Notes: a model not told the origin generated them from the letters alone. Counted from the first letter of the stretch, positions 1 through 64,000 are shown. The stretch is 64,000 nucleotides of DNA from Rhodosorus marinus CCMP1338 (GCA_029953675.1 JAMWBK010000009.1:434001-498000); one strand, 5' to 3'. Made by a program: numbers and translations.

Positions 1-661
1 AAAGGCATCAACAAATTAATTGCTGAATAATAAGAGCATATCCCTTAATTAAGAAATATTTGGGATATAATTAAAGCTAAAGTGTTTCCGTATTTATTTT
101 CTATTATTTGCTTTTCATGTTAAATTGAAACCCTCAAAAAAAAAGAAAAATGGACTACTATATTTTTGTAAGTATGATATAAATATTTGGGCAGAAGACC
201 AAACTGCATCCAGCAGACTAAGCAGAAGACACGAATTCAACAAATTGATAACGGGTTCTTCTCCTGTCGTTCGTACGCACACGTTCCGTTGCACTGGAAT
301 TTGTAGACTTCCTGTGTGTGTGATTCATGATGCATCCAATTCCTGATTACTATCATTGCAAGGTTGCGGCCTTAAACGCGTGACGTCTTCTCCACTCAAG
401 TGAAGAGGAAACTTTGAGCTGTGTTCGAGTCACTCGTGGTGACTGCCTCCTTAGGTTCCCTCCGAAAACGGTTCCTTAAAGTACGCGTGTCTCCAAGAGC
501 AAACGTTCTACGTTTCTGGAGTTAGGTCGACTGCGTTGACCGATTTCCCTTATGCATCATATGTTCGAAGTGAGTTCGTCCTTTCGCCACTGTTTATTAC
601 AACTCATTCATTTCCTTGGCTGCATTTTCATAATTTCCAGTAAACGCAATACGCTAAATAA

Positions 662-775
662 TTTGCTTATATACATATTCTTGGACAAGTTCAGAGCTGC
701 TTCAACATTTACAGGTAATTTGCTTGTATACACATTCTTCGACGGACCCAGAGCTGCTTCAACATTTACAGGTAG
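662..775. repeat. 57-bp tandem duplication (2 copies)
   Basis: TTTGCTT...CAGAGCTGCTTCAACATTTACAGGTA begins at 662 and again at 719, with a few substitutions in the 5' half. Confidence 0.9.
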
Positions 776-874
776 CTTTAAGCTCCATCGAACGTGCAGC
801 ATGCCTTATTCTAATATAGTCATATGGTGAAACCATGTCCGTCACCTTCTGTTCAGTTCCCGTTCGCTTGCCGA

Positions 875-1222
875 TCACAAAAGCCTCACAGTCTTCTTTT
901 GCCTCGACCTCAGCTCAGCGGGAGTGGCATACTTCTTCCCACTCTTTCTCCTTATGAGACGAACATCAGACTCCTTTCCAGCACCTCTCACCGGGAAATA
1001 CTCCCTCTCTTGTTTCATTGGCAAGTTTCTCGTACTCATCTGCCCGAATCCAGTCGTACAACGACACTCCAGGGACTTCTCCCTCTTTCCACTAGCAGTA
1101 ACTGACAACATCGTTCTCAACACCCTCAGCAGGTTCCTTTCAACTCTTTCTCTTTCCTTGCTACTCTGCACTCATCAAGCTTGTCCCGCACTTACCCCTA
1201 CAGGCCCCAAGCTTCGAGACAT
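875..1222 (-). CDS. Possible hypothetical protein (basic, unknown)
   Basis: ATG at 1222 gives MSRSLGPVG, followed by a strong donor (GGG|gtaagt). It can splice into ORF 875..1171 only through an unusually short 30-nt intron. It lies downstream of an AT-rich island with the same 5'-flank composition as real genes. No recognisable domain. Confidence 0.25.
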
Positions 1223-2996
1223 GGTCTTATAGAGCGTGGACTCGGACCGGCCTGATCCCTGACAGTGTAGACAGAACCACGAAAAAAGAAGAACGAAACG
1301 ATAAACCCTAACCTACTAATCCGAACTTGCAAAAAACAATGAATTACCATTTCGCATGGTCGATTTAGAGTAAAATTCCCATACTTCTCTCTAAATAAAA
1401 TTTCCTTCCCACCCTGTTAACAAGTAAATGAGAGAAACCATGAAACCTGAGTTTTTCAACTGCTTTTGGAAGCTCAAGAGGCCATTCTGTATTTAGTAAG
1501 TCCGGGCCACCCCTCCGAAGTTGTTGCAAAATACTAAACAAGCAGCCCTGCTTCCTTCAAAAAAAAAATCCCATCTATTTTCTTTTTCAATACATTAGAG
1601 TTCTAGCTTCTTGGAATGCGGAAGAAATTAGAACATTCTAGGGTTTCATGGGCAGAAAAAGAAAATCCTCGACAGCTGAAAAAAAAAAATGAAACGACCC
1701 GCTCCGTAGCGATTCATGAATAACTATTCTTTTTAAAAGCAATTCCTACCTCGACCAATCTTCTTCGACCATGGCGAAATGAGGGAGTGTTTATCCGAAT
1801 TCAATATTCAATCAAGTTTTTTGTGATTGAATGAATGCTGGAACGTACACGGGTTGCTTGGTCAGCGGGCACTTAGGGAATAGGATCTATTCTTGACTTA
1901 TCTGGATAGTATTTTGTCAAAAGATAGAATAGGTATACATAATTTAATCGGAAAGATGATTAATGTTCCTAAATGAACACCTATATGCGTGTTTTAGATT
2001 TTATCCGTACAAAAGAAAGGCGATGACATGAGGCCTGGTGTAAAGAATGCTGACGTCCATTTCTGTGTGGGACGAGTTTTCCATTGAGCCCAGTTCGCAA
2101 ATATTGGCCTGAGCCCCCGAGTGGATTCTATAATTTCATATATTTAGGAAATAGTTTGTCCATTGGTCTCTTAATTAAGCATATTTGTTCTTAATAAATG
2201 ATAATCTGGTCCTGATCAACCCAAAGAAGAAACCAAAAATTTCTTCCATCTTTTCCCCATCCTCAATCATAGTGTTTTTCTCGGGCTAATTTTAAATGTA
2301 TTCATGGAATGCCTGGTATTAATAGAGGCACCGTATATTTTATATGAAATCGTTGTAACTGTTGAGGGTTCAATATGTGCTAATATTGGATTGGTCAAAT
2401 TATTTTGATTATTCGATTTTGAGTGTCAGGACCACCGATTGTTAAGGTTCCAAATCGATGCTTAGCAGTTGCCCCATTGTTCAAACTACGAGCCGAGCAG
2501 AACCATACTTAGAAGGATGGAGGACGTGGAGTTTGTTGAGGGGCGATGTGCCGTCCTCCGAACGCGGGTCGAAAATGTTCAGAGCCGATAAAATTTTTCT
2601 TTTTTTTGGACTATCCGTACTTTCCTTCATCGAGGATACTCAACCCTCCAAAGCGATCCCGACAAAATTCATCCGCATGAAAACTAGACGACTCAATAAA
2701 GCGCGGACTGAATGGTTTACTCAGTTGCATGTCAATATGTATTCATCTCAGTGCAAAGTACGGGAATCTTCGCAGGTGTTGCTAACAATCTAAATCATGA
2801 ACACAGGCAAGCACTGCCCAGGATGTTTGTGGGATGTCTTTGCAGGTTTACTGTTCTTGTCATCATTTTTTCGTTTATTCTTGTCCCTGTTGCTTGTGCT
2901 TATCAATTGGGCAGCGCAATGTTTCGCCCATCTATTGGTATTGGAAAGTGTGGCTGGACGAATTTCTCGGTAGTTAGGTTAGATACGCCTGTAGAT

Positions 2997-3039
2997 GCGG
3001 TAGATGCGCCTGGGCTTGGAGCCCAGGCGCATCTACCGC
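2997..3039. other. Perfect 20-bp inverted repeat with 3-nt loop
   Basis: GCGGTAGATGCGCCTGGGCT-TGG-AGCCCAGGCGCATCTACCGC. Confidence 0.95.
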
Positions 3040-3904
3040 TCGCTCAAAGAGATAAAGTCATCCAGGCATTTCATTGCATTCGTTGATTGAAAAACGAGAA
3101 TTTTTCGGCCAGATGTGTGTATCTAGACCTCGGGCAAAGGTATTCAAAGCAAAACGCACTAATTCAGTTGAATCTGTGTTAGTCACCATCGAATACCGTA
3201 GGGCCAGACTAGCGTATTTCTGTTTCTAAAAACAGAGCATTCTTGTACTCATGCAGATTTCAACGAATCTTGAATTGGTCTTTGAACGAGCAACGGAAGG
3301 TCACTGACAATCAAATTGTCGCGTAACCAATCCTCATTCAATACTGCTTCCAATAAGCTGCGTGGAGTAAGAGCGGAAAACGCTGTTTAGTCAGGATTGC
3401 CGAACCAGGAAAAATTTTGTAGCAACAAAGCCACCCTCCGAAGCCAACCCCAAGATAAGTTCGTTGCCAGCCGTAAACAAAGATGATTCCGTGCTGGAAG
3501 AAGCTACGGATTTTTTAATACACTTTGAATGTCATCTGATATTATTATAGGCTTAGAGATCTTTGGGATGATACAGCGATCATCCAATCTTGAAGAGATG
3601 GAACGATAACGAAAGACACTATCTCATCGCGACACGTCACATCGCATCAAGAGATGGTTGCCGTCGCATTGAGAATCGTGGTGAACGTCAGCAGCAATCT
3701 CCCCGTCGCAGTCAGAGAAAGTCACCAGTCGGTCATCTAGGACAACAACAGCTTATGGTTGCACAGTATTTCGTGGAAGCATGGATTCACCCTCTTCAAT
3801 AATCGATGTGCCTGCATATCATCATCGCCTTCCTAACGCGAAGACACTACCCTAGACAACCTTGTGAACCGATCGGCTGAGGGACCCATGTCATAAAATT
3901 AGGG

Positions 3905-4055
3905 TTTTTCCATCAGTGGGTACTAAAAAGCAAACACTGATAAACACTCGTGAACGCGGAAACTCCGAGGGTTCATCGGTGTTTATCAGTGTTTGGAAAT
4001 TGTCACTAACGAACCCAAAAACGTGGAAAAATGTACACCGATCCGAACCCGGATC
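3905..4055. ncRNA. Long fold-back hairpin (pre-miRNA-like or MITE relic), candidate structured RNA
   Basis: 17-bp perfect stem 3931-3947/3979-3995; inner stems GTGAAC/GTTCAT and CGGA-AAC-TCCG; outer pairings 3917-3921/4013-4017 and 3905-3913/4023-4031; a second hairpin GATCCG-AACC-CGGATC at 4040-4055. The structure is seen in the sequence; RNA status is inferred. Confidence 0.35.
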
Positions 4056-4109
4056 AGCACCGTCCAGCCCAAATGGTCGCACTCATAGCTTCTGTGGGCC
4101 TGATCAGTG

Positions 4110-4882
4110 AGAATTGTAGGAGGTAGTTGAAGTGCAATTCAAAGACTTCACCCGCTCTCCTTCGAGAAGGTCGTCGTGGTCCTTGACAAAACCTCTGAGA
4201 GCTTCTTGCTCTTCCTCATCATCATCCGTACGCTAGGTGTTCTCCAGCGTGTCATTCCCCTCGGATCCTTCATACTCGTCGGCAGATTCATACATCCTTG
4301 GCCCAGGGTGGTAAAGACATCTACAAATCCTTTGCATGAAACAGGAAACAAGGAAGTATACTCGACGACGCGGAGACTGAAGAGCTACCAACATCAGCAA
4401 ACGATTAGAGGAGTCGTCGAATGACAACATGCCAGGAGGTATTGCTCCGGAACGTGGTCTCTCCTATCGGCAAAGGCTTTAATATATTTGCCAACATCAG
4501 CAAACGATTAGAGGAGTCGTCGAATGACAACATGCAAGGAGGTATTGCTCCGGAACGTGGTCTCTCCCAACGGCAAAGGCCTAATATATTTGTTCAGAGA
4601 GCACAACCCTGAGAGGAAGGAGCCGTATTTCGTGCGGGGACCGTAGCTTGAAAGAATCATGCATGATGTGCTCGCACCAGAAAGCTTCAGATGAATCCTG
4701 CCCAGTCTTAATAAACGACTCAGTGCGACCAGCGCGTTCCTCATTAGCTCATGCCGATTGCAATTGGGTGGTATGGCGTTCCGGACGGTAAACGGGCTAC
4801 TTAGCTCAAAGACTACTTCCGTGAGCACCAGCCGGCCACTATCCAGTCTGTACGCGGCTCTGAGCTTCGTTCTATGGCTCAT
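4110..4882 (-). pseudogene. Probable disrupted coding sequence of unknown family
   Basis: A 124-aa ORF from ATG 4882 runs into a 103-bp tandem duplication. Downstream, a protein-like frame (ICRCLYHPGPRMYESADEYEGSEGNDTLENT*RTDDDEEEQEALRGFVKDHDDLLEGER) is broken by an in-frame TAG. Confidence 0.3.
4388..4592. repeat. 103-bp tandem duplication (2 near-identical copies)
   Basis: CCAACATCAGCAAACGATTAGAGGAGTCG... begins at 4388 and at 4491; only a handful of differences. Confidence 0.95.
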
Positions 4883-7148
4883 AAACGCCTCCTTGTAGGT
4901 TGAAGCACGTTACACGCGTATCTTACGTAGCTTAGTGCTATCATGGTAGTTAGTCCCTGATAAGTACACTTGCACTTGTTTATTTTCTTCAGGACAGGCC
5001 TATCAGCCAGCTAGCCGAGGCTCGCTACCGCCGCCTTGGCTTGCACGCTTTTTCTCCTCATCACTAGCTTGTATTACGCCCTGCGTAGCGCTTAAGGCTT
5101 ATTAAACCCACCCGATTAGCTCGATAAAATGCCCAGCTAGTATTCTCGAGAAGGACACGTAAAAGATGTTAATTGGATTAAAGATCAACTGCCCAATCAG
5201 AAATTGGATAATTTTATTTCACATATAAGAAAACTCAAAAACAGGTTTTTCGTGAAAAATCTTCACGCCTATAGCCGTTACTTTTGAATTGACTGGAGGT
5301 GGTGCTCGGGGAAACCCAGAGCTGCATGAGCTTTCCTCCCGCATAGTTTAGAGTGAGCGCAACTGGACCTTCGGCCTGGACGGCACAGGCGTTTTGTAGT
5401 TACTAGGAGCAGCAAAGAGTTTCGATCTGGGCAAGCAGCCTTTGGAAGGGAAAGCGCAACGAAGGGTTTCCGGGGTGAGGACAATGAATCGAATTCCGAC
5501 AACGCCAAAGGCCAAGCAGTACAAGAATGGGGATAAGGAGAACAATGAATTGTGCTTAGCACTGGATACTCCCATGGTAAGGGATAAGCCTTCCAAGTCG
5601 CTTCTGTCTAACTCTGTGTGCAGATCTAAGACAGTTCGTCTTCGCGCATGCTTAGAAAATCCCTCCCCCGCCAGTCGGACTTAGCAGCACCAACGCGACG
5701 CCAATTAGAATAAAAGCGGAAAACGACCCGAAAACCCCCAAGAAGACACCGAATAGGTACTATCTGCACCAGAAACAGGAAGTGGAATTTGAGGTAGGAG
5801 GAAGCATGCTGGCAACAAAGCATCAGACCCATCCGCGCCTTTTTTCTGAGCCTAGGTTCTTTCTATGAAACAGGAAAACGGATCAGTTGTTGTATTAGGC
5901 CAAGTTCGAGCGTCAAAAGCGCAACAGGAAATCCTTGGGTGCGATACATTGCTCAGTCCAGTCCGCCACTCAGCCAGGATACGGCGGACGAGACAAGTTG
6001 AGAACTCTGCCTCGAAGAGTGTAAGAGAATCACTTCTGGACGTCGACTACGCTTATGCACCGAACCAAAATGTTCGCGAAACATATTTCAATGACGAGGG
6101 CACTCCTCGAAAGTTGTTCTGAAGTGAAAAAGAATTATTATCATGTTTTCCCACCTGCCTTGAGCACGCCAGCACAAGTTCCAAGGAGCTGAACATTGAG
6201 CGACGACAAAGGAGGATTCACACCCTCCTGGTTTCTAAGCGGAAGAGACTCGCAAGCTTTCCCGCCAAAGTTTCGACGACAATATGTGCACGTATTTCCA
6301 GAGCTGTTTTAAGCAACTTACGCTTACCGAACTCGGGGGAGGGGTGCCGCCTCTTCGGGATTCCATTCGAGCCGTGCATTTGCTGAGGTGCTCTTGTACC
6401 CGTGCCGTTCATGTGGTAGAGTGCCCATCGGGCATGAATCCACCTCAATCGCAGGCATGCTCATTTATGGGTTCGCATATGACCAGTTGGACAACTTTAC
6501 GTCGCTGCACATTTTTGGCTTGCAACAGATCTCATCGGGATTGAACCGGGCCAACATCTGCATCAGACACAAACGGGGAAAGACCAAATTTGCTTAATAA
6601 ACACGGTCGAGGGGAAGGAAGGTACCGCAAAGTTTTCCAGTAGAATGAGTGCTCTTCCCGCAAATTTTAATTCCGAGCGTTTAATGGTTTATCCGCCCAA
6701 TTTAATCCTACACGATTCCTATCAACAACTTGATTGTGGCTCTCATGGATTTATTAGAACGGGGTCACCATCCAAACCACATTTCCGTTCTCAGTTCCTC
6801 AGGATAGTAGTTCAAACCCGCTCCTTATTCCTTCTTAGCTGATCTCGTGGAATATTATCAGATTCAGGCACTAGTTTAACGAAGCAGTAGGCAACTGCCT
6901 AACGAAGGACGCAAGTTCGCTCTATAGATATGTCCCGTTTCTTGTCCCATTTTCTTCTGTCCCATTTGTATTACCGATTTCGCCGTTGGTGGTAAGTTTC
7001 GATGTCGATGCGAGTTGGGGATGGTTGCAGGTAGTTCTGATGGAAGATCCTGCCTAGATTCGTGTCCTTGTTCAATTTTTTTGGTCTTACTTAGTTAAGG
7101 AGATTCCGAAGAGGAAATTTTTAAGTCGTTGAGGTGGCTAAATAAGGG

Positions 7149-8081
7149 ATGGACTTGTCGACGAGCGGGTTTGCGCTACTGGCCCTAGTGGCTGTGATTG
7201 TGTTGTTGCTGATATACATTGCTGCGGGGTCAGGAAAGAGCAAGCGAAATGCGATTCTGATCGTTGGGAGATCTGGAACTGGAGAGAATAAGTCAGTTGG
7301 GAAGACTGCTCTTCTTAAGCAGTTGAAGAATAGCGAGCAGGTGAGGAGATTTTTTGGCAAAGACGCCGAGTGGCGGGCCGAGCGTATTTTCCCGCTTCCA
7401 CTGACTCCGGAACACCGCCCATTTTGTTCCTTGAATCACTACTAGCCAAAATATGGGTTGCTTCCTTCACTAGTTGTCAATTCTGCAGAAATCACCGTTA
7501 ATGGAAAGCCTGTCCGCGTGATGGACGTCCCGGGGATGGTCCCCTCGTTGCTAGAGGACCTCCTGGACAGAGCCAAGGGCATTATCTTTATGGTCGATTC
7601 GTCAGAAATCAGAGACCATGCAAGAAGAGACGCAGAAATTTTGCACGACGTTCTCACGCAAGGCTCCATTATGAAAGAAAAGATTCCGATGCTGATCTTC
7701 TGCAACAAGTCAGATTTAATCGCCTCGTCATCTCCAGATGTAAGTCTTGGCATTCGAGATCTTCGAAGAGAAGGATGCGGAGACGTAAGATTCTCCTTGA
7801 TGTTCACACAAGTTAACATGCTGGTTTTTTCCCTTCGTTCCTCCGGTCAAAAGGCGGTAAAGACCTATCTCGAACGAGAGCTCCAACTTATCAGAAGCTC
7901 TGCCGTGAATGCCGTGGAGACCGCCGGAGGGACGAAACAAAAGCAAAAGGAATTCCTCGGATTTGAAGAGGAGGTGTTCCGATTTGAGCACGTGCCCAAC
8001 AAGTTAACTTTTGCCAGTGGATCGGTGATCAAGGGCAACATTGATCCTGTCCAGAAGTTCATGGCCGAGACCACAGCTTGA
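7149..8081 (+). CDS. SRPRB: Signal recognition particle receptor beta subunit (3 exons)
   Basis: N-terminal TM anchor, P-loop (GRSGTGENKSVGKT), DVPG, NKSD and C-terminal small-GTPase fold. Predicted introns 7341-7445 and 7740-7853. Confidence 0.9.
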
Positions 8082-8082
8082 A

Positions 8083-8438
8083 ATGACAGCGCATTCTAGA
8101 ATTCAGGGACTAACGGACGACGGACGGCTGCTAACATCTGGTACTCCTGCGCGCCCACCTGCTGAAGTTATATGTGTACATAGACTAGCTTTTCATCAAC
8201 AGACCGGGTAACTTCTAAACCGGAGGACGGAGGTCTCTTCATAAGGTATGTCAATACAAATAAAGGAGAAGATGAACTAGAAACTTACCCTGCGTGGGAA
8301 CAGGAAAGAAAACTTGCAGCAAGCATCGTGCGCTTTACCTTCGGGTTAGCCACCCCGGCTGCGGTCTACATGCTCACTGTCGTCATTATGCTGGGCACCG
8401 TCCTCTGGTTTGAAAGATCAAAGCCGGCAAGCTCATGA
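8083..8438 (+). CDS. Possible 97-aa membrane micro-protein immediately after SRPRB
   Basis: ATG at 8083, GT-AG intron 8141-8202 that keeps frame, C-terminal hydrophobic helix (FTFGLATPAAVYMLTVVIMLGTVLWF), TGA at 8436-8438. No homology recognised. Confidence 0.25.
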
Positions 8439-9153
8439 CTAATCTATGGAAGGGGCCAGAACACAGCATCCTAGTGACTTCCGAGATCAGGAAACAGAAT
8501 GGAATATCGCTTGTTGCGTTGTCATAGCGGCGTTCGAGAACCGACTACGACAAGCCGGAGATGAAGCATACTAGTCGGGTGCTGGTAAACGCCTGCTTTG
8601 AAGTTAACCAGCCTCAGGACCTCACTGTCCTCAATTTGCCTCGGAAGACCGATTGAAGAGAGAAGAGACCATGCGATACATTCAAGTACAGCTCGTCGTG
8701 CTTCAACTTAAGTAGGCCTCTGCATGTAACTCTTTCCGAATCGCCGGTGGCACTCTCCTGATTCCAATTAGCCGATGGTGTTGCAGTCCTGTTCGGACGA
8801 CTGTTCACAGAGAGAGAGAGAGTAACAGATCATATTTTAGTTTGGATCACTCGTCTTCTTCCAAATTTGTAGTAGACATCTTTATATCATCAGCTCTGAG
8901 CAGTCCTCAACTTGTCCAAATCGCCATGGGGTGTGACGGTAGGAAGGCTAGTGGACAATAGGGTTTCGTGTACGAGAAGAGGAAGAGGTAGGAGAAGGTC
9001 ATTATCGCTTTTGAGACACGGGCGCGTTCGTTGTGGTCACTTTGATGGGTTTCTGTTTTCTTGCATTCGGTAAGAGTTGGTCTTGAGCGAAGGTTTTGTA
9101 TTTGAAACGAGTTCTGTTGTATTTTTTTTTGTTCGGACGCGTGAAGAAACACG

Positions 9154-9568
9154 ATGTCATTCCCGTCGTGGAAGAAGCAGTGGATCGAGCTCGGGAAATT
9201 GGGTACATATATAGCGATTCCAATTGTGGTTTTCACAGTAATCGCGAATCCCAATTTCGGAATTGTCGAATGGCTGCAAACAGTGGTGAGTCCCAGCTTT
9301 GATGTTAAAACCCTTTTGCTTTTGGAAGGATGTGGAGTCGTCTTGGATTCGCTGTTTTTTTTAGGGATTGTCAGCTTTAACTCTTCGCATCCAGCTGGTT
9401 CTGGTCTCTGACTTTCATTCGCGTTTGCTTTTGTAGAGACCTCCCATAAAGTATCCCGATGAGCACCTAATTATTGATCGAGATGAGCTTGATCAAAGAC
9501 TGGAGGAAGAAACAGCGCGGTTCAATAGACGTCGAGCGCAGTTTGAGGATGCGAAGAAGAGGCCGTGA
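9154..9568 (+). CDS. PET100-like cytochrome c oxidase assembly factor (2 exons)
   Basis: MSFPSWKKQWIELGKLGTYIAIPIVVFTVIANP resembles the PET100 N-terminus (LE..K...Y..FP). Intron 9286-9436, then a charged helical tail ending ...AKKRP*. Confidence 0.55.
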
Positions 9569-9682
9569 AGGGTGAACCAGATTGGCTTCATTTTCTTCCT
9601 TGTTGGGAAATCGTTCCACATAGGTTTTCAGAATGACAGCACGCGGGTTGTGTTTCGTTATCCTAGCGTAGATGTGTTTTAG

Positions 9683-10854
9683 TCAGATGTTGGCGCTTTC
9701 TTGCCTAGTCTTGTAGAGGCACCTAGCCACTTGCTCCGAACCGAAAGTCGCGTCATGGGGCTCGTTGAAGGTAGGCTCAGCATCTAGGACTGCTCCTATA
9801 GTGTTAACAATGTGTCGCGGCGACGGTACAAGCCTGTGCAATAATGTTCCCGGGTCAACAGGACCTGAAGTGAATCTAAAGCTTGGGAATCGCGAATCTA
9901 CTCGAGGTCTTTGCCATTCAAGCGCCGACCATGTTGCGATTCGAAGGACTGCCAAAACCATGTCCTGAACGGCGAATTCCAGGTGAGCGCTTGGCGTTTG
10001 TGTATACAGCCATTCATGAGGTGATACACGGTCACCAAAGGCCTCACCAAACTTCTCTGATTCACCTAGAGGTCTTGATCCTCTGTCGTCTTCCACGGAG
10101 AGGTCAAGATCGAGCATCACTGTCGCCACATGGTGTGTGAGATGATCAACGGGGAAGGACACCTCAGAACCATCTGGATCATTCCTCACGATATCGTCTG
10201 GAGAGGCAAAGCTTGGATCATAGAGCCATAGCGCCTTTCCATCCAGGAGAGTGTACTTCGATGGTGGAATACCTGCATAAGCGAGAGCCGAGCTAGCGAT
10301 CTTCCATTTGCCCGCATTCACGCATTGGTTACACATGTTCACGTAAAAGGATGCGATTCGGGAGGGATTGTGGATCCGATTGGCCCTGAACGCGACGTTG
10401 CGGTTGAACGAGCTCACAGCCAGCTTCCAGTTTGGTTTCGAATAGCGTAATACCGCTTCGTTGAACGCAGATAGTTGGAAACTCTCCTTCGGGAGGGCTT
10501 CAGCACTGTTTTCCATTTCTCGCTTAGCCTCCTCGTTCCTGTTGAAATCCAGAGTCCCTATCATGAGACACGAAAGAACCGCGTAATCATGGAGTTTTCA
10601 GGGTCAACCAACCGAAATAAAGCCTCGATTTCAGTGCTTAACATCGGCTCCCCAATCTTCTCAAGCTGCAGCCAGATATCCGTGAAGCTCATGTCCATTT
10701 CCAGATCATCATCCATCGGAAGAATCCACGAAACAGACCGCCGTCGATTCCCACCGAGCGCACCTCCAGCTCGAAACCGTCGATCACAGATCGAAGTGAG
10801 CGGAATCGTGTCATGAACTGCCAAGCTCATCGGCCAAACGAAGCCAGAAACCAT
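9683..10854 (-). CDS. Unknown protein with degenerate PPR-like helical repeats, possibly organellar
   Basis: ORFs 10561..10896 and 9683..10564 can be joined by one GT-AG intron (about 10618-10540). Segments such as SFYVNMCNQCVNAGKWKIASSAL resemble PPR motifs. The family call is weak. Confidence 0.5.
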
Positions 10855-11861
10855 CTTACAAACTACCTCCCGAAACAAACTTGCCTCTTGCTCCAAACTA
10901 GAATCGCCTCATTCCTTAACGCCTCTCACTGATCTAACTACAACCCTGGAGAGTCTTAAAACCATCCGTCGGAGTAACTTCAGCAGTGCTTGCTGCTTGA
11001 TGCCTCACAGAACCCGACAAGAAAGCTCACCGAACCTCTTCAAAAGGAATTCTGACTTTCTCCGTCCCTCAGGCAGTCTGCGTCGAGAAGCCTTGGAGCT
11101 TGTTGGCAACTCTAAGCAGATTCTTGTTGGTCACTATGGTCAAGCTATTGCTGATGGGCTCCTGGTTCGAGAGAAGTGAATCCTAGGATGTCATTGAGAA
11201 CCTCTTGAGTGTACTAGGGTTGTACTTGTTCGCACTCCATCAGAGCGAGCTGTCGTATGCCTTGCACTGAACATGTGGAAGATTGACGTCCGGGGATGAT
11301 TTACGGACGGAATAATTTAGTTTGTGCTTTAGAATCTTGAACGATTTTGTACGAGCCTTTGTCTTTTTCAGCTCATAGCAGCGAAGGGTGATGGGAGCGT
11401 CTCCTGCACTCCAGTTAGCTCTCGCAAAGCTAAAGAATGGCAGTACCACGATCTTGGCGGTCATGGTCACAACGGCATGTACACTGTGCTAATTCATGTC
11501 GACACAAGAACTACTGCTGCAACTAGTGTTGATGAATTGTCTCTGGAGGAGCTGAAACTCTTCTTTTCCCGTCCGCAGCGCAGCGACTGCTCAGCTTGCT
11601 TTAGTACTGTTAGTGTTTCTCCGGCCCTTTCTGTGGGGATGAGTACTTGCTTTGAAGGTGTAACCGGTACAAATATCATGACAGTTCGGCCTCGGTCCCG
11701 CTGTCTTCACCTAGATGCGGCGACATGGCTGCTGCAGTGCCACGCTCATTGGCGTTCTCCGCCTGAGTCGGGTTTTCGGGTGACAACAGCCTAAAGTCTG
11801 CTGTTTTCGAAGTGGGATATCGACCCTCCGAGACATTCGTTTGCACAAGCAAAAGAAGAGT

Positions 11862-12716
11862 TCAGACTCCGTCGTTATCTTTCTCGACACCATTTGGAGC
11901 CGGTTCTTTTTCTGCGCTATCTTCCTCCTCGGACTTGTCCTCTTCAACCCCATTCTCAACTTCTTTCGTAAGGAACTCCACCCACTTTTCAGACAGCTTT
12001 GCTAGCGGCATGGGATCATCTACGGGAGGTGGTAGCACAAAAGTGCCCAGCCACGAGCCAAGCCTCTTGTTTCCATCCAAACCAATTACAACGCGCTCTT
12101 CTTCGCTGAATTCGAGAACCTTGGACATCAGCTCCAAGACCTCGCGACGGTGTTCTCCAGATTTTTGAAAGCTGCCCACAACGAGCTGTCGAACGACCCT
12201 CCGATCGACCAAATTCGCAATCTTGTCCTCCTCACTAAAGTTCCCCAGCGTCTTTTCGACTTCATCTTTCATTGCCAAGAGCTCTTCCCTAGCCTGTAAG
12301 CAGTCATTCTGCCATCGGCGCACATCAGATTGTAGGCGTCCTTTATCTTCCACAGCTTCCTTCAACGCCGCCTTGATTTTCTCGTTTTCCTCATCAACTT
12401 TCTGTTCTACTAGCCTCGACTCCTTCAGATGACTCTCAACCTTCGAAACTTCATTCTCCCTTTCAGCTTCAAAGTCCTCCAGAACTCTCTTCAAGTTCTC
12501 AAGCTCAATCAGTTCAACCTCGAGACGCCGTTCCCTCTCCAAACGCCGCTTCCGCTCCTCAACCAATGCGCCCCTTGTCGTCTCCAAGTTGTCCTCCAGA
12601 TCTTCAACTGCACGCTCCAGATTATCTACAAGATCACATTTCTCCTTGAGAATCGTCTTCACTAACTCCTCAGCGCCGTTATTATCATACGCTCCATCGC
12701 GACCTACAGTCGCCAT
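11862..12716 (-). CDS. GRAB-domain golgin (Rud3/GMAP-210-like)
   Basis: Long coiled coil, then VDRRVVRQLVVGSF...EVLELMSKVLEFSEEERVVIGL (GRAB) and LSEKWVEFLTKE (GA1-like). First ATG at 12716. Confidence 0.8.
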   Translation of the reverse strand: MATVGRDGAYDNNGAEELVKTILKEKCDLVDNLERAVEDLEDNLETTRGALVEERKRRLERERRLEVELIELENLKRVLEDFEAERENEVSKVESHLKESRLVEQKVDEENEKIKAALKEAVEDKGRLQSDVRRWQNDCLQAREELLAMKDEVEKTLGNFSEEDKIANLVDRRVVRQLVVGSFQKSGEHRREVLELMSKVLEFSEEERVVIGLDGNKRLGSWLGTFVLPPPVDDPMPLAKLSEKWVEFLTKEVENGVEEDKSEEEDSAEKEPAPNGVEKDNDGV

Positions 12717-12974
12717 GCTCTTCACCTTTCACCACACCAGTTGAACCAAATACAGCCTTCATGTATCATCAATCGCAACCCACTGCGACTCAATATACCC
12801 AACAGAAGTCGCTCTCGTATTCTAAGACCAAAGGCAAATCGCACGTCCACAGCTACTGCTACCCTTCCTCGCTGGCAACTCAGCTTCTACTCGATGCCCA
12901 ACAGACTAAGCTCCTCTTCTCCCCCTTCCCCACCCCCACGAAAACTCTGGTACCAATTTAAGCGTACTAGCCCC

Positions 12975-14370
12975 TCCAGTCATCATCTTCTTCAGCTTGT
13001 TCTCCGTACAACCGGCAGAAGAGAAGCATCGACGCTCGTCTAGGATGGTTTTGAGACGCAGGGCAAGCTTCTCTTGACCTAAACTCAAGTAGCAAGTCGA
13101 AAACTGGGAAGACTGTTGAAGAAGACAAGAGTGGATCGCACTCTTTCATAAACCCAGCACTCCGGTTTGCCACGCCACCTTCTTCAGCTTGATCTCTGTA
13201 CAAGCGGCTGAAGAGAAGCATCGACGCTCGTCTAGGATGGTTTTGAGACGCAGGGCAAGCTTCTCTTGACCTAAACTCAAGTAGCAAGTCGAGAATGAGG
13301 AAGACTGTTGAAGAAGACAAGAGTGGATCGCGCTCTTTCAGCATCCCAGCACTCCGGTTTGCCACCTTCTTCAGCTTGTTCTCTGTACAAGCGGCTGAAG
13401 AGAAGCATGGACGCTCGTCTAGGATGGTTTTGAGACGCAAGGCAAGCTTCTCACGACCCAAACTCAAGTAGCAAGTCGAGAATGAGTACTGTTGAAGAAG
13501 TCATAGTGGATCGTTTCTCTTTCAGCGTACCAGCACTCCAGTCATCCATCTTCTTCAGTTGAATCTGGACGCCCATGTAGGATGGTAATGAGACGCAAGG
13601 CAAGATTTTCGTGACCCAAACTCTAGTAGAAAGTCGTCAATGAGGAAGACTGTTCAAGGAGGGAGTGTACGTCTTCCTCTTAAGCGTCCCAGCGCTACAG
13701 TCATCCATCTTCCAGCTTTCTCTATTCAAGCGGCTTAAGAGAAGCATGGATGCTCACGTAGAGGATGGTAAAGTTTACTGACCAAGATTCAGAGAAGTCG
13801 CTTTAAGAAGACGGGGTGGATCTGTTCTCTTCGAACATCTCATCACTCATCTTCTTCTGCTCGTTTGCATCATACAAATGCGAAAGACGAGCACGGAAGA
13901 ACTAGCTGTTAAGTTTGTTGGGATGATGGTCTTGTGATACTACAGTTTTTCCTGACCAAGCTTCAGTCATCGCTTGAAGAAGAAGACAGGGTGGATCTGT
14001 TCTCTTCGAACATCCCATCACTCATCTTCTTCAGCTTGTTCGCGACATACAAATGCCAACGAGGCACACGGAAAATCTAGCTGTGAAATTTTGCTAGGGC
14101 TGGGCTTGAGATACTAGAACGAAGTATTTCCTGACCAAACTTCAGTTATCGCTTTGAAGACGATGACGGGGTAGGATCTCTTCTCTTCGAACATCCCATG
14201 GCTGGTCTTCTTCAGCTCGTTCGCAACATACAAATGCCAAAGAGGAGCATGGAACATAAAGCTGTGAAGTTTGGCTAGGAATGGTCTGGAGACACTCAAG
14301 GAAAGCCTTGCTGACCCAACGCATCGAGGAAGAGGAAGTACCTTGGAAGAAGAAGACAGAAAGGGATCGT
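12975..14370. repeat. Degenerate tandem array, about 8 units of 145-192 bp
   Basis: Anchor TCTTCAGC or a variant at 12989, 13181, 13368, 13552, about 13708, 13853, 14028 and 14209. Confidence 0.9.
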
Positions 14371-14451
14371 TGGTAGGGTTCTCGAGTTCTTACTTGTCGA
14401 GTTTAGTTTTGAAGCGATGATTCAGACAATCCCAGGAGGCAGCTGAGGAGG

Positions 14452-15036
14452 ATGGAGTCGTCAAGTGATGATCGGATGGAGTTGGATAGTGAGCAAGAGA
14501 AGAAGGAACTAGAGGATGTGAAAGCCGAATGGCTTAAGTCTGAAGATGACTTCGTCGAGCTCTGTGAAAACTTGACTTTGGCCAAGTTTTCGGCGTTGAA
14601 TAGTGCTGTGGATGACGAGGCGGGGGAGGCAGTTTTCAGGAGTGAGACTGATGAGCTGGAGTTCAAGACAGAGGTGGAAGAAGTGGAATTGCCGCACGTC
14701 AAAGCTGAGCTGGAGGATTTTGACATGAAGACTGAAGGAGATGAGGAGGAGGGGAGTGAGGGGTCTTGGGAGCATGAGCTGGGGATGAATGGATCAGGGA
14801 AACTGCTGGCCGATGCTGCAGACGAGAATTGCGCTGCTCAGAACATAGAAATTGTTGAGCGGAAGGAGCTCTATCAGGATACCGATGTAAAGGTGAAACA
14901 GGAAGGTGCGCACATGGCCGTCAACGCATTTGACATGAATCAACCGTCCCCGTTTGTGAATGCAGAGACCAACTCGGAAGCGCTGGCGGTGCTGCTGAGC
15001 CTACAACCGTTGCTAGCTCCGATGCGAAAATCGTAG
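14452..15036 (+). CDS. Acidic low-complexity hypothetical protein (194 aa), possibly part of a decayed gene
   Basis: Uninterrupted D/E-rich ORF with ATG start; no recognisable domain. Confidence 0.4.
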   Translation: MESSSDDRMELDSEQEKKELEDVKAEWLKSEDDFVELCENLTLAKFSALNSAVDDEAGEAVFRSETDELEFKTEVEEVELPHVKAELEDFDMKTEGDEEEGSEGSWEHELGMNGSGKLLADAADENCAAQNIEIVERKELYQDTDVKVKQEGAHMAVNAFDMNQPSPFVNAETNSEALAVLLSLQPLLAPMRKS

Positions 15037-16033
15037 TGCCAACGCTGAATTCAGCAAATAGCAGCGATGTGGTAGCGGGTTCAGGTGCTGGTCGCTGTGC
15101 ACTGGGACAGTGTTTGCACCATCGCCAGGATTGTAGACTTTGTAATATCTTTGCGCTCGTCCTCAAGGCTTGTCTCGAGTGACTTAAATGCAACAGGCAT
15201 CTTTCAAAAGGGGTTTGGCTTGAGGAAAATTTCACTCTTACTTCGGGTCGTTGTCATTGGCCCCCTCGAAGGATATCCCAGGAGAGCAAGTTTCCGATTC
15301 TTGGGAGCGGCGGAGTAGAGGAATACTTATAGCTATTAAGAGGAGCGCATTGATCTTTTTTTGAGCTTTGCAAGAATCGGAGCAAGAAAATATTTGGCGG
15401 TGTGCCCTGACAGCTTCTGCGGCGGTGTTGGATGCTCGCGCAGTAGAATGTTGCTTTAGCCCCAATCAAGGGGTTGGTGACCCGGCTACCTCCTTTTCCA
15501 ATAGAACCCGCGTGCGGATGATGCTTCGGAATTAGTCGGTACCTCTCAAGGATAGCTTAGTGTTCTTTACTTGAGTGTCTGGTGACGGAGAGAGTTGTGC
15601 TTTTAGCTCTCGAAGAGTTTGAGGAGAGTACTCCAATGGCGTGGAGCAACGGCACTAATGTGCAAACTGATCACCGTGGGAAGCATAGTCGACGTTCAGT
15701 CAGGTCCGATCCAGCATTGAACGCAATGCAGCTGTAGGATCGTGCAAGGGAGTAGTTCGATTGGTGCCGTCTTGGATGAGCGCACAACACCCGAAGACCT
15801 TTCTGACCAACGTCAGGGGGCCGGAGTTTCCCATCTACTTGCCCTTTATATCAAAAGGAATTTCCCTGTTCAGTCTCTCGCCCTCTATTACAACGGGTCC
15901 AAGACGCCTGTCTCATGCCGAAGCGCTCTTTTCTGATCTGGCTGCACGCTTTCTTCTCGGGTACACATGGTCAGGCTACCTATACTAGTAACTGTCGATT
16001 CAACCCGCTCGCTGAGGAAGCAGAAAAGGGTCC

Positions 16034-17788
16034 CTATACATTGAAAGTGTTCATGATAAATTTGAAGAGAGCACGCATGCCCTGAGCTTCTCCACCTTCA
16101 GGTCGACCAGGTTTTGAGGACGGGTTGAATCCCATATGGTCGATGTGTATCCACCTGGTAGGTTTCGACACGAACTCCTTCAGGTACAGCGCTGCAGTTA
16201 TCGCGCCCGCGAACCTAATCGTCGAAACAGATTGTAGAAAACGCAAGCGTTAATGTTGTGAATCAGTGTGAACTAGCGGTGCACATCTCTCTTCATTGTG
16301 TATCTCCGTTCGGCCTTACCCTCCAGTAGAACAGTTCTTCATGTCGGCAATCGATGAGTCCAGCATTTTTCTGTAAGGAGCATGAAGCGGTAACTGCCAG
16401 ACCAGATCGTTTTCACCCCTGCTCTGATCCTGGAGCACGCGACCATCTTCCTCATTGGAACAGAACGAGCCTGGAATTTCAACACCCAGCGCCACCCTAA
16501 TCAGCGTGCGTCGAATGAATCAGTGGACTTAACGCAAACTACTTGGAAGAACGATTTTTTTTGACAAATCTTTTTTAGACGCTTACCGCTGGGCTCCAGT
16601 AAGCGTCGCAAAGTCTATGAGCAGATCCGGTTTCTCCTCGCATGCATAATGAAGGGCATCTGCCAGTATCAACCGGCCTTCTGCATCGGTGTTCTCTATT
16701 TCAGTAGTGATACCTTTGCGAGACTGAAGAACGTCCCCGGGGCGATAGGCTTCACCAGAGATGGAATTTTCAACGGCTGGGATTAGGAGTCGAACCCTTA
16801 ATGGTGGGTTAGTCTCCATGATCATTCCTGCTAACCCCATCGCCGTTGCAGCGCCTCCCATGTCCTTTTTCATGTTCCTCATACCGGCAGGTGGTTTGAT
16901 GTCCAAACCTCCTGTGTCATAGCATACTCCCTTTCCAACAACTGTCACCAGCGGAAGCTCCGTTCGCTCTGAGTTGTACCTCAAATCGATGAGCCTTGGT
17001 TCGCATCCAGCTGATCTCGCAGCGCGTCCGACCGCATGGATCATCGGAAATTTCGTTTCCAACAGAGCATCTCCAACGATGCTCTCTGTTCGAGCTGCAT
17101 ACCTTTCGCCGAGGGCCCTTATCGCATTTTCCAGTTGCGAAGGAGTCATGTCCTCGGCAGGGTGGTTGATCAAGTCGCGCGCGAGATACGTAGAGCGAAT
17201 CGCCGCGGCCGTCCTGTCCTTTGGCCAGAACTTCAGAGTCGGAGGTTTAGTATTCTTCTTGGTGCTCTTGTTCTGGCTTTTGTATTTTTTGAACTCGTAT
17301 CCTCCAAGTGCCCAGCCCAGGGACAACGCGTCTTCGTCAAAATTGCCGGTTACCTCGTAGCAAGCGTTGGGTGGAAGCTTTTTGGGCAGATCAGCGTACG
17401 TCCACGGCTCAGACTTTGCAGATCCTGTACTAAGGATGACCTCAGAGACTACCTTGCCGTCATCCACACCTTCTGAACCGCCCATGAATGGGACAACGGC
17501 AATTGATCCGGCCTTTTTACTGCTAAATCGATTCGCGCTCAACCACGCATCCATTCCAGCCGGCTGGGAACGAACCCAAGCATCATATTCGTCCGAAGAC
17601 AACGCCCGGATAGGTATTGTATCGCTACGGTCCTTCTCAAAGAGAGCAGTAAACCGGCTCATATTCTCAACGCAATCCTCTCCACACGATTCCACCGCCT
17701 TGGCAACGACGGTACATCTGCGCTTAGCCGTGGCTGCCTTCGCGGTTGTACGAAACAACCGCAGCGGGGAGACGAAAGCAGTATCCAT
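16034..17788 (-). CDS. M17 leucyl aminopeptidase, bacterial PepB type, plastid-targeted (3 exons)
   Basis: GKGVCYDTGGLDIKP, MKKDMGGAA, NTDAEGRLILADAL and DFATLTGA motifs; transit peptide MDTAFVSPLR. Introns 16586-16498 and 16319-16215. Confidence 0.93.
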
Positions 17789-19575
17789 AGTTCTTAAACC
17801 TTATAAACTGAAAGACAAAAACAACAACAACAAAAACAGAAACCTGGCAAAATCAGACCCCCTCCCCCTCAAAGAAAAGATCCCATCGATTCTCACCCAA
17901 CGGGTCTCTCCAGTCACCATTTCAATGCTTCCATACCTCACTTTGTCGACAGCTCTACAGTGAGAAAAGCTTCAGCTTTTCCTTCAGAGACACTCCAGAA
18001 AAACACAACCTTTTGATTACTTTTCCAGCTCTAAGTCAAGGACTTAAGACGTCACAGGATCCCAATCGCTCCGATGCATCCTTGACCAATCTTGCTTAGC
18101 ATTTCCATCTCATGAAATCTCGTATTCCCCAATCTCAGCGATTTACTCTTCAGGGTGATTTCTCATGGAAGCGCTGTTTTGGGGGGAACGGGGAGTTGGT
18201 TTTCGTTGACGATTCCATCAACGTGAACGCGACGGTGTTTATACTTTTGGCAAGTTGGGTATGGAAATTATAGAAACGCTGCTGATAAGCACTTGGAAAC
18301 CGACAATGTTTCAATACCGATGACCCGTAGACTTCAGTGGAGTTTCACGACGGAAATTGATGCGACCCGTGGTTTGGACGAAACTCGATGGGCACGTCGG
18401 CTAGCTATGTCAGACTAGGTATTGAAATTAGATAGATGCTGCTGAGGCGCATGTAAATGACATGGTTTAATCCTAATGGCCGCAGACCTCAGTGCTTCTC
18501 ACGAGCAAGCTCGTGAGGACCCTTTTTTCCCTACGGCGCAAGGCACCCAGAGAACATACCAGCTTCTCCGCGGCGAGAGAAGAGTGAGGTTGTGAATGCT
18601 GATATATTGCACATGCAAATTGGTGAAGGAACAGTTCATTGAAACGTAGTTATCATTACAGAAGGCCAAGCACATTCGAGTGAGATATCAGTCTTAAAAA
18701 AGGCTTGAGATAGTGGCGTCCCACCCCAGGTCATTGCAGTTCGAGGTGAAGACTTCTCCCCTTCGGGTTCGATGTGTATCACCATGAAGATAGGATCGTT
18801 TTAACCCGGTGGATATCATCAAGGATGTAGAAATTCTCCGACACAGTTCAATAAGGATGAACATCCCGAATGCCTTCAGCGATTCGTTTGGTTTGAGAGG
18901 CACTGGCGCTTTTGCTCCGCACGCCGGATCTTCAATGGCTTTTATCTGGAGCGGTTGGCGACTTCATATTGAAATGTTCCGAAGAACCACACGGAGAAAG
19001 ATCTATCATCTGGGCAGACTAAGTATCGACAAAAACGCTTGTGACTAGCCACCGTAACCTTCCGAACAGATGGACTCTTTGGTTTGGGTCGTGAATCCAT
19101 AGCGTACCGGCGTGTGGGCAAACCCAGGTACGTCTCCCTTCCTCAGGGCTGCAATCTTTCGTATTTCTGCGAAGAAGTCGATGTATGAACTCAGTTTGAC
19201 GGTGTTGGTTGCAACAGCAGAGACAAAGCATGCACTGGTAAGCGTCAACATGGTCTTATGGCGGGATTATTCCTGGAACTCGGTAATGAGCATGGACCAG
19301 GTCCTTACAGGAAGTCGATTTTATTTACCGATGACTGGGGCAAAAGAAGGTGTTCGCGTTGAATCTCTAGGGTAGACTTCGAAAGCTCCAAACATGGAAA
19401 GAAAGCGACCCCCGAGTTCCTCTCGCGACAACGTCAAAATCATGATCCAAGGCCTTATCCACCAAAAAACTACAAATGATCACAACCAGCAGAAAGGCCC
19501 CCGACAGAAAAAAGGGAATACGAACGCTCAAGGCAAGCAAGAATCGTAAAACTCGCACGAAGCCAAAAGCACAAA

Positions 19576-19752
19576 CTACTTCGCGATCGCCTTATCGAAG
19601 AACACAATTTCGCCCACCTTCTTCCCCGCCATTGTTCCAAGCCCGAACATAATTCCGGAGATCAGCGGAAAAAGGAACACATCCTTGAACTCCGAAAAGA
19701 TGACCTTGTAATCATATTTCTCATCCCCAGCCGTAGCATCAGCAGCCGTCAT
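19576..19752 (-). CDS. 58-aa single-TM protein with Mim1/Tom13-like motif
   Basis: MTAADATAGDEKYDYKVIFSEFKDVFLFPLISGIMFGLGTMAGKKVGEIVFFDKAIAK. It lies downstream of an AT-rich promoter island and a G/T-rich leader. CDS status is well supported; the family call is inferred. Confidence 0.65.
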   Translation of the reverse strand: MTAADATAGDEKYDYKVIFSEFKDVFLFPLISGIMFGLGTMAGKKVGEIVFFDKAIAK

Positions 19753-20654
19753 CCTAACTTGCACAAATTTCTCCTTAACAACAACCAACCCACAGAACCG
19801 TTCTAACAAACACGAAGAGGACGTTCGTTGCTCAACAATACAAGGAATACCTCCAACAGATCCAAAAACAAAGCCAAAAAAATAACCAAGAGTCCAGCAC
19901 TCCTCCTCCACCTCCAACAAATCTTCTACAAGCCCATCCAAAGTCTAAACCACCAGATCTTCCTCATCAATGACAAAAAGCTAAAAACGAAAACGCTTCT
20001 GATGATCACAAATCCATGATTCAATCAAAACAATACTCTTCAATCCAAATTATATTCTTCATCCAATGGAACATAAGTAAGAGTTTTTCTTCGCCAATAG
20101 AAGTGAGTTTCAAAATATAGCTTAGATGTATCTATATTTACTTAGATGTGAGAATATTACTTTCTAGATGTATTATTTTAGTTTTATTTGGAATTTTAGG
20201 ATTAATTTTAGAAGGATATATTTTGTATGAATGTAGTTTTAAAATATCAATCTTTATGGATGAGAAAAAGAATATTTAGTTTTGAGAAATGAAGTTTATG
20301 GTACTGATTTTGATTGTGGAAGTTTTCGGTTGGGGGTAGGGTTGCTGGGAGCATTTTGGAGAAGACAGCTACCGCGTGCATCGTTCCACACAGCTTTCAG
20401 ATGGCCGCCCTACCCCGCACCGAGAGCAGCTGTGCTGTACTTTATGTCTGTAACTGTCGAATCTTAAACGGACAGTCCCCAAAGTCCGAGTCTGGAATGG
20501 ATCCGAGGAACAGCCATGACCGCGAAAGCAAAGCTGACCTTCTTCCCGTTTCAGGTATAATTAGGATTGTCGTTTTACTTTATGTTGGGATCACCAAAAA
20601 GCTTCAATAGCGATGGATAACATTCTCCACTCACAAAACTAGAGAGATGTATGC

Positions 20655-21979
20655 CTACCAGAACATGCCCTTCTTCTTCTCACCCTTTTCAAATGCCTTC
20701 ACGCCGTTCTCTTCAAGCTTCTTAAAGGCGGCGCTGAAATCGGTGAACCATTTCTCCTCATCTTTGGCGTAGATTTCCACCCATTTGCGGAACTCCTTGT
20801 CCCAGATCATGGCCATGTCACTTGGCAACATCATGAGATCGCCTGTCGGGTCTTCGAACTGGAAAGGACCATCCCACTGCTTCACAGTCCATGCGTTCTC
20901 CAGCAGCTCCCTGTAGAATTCATTCGAGAAGGTCGTCGGAGCTCTCGTCCAAGGCCCATCGTATCTGCAGATCGTAGAGATAAAGTGTGCAGGACGATGT
21001 TTAAGACTTCAATATATTCGACAAGTTGTAATTCATGCTGCTCCAAGAAGACCTACCCACTCCTCGTGCTGTAGCAGCGTCCAAGCGCATGTGCACCAGA
21101 GAGGGCGACGATCTCCTGATCGTTGAATCCTTGCCTGTAGAATATGTCTCTGAGATGCTGAATGGTTGCTGGGACGGAGCCCTTATCCGCGTCTGGCAAT
21201 CTACCATCTGGCGTGGTAAACGATTCGTCCTTGTCGACACGTCCAGGCCTCCACGCAATCTTCAGCCGCGCCGGAGGAGGAAGAAGGAAATCTTTGTGGA
21301 GTAAGAACCTACAACGTTCACCTGTTCTTGTTTTGGACTGAGATAATGTGCGATATACTTACGCTAGGGCCACCCATGTACTCAATTGAATACGCCCCGG
21401 CGAGAGTCCATAGGTCACCGTATGTAATTTGTGGAAACTGCTTCTTGACCTCTTCAAGCTTGTCCCTGGCGATACCAAGGCCGGCGTTGGCTGCATGTCC
21501 AGCCTCTGCTTTGAACCTCATCGTTGCACCTGTAAAATGAACAAAGCAGATCGTTCATTGTCAGATAGCCTGTGACGAAACCCTCTCACAGATGTGGAAA
21601 GCAGGCGCCTACCGTCTGAGCCCCCGGTCTTGGAACTCACATCGTAAGTTCCGGATGCATGCCAGGCAAGGCGGACCAAAGTAGGGCCCATGTTGTCATC
21701 ATCGTCAAGAATCTTCTCAATGGCTTCCTTAACTTTCCCATAATCAACCGACGTATCCGCATACACAGGCGCCCCTCGACCGGACAGCGCCGAGACTCCC
21801 GCAGCTCCGAGAACCACAACACCAACCGTCTGAGCAAAAACCCGCGAGCTTCCGGTAAATCCCGCATGAGATGCAGACGTCGACATCCCACGAACTGACT
21901 GCCTTCCCGTCAACCCCAACCTCCCAGCATTCAAAACCGGATAGGATCTCCGTAACACAAACACAGATCGATTCATCAT
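20655..21979 (-). CDS. CCP1: Mitochondrial cytochrome c peroxidase (class I heme peroxidase), multi-exon
   Basis: Mitochondrial-type presequence plus TM segment; [40 protein letters not shown] and LMMLPSDMA motifs. Confidence 0.88.
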
Positions 21980-22184
21980 GTCCAAAACACCACAAAAAGA
22001 AAAACAAAACACCACAAAAAAAAAACCTACACTCTGTATCAAAACAACTCTATTCTAAACACAATCTGGAAACGATCTTATGGTCCAACAAATTACAGGT
22101 TAAGACCAGGATTCTTCTCCACCTTCCCCTTCCTTCCCTCCTCCCCCTCCTCCCCCCCACTCCCCCTTTCGCTTCGAGCTCGTA

Positions 22185-23140
22185 TCTCAACTGCCCCAAC
22201 ATCCAAATTTAACCTCCCGAGTCTCAGGCAGCATCTCATTGGAATCAATGCTCCGAACAGGAAAAATATCTCAACCGAAGCTCACTGGGAGGGACACCGA
22301 AGCGGAGGGTACGGAGGTTTATACACCAAACGAATTCTTGAGTTGGATGGCGAAAGCTCCACTTCTTATATTCTTCTCTCAACTGCCCCGAACACCCATT
22401 TTAACCTCCGATTTCCCGAATCAGAAATATTTGAACAGAAGCTCCCCCGGGGAGGGACACCGGAGAGGAAGGTACGGTGGTGTAGGAACCGAGTGAAATT
22501 TTGGATTGGATGGCGAAGAATCCAACTTCCCAAGTTTCTCTCTCAAGTGTCCCAAACACACATTGTTGTACAACCTCCGATTTTCAGTCGGGCATCTCAT
22601 TGGAATCAATGCTCCAGAAAAAAAAAATCAACCGAAGCTCACCGGGAGGGACAACGAAGCGGAGGGTACGGAGTGTATAGACCAAATATGAATTCTTGGG
22701 TTGGATGGCGAAAGCTCCACTTCTTATGTTCTTCTCTCGACTGCCCCGAGACCTATTGTAACCTCCTATTTCCTGAAACAGAAATATTTCAAGAGAAGCT
22801 CACCAAGGAGGGACACCGGCAGAGGAAGGTACGGCGGTGGAGGGACCGAGTGAAATGTTAGATTTGATGGCGAATGCTCCAACTTCCCAACATTCTCTCT
22901 CAAGTGTCCCAAACACACATTACAACCTCCGATTTTCAGTCGGCATCGCATTGGAATCAATGCTCCGAACAGAAAAAATATCTCAACCGAAGCTTTCAGG
23001 GAGGGGGGAAGGGGAGGGTCCGATGGTGTCTGGACCGAGTGAATTTGATCCAAGTTCCTCTCTCAATTGCCCCAAAAACCCGTCGGATTTTCGATTAGAA
23101 TCGAATGTCAATGCTCCGAAACAGAAAATATATCTCAACG
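22185..23140. repeat. Higher-order tandem repeat: alternating ~192/~164-bp monomers, ~357-bp dimer
   Basis: TCTC(A/G)A(C/G/T)TG(C/T)CCC anchor at 22185, 22377, 22541, 22735, 22898 and 23061. Confidence 0.92.
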
Positions 23141-23955
23141 GAATTTCCAGCGGCGGCATCGACATCGTGCAGAGAGAGAGAGGGAGCAGTGCTTGGGATT
23201 TGGTGGTTTGCTGTGTTGGTTCACTGTATATCTGTTGAGATGCTATTGAGCGCCTTCCTCGCTTGAGAAGGTGTTAGACAATAGGTCTTATCTCGACGGA
23301 AGCACACTGAGGACACCGAGGAAGGCACCGAGGAGAGTACCTGGTTTGCGGACGTAGTAAGTTTTGGAATTGGTGGTTTGGTGGAGATTTTTGCAGAGTT
23401 TTGCTTAGTCCTTTGATTTCATGGGCACACTATACTCACTTGGGAATTGTTTCATCGCAGAGAAGTCCAGAGGGTTTCCCGTGTCCGTTCATATCACGTG
23501 TCATTTCTAAGCGCCATCCTACCTCCTTTCCGCGGAAGTCACCGAGGACGAAGCCGAGGTGTGGCGGGGTGAGAAATGGCTTCGGATTAGGTTGTTTGTA
23601 GTCTTGAAATACGCAAGTGGTTTGTTTAATGTCTCATCGAATTGCCATCCTCGTGGGGATTGATCTATCAGGTGAGACCTTGAGACCGACCTCACCTGGG
23701 GATGGTTCAAGGCGGATGGCCGCGACACAACCGATTCCATGCTACTTCTAAAATGACAAACAAAGCTCTTCGTCCAACTCGTGGCAAGTCTTAGTTCGCG
23801 CAAAGTCCAAAAGGCGCAAACATGCACAATAATCACGAAACTTCACGTATGCGCGTTGTTTCTGCTTTCCAGCATGTGCCGAATTGTTCGAGCTTGTACA
23901 AACCGCTAATTAGTTGGAGGTTTGCGCTTCCTAGTCCAAATCTGATCTTCTATAT

Positions 23956-26198
23956 TCATGCACCTGGAAACCCGGCGACCAATTGCGGAATATTAACAGC
24001 CTGCGTTGCGAGGTAAACTCCGGCCCCCGCGAAAAATCCTAAACAACGCAAATGGAAGCACCTTCAACTTCAGCAGCCAATCCATGAGAAAAGAAGGGCA
24101 ACAGTCTAGCCCAAGAGCGAGTTCCAGCGTACCTGCCAAAGCCGGAAGACTGATTTTTTTCAAGTACCAGAAGAAGTCAGTTTTCTCCATTCCCATCAAG
24201 GCCACACCGGCTGCTGATCCTATAACGAAAATACTGCCTCCTGTGCCTATTCAGGGTCAGAGTTATCATCTTTAGCCGCCGTCTGATATACAGCTTACAG
24301 TAACGGAGAGACCCAAGGCCCTTACCAGCGCAGTAAGCAATCAACTGCCAGAGTTTGGAATCTACAGGGAACTGCGTAGGATCGTACATTCCCATGCTAG
24401 CAGCGACTAGGGGCACGTTGTCGATGATCGCGCTGAACAAGCCAATCGCAATGGCGACCAAGTCCAGGTTCGGTAAAACCGTGTCCAGTTTCACAGCCAG
24501 GGCACGGAGCAGTCCCTGGTGTTCAAGGGCTCCGACACTGAGTAAGATTCCAAGGAAAAACAACACGCTTGACGTATCAATCCGTTGCAAAGCAGATTCT
24601 GCCCTTCGAAAGTCTGAATTTTGATCATCCCCGCGATTGATATAGTCCGTAATCACCCAAAGGGTCCCAAGGCCGCATACCATGCCCATGAAGGGAGGAA
24701 GTCCTGTGGCCGCCTACTCACCACAAAGCCACAAGAAACAAAGCTATGAGCGACATTGAATGGATCATCCGGCAGTGGGTTCTTTCTGGCCCCCAAACGA
24801 GAAACATAGAGTGTCATAGGGACTGATTTCTGTTCCGCACCTTGAATATTGGAACACCTACAAGTGCACCAAGCCCACCCCAGAACACGATTTGCCTCTT
24901 GTTCTCCATCCCTACTTCCTCCACTGCCGGCTCTGAAGGCTCCGACCGCTTGACATCACCGCTTAGCGTTGGAGTCACAACAGCTAGCGACACGAGCAAG
25001 GAGACCATTGATGGAAGGAACAGGTCAGTCATTGTGGTCAGACCTGAAATGTTGCCGTTAATCCACAGCATAGTCGTGGTTACGTCTCCAATTGGTGTCC
25101 ACGCGCCACCAGCATTGGCCGCAATGACAACAACACCTCCGTAGAGTTTGCGTTCTTCGGGATCGTCAACGAGCTTCCGAAGAAGCGACACCATGACGAT
25201 GGTTGAGGTCAGATTGTCCAGGACAGAGGACATAAAGAACGTCACGAATCCAATGATCCAGAGCAGCTGACGCCTCGAAGTCGTCCTTATGAAGTTGGTG
25301 ACAATCTTGAAGCCTTCGTGGGAATCCACAATCTCCACAATCGTCATAGCTCCGAGAAGAAAAAATAGAATCTCCGACACGTCGCCCAGCTTCTCGGTGA
25401 GGGCAGGTAGCGTTTTTTCAACCGTGCTCGAGGCGGTAACCATAGTCCCTGTGTGCCCGAGAACAAAGGCGGATGAGAAGGTCTGGGGAAATCAAATGAA
25501 AACTCATCAATGTGGTGAGAGCTTACACATAAAGGAAGCCATAATCAAGCTGACTGCGCTCTTGTTTAGTTTCAGGATATCTTCAAAGACAATCGCGCCG
25601 TACCCAAGCAAAAATATGGCTATGGACACAATCTGTCCGTTGGTTTCCAGTTGGTCGGATAAAAGCAATCCATAAGTTATTGGGACCAGCGCAAACACAG
25701 CCAAACAGTACAGCAGATCATTGAACGCATTTTGCCCAGTATTGTGTGGATGCTCCTCATTTGCCTGTTCAGCACAGAATTCCAATACACAGGAGAACAC
25801 ACCTGAGAACAACTACGGAAACTAGAACAACTGCAGAAAAGAGCTTACGGTCATATCAGGGTCAGCAACAGTGGACAGGCTTGAGTGAGCAGCTACATTA
25901 CTTAGTTCCTGAGATCCAGAAACGAATCGTGAATTAGCTCCGGAGGTACGACAAATCGGATGCCCCGCGCAATCGGTTTGTACAAGAATACCTCAATCGC
26001 AGGATCCACAACGGGCTCCAGTTTCACTGCATCCACGGCAGGAGTTCTCTCAAGGTCCGTACTGGGGGGAGCTCTATCCTCAGAATGCGATTCCATCCTC
26101 CACTTCGCAAACGCATTGCGCTTCCGCACAATCCGATCACAACCTCTCCCACCTCGGGCTCTCACAACACCACCACCCAAGACGAACCCGATCGCCAT
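23956..26198 (-). CDS. NHD1: NhaD-type Na+/H+ antiporter (plastid NHD1-like), multi-exon
   Basis: NKSAV, LFFLLGAMTIVEIVDSHEGF, LDNLTSTIVMVSL, AANAGGAWTPIGDVTTTMLW, SAIIDNVPLVAA and GTGGSILVIGSAAGVA motifs; N-terminal transit peptide. Confidence 0.93.
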
Positions 26199-27533
26199 CT
26201 TGATTTCCCCAAAATAAACAGTTCTAAAGACCCTCTCCACCCAGAGCATAACAAACACAAACAATAGCTAGCCAGACAGACCACAAACCCGCCCACCTCC
26301 CCCACAAGCTCAATCAGTCCTACACGTAAACCATTCTCTTGCAAGAAACCCTAATTCGGAAAGCCCATCCGCCTCAAACCCCCAACGAACCGTCACCAAG
26401 TAATCGTCTAAAAGACCAACCGTAAATAAACTTCGTATTTCATGTAAACTAAATCTAAAAAATCACTATTTTCCATATCGTTCGATTTATCGTAGTTGTT
26501 TTAGGAGGGGATAGATATATTATCTCGGGAGGATAAACGTCGATATTATTTTCATATTAGTTATAATACTGAGTTTTGAGTGTCGGGGGGGTAAACACAT
26601 AAAATATTATGATATCGGTATTGTTTTTATTATATTATTCAATACATTTTATGTAATATGATATAAATTATCCTTATGTCTTCTGTTTCTCGACTCACGA
26701 TGTGAGTTCACATTTGTCAATAGCATCTTGACTGACTATTGTCGAATATATTTTTATATGGGTATAGTTTCTGTCAATGGAAATATGGTTAGTTTTTTTA
26801 TTTTATAATACAGTTATATCGTATTTATCCATTTCGATAAACCCCTAACCCCCTAGAGGTATTATTGTGGGATCGAGATATAGACTGATTCAATCTATTT
26901 TTCTGGTGGCAGGAGAGTGGTTAACACACATTAGGCAACCAGAAGATGACGCGTGTTCTTCACTTTAGAAGGAGCAAGCTCATTGGTAACAAGTTTTTTT
27001 GCGTTCTCTTGCGCGGCCATTGGATTTAGCTGGAATGGATCCTGCAACGTCGGGGAAAGCCATTGCTTAATGTACTGGAGAACTGCGCGACCTCCCCGCT
27101 GGAGACTGCTTGTTGAGATGGACGAATCAATTTACGTGTGGACGATCTGATACATCTGATTAGCGGGGGGAAAGGTCATCATTGCTTCTGCGGAAGTTCG
27201 GTTCTGTCTAGGGTAGTTGATGGCTTGCTCTTGGATACACCGGGTAGGAAATCAATTTTGTTGTTTTTTTTGTCAACAAAAAAAACAACAAAATTGACTA
27301 AGGCGACTGTTGTCCTCGCTAAAGCACAGATACGATCTGTCGGAAGCGCCGCCAAGACCCAGGTTTAGAACACTCCATCCTCATTCCCGAAAAAACGAAA
27401 AGGTCTTTCGAACCCATGACTTTTCAAGCCCCAACTCCACCAACTCAGAAAAAACAATGTTTTACTCAGGCGTATGTATTCTCGCCAGCACTGCCAAAGA
27501 CCTTGCAGAAATAATCAATCGTTCTCATACTAA

Positions 27534-29110
27534 TTAGATACTCATTTCTCCCAAAGTCTCCTTTGCGCCTTCTCCCCTTCCGTAGAAGGCCGCACTCGTC
27601 GTCGGGCCGAACTGTACGGATCCCTTCGCCTTGAACGCCATGATAAGTCCCTTCGCTTGGTTGTATCCGCGCTGATACATAGTGGTGGTCTCCGTAGAAA
27701 GCTCATATGCCCTGCAAAGAGATTCGCCAACCAAAATTGACTGCAAAGGAAGTGTCGAATAAGAGTTGTTTTTGTCAGAAAAGTGATCCTGAAACATCTA
27801 GCTGTGCGGTGCGGACGACGCTCGAGCCGTTCCGGTAGCACATTGGACGTCCCGCGTCTCTATGAAAAGGTTGCGTTGGGTTGGAGTGCGTACGTTGTAG
27901 CCCATATCTCGGAGCTCCCAGGCGTCCAAGTTTCCTGAAATTCCGCTCTCCGCCACGCTGACGACGTCATCCGGAATAAGCGGTCTAAGCCTCCTCGCGG
28001 TCTCAAGAGATACTTCGAAAGTTCTCAAATTCCTATTGTTGACCCCGATAATCTTTGCTCCACTGTCAACAGCGATCTTCAGCTCATCTTCGTCGTGCAC
28101 TTCCACAAGCGCTTCAATTCCTACTCGGGGTAGTCCAACAAAATCCACAATTTCAGATGAAACCAGAGCGTATCACATGGGTTGAAGACACAAATCAGAG
28201 CGACAGCAACAGTGCATACCGATTCTTTCGCAAGCATCCAGGAGTTCCTTAGTCCTCTTTTCTCCAAGAGCGGACACAATCAGGAGCACAGCAGAAGCGC
28301 CCGCAACAGCGGCCTCTGCAATTTGAATCTCGTCAATGGTAAAGTCCTTTCGCAGCACAGGACATGGTGGTGGGTACTCGTCTACGCATATGGTCAGAAC
28401 CTTAATCTTAGTCAGGCTCTTATTGAGTCCTGAGGCTCTTCCTACCTTTGTAACTTTTCTGCTCAGAAACTACTTCTCGGAGATCATCGAGCGATCCTCC
28501 GAATCCCTCGTAATCGGTAAGCACAGAAATACAGCTTGCTCCAGCCTCCCAATAGGTTCTTGACAGTAGCGCTGGGTCTTTGATATAAGCAATATGTCCC
28601 TTGCTCGGACTTCTTCTCTTGATTTCCGCTATGATTGTTAGAGTGTTGTTCGGGCGCTTCAAGGCAGAGTAGAAAATGCCCGAGACTTCGTTTTCACCGG
28701 CAAGGCGTTTCGCAATGGGGTGATCAGGTCCCGCGGCTTCGACCTGTTTGTGGGAAACGGACTACTCGTAAATAAACATGTCAGATAAAGGTGCCTTGGA
28801 AATCCCGCCTACCTCTGCCTTCAGTTTGGCAACTTCTTCCTCCTTCCGCTCAAGAATACTCTTGAGAACATCTGGAATTTCAGTCTTGATATCTGTCGTC
28901 ATCCTAGCAGGCACAACGGCATCCCATTTTGATTTTAACGCCTGAAACCCTGTTCAATTTTCAGGACAGTCCAAAACAGCCGCTGAGAAAACACCAACAG
29001 ACAGGACAAAGATGTAAAAATTCGCACTCACCTGAACTCCTCGACTGTCCAAGAGCACGACCTGTGCCCACTCCAGACACTCCAAAGAAGGCCGACACGA
29101 AAGCCATCAT
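27534..29110 (-). CDS. trpC: Indole-3-glycerol-phosphate synthase, plastid-targeted, multi-exon
   Basis: IIAEIKRRSPSKG, ISVLTD, LRKDF, LVEVHDEDEL, IIGVNNRNLRTF, VAESGI and LVGESL motifs; transit peptide MMAFVSAFF. Confidence 0.95.
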
Positions 29111-29449
29111 GCCGAAGCAAAACACAAACAAAAAAAACACGAGAACACGCAGCGACGATGCCCCTCTCCCCACCTCCCCTGAAAAACAAAACCGCAGAGA
29201 CAAGACGATACAGAACAGCTCTCCCCTCCACCGAAAAACTAAAAGTCGTCGTTCCAGAACCAAAATATTATATTGTATATGGATCAGCTCCAGACCTCCC
29301 CTACTACTCCAAACTAAGAACCATAACAAAGAACAAACAACATCTCCTCCGTCGATAAACTTCACGAAGAAATGTCACGAGGACCTCAACAACCCCACCG
29401 CAAAAATTCTTAAAATAAAAAATAAAATATTATCATTAATAAGATCGCC

Positions 29450-30302
29450 GTCATAAACCGTCCGATAAAGGTTATCAGACGTGTCCGATTTTTCGTGTCG
29501 GTATAATATTGAGCTAAGATAGAAAATTAGACTGTGTGTGTATACAATTCGTAGTCAAAGCCTGTCTGATTGCTCGTCCGATAAAACGTCCACTATTCAA
29601 TCAACGTTCGTCCGATAATCAATCATCTCTGGCGAGATATTGAATCATGATTACTTCTCGGATTGACAAGCTGTCACTCTAGGTTAGCTTTGTCAGGTCG
29701 TGCAGGGTTGTTATTCACGTCCGATAAATAAAAAAAGCCCGATTGCGTACGACAAATATCGGACAGTTGGATTAAACGTTTATAGGACCTGAATATAAAA
29801 ATAATAGAAGGTATTTTGGAGGACTCCCGTCCGATATAAGTTTATCGAACTTAAATAAAAAAAGACATACGAGGTTTCGTCCGACAAATGGTCCGATAAA
29901 GACCGATTCCACGTCCGATGTCCTGAACTCGATCCAGATTGCGTTTTCCAAGTCGTCGCCACCTCTACCGAATGATGTGACAGCCTGTCATTTTTCAAAA
30001 GTAATCATGATTCATTACGTGAGGTGACAGCTTCGCACGCTGAGGAGCAGGGACTACTTAGTCGCATTAATGATATGAGAGAGAGCTTATGATATCAAGA
30101 AAGTAATCATGATTCAATGGCCGGACCGGAGATGATTGATTACTAGACTAACGTTGATTGAATATTGGACGATTTATCGGACCCGTTTATCGGACGTGGA
30201 AAATCAGACCCGTCTTAAAAATAATTTCAATCGAAGACCGAATATTTTTCTAATGCTTTTCAATAATCTTTCCGCATGAAAATTTATCGGACGGTCTATG
30301 AC
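29450..30302. mobile_element. Non-autonomous fold-back/MITE-like element with inverted ends and oriented subterminal motifs
   Basis: 20-bp inverted repeat 29450-29469 / 30283-30302 (19/20 match). GTCCGA(TAAA) motifs are mostly forward in the left part and reversed at the right end. No ORF; no target-site duplication found. Confidence 0.6.
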
Positions 30303-31223
30303 AACGCTACTGTAATGACGGTGGAATATATTGAATTAAGATTATTTCTGAGCTCTATCGGCTGTCATACACTATCTATTTGTTTGCTAAAAGAGGAATG
30401 GGAAATGGGATAAATTGCTGATCATTCAGGCGTTAAAACCTGTTGTTGCTTTCTTGCAGTCAATAGGATGTACAAATCAGATTCAAAGTGCGGTGGAGAG
30501 GAACACAAGTACCTCGGAAAGTCAATATCTCTGATCAAGGAGACACTGAAGATGAGCCAGCGCCAGTATGACAGAAAATCGGTTAAAGGTTGACATAGGT
30601 TTCGTCAGAGAACTATTTCGAGTACTCACAACTTACCAATCTTATTTGGCTACAGTCGAAAGATAACATGGCCGACCCTCTAACAAAAGGTGGACGTTGG
30701 TAGGATTCTATGAAATCCTAGATACAAGATGATTACAAGTACCGGGCCTGCCAGACCGCTCGGTTGCTGCAGCACTAGCCACGCCCGTACGAACCGGTCA
30801 GCGGGAACTGCTGCTTAGACTGTATCGCTGATCCGTAGTCATAAACGTTTAGTTTTCAGAGAAAACTTGACTGCAAGTAAATCTACTTTTGAACACGATT
30901 ATCTTGATCCATCTAATTGCTCCTAAAATACTCATATACGAACTTATAATCTATTTATTTATACAAAACCAGTATTATGAGCGAATAGACGACGCTCACT
31001 ACTTCGAACGGTTTTATGATTGGACATATCTTCTTCAAAGAAGATATATTTTTGCATGAATAGAAGCACAGGAATTTCGCTTTGGCAGTTCAGACGGCCG
31101 AGCCCCTTTGAGGAAGTGGGGTGGACGGGGTGCTGGTGCCCGGGCGCATCCTTCTGAACATGAGAGCAGAGTAATTTCAGGTACACATGGAAGCTTACCG
31201 ACGGCGCTTCATTGTTAACCGGA

Positions 31224-32392
31224 ATGGATATTGGAGAACGGAAGGAAATCCAGAGAAGCATATCCGAGTATGTCAAAGATGAGCGCGTTGAATCGCTTGA
31301 TTTCTTGGTTAGAACTGTTTCGAATAGAGAAAGGGAGGCTACAGTGGTTGTTTTTGACAGCTTGATGTATTGGGTGAAGTCTAAAATGTACCTGCATCGA
31401 GCTCAAGCAATAGGACTGCTAACTCGTTTGGTGCTCAAGTCAAAGATTCTTGCTAGTTTGGTAACAAGGTCTGCTTCCAAGATCGTCAACTACACTGTCT
31501 TAGATGAGAAATGCGACAAGAAGCTCTCCGATGAAGTTCAGAAGTTTTTCCTTCGGTGGTTTGTCGCGTATGAAAACCTTGATGACGTGAAAAGAGCAGC
31601 CAACCAGCTCGCAACCGTCCAGGGGATGGAAAAGTTCGTCGAGGAGCGAGAGAAAATTGGCGCTGAGAAGATTGCCATTCAGCGCATACTGATTGAAATG
31701 GAGAGCAGATTCACCGAGATCGTTCCCGATTTTGGTTCTGAAGGAACGGAGCTATTTCAAACGAACAACCCACCCGTAGGTCATGGAATCAACGGCCAAG
31801 CCACTCCGGCTGTTGTTGATCATGACGGTGACATTGAGATTTCCCTCGACCTCCGAGTACGAAACGACGAAAACGAGCCCATCTACTCGGCACTAAGAGC
31901 TCGCCTGCGCCTGCTTTCGACTTGTGAAGATAGCCTCCTTAGAATGTTAGAAGCTGCTGATATTCCCGCAACAGTTTTCGATAGCCTTTGGGAGCAGGTG
32001 AGATACCTTCACCTTGAGAGACAACGTTACCTGGCCTCATGCTGAGTATGTTTTGCTTCTCTCCCTCTCAGCTTCGCGAGGTGAGAGAAAAGAGCTCAAG
32101 ATTTGACTTAGAGGAGCAAGGCGAGGAGGAAATGGAATGGGAATCCGCCGAAGATTTAACTGAGGTCGATATCGTACGGGAACCAGAGCGACCCCCATTA
32201 GATGAGCGCATTGGCAACGTTGAAAACCCAGACGATTTAAACGCGGCAATTTTTCGTGCTGTCGAGTCTGGAGATATCCGCGACCATCTTCGATCTCGTC
32301 GGCGAAGACCGGTGAAGAAGAGGCCGCAAAAGTCGACTCCTAAGGGTCGAATTCAGGCGCTGTTGAAACGGATGGGGGGCAGGAAGAAGTAG
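31224..32392 (+). CDS. UVSSA-like protein (VHS-like N-terminus), 2 exons
   Basis: N-terminal pattern (VVFDSLMYWV...HRAQAIGLLTRLVLKSK) and the segment RNDENEPIYSALRARLRLL resemble UVSSA. Intron 31998-32073. Confidence 0.6.
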
Positions 32393-32467
32393 GTTGTGCT
32401 GACGTTCCCCCGACGAGCCACTATCCCAGCTGAGATCGTGCATAGGACCGTATTGTTTACATAGAGT

Positions 32468-33976
32468 TTAATCATATTGTAGAGAAGCAGATATCCTTCT
32501 CAAACTTTGTACAGTGAAGACGCAGATAGAGGACTTGCAAAGGTCAAGTAAAGTACTTGGCGGGGTCATCGTCAACATCCTTGGCGAGGATGACGTCATC
32601 TTCCTTCTTCGACTTTTTCTTCTCCGCGGCTTTCGAAGAGCTCGGACCGGCCGGTTTCTTGTTGTACGACTTCTTCTTTGCAGATTTAAACGCGGTGCTG
32701 ACAGGTTCGTCATCCTTGGACTCGTCCAAATCCTTTTTCTGCATCTTATAGTCTGGGAACAGCGCTTTCAATACTTTCTGATACTTGGACCTCAGCCTCT
32801 TGTTCTTCTTCAGTTTTCTAATCATGCGCTCCAAATAAAGAGTTTCCAGCTGATCATTTCCACGTTTTATCTCCCTGGCTCGGCCCTGGTTTTTCAGCCC
32901 CGTTTTCAAGACCTAGAGCGCAAATCATGTCAAAAAGTTGAGGGCGTCAGGAAAACGGTTGTAGTGTTTATTTGAGTGTCTTTCCCGCAGGAATACCTTT
33001 GTTATAAGCGCATCTCTCCTTGCTTTATTCATCATTTTGGTATCCCTCAACGCCCACTGCAACATGCGTAATTCCGACTGCAGAGAATCCTCCTCATCAG
33101 CGTCGACCAAACCCAGGGTTTTCAGCTCATTGGTCACACGAGACTCCAGCGATGTCTGAAATCCCTTCCGATTTCTCTCGTCACCCAGTCCGAGCCATAC
33201 AGAGTCCTCCACAGGGGTATTTTTGGATTTAAGGTTTGGTATGGACATCTAAAGAAAGGAAAATGTTAGATTATCCATTTCGCTGGTAATAAAAGCGCTC
33301 ATGTCGCCGTGTTTTTTCCCTGCAAATTCGTACCGCTTTCCCGCCTCCTTCATCAACTAGTGCAGCCATCAGTCGATGAGTAAAAGGGTAGGCGTTGAGC
33401 CGTTGTTGGAGGTCCTCAACCTCATCCTTGACTGGATCCATGTCATCCGAATCTTGCTCCACGGTATTTCTCTTCTTTTTTGGACGCTTCCCAGCTTGGG
33501 ACCCATTGTTTCCATCCGATGACACGCTCATTGTATCCCAATCGTCATTTCGCTTCAAGAAATTGAGCTGCGGAATTCTTACCGCAGGATCGTATTCCTC
33601 CAAGCTGGCACCACGTCCGTCCATGTTCCTCAGGAGCTTAACGTCAGTCTCATTGATCGGTCTGAAATACTGTATTAAGAATACGTAAAAAGAGTTCACA
33701 ACATGGTCAGCTCCAACGTTATTACTACATACACAAACAGAGAGCTCCAAAAAAAGAACAGGATGTGGTTCCCGTTCCTTGGAGCTCTCTGTTTGCACAC
33801 CGCTTCCAAGCTTTCGTGCAGCAAATCCTTACAGTTTCAACCTCTTTCCAAAACGGATCCCATTCCTCGTGAGTCAGCGGGTCATGCTTCTTTCCACTCT
33901 CCGGCAACGCGAAAGCCAGCGTTTCGTTGCTAACGTCGATCATCCCGGTTGCGGGACGGGATTCGTCGTCCCTCAT
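32468..33976 (-). CDS. ADA3: SAGA/ATAC adaptor subunit Ada3 (NGG1/TADA3), multi-exon
   Basis: FWKEVETYFRPI, YPFTHRLMAAL, LESRVTNELKTLGL and DSLQSELRMLQ match the Ada3 conserved blocks. Confidence 0.82.
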
Positions 33977-35225
33977 CTTGCCCTTGCATCCACACAAAAA
34001 CTAAGGGCAAAAAAAGGACTCCAAGCTTGCTAAAAACTACCTCCGTCCTCCGCTACAGCTGGGGGAAACCCAAAAACCCTCTCTCTCAAAAAACACAAAA
34101 GGTCCTATAAACCCTCCAGCGTCTCGCAAAACACATCAAAACAAAGCTCTTCGCGACCAAGAAAACATGATAATGAAGGGGTTAAGAAGAAATATATATA
34201 ATTTCCATCAAAAATTCAGTTCTCTTTGTCTAAGCAACTCAAATTCCAACTTCACTCACAACGAATCGTCTCTTCCTCCTCCCCAAAGGCTCCCAGTGTG
34301 CGCTTTCGTCTTTAAATAATGGCTTTGACCAAAACGCCCTTTTCTGAGCTGAAAGTCAAGTTTGTGTTTTGAGGTCTTCACGAGCGTAAGAATGGATAGC
34401 TTTTAGTTGTAGGACGCAACGGAAATCGCTTTGGTCGAGATTGGATTCCTCAGAAGGAGCGTAGGGCTTGCAAGGCGCATTCTCTTCCAGTTTGAGAACT
34501 CATTTGGTAAAGTCTGCGTACCTGCGGAGGGTCGTGAGTTGGAGCCAAGCGTGCTCCCTCTTCGTTGAGAGCTTAATGACTTTCCCGTTTATTCTTCGGA
34601 CAAATCCTAGCGAGTTCAAGAACACTGCGGAACTACATCAGACTACTGTAGGAGCAACCCCATTTTCCTCCTACCCGCACGGCCAGCCAGCCCACACGAG
34701 CTTATAACCCCCCTTTCACAACATCCAATTCAAAACCAAAAGCTCATTTACTGTTCAAAAAAGCTGATCAGAAATTCCAAAGTACAAAGTCCTTGGGGGT
34801 TACAAAATATAGAAATGACCCCATTAGTACTCATTACTAACCCACAATGTAGAAACGAACCAACTCGAGTAAATGATTGATAAAAGTACTAACTTCACAA
34901 AAAAGCCCCATGATTTACCTTTTGGAGGCATAGTACGGACGACATGTAGTCTGATAACTTATTTGATTGAATCCATCATTATTTCTGCTCGCTGAGCGTA
35001 AAGGGAGTGTTCGCGGTTGTGGTTGCGGGGTTGCGGGGGATGGGCTTCTGCTGGATGTTTTGTTGCCTCTTTCTGCACCTTTGAGGTTTCTGTGGTTTAG
35101 ATTTAGTTTCATCTGAGCGTTTTGGAAGGGTAGAGGTGCTTTCACGGATATGCTCTTCTTTCTTGCTTAGAGAAAGTCCGTCATTCTTGATTTTGCTTGT
35201 TTTCGGGTTTCGGCTTTTGGAAGCG

Positions 35226-36571
35226 ATGGCGTCGTATACTGGGACTGGAAGGGATACTGCACGTATTCAGCATCTTGAAGAGGAGCGTAAACGGAAGCGA
35301 GAGGAGCTTGAGCGTCAGAAGAGTGCGATTTCAGAGGCGACTGCGACGTCCAAGTATCGACTTGGGGAGAACTTTGTCTCGCATAAAGAGTCTGTGGAGG
35401 ATTTGCTGAAGAAAGATACAGTTGGCCTTGTGAGTTTTCAAGATTTTAAGGCGAAGAGACAGTATCTAGAGCAGAGGGCGGCGGAGGAACTGGAAAAGCG
35501 TGAAGCTGCAAGGCGCGAGGAGGAGACTTTGGCAAGGAAAAATAGACTGCGAAAAGCCAACAAGGCGAAACTGTCCTTCGCTGATGAAGAGGATTCCGAA
35601 GACTCAGATGAGAGCTCAGATATTGATGCAAAGTCCAATATCGCCAAGGAATCGAAATCCGCTGACGAAAACTCAGAGGCGAAAGAGACCAAGGTATGTC
35701 CGCACCCCCGGCGAACATTTAAAATCTGAAGACGGAGCTAGCCATCCACACAATTGCTGAGAATTTTGCTCCTCTGCTTGCACATTGTTTGAAGGAAATT
35801 GAGATCGACCAGAGCAGCAAAAGAAGGTTGGGGAAAAATCCATCCGCGAACACAACCTTTTTACCGGATAGAGACCGTGAAATAGCTGAAAAAGCTGAGC
35901 GCGAGCGTCTCAGACAAGAATGGGAAAACGAGCAGAGGGTGATGAAGGAGCGAATGATAAAGATCACATACAGTTACTGGGACGGATCAGGTATGTAGAA
36001 CCGGCCTGCCGGTCACATCGGTTTTTGAAAACTCTGAACTAAACACGTCCCTGACGACGAGACATGACTTGTTGTTGATTGACAGGTCACAGGCGTACCT
36101 TATCTTGCAAGATGGGTACGACAATAGGCAAGTTCCTCGCGATGGTCCAGTTGGAGTTTCACGATCTTCGCAACGTCAGCGCCGACATGCTTATGTACAT
36201 CAAGGAGGATCTCATCATCCCCCACCACTATAGCTTCTATGACTTCATTGCTACCAAAGCTAGAGGAAAGTCGGGCCCCTTATTCAACTTTGACGTTCAT
36301 GATGACGTTCGAATTATTAATGATGCGAGTAAGGAGAAAGAAGATGCTCACGCTGGCAAGGTATGAACCAAGCCACTCGCATACGCAAGGGATGTTCATA
36401 GTCAATGCATCTGCTGATAGCTGAACCTCCTTTCGGTCCTCCGATTTGTAGGTTGTCGAGAGGCGATGGTACGAAAGGAACAAGCACATTTTCCCAGCAT
36501 CACGGTGGGAAGTCTACGACAAGAACAAGAACTATGGCGAGTACACTATCCATGGGGGTGAAGTTAACTAG
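35226..36571 (+). CDS. XAP5: XAP5/FAM50 (XAP5 circadian timekeeper-like), 4 exons
   Basis: [72 protein letters not shown] and [18 protein letters not shown] motifs. Confidence 0.95.
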
Positions 36572-36951
36572 CTCTCAGAAAGGCTCGTCGAGGAGCAATC
36601 GTATTTATACAGACAGAGCGTGGATGCCGAGAGGCGCTAAAGCCATCTGCCCCTAACTAGCTGCACTGGTTCAATCGTAGCTCTGAACTGCCCTCTACAC
36701 AACAAGTGGAAAGCTATAAAGCAGTAAGAACCATCATTTCGTTCTTTTAGTCAGAAAGCTTCAAGAGGACACCTAACAGTTATTTTCAAGTGAAAAGTGC
36801 GTATTGCGATGCCGAGGATAGCCGTAAGATATCTGAAGCGCATTTTCTCGACGAAGCAGAAGCACTTGCGGAGATTGGCACTGACATGCTCTTTTCTTTA
36901 AGAGTACAAAGCCCTACGTTCGCCGAAGGGGCAGACTGCAATAAGAATCGC

Positions 36952-38158
36952 TCAGAAGACTTCATCTGCATGCAGATAGTACCTGTTTATGAACGTGTTC
37001 TTGAACTCCTGCACGTTCGGTTCCTCATTTTGGGGGTAAAACTTGTACGCCTTGAGCGTCCTCAGAGAATCCTTCTCCTCGGTTGACATATTATCGATCT
37101 CCTTCTTCATCGCTTCGCGCTCAGCCTTTTGCTTCATCTTCGTCGCTTTGACTTGCTTCTTAATCTCATCTCTCAGCTGTGCCTCATACTTTGCACCATC
37201 CAAATCCTCCTCCTTGAGCTTCTCCGGAACGAATTCGTCGATGTCATCCAGCTCATAATCGTACTCGAAAACAAGAGGTTTTCCACCATCGACAAGATCT
37301 ACCATCATGTTGATGACAGTGTCCGGCACCTCTTCCTCCTGCTTCTCTGGGAAAAAGATGTCTGCTCATCCAGCAAAGCACCGGGAAGGGACACCAGAAT
37401 TTACAGAAACCGAACAGAAGCAAAAACTCAGTTCACTGGCCAATTTCAGCGGGCATCATTCCTCATTCTCTCATGGTTTGTTCGTATTCTTACATGGAAG
37501 AACGTATTCGTATTGCTTGAGTCGATCAATTTTAAGGTTCTTCAAACCCGCTCGTCGCTGTTCGCATTTTAACACATACAATCGTTGACTCTTGGCTCCT
37601 CGTATTGGGTCCCTAGAGTGTTTCAATTCATGCAAACCAGATCCTGATGAGTTCTTTTGCTCGGGGTTCTCAGGCCGTTTAAAGAAAAGCGGAGAGTCCT
37701 CAAGCTTGTAAGTGCACTTACACCCCGGGTGGAACCAGCGGATACCACCCCATCTTCATCCTTGACATAGGAAGGATCTCTTCTTCAACCCGCTGAACTG
37801 ACTTTATGCTGACTGTAGACGGTGGTGCGAGCTTCGAGCTGACTACAATTATCACTGGGATGGGGATCACTGTTCCAGATGGATGCTCTTTTGTGTTCAC
37901 CAGTTGCGCTGTCAGCAGCGGAGGCAATGTAATTTGCCAGAGTCAGAACCAGACGTAGAGACGGTCGAGTTCACTATTTTTTCAGAATGGCTTACGCTCT
38001 GTAGTTCCAAAAACAAAAAGCTTCCCATCCTTCAAATTTCCTTCGTTGATGGCGTCATCGAGATGTCCGAAGTCCCACGGGTACCTGTCCACGTCCGAAA
38101 ATTGATCCCATTCGGTTCCGGCGAGGTACACCTCCTTCCAGGCGTCTATGACCTGCAT
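36952..38158 (-). CDS. HIT4: HEAT-INTOLERANT 4 (HIT4)-like protein, multi-exon; 5' end uncertain
   Basis: GTEWDQ...WDFGHL..A, FVFGTTE, PPSTVSIKSVQRVEEEILPMSRMKMGW, FEYDYELD and YKFYPQ...FINRYY.HADEVF mirror the plant HIT4 blocks. Confidence 0.82.
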
Positions 38159-38479
38159 CGTCTCGCCCTAAACAAAAAGACCCAGTTATCTATTGATACA
38201 TGAATCCAGGACGCGACCTCAATCAATGCCCATCTAATGCCGACCAACCCAAGACGGCATCACCGCCAAGAAATGGATCCAATCCTCCGATCCGGTTGGA
38301 AACAGTGGGGATGGATATTCTTGCCAATGTTGTTTCGGATCTGAACAAGCTCTACTTTGAACAGTTCTCCACATCGATATCATCAGTTAGGAATTTCAAG
38401 AACAGACCCCAAGCCTCTCCCTCAACAAAACCCAAAGCAAGCTGTCAATTTTTCCTCCCCCCCCCATAATGACTGAAGA

Positions 38480-38790
38480 GTAACAAATTATATAAATTCA
38501 AAATCAACGACGGATAAAAAACAACTGAAAAGCCGCCTCCAGTCATTTAGAATCGCCAGATACTGGAAATCCGTATTCAAGACCGAAAATTGCGAACAGA
38601 AATATTGTACAAAAGAAAAATAAAAGAATATCAATCTTTATTATATTAGATTCTGGTAAATAAGCACAAGTGCTGTCGTTGGTTGAGCAATATCCACAAG
38701 CACAAGCTATCCAGGGGTATGCAAGCTGGAAGAAAATATACTTTTGAAAATAATAAGTTTTTAGATACCTACATAGTTTGTAGTTTGGAT
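38480..38790. promoter_or_regulatory. AT-rich bidirectional promoter region (HIT4 / UMP1)
   Basis: AT-rich island between divergent genes. Confidence 0.55.
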
Positions 38791-39039
38791 AGGAAGGGGG
38801 GGGGGTAGAATTAGATGGAAAAGGATGGCTTGCTTTTGGGAGCTTCTTGATAGTGCAGATGGTCAATGAAGGAAAGGATGGAACTCTTTGGCATGGAGGG
38901 CGCGGGGTTGGTGACTGCTCTTGTGGGACATGTGTTAAGTGAGGAAAGCTAGTGAATTGAAGATCTGGAGTAGTCACTGCTTAGTCCGTATAGATTTGTT
39001 GGACATCTGGATCGTTGATCTTTTCGGTGGACGAGAAAG

Positions 39040-39651
39040 ATGGATGAGAAACGGGTGACAGGAGTTGAGGAGGATAGGGTGGATGTGATGCGGGATGGGC
39101 TTTCTGGGACTGTGAAAGCGGAGTTCGGCGCAAAGCATCCGGCTCAGGAAAGGTTGAGCAAGGTGAGGATTCTTATCTATTTGTTTTTTTCAATTGTACT
39201 TTTTCGTACGAGCGAACTCGCGTCTCCTCGGATTTGGTCCCTTGCTTTCTGTGGTTGTTGGGTGTAGAGCGTCTCTGACTTATTAGTATTGACAAATTTT
39301 TTGAAATGACTGCCTCGTTTAAATGAGGCTACGCTCAAATTCTGAACTCAGCCGCTTTCTTCGATTCCTCTGGACGTGCAGGACCGTGAACAGGGGATCA
39401 AGACCAAGCGGGAGATGCTCGCAGCGACTTATGGAACATACTTCCCAACGAAGCTAATGATTGAACAAGAAATACTCTCGAGCTTTCATAGGCTACCCGG
39501 GTTGGAATCCGAATACGTAGGCCTGGAGACTCTTTCAAAGCGTGATCTGGACATTGACTTTTGTGACGTTTACGGCAGGCCCGAAGATTCGGCGGAGTTT
39601 GCCTCTTCTGATCTTCACCACGAGATGGAGAAGCAGTTGAAGCTGAAGTAA
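39040..39651 (+). CDS. UMP1: Proteasome maturation factor UMP1/POMP (2 exons)
   Basis: DVMRDGL, HPAQERL, YGTYFPTKLMIEQEIL..FHRLPGL and DIDFCDVYG...HHEMEKQL motifs. Intron 39162-39351. Confidence 0.9.
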
Positions 39652-39843
39652 AGAGATTACGTGGACAGATGGAAAAGTAAAATGACAGTCGAATACATGA
39701 CCAAAACTTTTCATGTCCTCTTTTCTTTGAATTTTCCAGCTCAACTGACTCGACTCCAAACGATCCGCCAAAAGCCAAAGCCAAGGGGCAAACGAGTTAC
39801 TAATTATTCACATTATTAGCAGTTAATGAATAGCTGAACAATC

Positions 39844-41222
39844 CTACCAGTCCAATCGATCGGATTCGTCTGAATACTGAGCGGCAATCCCGCTCTTGCC
39901 CTTCCTAGCCTTTGTGGGAGCATCCTCCGGGGTTCGATACTCCATTCCAACGTAAGATCGCCTTTGTAGCTCTGCGGCTGCTGATCCCTGTCCTCGAACA
40001 TCTTGCACGCTCCAGTCCCCTCTGTTCGAAACATCAGTCGACGTGGTTCCTTCCCGGCTTTCCTCAGCTTCATCTTCGAGCTAAAGAATATATAGGCAGA
40101 AGCAGTTATAGTTAGTCTCTGAATTACTCAGCGACACTGCCGTTAGTAATTCATTCGCATTCGTACCTTCAGGTTTTCAGAAAACGCCAAGTTGAAATCT
40201 GCAGAGTACTGCAGCGGATCCAAATGGTCGTCGTCTGTAAGCGCCACGATCAACTCCATTGGGGTTATGACGGCCCGGTCAAAGCCCTTCGGGGAGAGGA
40301 GCGAGTTCTCCGGGCACGCGATGACTATGAATACCTCGATCTCTGGAAAGTTTCGCAGCTTCTCAAGCGTGGGCTTTCCCACGCAAATAGTGTACGACCT
40401 CCGCTCCGCCTTTTCTATGACCTTCTGACACCTGGCTATGGCTTGGCTCTGGCCGCTAACGGACAGGGTGCCTGCAACTATCCCATAACGATGCGCATGC
40501 CTGGCCTTCTCGACCACCGCGAAGCGCTGGGTGATAACCCTTCCCACGGCAACGGAGTGGTCTGCATCCGGCGCCTCCGGATCGAAAACATGTACCAAAT
40601 GCGCACTAAGACTCACCGCAACGCTCCGTAGGGTGCGTGAGTCTGCTGATCCCACCCAGATGAATGCCAATCGACCTTCCTTAGGCGCGGACGCAGTCTC
40701 CGGGATGACGTAACGACCAAATTTCCCAAACCCCAAAGATTCGTGATGCTTGACGATCTTATTCAATTCTACAGATGGACTAGCGACCACCGCTGCAGTG
40801 AAATCTCTCACTTGACCGAAGTATCGCAGCTCCGGAACAACGACAACCACTGCTTGAGGCTCGGAATCTCGGATTTTCGAAACAAGACCCTCGAGAAGCG
40901 AGTAGTCCACTTTCTCAATACTTTTCTCAGGGACATACATGACAGGCAAAGTCCTTGTTGGAGACAGGCACGCGTGACCAAAGTGAACAACAAGATCACA
41001 ACTCACATGCTCTGCCGCTACCTCGTCAACGCAGCAGTCCCCGTACGACGTATCGGCAAGAACAAACAGTTCCACGTCGTCTCCAATTCTCCTCTTCAGC
41101 GCACTCTGTACATCCCAAACAGACGGCAAAAGTCCATCCGGAAACTGAAGCGCTACGCGCTTTGCTCCGAAAGAAGAAATCTCCGAAGAAATTCTTCCCG
41201 CAACCAGATCGTCATCTTCCAT
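39844..41222 (-). CDS. DPH2: Diphthamide biosynthesis protein 2
   Basis: ALQFPDGLL, LADTSYGDCCVDEVAAEH, VVHFGHACLS, KLRNFPEIEVF..IACPE and C-terminal RSYVGMEY...GKSGIAAQY.DE, which is typical of Dph2. Confidence 0.88.
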
Positions 41223-41479
41223 GATTAACACCGCCTCATCAACGAGCCAACGCTCGGGATGCTCACAATACCCTTGGCATCAGCATACTCATCCAGAGGC
41301 TCCGCCAGAGGAATATGCCGGCACTCTGCTCATCGCCATAGATAGCTCCGAAAGAAATCTTAAGTCAGCCCATTCCCTGACAGTTCGTCGGCGTCTCGAG
41401 AGTGCAAACTTTGTTCACCAGTTCTCAGTCCTCAGCACACCACTGAGCGGATTGCTCGAGCTGGGGGATGTCTCACGGG

Positions 41480-41990
41480 AGTATTGACTTCATCATAAAA
41501 TAAACATGGATATGTATTTGTAGACGATTCTCACTAACCAGTTAGCCTCTCCCAAAAAAAATGTAGACAAAAGCCTAGTGAAAACCCACCCCCCTCACCA
41601 CCATCACATCCGAAATTGACTAAATAAACTCGAATAAAAAATACAATAAGAGCACATCAATCTTTAACCCCGGCCTGGCGCACGGTGACGCTTTCGTCTA
41701 TTTCTCTAATTTCATGAAAGTGTCACCTCCAAGAAACCTCATTTTTGGTTTGTTCCGAAAACTATACATCATATTAATGAATAAAAATATTTATCAATCT
41801 ATTATATTGACTGAATAAAACGACTCTTAACCCCTCATGATCTGCACATCCCGTTACCCATATCTAAGCGTCAATACGAATTATTAGAATTAAATTTATG
41901 ACTTAGATTGAGTAGGCAATAATATTAATTTATTTGAATAGAAGTATTGTTTTTGATTGATATTTGTTGACTCTTAAGGACTCAATTTGC
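41480..41990. promoter_or_regulatory. AT-rich bidirectional promoter region (DPH2 / SPPL)
   Basis: AT-rich island between divergent start codons at 41222 and 42102. Confidence 0.6.
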
Positions 41991-42101
41991 AATTCGGTAT
42001 TGGGGTACAATGTGTCTGGAAGCTGCTGGGAGGGAAGGGGGAGAACAGAGGGAAGATGGGGGTTTGGATGGATCCTTGAGGTAGCGTTTAGGAGATTAAA
42101 G

Positions 42102-43870
42102 ATGGGTAGAATAGACTACAGAGTAATCTGTATCACAATATGGATCAATATGATTGTATTTGGAGGAGCGGAACCCGTTGTTGTGGTTTTGAAAGGCGGA
42201 GAGGAGGTGTGTGGGCTGTACAATCCCATGTTTAGTGCTCTGCCTGCAAGGAGCGGAAGGGTTCGAGCGTCTCAGTACGTTAAGATGACTATTTCAGAGC
42301 CATTGAATGCTTGTGAGAAGCTGGTTGGTGATGGGTTTTCGGGGAGTGCTGTTCTGGTCGAGCGAGGAGAATGCTCGTTTGCGGAAAAGGCGCAACATGT
42401 TGAACGGGCAGGAGGAAGCCTGGTGGTGGTAGAGAACACGGAGGATTCCTTTATCACACCTGTCGCGAATGCGAGCTTGGGAGAGTACGACGAGGTCAAT
42501 ATTCCGGTGGTCGTCGTGAATCACGCTGGCGGGTTGGCATTACGCGCCAGGGACGATGTTCAACTGAAGGCGTACGAAATCGTTGAACCAGCGTGGTTGA
42601 CTGTAGGGGAGGAGTTTGCGTCTGTAGTCGCAGGGTTGATCGGTGTATTCGTTGTTGTTTGCGGATCAATTTTGGCCACCAAACCCAACAAACGGGTAAG
42701 CAACCTCCCCCTCTCCCCCCCCCTCTTCTTCTCATACAACCTCATGCCCAGGTGCGCTTATACACTCAATAAATTCTGCTCTTTGCTTTTCAGGGCCCCT
42801 CCAGGCCTTCTTCAAGCGTCGAGAAAGGGGGAAATCCTGAGAAAGGAAATGCTGGGGCGATTGTTATCCTTGACCGACCAATCACAATTTTCTTGGTCAT
42901 GAGCGTGCAGTTGGTGCTCCTCTACCTCCTGTACGACTACGTTGTACGTATTGTTATTATCTGTTTTGCGATTGGTGCAGGGGGTTCCCTCTTTTTTATT
43001 CTGAGGCAGTTCACGAAGCCTGAGGACCCCGACGTACTGGTGATCCCCCGTTTGGGACTTCAGGCAACAGCAGCTGAAATCGTCCTCACGGCCTTGGCAA
43101 CAACACTCCCCGTTCTCTGGTACAGTTTCCGGCATTCATCGTGGTCGTGGATCCTTCAGAATATTCTCGGCATTTTCCTTATGTTGTTTGTGATGCAAAC
43201 GCTCAAACTACCGTCGATCAAGGTGGGAGTAATCCTGCTTTCTTGTTTATTCCTGTACGATATATTTTTTGTATTCGTCACTCCGCTCTTCACCTCAACC
43301 GGAGAATCCGTGATGGAGCGAGTCGCCAAAGGAGGTCCCACCTCCAGTGAACACATGCCCATGATGATTGTCGTCCCTTACCTGTTCAGCCCTCCCAGTG
43401 TAAGTTTCTCGGCACTCTTTCGATCCGTGAGGAGAAAGTACTTGACCTGAATACGTGCTAACTGAGGCTGTGATTTGTTCTGTCTAAAACAGGCCTGCCT
43501 GGGAGGAAGAGGCGCTTCGATGATCGGGTACGGTGACGTTATCGTGCCCGGTTTGTTCATAGTCCGACTACGTGCTTTTGAATTGAAGGCCGCGAGGGGA
43601 CGCAATGGTCAAGAGGCTCCTTCCTACTTCAAAGGCGCGGTTATTGGGTATGGAATTGGGCTTGTGCTTACGATACTGGCGTTGCGGTTGATGGATACAG
43701 CGCAACCCGCGCTATTATGGATTGTCCCGTCCATTGTCGTTTCCGCGGTGGTTGTGGCCGCTCGGAGAGGAGAGCTTGCGATGATTTGGGCGGAGAACAC
43801 GGACAATCCGGCTCCGACTGCTGTGGATGCAGAGGAGGCTACACCTGCACTGGTCAGCGGCGACGGCTAG
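42102..43870 (+). CDS. Signal peptide peptidase-like protease with PA domain (SPPL2-like), multi-exon
   Basis: Signal peptide, PA domain (LVERGECSFAEKA), catalytic LYDIFFVF and GYGDVIVPG, and QPALLWIVP. Confidence 0.93.
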
Positions 43871-44230
43871 GCCCTTGACAAGACGGTTGTGGGTTAGAAC
43901 CCCCCATAAACTTGAATATACAAAAGCGTTTTAGCGGCGGGGAAAACCCGCGCAGTGTCAATAGCCAGAAGCACAAAACTAAACCAACGTTATGAACTAC
44001 GATGAGTACTACGAGGGAGGCGTCCTCAAAGCTTGATTATCATTTCTCGACAGTGAGGCTATCGGTTACTGCAAGTTGGATAGCCAATCCGTCAGTTGCA
44101 GGAAGAATGAAACGATTTAATTCGCCGCATCGGAGTGATCAGATGAACGAAGAGGCCAGGAACTTCCAAAACTGCCTCAGCGGGCAACAAGAAAGTTTCA
44201 AACCTGTATGAACCATGTTCACGTTGACCC

Positions 44231-46740
44231 TCAGTTCTTCTTCACAATGTCCACGGCATCGTCTTCGTATTCCTCCTCCTCTTCCTCGTCCACCAAATCC
44301 ATCGATCCACGGTTGAACAGCTTTGTCGACACGCCTTTGAAGATCTGATTGATTCCTGGGAGCGGTTGCAATTCTCCCAGTCCCGCCATGCTTGAGTATC
44401 GCTGATGAGCTGCCAAATTTTCAAGGAAGTGCAGAGGTGTTCAGAGGAAACAAAAATTGGTATGTAGCTAGTCACTTTGCCAAAGTCCTTGCAAACAATT
44501 GACGGGCAGCTTACATATATCTCCCTCGCCCTCGCCGTCTTTTCCACCGGCTGAAGAGAAGCTGCTCTCCTCGGAGTACAGAATCGTTCCCTGTGTCAGT
44601 CCACGTATAAGATGCGCGGATCTGGAAGTATTCATGGTCGTTCCTGTCTCGCCAGTTACCGATCCATCTGCGTCGAAGAACGCTCTCGCGATTCCGTTCG
44701 TTGTATCTCCTGCCGATTTGTAGTAGTAGCTTCCGTCCTGGATCAACCGACAAGCCTGCACAGCAAAGCAGCAAAAGAAAACGACCAGTCGGCGAAAATT
44801 TTAGCTTCGAAATCAAACAGATGATCGCGGACAAAACGAAAACCACCGGTCTGGAACGTTGTCGTACCGTTTCGAACGTAAGCCCTTGGCCGACCAACGA
44901 CCATACAACAATCGTGTAGGTCATGAGAAAGAAGATATTGCCTGACGCAGAACTTATTGGTGACATAGTTCTAACAAAAATATCAAGCAGGGGAGAGGCC
45001 GGATTGTCGAAAGTCTCCTCTGTGAGCTGCATTCATCGAGATTCATGTACGATTAAACCAGCGACTATACTAGCCACTGGGAACCGACTTACCGTATCGC
45101 TCCCAAGGCGAGGGCGATCGTCAATCCTCCCCGAAGTCCACCCCATGTTAGAACGCCAATCGTCCCCGCTCGATAACGTACCTGCAAGTAGTGTGCTTTC
45201 AAAAAACCAGCTGATGGTGAAAGGTGTAGGCGACTGCGTTGATAGGAAATGACTTACGCTCGGATGTCGAAGTCTCCGTCCTAACAACTTCTCAGCCCAC
45301 AAAAGCATCGACAAAGAAAGCGTAATGCTCATCGCTCTCGAAAAAAGCGAGATGGGAATGATAGCAAGCATCATGATAAAGTACTTGCCCCAGCCAAGTA
45401 TCTACAATGAGAGCGGAAGAACCATGCAAGCTAAGCAACGATGATTCGGAAGTGGGTCTAACAAGGTCTGCGGTGCGTCAAACGTACGTCAGGCTGCCAG
45501 TAAATAGACATCAGTCCGATCATGAGGAACAAAACAGAGTTCAGCGTCTCGTCTATGAAACGCCAAAGTTGGTGAAATCCTTCAGCACCTTCTGGCGAGA
45601 ATCCGAATTCCTATATGCACGGAAAAAATTGATCATCATTCTCGTTAGGATCGAGCGACATCTACGGCACGACCGCGCCAGGTAAACGCGGAATATACTA
45701 CTGAGGCCCGTACCAGTCCATAATTTCCAATTAACAAACCGGCACAGATTGTAGCGAGCGGGATCGAAGCTCCGAGCTCAAGACACACTACCTCCAGCAT
45801 ACCGACCAGCACAATAGTTATAGTAATCTCCAGAACTGGCTCTGAGACTGCCTGGATGAGTAGGTACGCCATGTAGCCCATCACCAGGCCCAGTACAACA
45901 CCAACCTGTTTGAGGGGATACGAGAGTTTGAGCTTTCTAAATCAATCCTTTTCTTATCGGGTGGCTCCTTTGTACGGCGTTCCAGCGTACCACACATTCT
46001 CTCAGGAACACTTCAACGACTGCCCATAGCCTATCACTCACTGGCGCGTCGCCATGAACGGTAAAGTTGAGCATTCCGTAGTACAGGACCACACCTACTG
46101 CATCGTTGAACAGAGATTCACACCAAACAAAGTACCGCGTTGACTCGGAGATGAGGTCTGGCTTTTCGTTGAGTATGGAGGTTACAGCGACAGGGTCGGT
46201 TGGAGAAACAACTGTTCCGAACAACAGACAGATAGCGAAAGGCAACGGAACGATTCGTCGAAGCAGTAGCCAGGTCAGAGTTCCGACAAACAGAGTACTT
46301 AGGACAGTCCCACCAAGAGCGAGGGTTATGACTGTCGAGCGAACCTAATGGATGGGCGGAGCGAAGAGAACATAAGCGCTTTTTGAGCTTGCTGACCGCA
46401 TGAAAATGACCCAAGTGAGGCTCTGAGCATTTCGTACTCGGCCAAGCCGACCGAGATCAACCTCAATCGCAGCGGCAAACAATAAAAACCCGAGCATGTA
46501 GTCCATCACCAGCTCCGGAAAGTTCCGCAGGATATTCCGAAGAGCTCCCAGCGAGGAGGCGATATCCGAGTTCACCGCCTGCAGCAACATCAGCGCACCA
46601 CCCCAAACTACAGCGGACAAGGCCGTTACCACCGAAGGCGCCAGTTTGATATAATGATAATTCACCACCCGAATCAGTACCGTCCCGGACAAAAGGTACA
46701 TGATACTAGAAAAAATATCAGTCCCATCCGCATGTTCCAT
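44231..46740 (-). CDS. CPA1 Na+/H+ antiporter, bacterial NhaP type, with long C-terminal tail; multi-exon
   Basis: NYHYIKLAPSV, MLGFLLFAAA, LFGTVVSPTDPVAV, ESLFNDAVG, LTWGGLRGGL and TYTIVVWSLVGQGLT motifs, then an S/T/acidic tail. Confidence 0.88.
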
Positions 46741-47852
46741 GTTGGCTCTCTCTTCAAGATCCAGGAGAGCGTCAAACACTACCTCGAAACCAGAAAAATA
46801 AATGAGTCCCAGATCTCCACTATAGACCCCTTCCAAAACAACATGCAAAGAATCTAAATGAGGTCTTCCCTCGAAAGCTAACCGCAACTGCTCGGCCGCA
46901 AAGATCAAAAGTCAAGTCCTCTTCTTCCAGCTCGAGACATAGCGATACCCAGACATCCCCATCCAGACCTAACGGAAATTTGCCAGAATGAACCAACTTT
47001 AGTTTTTTGTTCTTAATTTAGAAGAGGAAATTGAGTACATGTATACCCCCACGTTCGCTAAATATTTTCATCATTATTTGTTATCGTAAATTTTATTGAC
47101 GTATTTCTTCCTTCAGATATTGTTAGACAGGGGTGGTAGGTGGGTATTGGACGTATGTTTGGTATACTTTGTTTGGGTATAGATTTGGTGTTGCTTAGGT
47201 GTCAAAGTGACCAGAAGCGAATCTCGAAGTTGAGTAAACTTTCCTCAATAGAGTCGGAGCCCGAAGGCTTGTGAGCGTCCATTTATCCTGTCAAGGAACT
47301 GGAAATAAACTCGATCAGTGGGTAACTGCCCTTTAGAGATTGCGGTTAGATCTGGTCTCCGGCGTTGTCGCTCATTTCGTAGTCTGCTTCCCTGACCGTG
47401 ATCCTCCGGTCTTTCATCTTTTTTCTTTCGGAACTGAATCTACCGTCTTCATGGAACTGATCTCTAGTAGGTCCGAGCATCCAGGAATTCTCTGCTTTTA
47501 CATAACCCGTATTGTACATAAGGAAATCTGGCCCCCCGCGGCGGCTCCTAGTGCTCCTTGTCGCGAAGTTGGACCTGAACTAACTTTCATCCCAAACGCG
47601 TCCTGGACCGTCCTTGTTATCTAAACCCTCCCCTGCCATGTTGCCAAGTTACATTTGAAGTACGTCGCTGTCCGCGATTATAGTTCGTTCCCCAAAAAGC
47701 GCACGTCGGTTGTTCCCACTGACTACGAATCCTCTTGAATTTCTAGACAACTTGCCTCATCCTTGCACCCCTCCACCTGTCATAGTGTTAAAATGCTCTT
47801 CGTCTATTGTTCTATGGGGAGGATTTCAGCTTGTCTTCTGCCACAGAACATG

Positions 47853-48630
47853 TTAGCTATTCTCATCAACCGGAAATGTTGTCGAATCCATGTCCTCTTC
47901 ATCTTGCATCTCACGAAACTCCTCTGGACTGATCGGCCGGAATGCTTCAGTGCCAACTTTGTTCCCAAAGCTACAGATAAGACCACAGACGACGAATGAG
48001 TCAGGCTCACGTTTCCGTCTAAGATTGAGGTCGTTTCCGGCGTCTATCTCACCTGTCGTAGTAGTATGCCACATTCGAGAGCTGCCAGTCCAAAAGGGGG
48101 TCCACGTAATACTTATCAGCTGCGTTGGGAGGGACAATTCCGTACTCCATCTCCAACTCGCCGAACGTTTCGACGTTTTTCAAATTTACAAGCTCCGCAT
48201 CACCTACAGGGCTGATCAAAGTTCCCAAAAGTCGACGGGCAGATTTGAGAATCCACCCACCAACTAGAGTAACCAAACCGGTGCCCTCTTTGCCCAGCAA
48301 ACGTTTCCAAAAAGTCTCCATGTCCTTCCAAAATTGCTCATCAATAACTATTACAGTGCTCGAAGCCATGTCACTCCACCGCAGAGTTTCACTTGGGGAT
48401 GATCCATCTCCAGACGATTTTTCGGAACTCTTGTGTCCCTCGCCTGTTGATCGTGAGACCGAGTACCTCACTCTGCGAGGATTTGGACAGTGTTCCGTAT
48501 CCTTCTCACCCTCATGCACGCATAGAACAACAAGCCTTCCATATTTACAAGCTAGAGCGCGCGGCTTCGTACGAACCAGCCCTGCAGACACTGCAAAGGT
48601 CGAGAACCCCACACAACGCCGAACATTCAT
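47853..48630 (-). CDS. Hypothetical protein with probable plastid transit peptide (2 exons)
   Basis: ORF 48049..48630 splices (GAC AG|gtgaga...tgtag|C) in frame to FGNKVGTEAFRPISPEEFREMQDEEDMDS...*. The N-terminus is R/S/A-rich with an early GF. No family recognised. Confidence 0.65.
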
Positions 48631-49667
48631 CCGACGTTTTCAACCAGCATGACACCTTGCTTCAGAAATTTTCATTCAAAGAACCAGGCCACTCCCAGCA
48701 AGAAGTAGCTCAACGCCAAACACCAACAGCATGAAAGTCCCCAGCAAGACACAGAGACGAAAAAAATCTCCCCGTCGACAAGGAAGACAATCGCAGCTAC
48801 CGAAAAACCGAACACAACGGGCTCCAACAACACCGTTCGGAATTGTAAACCAAAAAAGAAAAAACCAAAGCTGCCCAGAGGGACTTCAAAATCCTAAAAC
48901 CGAAGCGCTAGTGAGCAAAAAAGCCAGCAAGATTTTCATTCCCACAAAATCCCCCCAATACCTAAGAGACTTCTCTTTCCAAAAACAAAAGCGAAAACTA
49001 CTCCTCAACACTCTCAGATATTCCCACTCAACAAGATATCGATGAACGTGACCAACCGCTAAATTCCCCAAGCTGGAAAGTACGAACAAGGAACAAGGCC
49101 AAAGTTGTAGCGAACGATCTGTTGACGGAAGTTATCACCCCGTATAGCTAGGATCCTTGCTCACCGAACAAGACCAGGAGACGAAGAGAGAAACTAGTAA
49201 ACCCTCTTGTGGAGATATGTACTTCGGCTTGGTAGAGAGTGCTGCCGCCCCAAGGGAGCTTGGAGTTAGATCAAGAGTTTGGTTCTCATGTTAAGGAGGA
49301 AATCCGAAACAGCTGAGCTGCCTGGGTCCGAACTGGTAACCTCAGTGATGTCAGCGTCGCCTGCTTAGACAGGATGTTCCTTGTTTCCATCGAAGATCAG
49401 GATGTTGGCACGTCGGTCGCATCTCGACGGTTGGTAGTAGTTGTCAGCAAAGCTTCCTACGCCACGAGGAAGGTGTGCTTGGTATTTTGACTGACAAAAT
49501 GGGACTTGGCGAAGATCAAACGATCTCCTCTTCGGAATCAGGGATGCGCTTTGATAAAGAAGAGCGGTGCCCTTGACATCAACCCTGGCCATCGTGCGCT
49601 AGCTCATCGCTGAGCAATGGCTTCTAAAGGGAATCTAGAGGCTAAAGTGCCTTCAAGGTTGAGAAGC

Positions 49668-49766
49668 GAGCTGGAGGCTTTGAGCTCCAGAGCATTCGTC
49701 GAGCTGGAGGCTTTGAACTCCAGAGTATTCGTCGAGCTGGAGGCTTTGAGCTCCAGAGTATTCGTC
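49668..49766. repeat. 33-bp x3 tandem repeat
   Basis: GAGCTGGAGGCTTTGA(G/A)CTCCAGAG(C/T)ATTCGTC at 49668, 49701 and 49734. Confidence 0.95.
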
Positions 49767-49942
49767 AAGGCCAAGGTAGAAACAGCTTGTTAATTTTAGA
49801 AGCGGCAGCAGTCCGGTGTGAGGTACTTCTATGTCCAGACTTGGACGTTTGGATCTTCTTCCGCATGAGTTTGTTTTCAGGTTTACACGTTGTGCGGAAT
49901 TTTGTTTTGGTGGAGATAGTCGGGAGTCAGATAAAGTGAAGG

Positions 49943-51364
49943 ATGGACGCATCGCGAAGAAAGAGGAGAGTGTACCTACTTTTTGGATCTGGTGGTGGAG
50001 GCCACAAGGCCAGCGCAGAGGCGTTCAATACTGTTTGTGAGCGGCTTCTGTCCAATTCTCGCGTGATTGCCACAGGATCGGTTTGAACGTTTGACCAAGA
50101 TTTTTTTCCTAACGTCTTGCGCTGTTTATATAGTGAGTCAGGCTCACCCGGACTGGGAAGTGGGATTCTTCAACGCTTCTTCAATAGCCGGCATGCTCTT
50201 TGGGGACATGATTTATAACAAGATTCTTGAGAACAATCTCACCAAGCTCATTCCACTTGTTTATTTGGTCACCAGCTCCCTCCAGCCGCTTGTTGAGCCG
50301 GGGTTGAGAGAGCGGTTCATCAACCACTGGAAAACGGTTCCAGAACCGGATGTCGTGGTGTCCTTTGTTCCTTTCCTGAACGCTGTTATATGCGAGTCGA
50401 TCCCCAGCGCGGTTCACCTAACCATCTTAACTGATTTTGCTCACTCAAAGTTAGTTGTCCACAAACAACCGTGTTGAGAGGGTACCTGCCCACCGTGTTC
50501 TAACTGAGCTACTCTAAGCTTGTTCTTTCTTACTGGCAACGCTTATAGAGCTCACCCTTGGCTGCAGTCACATTTCCAAAACGTGCTCGTCGGTACCGAT
50601 CAAGCACGAGAGCAAGCCGCTGAACTTGGTTTCGCGCAGGACAGGATCATCCGTTTATCCGGTATGCTTGTCCATCCTAGGTTTTACAGTCTTCATACTC
50701 CTGTAGAGCTGGACGAGTTTCGGGCGATGTATGGACTTGAACGCAAGGCCATGACCTTTATGATCATGTTCGGATCGCATCCGCCGACGGAGTTCGTTGA
50801 AACGCTGGTGAAGAAGCTCTCAGAAAGAACAACGGAAACGGCAAACTGCATATGCATGTGCGGTAAAAACACCGATCTACGGGAGAGGTTGCTGATCAAA
50901 CATAGAGCCGGGGAATTACAGAGAACAGCGGTCATTGGATTCACAGACAAGATCCCCTTGTTCATGCAGATGAGCAACGTTGTCGTTGGAAAACCTGGCC
51001 CTGGAGTTGTTTCCGAAGCTCTCGTTTCTAGTGACCCTCTCATTCTACTTGTAAGTAGCGTCACGCGTTTTCGTCAGTGAACCTGTTCCTCCGTCCTGAT
51101 CCAGACTGTATTGAGCAAGCTTTCGGTTTTCTGTCGTAGGGAGCCAAGGGGGAAGTCATGCAACAGGAGTTGGACGTGTTAAGGTGGGTGGAAGAAAACC
51201 GTGCGGGGATTGTGGTGACAAGTGCTGAGGAGATCGCAGCTGTCACTGCGAGCCAGATAAAGCAGATGACAGAAAGCGTGCGAAACCTTACGCCCAACAG
51301 AGCAGTTTTTGAAGCTGTCATGGCGATGGATAGTATTCTTGGAGCCGGTGATCAGGGTCGATGA
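49943..51364 (+). CDS. GT28 glycosyltransferase, MGDG-synthase/UgtP-like, bacterial type; multi-exon
   Basis: GSGGGGHKASAEA, PDVVVSFVP, LTILTDF, SGMLVHPRFY, CGKN, GFTDKIPLFM and GKPGPGVVSEA motifs. An in-frame TGA at 49937 precedes the ATG. Confidence 0.85.
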
Positions 51365-51460
51365 GGGCCATGGGCTGCGTCAAGGGTATCCATTCGTGTT
51401 CGTGTTAATGCGGAAACTCAAGAGGTGTGTTATTATTTAGAAAAGAAGAAGAGATTATCG

Positions 51461-52357
51461 TTAATGTCTGGATCCATGAAGAGGTTCTAGTCTAGCGCGT
51501 TTCGACAATCCGATGCGCAATCTGGGCTGATCTGGTCCAATCTGTAGCGGCTCGAAAACCTTGTCCGTATCCTTCGACCCAAGACCTCCGCGTCTGGTCT
51601 GCCCATTGAGCCCAACCCCATTGCTACCCTTGCCTTTGCTTGTTTTTAGACCCTGGATTATCATGTGACAGCAAAACTCAGCCACACTATACATCCGCTT
51701 AGGCAGTCTTGCCAGGGTTGCGTTGTTAGTGACAAGATGAGATCTGTACCTGTTTTCTAACCGAGTTCAGAGTCGGAGCTGCGGTAGCGCTCTCCTCCTT
51801 CTCCTTCTTCTTCTCTGGTCTTTTCCGTTTCGCAGGTGAACTAGCTTTCCTCTGCTTGGTATTAGCCTTCTTGTTCGGCTTTATCGTGTAATCGTCAGCG
51901 TCCGATCCCGATCCTATCACAACTTCTTCGTTACCTTCTTCGTCAGCTGAATCTGCTTCAAAGTCGGAGTGTTCCAGGTCATCTGTGACGGGCAAAAACC
52001 GAAACCGTTAAGTCACAAATCTACAAAACGAAGAGGTCAACGAGAACAGGCTGAAAACCGTTTACCTTCACCACTGTCCAGCTCTACATTCTCCTTTACC
52101 CCTTTCACAGCAGTCGCGGATCTGCTGGTTCTCCGCCCGCTTCTTGTTGTGTAGCTCGTCTTCTCACTATCGACACCACTAGCACCCCATGGCTGTCCAC
52201 TTTCTTTCTCTGGAGAAACCACAGGCACAATCTCGCTGAAATCCTCCTCAGCTCTCACTCCATCCTGCATTTCAGCCTTCTTCTTCCCACGCTTCTTCAA
52301 CAACAATCCATCCGATCCATTCTCCTCGACAGCGCACCCCTTTCCATCCTCAACCAT
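51461..52357 (-). CDS. Disordered nuclear protein ending in a RAD51AP1-type RAD51-interaction motif (3 exons)
   Basis: K/R/D/E/S-rich low complexity with NLS-like stretches; C-terminus PRLRIGLSKRARLEPLH. Introns about 52065-51983 and 51749-51653. Confidence 0.7.
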
Positions 52358-53851
52358 CGCTTCAAACCAAGACAAAAATAGATCACCCTCACTCGGTCTC
52401 AGTCCTAATCTAGACAATCCCACAGTCTTCAGAATCTCAAAAAGGTTGCTACTAACCAAAGAAAATGCAAATGGCAGAAGGCAAATCCTCCAGTGTCCCA
52501 CTCGAAGCGAACAGAAAAGCGCAGAATTTTTAGCCCACCGTTCCCAAACTGTTTATCATTGACTTCATGGGACAGCAGCATCAACGCCCATTCTGGTGGA
52601 GGAGTTTTGGAGACTACTTCACTGGGGACGAAGCTGTTCATCAGCTTAGCTTTAGCAATGATAAGTTCTTGATCGATTGCTTGTCTTGATACTTGTTTTC
52701 TGTTTGAACAGCAGGAATGAAGACAATACAGGTGGCGTTTATCAGAGACTAAGCAATGAGCTACCGAAGACCCGACAAACGGTGCGGCCTCGACACAGCC
52801 AACATCCGGACGGCGTAGAAGTTTTGTCGATGCGAATCAGAAACGATAAGACTCTAGGGATGCTAGTTCTTATGTAGATGCTTGAAAAACTAGGTCTTAG
52901 AGTCGAACTTGTTACTGCTTTTCTGTTGGGCAGTAGACATCAAAAGGGCGAACAGGCTTCATCTGTACAGATCGCAAGCTTGGGAACACGCTAATACCTT
53001 GGGAGATGATGGTTCTTTTGGGGATGCTTCCATAAGTAGTTCTTACAATCGAACTTTATGCTGAATGATTTAGTGGGAGGGCAGCATAAGCGCTACATTC
53101 TGTGATGCAGCATCCTGCAAATAATTGCAAGCTTCATCGGTACAGAGATCATCAGCTTAGGAACAATAAGCTTGAGAGTGCTATACATATATATATATAT
53201 CTTCAACCAACAACTGCTTATTCAATATCTACTTGTTTTCACAATCAACGATACTTACAAGGCCCGCTACAGCTGACCTTGGGTCTTGGGATTAAGTCTC
53301 GTGCACCTGATATAGCTGTCTATACTGACTCCAGTTGCGCAGATTCAAAGGATCGAAAGTCGTTTGATGCGCGCGTGCGTTTTCTTATATAGAGCGTTAG
53401 GTTAGATTTTACACGGTCTATACAAGAAAACGCGCATGCCCGTCACCGAGTATATATCTGTCGAGCAGCACGCATCAACGCGGAACCCAAAACCGCTTCG
53501 GTGCAAATCACAATCAGTAGGATCTATTTTGAGGGACTATTCCGTGCATGCTTCAACAACATGGTCTGAGAATCGAGCGTTCTGTTGAACGCAACTTTCT
53601 TTCGGAGAGCATTTATCAAGGCCAAATAACTTGGTGAGGAAATATACTAGTTTGAAGTAGACTTGCCAAACCACTCTAATTCGTGGCTTCTTTCTCACGT
53701 CCAGCTCTTCCAAACTAGTCACGCACTGGTCCACCGTGAGGTTGGGGAAGATGATATGTTCCGTCCTGCTCACTCTATGAGCAGGTGGAAAGGGCTAGAG
53801 AAGAGTTCACTTGAGTTTGCATCGTTTTTGGTCTTCTCCGAGATTCTCTTT

Positions 53852-54246
53852 ATGTCTGAGGTTAACGTTAGGGCTCTTTATAAGCAGATTCTCAGAGCTG
53901 CGAAGCATTATCCTAGCTCGAACCGGGAGTCGCTGATTGTAGCGATTCGCGAGGGTAAGGCACTTCGTTTCACGTTCGGAAGCGGAAGCTTCCGTTTTGT
54001 TGCTTGTTCATATTGTGATTGTAGACAATGTGCTTTTGACGTTGTTTCTATCTACCTTTTTTGCCTACGTTGGTTTTCTCTTTGGCAGAGTTTCGAGCGA
54101 GCAAGAATTTGGAAGGTGAGAAGCTGAAGGAAAAGATTCGCCTCGCCGTTTATGAGAAGAGAAGGTTGGAGTTTTGGGCGCAAGTAGTGGACAAAAAAGA
54201 TCCTCGAAATTTGAAGAAAGACACGGACATTGTAGTCGATCTCTAG
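53852..54246 (+). CDS. Mitochondrial LYR-motif protein (2 exons)
   Basis: VRALYKQILRAAKHYP...IRE|EFRASKNL. Intron 53955-54087. Confidence 0.85.
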
Positions 54247-54348
54247 GACATAAGAATATACTTTACGTTTGGGAAAATACCATACCCGCTGCTGCCAACT
54301 GAACAGGACCAGGTCCACGGATACTCTACAAAGGCCGCAGCTTCCTTT

Positions 54349-55294
54349 CTATTCATTTTTCTGAGCCTTGAAGGACTCATAGCCCAAGTCTGTTCCATAC
54401 AGTTTGTCGCACCATGTGAAAATACTAGCAAAGTTTCCAGAAAACCTGAAATGGTGGTAGTCGTGGTGTTCAGTGCCCGCGTAGAACTTGAAGTACTTGT
54501 TCGCACTCCATGGCAGGTCGTAGCCAGAATGAATATCAATTGCCTCATATGTGCGAAGCATCAGCCAAAGCCATAGCGTAAAGAGGTGCGGAGAAAGAAT
54601 TACTGGCCCCGTAAACGTTGGAATGCCAAGGATGATGACTTCAATTGGGTGGGCGTACGATGCACTCAACGCGAACGGAGCAGTGTGCTCGTGGTGCATG
54701 TAGTGAATCTTGTTGTAAGCCCATTTGGAGTGCAGCCATCGATGAAGCCAGTAGTTCAAAAAGTCCTCCGCTACGAAAAAGTAAACTTGGGATGTGAGCA
54801 GCTCCATCGCAGAAGGAAGTTCTGAATCCACTCTAATCTGCAAAAGTCCCATCTGGCGAACAAATAGATAAATCATGGGGAACATAAGGTACAGGAACAA
54901 TCCCAAACACACTTGGGAGGCGTTCCATTCCATCTGTGGGGCAGGGCGGGAAACCTAAATTCAGCATCGACTCGACGTCATGAGAATGCCTCTCGGCGTT
55001 CATCACACCTTTTCATCTGGATAGAAATGCTGCTGCACTTTGTACTTGGCGAGAAATGGGATCTTCAACTTATCCAACAGGAGATATGGCAAGCAGCCCA
55101 AAAAGTACCCGAACAGCAGGGAGAACGCCAATCCCACGAACGCGATTGTATTTGTTCCATAATTGCTAAGCAACCACGTCCTATGAGAGCAGAGACACCA
55201 GAAACGATATTCACAGTTAGCCAACTTCGATCTTTCCGAAACGAGCACACGCTTCTTGACAAACACAAGGGACGGGTCGGACTCACCAATGGTC
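54349..55294 (-). CDS. SMO: Sterol C4-methyl oxidase (SMO/ERG25 family); first exon(s) unresolved
   Basis: Histidine boxes HRWLH, HYMHHEH, HSGYDLPW and HHDYHH; also YAHPIE and GNFASIFTWCD. Confidence 0.9.
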
Positions 55295-57743
55295 CTGTAA
55301 AAGACCACGAGAAAGGAGAACAAACGCAAAAGTAGATTCCAACAGCATTAGCTCCACAAGTCACTCTCAGCAGCCCCAAGACTATGCAAGAAAAAGCCAG
55401 CAACACCCAAACCCGTTCGAAGATCCGCGCTTAGGTCCAAGCCAAACTCATAAATCAGCACTTGAGTCTCAGAAATCAGGAAAAAATTATTCTCGTATAC
55501 ATATTCTATATCTGTTAGTTCCCTGTCCTACTCATCTTTGCCATCACTGACCATCCAGTCCGGCCTACCCTCCCTATCGCATGCCCGCTCCAAGAAACAG
55601 TTCACTAAATCCCATTGGCTTCAATCGTAATGAATTCCATCGAAATCAAATCAATACCCAAAACTGAAATATTCATAAAAAAAGCCTGCCCATCCAATAA
55701 ATTCCTAAAACACAATATTAGCAATAATGTAATAACAAAATAAATAGAACATATCCAATAATATATTGAAAACAAATCTATTATGTTCATATAAATATTA
55801 AAATAAAATGTATTCTATTTGAATTACGTGATCGGATATGGTAAATGGCTGTGAGTACTGAAGCTAGTCACTATGTAACGTTTTATTTGTTGAATATGTT
55901 ATGTATTAGGTAACTATTATGAATATAAGCATAAGAATGGTCGTAAAAAGACAGGTGGATATTTTTAATTGGATAATTTAAAAATGAACGGTTCTTGGTT
56001 AAGGTTTTGAGGATTACTATGTTTGAATTTTAGTATTGTTTATGTCGGTTTCGTTTATTTGTTGGAATATAAACTTCAAGAATGTGACATTTTGTATCAA
56101 TCGCTTTGATGGAAACCGGAGCAGCGGTAGGCTGGATGTTGCCGAAAGAGCGGGGAGGCGTGTGCAAGTTTTGCGCTATTGACGGAAGTGCAAGTTGCGT
56201 TTGTGGATAATCTAGCTGCTTTTGTTTATGATACGTCAGTTTTTCCTGGTCATTGGATAACCACTTGTACTGAAGTTCAGTGCTTCTGGCGTCGCAAATG
56301 GATCGCCTCGGAGGCTGATAAGATTCGCTACCTACGAACATTATCTGCTTACGAGAAAAGCAGATTGCTGAAGAGATGGTTTTGGTCGAAGCTGAGCTCA
56401 AAATATTGAGGAGAAGGGAGGGAATGATCGAGGTATTGACTAGGGCGCATTATCAGGCTCTTGCTTTTCCGCACGCAGATCTGTGATAGCTCGGCAATTT
56501 TATCACATCTCCTTCGTTCGCCAACCTCCCCCCCACCGGAGACGATGCGCAGCGATATGTGCTAACCAACGCCATGCCCCCCAACTGCACCCCTGTTAGT
56601 AATCTCCGCAAAGAGTACCGTAGTCTCTGGAGCACCCACAGCTCGTCCTTTCCGTCGGTCGTTAATCTCTTCTTTATCAGCAGCTCAATACTACTGACCT
56701 GCCAAACCTCGGGCATGCAGTCGCAATCGCGACAACGATTTTTTACACGCAGGAGCTCGTTTCTCGTGCTGAGGCTCCCTACATCTAATAACCACCAGCC
56801 TCCCATCCACAACAACTCTAATTGAGGGGGTGCCCAAACCAATTTTCGAATTTTGAAGTTCAGATCTAGCGTTCAATCCACTCGAGCTGGCATTCGTATC
56901 CAGTGCAGAGTCGTGATCTACCCCCATATCGATTCTAGCTGCGCCTCCTCGACCCGTTGCACAAAAAAAGCCAGGGTACGTGGTTCTCGCGGTATTTCTC
57001 TCCTTCAGCACGGGAGCTGCGCCTTCATGCTCCTGCGCTCTGTCTGCGTTGAGGTTCTTGACCTCTGGCTGAATGATGCTACTACAGGCTAGAACCCAAA
57101 ATACCCTTCTCGTTCCTTCAAATCACGGCGTCAGAATCTAGTTATCCTTCGAGGGCATGAGCTGCATATTACGAAGGGTGAAAAGAAACACGCTCGCTCA
57201 GGTCCTCAATAAGAGGAACTGGCCCTTCCGGTTCTTCGGGTTCATTTCAGCAAGTCCCATGCACTCCCCGGTTGTGCCGCACGCGTCCCAGCGCTTGGGC
57301 TGAAACAAGAGGGAAAGCAAGCAAAATCAGTTCAAGGGCTTGCCAGCGACAAGCGTACGCTGCGATGACCCCTATGTCTCGGGCTTGGAGCGTGGGTGAG
57401 CATGGTGGCTGCGGAGGATCCAAACAAACTTGCTGTTGTGAGTTGCCGTTGCAGAGAGCTCCAAAATTTTCGTGAAGTTCGAGAAGAGGACCCCTGCTTC
57501 GCGCGAAATGAAACCGGCCTAGAGTAGCGCCCATACTCCATTCGTTGAGTGAAATTGGTCTTTTATGCTCTGTTTCTTTTTGCTATGCAAAGTGCAAAGC
57601 CCTAGTTGGAACAGGAATTCAGCCTGGTAACCTTCTCATAAGTTTCTTTACTCTGCGATTCTTCTATATGGATTTTTAACCTCCAGGAAAACAAATTTCG
57701 ACCTCGTTCTTTTCTTTTCTCTGCAGCGCTGGCTTCACACCAA

Positions 57744-58157
57744 TTACACACCCCTGCCACCAGCGAAATAGACGCGGAACAGCTGGAATACACTTGATCC
57801 CACAATCAGAAACAAGAAGAGGGCGATCATCGCCTTTCCAACTGGGGACTTGTTCTCCTCAACCTGCCCCTAATCGAGAGCACAAAAGGTTACCAACCAT
57901 GAAGATTAGTATCTTGTTACTGGGACACAGTAAGCGCGTGCAACAAAATAAACTTGGACGTAAAAAAGCCCTCCAGCGCAAAAAAAACAACACACTCCCT
58001 CAAAGCATAAAAGCATTGAAAATCCTCCCCCTCGGAAAAACAAATCTACAAGAAAACGCAGGCGACACTGGCCGGCAAAAGTTACCTTTGTCGTTCCCCT
58101 CTTGGTGATATTCTGGTCAAACTTCTCCGAAGCGACCTTCCTCCTCTGTGCATGCAT
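57744..58157 (-). CDS. SERP1: Stress-associated ER protein SERP1/RAMP4 (2 exons)
   Basis: MHAQRRKVASEKFDQNITKRGTTK|GQVEENKSPVGKAMIALFLFLIVGSSVFQLFRVYFAGGRGV*. Intron 58085-57870. Confidence 0.9.
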
Positions 58158-58479
58158 GTTTTCGCCTTAGATAAACTCCAAATAAACTCCCGAAACAGTC
58201 AAATCAACACCCGCCCGTGAACGTCAACCTGACGTAAAATCCGAAAAACGCCTCAATCACCGCCAAAAACTTACCCCCCTCCCCCCCAAAAAAAAAACAA
58301 CTTAAACTCCTTCTTCAAACCTCAACACAGTCCTCAATGCTTCTCCTCAAAGCCTACCTCCTCTACAACCTTGCCAGGCTCCGCTCCCCAATACTGATCT
58401 CGTTAAATACCATTCATGTCATGATGGGTAAGGCGCCCTCGACAGTACCGAACGTCACCAACACCCTTTCAGTAGCCCA

Positions 58480-58900
58480 ACGACCAAGACAATCTAAACA
58501 ATATATTTCAATTTTATTTTTTCCCTATTCAGTCAACAAGATTCTGCCACTGTCAGCACCGCCCGTGACAACGATCTATTGGCTAATTCTGGAGTAGTCA
58601 ATCCAAATTATTCTTGAAACATCACTATTTTATGCTCGTTGTCAAGTTGAACAGTCATATATTGACTAGTTCAGTCTACTTATCAGTCATTATTCAAGAT
58701 ATGTGATACTATATGCGTCCGTCTAGTATTATGATAAAATTAATACGCAGCGGAGGAGTGACGAATAGTGAACTCCAAGTTCGGTATTTTGATTGATAGG
58801 CTTCTATTTTTAATCTATAGAATATTCCTGATGTCGAGAATTAGATATGTTGATTGAGAAACGGCTTAGGTTTTTTCTTTCTTTTTGGGGTCGTTGATCG
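58480..58900. promoter_or_regulatory. AT-rich bidirectional promoter region (SERP1 / MCM8)
   Basis: AT-rich island between divergent genes, with a C/A-rich flank on the left and a G/T-rich flank on the right. Confidence 0.6.
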
Positions 58901-59210
58901 TTCTTTTACCGGGAAAACAGAGGGTAGAGGACGAAAAGGGTTGAGCATGCAAATAGTGTGCAGCTCACAAAATTGAATGGACAATTTTCGTGAGGTTCTG
59001 GAGAGGGGGAGGGGAGGCTGTGAGCTTTATATTGGACAGGAGGGAGGTAGAGGGTTAGCGAGCTTGTCTTAAAAGTGGGGTATTCAGTGCGAAAAGAGGG
59101 TATTTTCGAAGAAGAACAGTTCACCTCGAAGGTGAAGATTCATCGTCGGCTTGGTTTAGTATTTTTATATTTTTATCTTGGTTGTTTTGTCCCCTCCAGG
59201 TTGGGGAAAA

Positions 59211-62200
59211 ATGGGTGACGTAGAGGGGATTGACAGTGCGAGCTGGCGGGGCATGGACGGATGGATCGCGTATTTCGGGGAGTTGGGGCCGGAGGGTGAA
59301 GATTCGGCCGAGCTTATTGCCAAACAGCTTGTTGTCGATCGGTTACAAGCCTTTTTCCTGGAACCAGGGTGGAGGTTTTTGAAGGATATCGACGAATACG
59401 ATAGGAGCTTTCATTTAGACTTCAGTGACTTCATTTCAGAGTCCCCCATGCGGAGTATCGAGAAAGCGATTACAGACTCTCCGGAAGACTCTCTGCCGTG
59501 CATCGCCCTTGCCGCAGCGCGGGCGCTGGAATCTCAGGGAATCTTCTGCGAGCGGAAGCCTCGGTCCCAGATTGAACTGCTTCTTCCCCGATTTACGGGT
59601 CTGAGCAACCTTACCGGTATGAAGGACCTGAACAGCGCTTCGATTGGTAAATTTCTAAGCGTGCAAGGGCATGTGGTTCGAGTTGGCAACGTACGCCAAC
59701 AGGTGCGTTGAAGGCTGCCATGAGCACTCAGAGAGCGGGTATGCACATCGGTGTTGCTATTCGGTGCTAAGAAGACTCGTTTGTTCACGCACGTCGAAAA
59801 ACAAGGTGAAGTCCTTGGTTTTCAGCTGCTGCAAGTGCGGGAAAGAGTTCACTCAAGAGTTCAAGGATTTCAAATACGCATCGCCTATGGAATGTCCGAA
59901 TGCGCCGACCTGCAGAGGGCATTTCTTCCGACCGATGACAAGCTCAGCAGTGACCTGCGACTGGCAGGGAATTAGAATCCAGGAGAACCTCAGGGACGAC
60001 ATACGAGAGGTTGGTCGAATGCCCCGGACGTTGGATATTGAGTTGGTTTCGGACTTGATCGACTCCTGCAACCCAGGTTCGCCCCGGGATCGGACTATCT
60101 TCCTCTTCCTCAAGAAAAGGCCTGTCAACTAAGTTCTTCCTTCTAGGTGACACTGTTACTATTTGCGGAATCTCGAAAGCCTTGAACGTGGAGGCTGGGA
60201 ACAACGCCGGCGGCAGAGCTCAAAAGGCGAAAACGCACAGCCTTTTTAAACTGTACATTGATGCGAACTCCGTGGTCTCGTCAGGCCGTAGCCGGAAACG
60301 CAGGAGAAAGGCAACGGATGATGACATTACGGACGAGGATCTCACGGCTTTCGAGGAAATTTGTGAGTGTCGCGTTTTCAATATAGATTGCCTTTGTCTT
60401 TGTTTCCGCCGCGTCTGAATCCGTTCATGTTCTGTTTCTACACCCCAGCGGGAGACTCGAACACTTTTGAGCTTCTAGCTCATTCAATTTGCCCTAGTAT
60501 CTACGGCCATGAGCTCGTCAAGGCTGGAATCCTGCTTACCCTTTTAGGCGGTAGTCAAAAACCCGAAACGACGGAGGTTTGTGTGAGGCCAGATATACAT
60601 TGCCTCATTGTTGGCGATCCTGGCCTAGGAAAATCGCAGCTGCTCAAAGCAACAACAAACGTGACCCCGAGAGGAATTTACGTGTGCGGCAATACGTCGG
60701 TACGAGCTTCGAAAGCGCATGTTAATGGTAGAGTTTCAGCACGATCTGCATTCGGAGTGATAACAACCCACCATTTGCACACAGACGACAGCAGGACTCA
60801 CTGTGACCATGGTCAAGGAGCCTGGCTCCAACGACTTTTTCCTTGAGGCTGGAGCGCTGGTGCTGGGAGACGAGGGCGTTTGCTGCATCGATGAGTTTGA
60901 CAAAATGGGATCTGAGCACCAAGCTCTGCTGGAAGCTATGGAACAACAAACGGTATCAATCGCCAAGGTATGGAAAGTGCCAGGCTGTTCTGAGCGGACC
61001 GGACTCGTCGTTGAGAATATACCTCTTGCAACAGGCGGGAATGATCTGCAACCTGAAAACCAAGACAAGTGTCGTTGCCGCAGCCAACCCAAGAGGTGGG
61101 CACTACGATTTGTCGAAAACAGTGTGCGAAAATCTGAAGATCGCATTGCCACTGCTGTCGAGATTTGACCTGGTCTTCATCCTGTTAGATAGCCCTGACA
61201 AGCAAAAGGACAGGTCTGCATTATCCAAGCCATTGCTTCTTTACCCACGAGCGCTCGTTACTGACAAAGGTTGACTGCTTATCGTTTGTACGCTCCCAGA
61301 TTTATCTCCGAGCACGTTCTGACAGCATGCAGCTCGAAAAAGAGAAAGAAAGGCAGCGTCAACATGCGACCTCGATCCAGAGAAAAGGGTGAGCCATCGG
61401 ATTTCGGACCACCGCACTTTCGCGGTGATGTTGAAGAGCTAATCATATTCCCGATTCAGGTACTGAGACAGAGGCTGAGAGAATATCTCTCGAGAAAAGA
61501 TTGCGGAAGTACCGCTGCGATTCCCCACTACCCTCCGTCCTGTTCCGAAAGTATATTTCTTATGCGCGAGCACACATAAACCCGGTGTGTAGCAGTTGAA
61601 TCGAACCCCCACACCCGGCGGCTCGTCAGAAAGGAATTACGACTACCCGGAACTGAATCACTCTCCTGGTTTCTTAGGTCCTCTCGAATAGTGCCAAGAG
61701 GGTCCTCCAGACCTTCTACCTGACTCTCAGACGAGGTATGGGAAATCGGACCTTGGACGTGCCTCCCGTTACAACAAGACAACTGGAGAGCCTGAAGAGG
61801 CTCGTCGAAGCCCGGGCTAAGGCCGAGCATAGACAAATCGCGACCGAGAATGATGCACTGGTATCTGCCCGGCCAATGTGGCTCAGAAGCGTGGAAAACT
61901 GGCTAACAAATGTTGTGATATCATGCCTTACGGACAGGACGTCATTGAGATTCTCAAAGCGTCTCTGGTTGATACTTTCTCTGATGAGCACGGGCGAATA
62001 GACTTCACACGCGCGAGTGGCATGAGCCGAACGAAAGAGGTGAAAAAATTTGTAATGGGATTACATGCGGAGGCACAGAGAACCGGCAACGACGTGTTCA
62101 GCATGTCCGACCTGAAACGGATTGCTCAAAATCTGCAGCTGAAGATTCCAATGTTCGAAGACTTTATAGACATGATTAATCATCAGAACGTCTTGCTCAA

Positions 62201-62243
62201 GCGAAGCAAGGGGTATCATCTGCAGGGTACCCAGCTTGGATGA
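59211..62243 (+). CDS. MCM8: MCM8 helicase, multi-exon
   Basis: Zn finger (CCKC...CPNAPTC), [12 protein letters not shown]-type box, [45 protein letters not shown] and C-terminal [16 protein letters not shown] typical of MCM8. Confidence 0.93.
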
Positions 62244-63932
62244 GACGACCTCCGACTCCTTGTGGAGCAAAACTGGAGTGTTGAAAAAAAACGCGCCGTG
62301 CCTGACTGCATGGATACCAAGCTAGCTCTCTGCCTGCACTCGGCAGCGCCTGAACGAATTCCACATCAACTTCTCTGGGGATGCAGCCTTTTCGGATTGA
62401 AAAGACAATACGATCTCCGGTGGAACCGATGCCGTAGAAATCAGCTCCGCAATGGAAGTTTCGCTCACGATCCAACCTCGATAAGCACCTCTCAAAGCTC
62501 TTGTATGTTTTCGTTTCAGAAACAATCTCCTGGGCGGGGGCGGAAAGAACTCTAATTCAACCTGCTACTACTGTAAGATAGAAATAAGCGTCGTAGAAAA
62601 TTCCCCCCTCACGGTTTCGAAGAAGAATTGCGGTAAGGGAATAATCCAGGCTTTTTTGGAATTCGCAAATTCGCAACCCCTCCTTCAAGGCTGTGCAAAA
62701 AGCATACGGGCTGGAATTCCAGCCCAAAGAACAATGCTGCACTGATCGCACTAGGTTATTCTTTTTTTGGAAGAATATACGGTATAAATACATAATCGAG
62801 AAGAAATCCTCTTTATGAAATCAATCATTACCATCAAATTCAGGTCTTTAATGATTGAATACTCTTTAACTGGCCAGTCATCAACGATAGCACTTGCAAG
62901 GGTTCAAAAAGTTTTACCAATACTAACATCTTGTATCATAAAATTGATGAATTAATTGAATAAAAACGCGGGGTCTGACACAAACCCTTAGTTTATTTCT
63001 ATTCTCAGCCCTCGTCAATCATTTCAAGTGCGAGCTAATCGTATTCCCAATATTCTCAATATCCCATAATTTTCTCATGTAAGCATAAAACTACTAAAAA
63101 ACTGACATGGAGGGTCTGGACCAGATATCTCTGTCCCGGAAATAATTACGTAAAACAATCTCTCTGCTGAAAAGAATTCAAGGTCCAGACTAACAACGGA
63201 AACTCTCAATTCCCCCCCTTCCAACAACAAGCTCCATTCCTGTGTTGATTGGACTACCCCTTATTTATTCCTACGAGATCTATTTATGAATATATAACAA
63301 ACATTTATATTTTTAGAGAGGGGGTACATCTCTGCACATGATAGAAATAAATGGCCAAAGCATATAGGAGTAGAAAATCTTGTAGAATATATGTAGGGGT
63401 TTTTATATATCGTTTTCAATATTGTGGAAAATTATATTGGACATGTTTATTAAAGTTTAATTAGGAAGTTTTTTGGAGTGATTTTTTTGGTTGACTTGAC
63501 GGATGTGATTGACGTATAACGCAGGCGTTTTGGGGCTGGTGATGGGGAAGGACTTTATATATGAGGGTTCGCAACGATCTACTATTTTGGGTGGGAGGAG
63601 GAGGGTGAGAAGGGGACGGTTAGAAGTTGAATGTCTCTGGAAAGAGGTGCGTTGAATCGAATCATTTTTGAGAACTTGCGGTTAGGGAGGCGGAGTCGGT
63701 GTTTTTGGGTCGTGTGTGTGCTTAAGAGGGAGAGAGAGTTGGGAGCGGCGACTTTTTCCTCACCGTCGTGAGTTTTGTGAGGTGTGTCTGTGTCTGTGTT
63801 GTTTTTTTTGTGGTCGTGAATGGGTTGCTGAATTTTCGAAGGATTTTGAGGGATAATTTAGCTTGCGTTTTTTGGGTTTTGTCTTTGGTGCTGAGAAAAG
63901 GAGGGGTTGTGTATTTCAGGTTTTGTTGAGAG

Positions 63933-64000
63933 ATGGCGGGGACGTTTTATGAGAAGGGAAAGGTCGCTGTGGACAGGGCGATTGCCGCAGATAATCGTGC
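63933..64000 (+). CDS. 5' fragment of a probable MIT-domain protein (VPS4-like), truncated by the window end
   Basis: MAGTFYEKGKVAVDRAIAADNR resembles the VPS4 MIT start (A...V..AI..DN). Preceded by an AT island and a G/T-rich leader. Only 22 codons are visible. Confidence 0.5.
   Translation, partial: MAGTFYEKGKVAVDRAIAADNR

What the first reader, a model, noticed from the sequence alone, without database searches (positions are those of the whole stretch)
19576..19752. Mim1/Tom13-like micro-protein outside fungi
Seen: a 58-aa ORF with a slightly acidic N-terminus, one TM segment LFPLISGIMFGLGTMAGK and a basic flank, in a proper promoter context. Established: yeast Mim1 has LLPFLNGMMLGFGELFAH (P-x3-G-x-M-x-G-x-G), and the MIM insertase is regarded as fungal-specific, with unrelated analogues in trypanosomes (pATOM36) and animals (MTCH2). 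The insertase of the archaeplastid outer membrane is not clearly identified. Inference: a remote Mim1 homologue or convergent GxxxG-type insertase subunit. It is small enough to be missed by annotation.
Basis: partly seen in the sequence, partly recalled or inferred. Interest (0 to 1): 0.7.

Follow-up and report, generated by a model that had tools for sequence, protein, structure and literature searches.

The report
Conserved red-algal tail-anchored glycine-zipper microprotein
The 58-codon reading frame is a real gene for a tiny membrane protein conserved across red algae; its membrane helix carries the same proline/glycine pattern as the fungal mitochondrial insertase Mim1, but kinship with Mim1 and its function are not shown.

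Summary
The ORF exists as described: window 19576-19752, minus strand, 58 aa.

**It is a real gene.**
- Against a related species, 9 of 11 changed codons are synonymous, and conservation starts at the ATG.
- It is the only frame that stays open.
- An orthologue is present in the Bangiopsis transcriptome.

**It belongs to an uncharacterised family.** I collected about 20 members. Every named one is a red alga (Galdieria, Cyanidiococcus, Pyropia, Bangiopsis) and is annotated "hypothetical". There is no Pfam family, solved structure or paper.

**Only one part is conserved:** a helix with P-x3-G-x3-G-x-G-x3-G, then KR/KK and a 12-27 aa basic tail. This is tail-anchored architecture. The N-terminus varies in length and is mostly acidic.

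**The Mim1 resemblance is real but narrow.**
- The match is ungapped. P, G, M, G and G are invariant in both families. hhalign gives 63% probability, above 350 of 350 shuffles.
- It fails Pfam TOM13 (at most 14 bits; cut-off 25).
- DUF5665 and DUF4235 match as well or better.
- Without the five scaffold columns the match is not significant (p about 0.07).
- Mim1's invariant polar residues N, E and H-E are absent.

**Verdict:** a new red-algal tail-anchored glycine-zipper microprotein. It is a testable candidate for a Mim1-like role, because red algae have no annotated member of any known outer-membrane insertase family. Homology and function remain unproven.

The parts
19576..19752 (-). Complete coding sequence of the 58-aa microprotein. 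ATG at 19752-19750, TAG at 19578-19576, no intron.
   Evidence: Sequence and ORF list. Against L002: 9 synonymous and 2 non-synonymous changed codons, and conservation starts at the ATG. It is the only frame that stays open. The Bangiopsis transcript orthologue is also 58 aa and starts the same way, MTAAE.
19681..19752 (-). Residues 1-24: the variable, acidic N-terminal segment (net charge -3), predicted to face the cytosol.
   Evidence: Across the family this part is 16-168 aa long, mostly net negative and not alignable. Both amino-acid changes against L002 fall here, at residues 5 and 7. AF2 pLDDT is below 50 for residues 1-3 and 5-9.
19624..19680 (-). Residues 25-43 (VFLFPLISGIMFGLGTMAG): the transmembrane helix with the glycine zipper. 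P29, G33, G37, G39 and G43 are invariant.
   Evidence: Invariant columns in the 20-sequence alignment. The small residues cluster on one helical face (moment 0.41). AF2 predicts one helix over residues 15-57, with pLDDT 88-91 in this part. Kyte-Doolittle mean is 1.78. The single motif hit in the window lies at 19624-19668.
19579..19623 (-). Residues 44-58 (KKVGEIVFFDKAIAK): a short basic C-terminal tail, net charge +2, with a conserved E48.
   Evidence: The tail is 12-27 aa long in 20 of 20 members. Its net charge is 0 to +5, mean +2.15. [KR][KR]-x-[GA]-E followed by aromatic residues is conserved.

Best explanation
**Shown**
- This is a genuine protein-coding gene under purifying selection.
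- It belongs to an uncharacterised family whose named members are all red algae.
- The only conserved part is a single helix with an invariant P-x3-G-x3-G-x-G-x3-G pattern, followed by two basic residues and a tail of at most 27 residues.

**Inferred from this anatomy and from established knowledge of tail-anchored proteins and small-xxx-small motifs**
- The protein is tail-anchored. The TM helix leaves the ribosome only after termination, so it is inserted post-translationally, with the acidic N-terminus in the cytosol.
- The small-residue face (P29, S/T32, G33, G37, G39, G43, G/A47) packs against other helices. The protein therefore works as a homo- or hetero-oligomeric membrane subunit, and the function lies in the TM helix itself.

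**More speculative**
- Moderate TM hydrophobicity and a +1 to +3 tail favour an organelle outer membrane, most likely the mitochondrial one, over the ER.
- There it would act like Mim1: an oligomeric helper for inserting or assembling helical outer-membrane proteins. It could be a convergent analogue or a very remote relative.
- I put the Mim1-like function at about 0.25. The confidence given below is for the tail-anchored, oligomerising glycine-zipper subunit reading.
For: **Real gene:** 9 synonymous against 2 non-synonymous changed codons; flanks 58% and 74% identical against 94% in the ORF; it is the only open frame; there are transcriptome-derived orthologues.

**Family:** 18 cluster representatives at E<=1e-3 among 1.84 billion proteins. 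They include Galdieria sulphuraria Gasu_30680. Cyanidiococcus CCYA09G2575 and Pyropia yezoensis I4F81_004094 sit in the 90% clusters of two others. Bangiopsis is also a member.

**Conserved core:** P29, G33, G37, G39 and G43 are invariant; V25, L30 and E48 nearly so.

**Tail anchor:** the C-tail is 12-27 aa in 20 of 20 members, mean tail charge is +2.15 and mean TM hydropathy is 1.80. For comparison, mammalian mitochondrial tail-anchored proteins have tail charge about 1.1, shared mitochondrial/peroxisomal ones 2.5, ER ones 0.2 and peroxisomal ones 6.0. Yeast ER tail-anchored proteins have GRAVY above 1.75 (PMC5450235).

**Structure:** a single long helix, with pLDDT 88-91 in the core. The small residues lie on one face.

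**Mim1 parallel:** an in-register motif match above all shuffles. In Mim1, GxxxG motifs drive oligomerisation (PMC13254594; PMC6010339).

**Vacant role:** Rhodophyta have 0 annotated members of all four known outer-membrane insertase families.
Against: - There are no localisation, topology or interaction data of any kind.
- TM hydropathy (1.4-2.2) straddles the yeast ER/mitochondria boundary. Algae also have a plastid outer envelope that takes similar tail-anchored proteins.
- The Mim1 similarity rests almost wholly on five scaffold residues. It is below Pfam thresholds and is matched or beaten by DUF5665 and DUF4235.
- Mim1's invariant polar residues are missing.
- Mim1's C-terminal domain is about 40-57 aa in the full-length sequences, so Mim1 is not tail-anchored in the strict sense.
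- No Mim2-like partner was sought.
Confidence: 0.55

Rival explanations
1. It is a true, very diverged homologue of fungal Mim1 (Pfam TOM13). It would work as the core subunit of a MIM-type insertase in the red-algal mitochondrial outer membrane. MIM would then not be fungus-specific.
For: - The alignment is ungapped over about 24 residues. P, G, M, G and G are invariant in both families, +14 is small in both, +18 is small in both, and +21 and +23 are aromatic in both.
- hhalign gives about 63% probability and E about 7e-5, with 0 of 350 shuffles reaching the real score.
- TOM13 is among the four Pfam families matched by the most members, and the hits fall on the same profile positions, 48-67.
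- The architecture is the same.
- Red algae lack the other insertase families.
Against: - The best TOM13 score is 14.3 bits against a cut-off of 25, and the window protein itself gives no hit.
- The non-scaffold columns are not significantly similar (p 0.07).
- Invariant Mim1 residues N49, N56, E64, H68 and E69 are not conserved, and the juxtamembrane charge is reversed: H-E in Mim1, K/R-R/K here.
- The profile search of 1.84 billion proteins returned 18 proteins at E<=1e-3. The named ones are all red-algal, and none carries Mim1's invariant PF-x-NG-x-MLGFGE motif.
- DUF5665 scores higher and more often.
- The resemblance was noticed post hoc among many TM families.
Confidence: 0.17
2. It is a tail-anchored glycine-zipper protein of another membrane, with a function unrelated to outer-membrane protein insertion. 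The membrane could be the plastid outer envelope, ER or peroxisome. The function could be a small accessory subunit of a translocon or other complex, or a homo-oligomeric cation channel.
For: - The tail-anchor parameters do not separate mitochondria from the plastid envelope, and they overlap the ER range.
- The restriction to red algae fits a lineage-specific complex.
- From my own knowledge, glycine zippers are common in channel-forming and subunit-packing helices. Mim1 itself forms a cation-selective channel (PMC6010339).
- The motif also recurs in unrelated Pfam families.
Against: - Nothing positive points to a particular alternative complex.
- No member matches any solved structure or any Pfam or NCBIfam family at threshold.
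- The net-positive tail argues somewhat against the ER.
Confidence: 0.23
3. It descends from a bacterial small membrane-protein family (DUF5665 or DUF4235), for example through the plastid ancestor. It would work as those uncharacterised proteins do.
For: DUF5665 is the most frequent Pfam match: 10 of 20 members, best E 0.006. DUF4235 matches 5 of 20, best E 0.004.
Against: - All scores are at most 17.5 bits against cut-offs of 27.
- Two scans of 185,579 bacterial and archaeal species genomes found no relative.
- The 1.84-billion-protein profile search returned only 18 proteins, and all the named ones are red-algal.
- The N-termini are acidic, with no transit-peptide-like extension.
Confidence: 0.04
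4. It is not a gene: a chance ORF in conserved non-coding DNA.
For: Short ORFs are abundant here. The downstream non-coding DNA is also fairly conserved against L002, at 74%.
Against: - 9 synonymous against 2 non-synonymous changed codons, with a third-position bias of 9 of 11 differences.
- The frame is open only here.
- Protein-level homologues exist across four red-algal lineages with invariant residues.
- An orthologue is present in a transcriptome.
Confidence: 0.01

Closest known systems
Mim1 / Tom13 (Pfam PF08219, PANTHER PTHR28241), core subunit of the fungal MIM insertase of the mitochondrial outer membrane
   Same: - Both are small single-pass proteins.
- In both, the N-terminus is variable and acidic and only the TM region is conserved.
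- The TM motif P-x3-G-x-M-x-G-x-G-x3-[G/A] is in identical register, and the small residues lie on one helical face.
- In Mim1, GxxxG motifs are known to drive oligomerisation.
   Different: - This family is below the Pfam threshold.
- It lacks Mim1's invariant N49, N56, E64, H68 and E69.
- The juxtamembrane charge is basic (KR) instead of H-E.
- The C-terminal part is 12-27 aa, a true tail anchor, against about 40-57 aa in full-length Mim1.
- It is red-algal, not fungal.
- Localisation, a Mim2 partner and activity are unknown.
pATOM36 / At5g55610 and MTCH1/2: the non-fungal outer-membrane insertases
   Same: They would fill the same cellular role if the Mim1-like reading is right. According to the literature, all of them carry TM GxxxG motifs.
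   Different: Those are multi-span proteins of about 30-36 kDa with a hydrophilic groove, whereas this is a 6-kDa single helix. There is no sequence relation. Rhodophyta have 0 annotated members of those families.
DUF5665 (PF18910) and DUF4235 (PF14019), bacterial small membrane proteins of unknown function
   Same: They give the best, though sub-threshold, Pfam matches to the same glycine-rich helix.
   Different: Scores are 14-17.5 bits against cut-offs of 27. No prokaryotic relative was found by genome scans. Their function is unknown, so they add no mechanism.
Small tail-anchored TOM subunits (Tom5, Tom6, Tom7); comparison from my own knowledge
   Same: [quoted passage not shown]
   Different: No family of that name appears among the Pfam matches at E<=10. 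Those proteins lack the G-x3-G-x-G-x3-G zipper.

Membership tests
Mim1/Tom13 (Pfam PF08219) | Scores at or above the Pfam gathering threshold (25 bits) against the TOM13 model | tested here: not met
   The window protein gives no hit at E<=10. Two of 20 family members hit: E 0.053 (13.9 bits) and E 0.08 (13.4 bits). A cyanidiophyte-type consensus I composed reaches 14.3 bits. As a positive control, yeast Mim1 scores 88.6 bits.
Mim1/Tom13 (Pfam PF08219) | Profile-profile similarity to an alignment of fungal Mim1 sequences | tested here: inconclusive
   hhalign gives 62.6-63.8% probability, pairwise E about 7e-5 and score 33.1. This is above 0 of 200 and 0 of 150 column shuffles (maxima 21.7 and 26.1) and above the reversed controls at 17.5-17.7. 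However, 25 of about 29.5 column-score units come from five P/G columns, and the rest give p 0.07.
Mim1/Tom13 (Pfam PF08219) | Single TM helix with two GxxxG/A motifs in the pattern P-x3-G-x-M-x-G-x-G-x3-A | tested here: met
   P29, G33, M35 (17 of 20 members), G37, G39 and G43 align without gaps to Mim1 P53, G57, M59, G61, G63 and A67.
Mim1/Tom13 (Pfam PF08219) | Invariant polar and charged residues of the Mim1 core (N49, N56, E64, H68, E69 in yeast numbering) | tested here: not met
   The equivalent positions are V, S/T, F/T, K/R and R/K in the red-algal family.
Mim1/Tom13 (Pfam PF08219) | Mitochondrial outer-membrane location, N-terminus in the cytosol and C-terminus in the intermembrane space | not testable with these tools
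   Only indirect evidence is available: an acidic N-terminus, moderate TM hydropathy and a +1 to +3 tail are compatible.
Mim1/Tom13 (Pfam PF08219) | Works with a Mim2 partner, and is needed for inserting or assembling helical outer-membrane proteins (Tom20, Tom70, multispan proteins) | not tested
This needs a genome-wide search and experiments.
Tail-anchored membrane proteins | One TM helix within about 30 residues of the C-terminus, and no N-terminal signal or presequence | tested here: met
   The C-tail is 12-27 aa in 20 of 20 members. The N-termini are variable and mostly net negative. Exactly one hydrophobic stretch is present. AF2 predicts a single helix over residues 15-57.
Glycine-zipper / small-xxx-small TM packing motifs | Gly or other small residues at i, i+4 (and i+8) spacing, forming one helical face, and conserved | tested here: met
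   G33/G37 and G39/G43 are invariant. P29, S/T32 and G/A47 lie on the same 280-80 degree arc. The small-residue moment is 0.41, against 0.47 for Mim1, and points in a similar direction: 336 against 360 degrees.
DUF5665 (PF18910) / DUF4235 (PF14019) | Scores at or above the Pfam gathering threshold (27 bits) | tested here: not met
   The best scores are 17.0 bits for DUF5665 and 17.5 bits for DUF4235. No prokaryotic relative was found.

The most novel reading that the evidence does not exclude
[quoted passage not shown] If it is homologous, MIM predates fungi and was lost repeatedly. If it is convergent, the same P/G-zipper helix was invented twice, and the vacant insertase role in Rhodophyta would be filled.
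Probability: 0.2. Interest if true: 0.85.

Novelty: new variant of a known kind. Interest (0 to 1): 0.5.

Why it matters
**An open question in red algae.** How helical proteins enter the mitochondrial outer membrane is known for three groups: fungi (Mim1/2), holozoans (MTCH1/2), and trypanosomes plus green plants (pATOM36/At5g55610). A 2026 survey lists no member of any of these families in red algae.

**A concrete candidate.** This is a red-algal tail-anchored microprotein, found in four named lineages. Its only conserved part copies the oligomerisation scaffold of Mim1. It can be tested cheaply by localisation in a transformable red alga and by yeast mim1/mim2 complementation.

**Value if it is not an insertase.** It would still be an unannotated, widely conserved microprotein family in which the TM helix itself is the functional unit. 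Genes this small can be missed by annotation: exact look-ups of this product, and of one other protein of the window, found nothing on record, so the annotation status of this genome is unknown.

Tried and rejected
1. **The longer 121-aa ORF (TTG at 19941) and the 96-aa gene call in L002.** Rejected. The upstream extension is not conserved and contains no ATG.
2. **Sigma-70 promoter and terminator scan.** No more sites than in shuffled sequence, and not meaningful in a eukaryote.
3. **Family profile against all PDB chain sequences.** Only a chance match at E 0.35 to AH receptor-interacting protein, in the pre-TM segment.
4. **NCBIfam scan.** Nothing consistent.
5. **Rfam, tRNA and tandem-repeat scans.** Nothing at the locus.
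6. **Two scans of metagenome contigs and two of prokaryotic genomes.** One extra eukaryote-like locus (L006) and no prokaryotic relative.
8. **tblastn of yeast Mim1 against the window.**
   - It gave a 17-aa match (E 0.4) at 19123-19173 on the minus strand, about 400 nt downstream of the ORF.
   - The match is to a Mim1 C-terminal stretch conserved only in Saccharomyces relatives.
   - Rejected as chance. E is about 0.4, that frame is interrupted by stops, and all family members end 12-27 aa after the helix.
9. **Literature search for the named homologues and for DUF5665.** No papers.
10. **Structure search.** Not run. A single-helix model would give meaningless matches.

Full report
**1. The observation**

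The minus strand of window 19576-19752 encodes MTAADATAGDEKYDYKVIFSEFKDVFLFPLISGIMFGLGTMAGKKVGEIVFFDKAIAK followed by TAG.
- The ATG at 19752 is the first in-frame ATG and has A at -3.
- The mechanical ORF list extends the frame to a TTG at 19941 (121 aa). That extension has no ATG and is not conserved.
- The N-terminal 24 residues have net charge -3. One hydrophobic stretch (V25-G43) follows, then KK and a 15-residue tail of net charge +2.

The description is therefore correct. 'Proper promoter context' cannot be checked. The window is eukaryotic, with split genes such as a class I peroxidase in at least four exons at 20655-22042 on the same strand. The sigma-70 scan gave no more sites than in shuffled sequence.

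**2. Is it a gene?**

An ORF of 58 codons is not evidence by itself: there are 68 ORFs of at least 30 aa in the surrounding 5.5 kb. The evidence comes from comparison.
- A Logan contig from a related species (L002, SRR32518360) aligns to 18835-19775 at 77.6% identity.
- Inside the ORF only 11 of 177 nt differ. Nine differences are at third codon positions. Nine changed codons are synonymous and two are not, both in the N-terminal segment.
- The 177 nt upstream are 58% identical and the 177 nt downstream 74%.
- Similarity collapses immediately 5' of the ATG.
- In a six-frame comparison, only this frame stays open at 97% identity. Every other conserved piece is interrupted by stops.
- The Bangiopsis sp. 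CCMP1999 transcriptome (MMETSP1475) holds a 58-aa orthologue that starts MTAAE.

The gene is real and is translated as a stand-alone microprotein.

**3. The family**

A first search gave four relatives, and a profile search gave a fifth. A profile search over 1.84 billion cluster representatives then gave 18 proteins at E<=1e-3. Every named member is a red alga:
- Galdieria sulphuraria Gasu_30680;
- Cyanidiococcus yangmingshanensis CCYA09G2575;
- Pyropia (Neopyropia) yezoensis I4F81_004094;
- Bangiopsis.

Other points:
- All but one source name is 'hypothetical' or 'uncharacterised'. The exception is a 64-aa Cyanidiococcus-cluster member that one source labels 'lipid-binding SYLF domain-containing protein'.
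- The remaining members come from unnamed assemblies.
- No prokaryotic relative was found in 185,579 species genomes. No paper mentions the named members.
- The window is thus probably from a red alga. Its closest named relative for this protein is Bangiopsis, at 67% identity.
- In the 20-sequence alignment P29, G33, G37, G39 and G43 are invariant, and V25, L30 and E48 nearly so.
- The N-terminal part ranges from 16 to 168 residues. It is Ala/Asp/Glu-rich and cannot be aligned. In Galdieria it is Cys-rich.
- Gene neighbours differ between loci.

**4. Anatomy and likely mechanism**

*Shown:*
- In all 20 members the helix ends 12-27 residues before the C-terminus. The tail has net charge 0 to +5 (mean +2.15). 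Helix hydropathy is 1.39-2.19 (mean 1.80).
- AlphaFold2 with the family alignment gives one helix over residues 15-57, with pLDDT 88-91 in the core.
- On a helical wheel, the invariant or small residues (P29, S/T32, G33, G37, G39, T/F40, G43, G/A47) occupy a 160-degree arc. The opposite face is aliphatic.

*Inferred:*
- From established knowledge, a TM helix this close to the C-terminus leaves the ribosome only after termination. These are therefore tail-anchored proteins, inserted post-translationally with the N-terminus in the cytosol.
- The conserved small-residue face is a glycine zipper for tight helix-helix packing. The protein therefore probably works as a homo- or hetero-oligomeric membrane subunit, with the function residing in the helix.
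- On targeting, mammalian tail-anchored proteins have mean tail charges of 1.1 (mitochondria), 2.5 (mitochondria plus peroxisomes), 6.0 (peroxisomes) and 0.2 (ER). Yeast ER tail-anchored proteins have GRAVY above 1.75 (PMC5450235).
- This family fits the mitochondrial class best, but it overlaps the others. The plastid outer envelope cannot be excluded in an alga.

**5. The Mim1 question**

I confirmed my recalled yeast Mim1 sequence against Pfam TOM13 (88.6 bits). I then collected 17 fungal relatives and aligned 12 of them.

*In favour:*
- hhalign of the red-algal profile against the Mim1 profile gives 62.6-63.8% probability and a pairwise E of about 7e-5.
- The score of 33.1 exceeds all 200 whole-alignment column shuffles (mean 11.7, maximum 21.7) and all 150 shuffles confined to the Mim1 TM core (mean 12.6, maximum 26.1). 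It also exceeds the reversed controls at about 17.6.
- Column by column, the register is exact and ungapped. P, G(+4), M(+6), G(+8) and G(+10) are invariant in both families. Position +14 is G here and A in Mim1, +18 is small in both, and +21 and +23 are aromatic in both.
- The architecture is alike: a variable acidic N-terminus, one conserved helix and a net-positive C-terminal side.

*Against:*
- The window protein has no TOM13 hit at E<=10.
- Only the two cyanidiophyte-type members hit TOM13 (E 0.053 and 0.08). A cyanidiophyte-type consensus I composed reaches 14.3 bits, against a cut-off of 25.
- DUF5665 (10 of 20 members, best E 0.006) and DUF4235 (5 of 20, best E 0.004) match the same helix as well or better.
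- If the five P/G scaffold columns are set aside, the other 23 aligned columns score 4.5, against -6.4 +/- 7.2 for permuted registers (p 0.07). The scaffold alone contributes 25.
- Mim1's invariant N49, N56, E64, H68 and E69 are not conserved, and the juxtamembrane charge is reversed.
- Mim1's C-terminal domain is about 40-57 aa in the full-length sequences, so Mim1 is not strictly tail-anchored.

*Conclusion:* the resemblance is real and specific to the oligomerisation scaffold. It is what convergence on a P/G zipper would also produce. Membership of the Mim1 family is not established. A Mim1-like way of working remains possible.

**6. Context from the literature**

- Mim1 and Mim2 have been found only in fungi (PMC6010339; PMC13254594).
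A 2026 preprint proposes At5g55610, a pATOM36 relative, as the outer-membrane insertase of green plants (PMC12934571).
- Table S5 of that preprint lists 0 sequences in Rhodophyta for MTCH, Mim1, pATOM36 and At5g55610. For red algae the role is still unassigned.

**7. Verdict**

This is a real, previously undescribed, red-algal family of tail-anchored glycine-zipper microproteins.

| Reading | My estimate |
|---|---|
| Real gene | about 0.99 |
| Tail-anchored, oligomerising membrane subunit | about 0.55-0.7 |
| Mitochondrial outer membrane with a Mim1-like role | about 0.2-0.25 |
| True homology to Mim1 | about 0.15-0.2 |

Novelty: a new variant of a known kind (single-helix GxxxG outer-membrane-type subunits). 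The interest is moderate. It comes from the fact that an open question, the red-algal outer-membrane insertase, gains a cheap and testable candidate. No step had to be referred.

Noticed in passing
window 20655-22042 (-): The gene directly upstream on the same strand is a class I haem peroxidase (APX/CCP type) split into at least four exons. Its first exon begins with a basic, Ser/Arg-rich extension ([23 protein letters not shown]...) that looks like an organelle presequence.
   Followed up: partly
window 22204-23030: An array of diverged direct repeats of about 357 bp (82-90% identity between copies) lies just upstream of the peroxidase gene. It produces repeated pseudo-peptides in the ORF list.
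   Followed up: partly
window 18835-19575: About 700 nt downstream of the microprotein gene is 74-80% identical to the related species' contig L002, but it has stops in every frame. It may be a conserved 3' UTR or other non-coding element, or may simply reflect close relatedness.
   Followed up: partly
window 19123-19173 (-): A 17-aa tblastn match (E 0.4) to the C-terminal RKIAAL stretch of yeast Mim1 lies about 400 nt downstream of the ORF on the same strand. I judged it chance: the frame is interrupted by stops, and the stretch is conserved only in Saccharomyces relatives.
   Followed up: yes
P0026 (Galdieria sulphuraria Gasu_30680), residues 16-40: The Galdieria member has a Cys-rich N-terminal segment (CPCLQGGVCSCEGSCAC) that gives a weak metallothionein match (E 0.0016, below the cut-off). 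Other members have Ala/Asp/Glu-rich N-termini.
   Followed up: no
window 12987-13558 and 13805-14296: Two tandem-repeat arrays: 192 bp x 3.0 copies at 90% matches, and 181 bp x 2.8 copies at 81% matches.
   Followed up: no
window 16583-17788 (-), 40143-41231 (-), 41964-42902 (+): Other recognisable genes in the window:
- an M17 leucyl aminopeptidase, whose catalytic domain is cut at about position 199 of 310, presumably by an intron;
- a diphthamide synthesis protein;
- a PA-domain protein.

The diphthamide protein is not on record by exact look-up.
   Followed up: partly
window 20020-20300: A markedly AT-rich stretch lies in the roughly 900-bp spacer between the peroxidase stop and the microprotein start. 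It could hold the upstream gene's 3' end and this gene's promoter.
   Followed up: no
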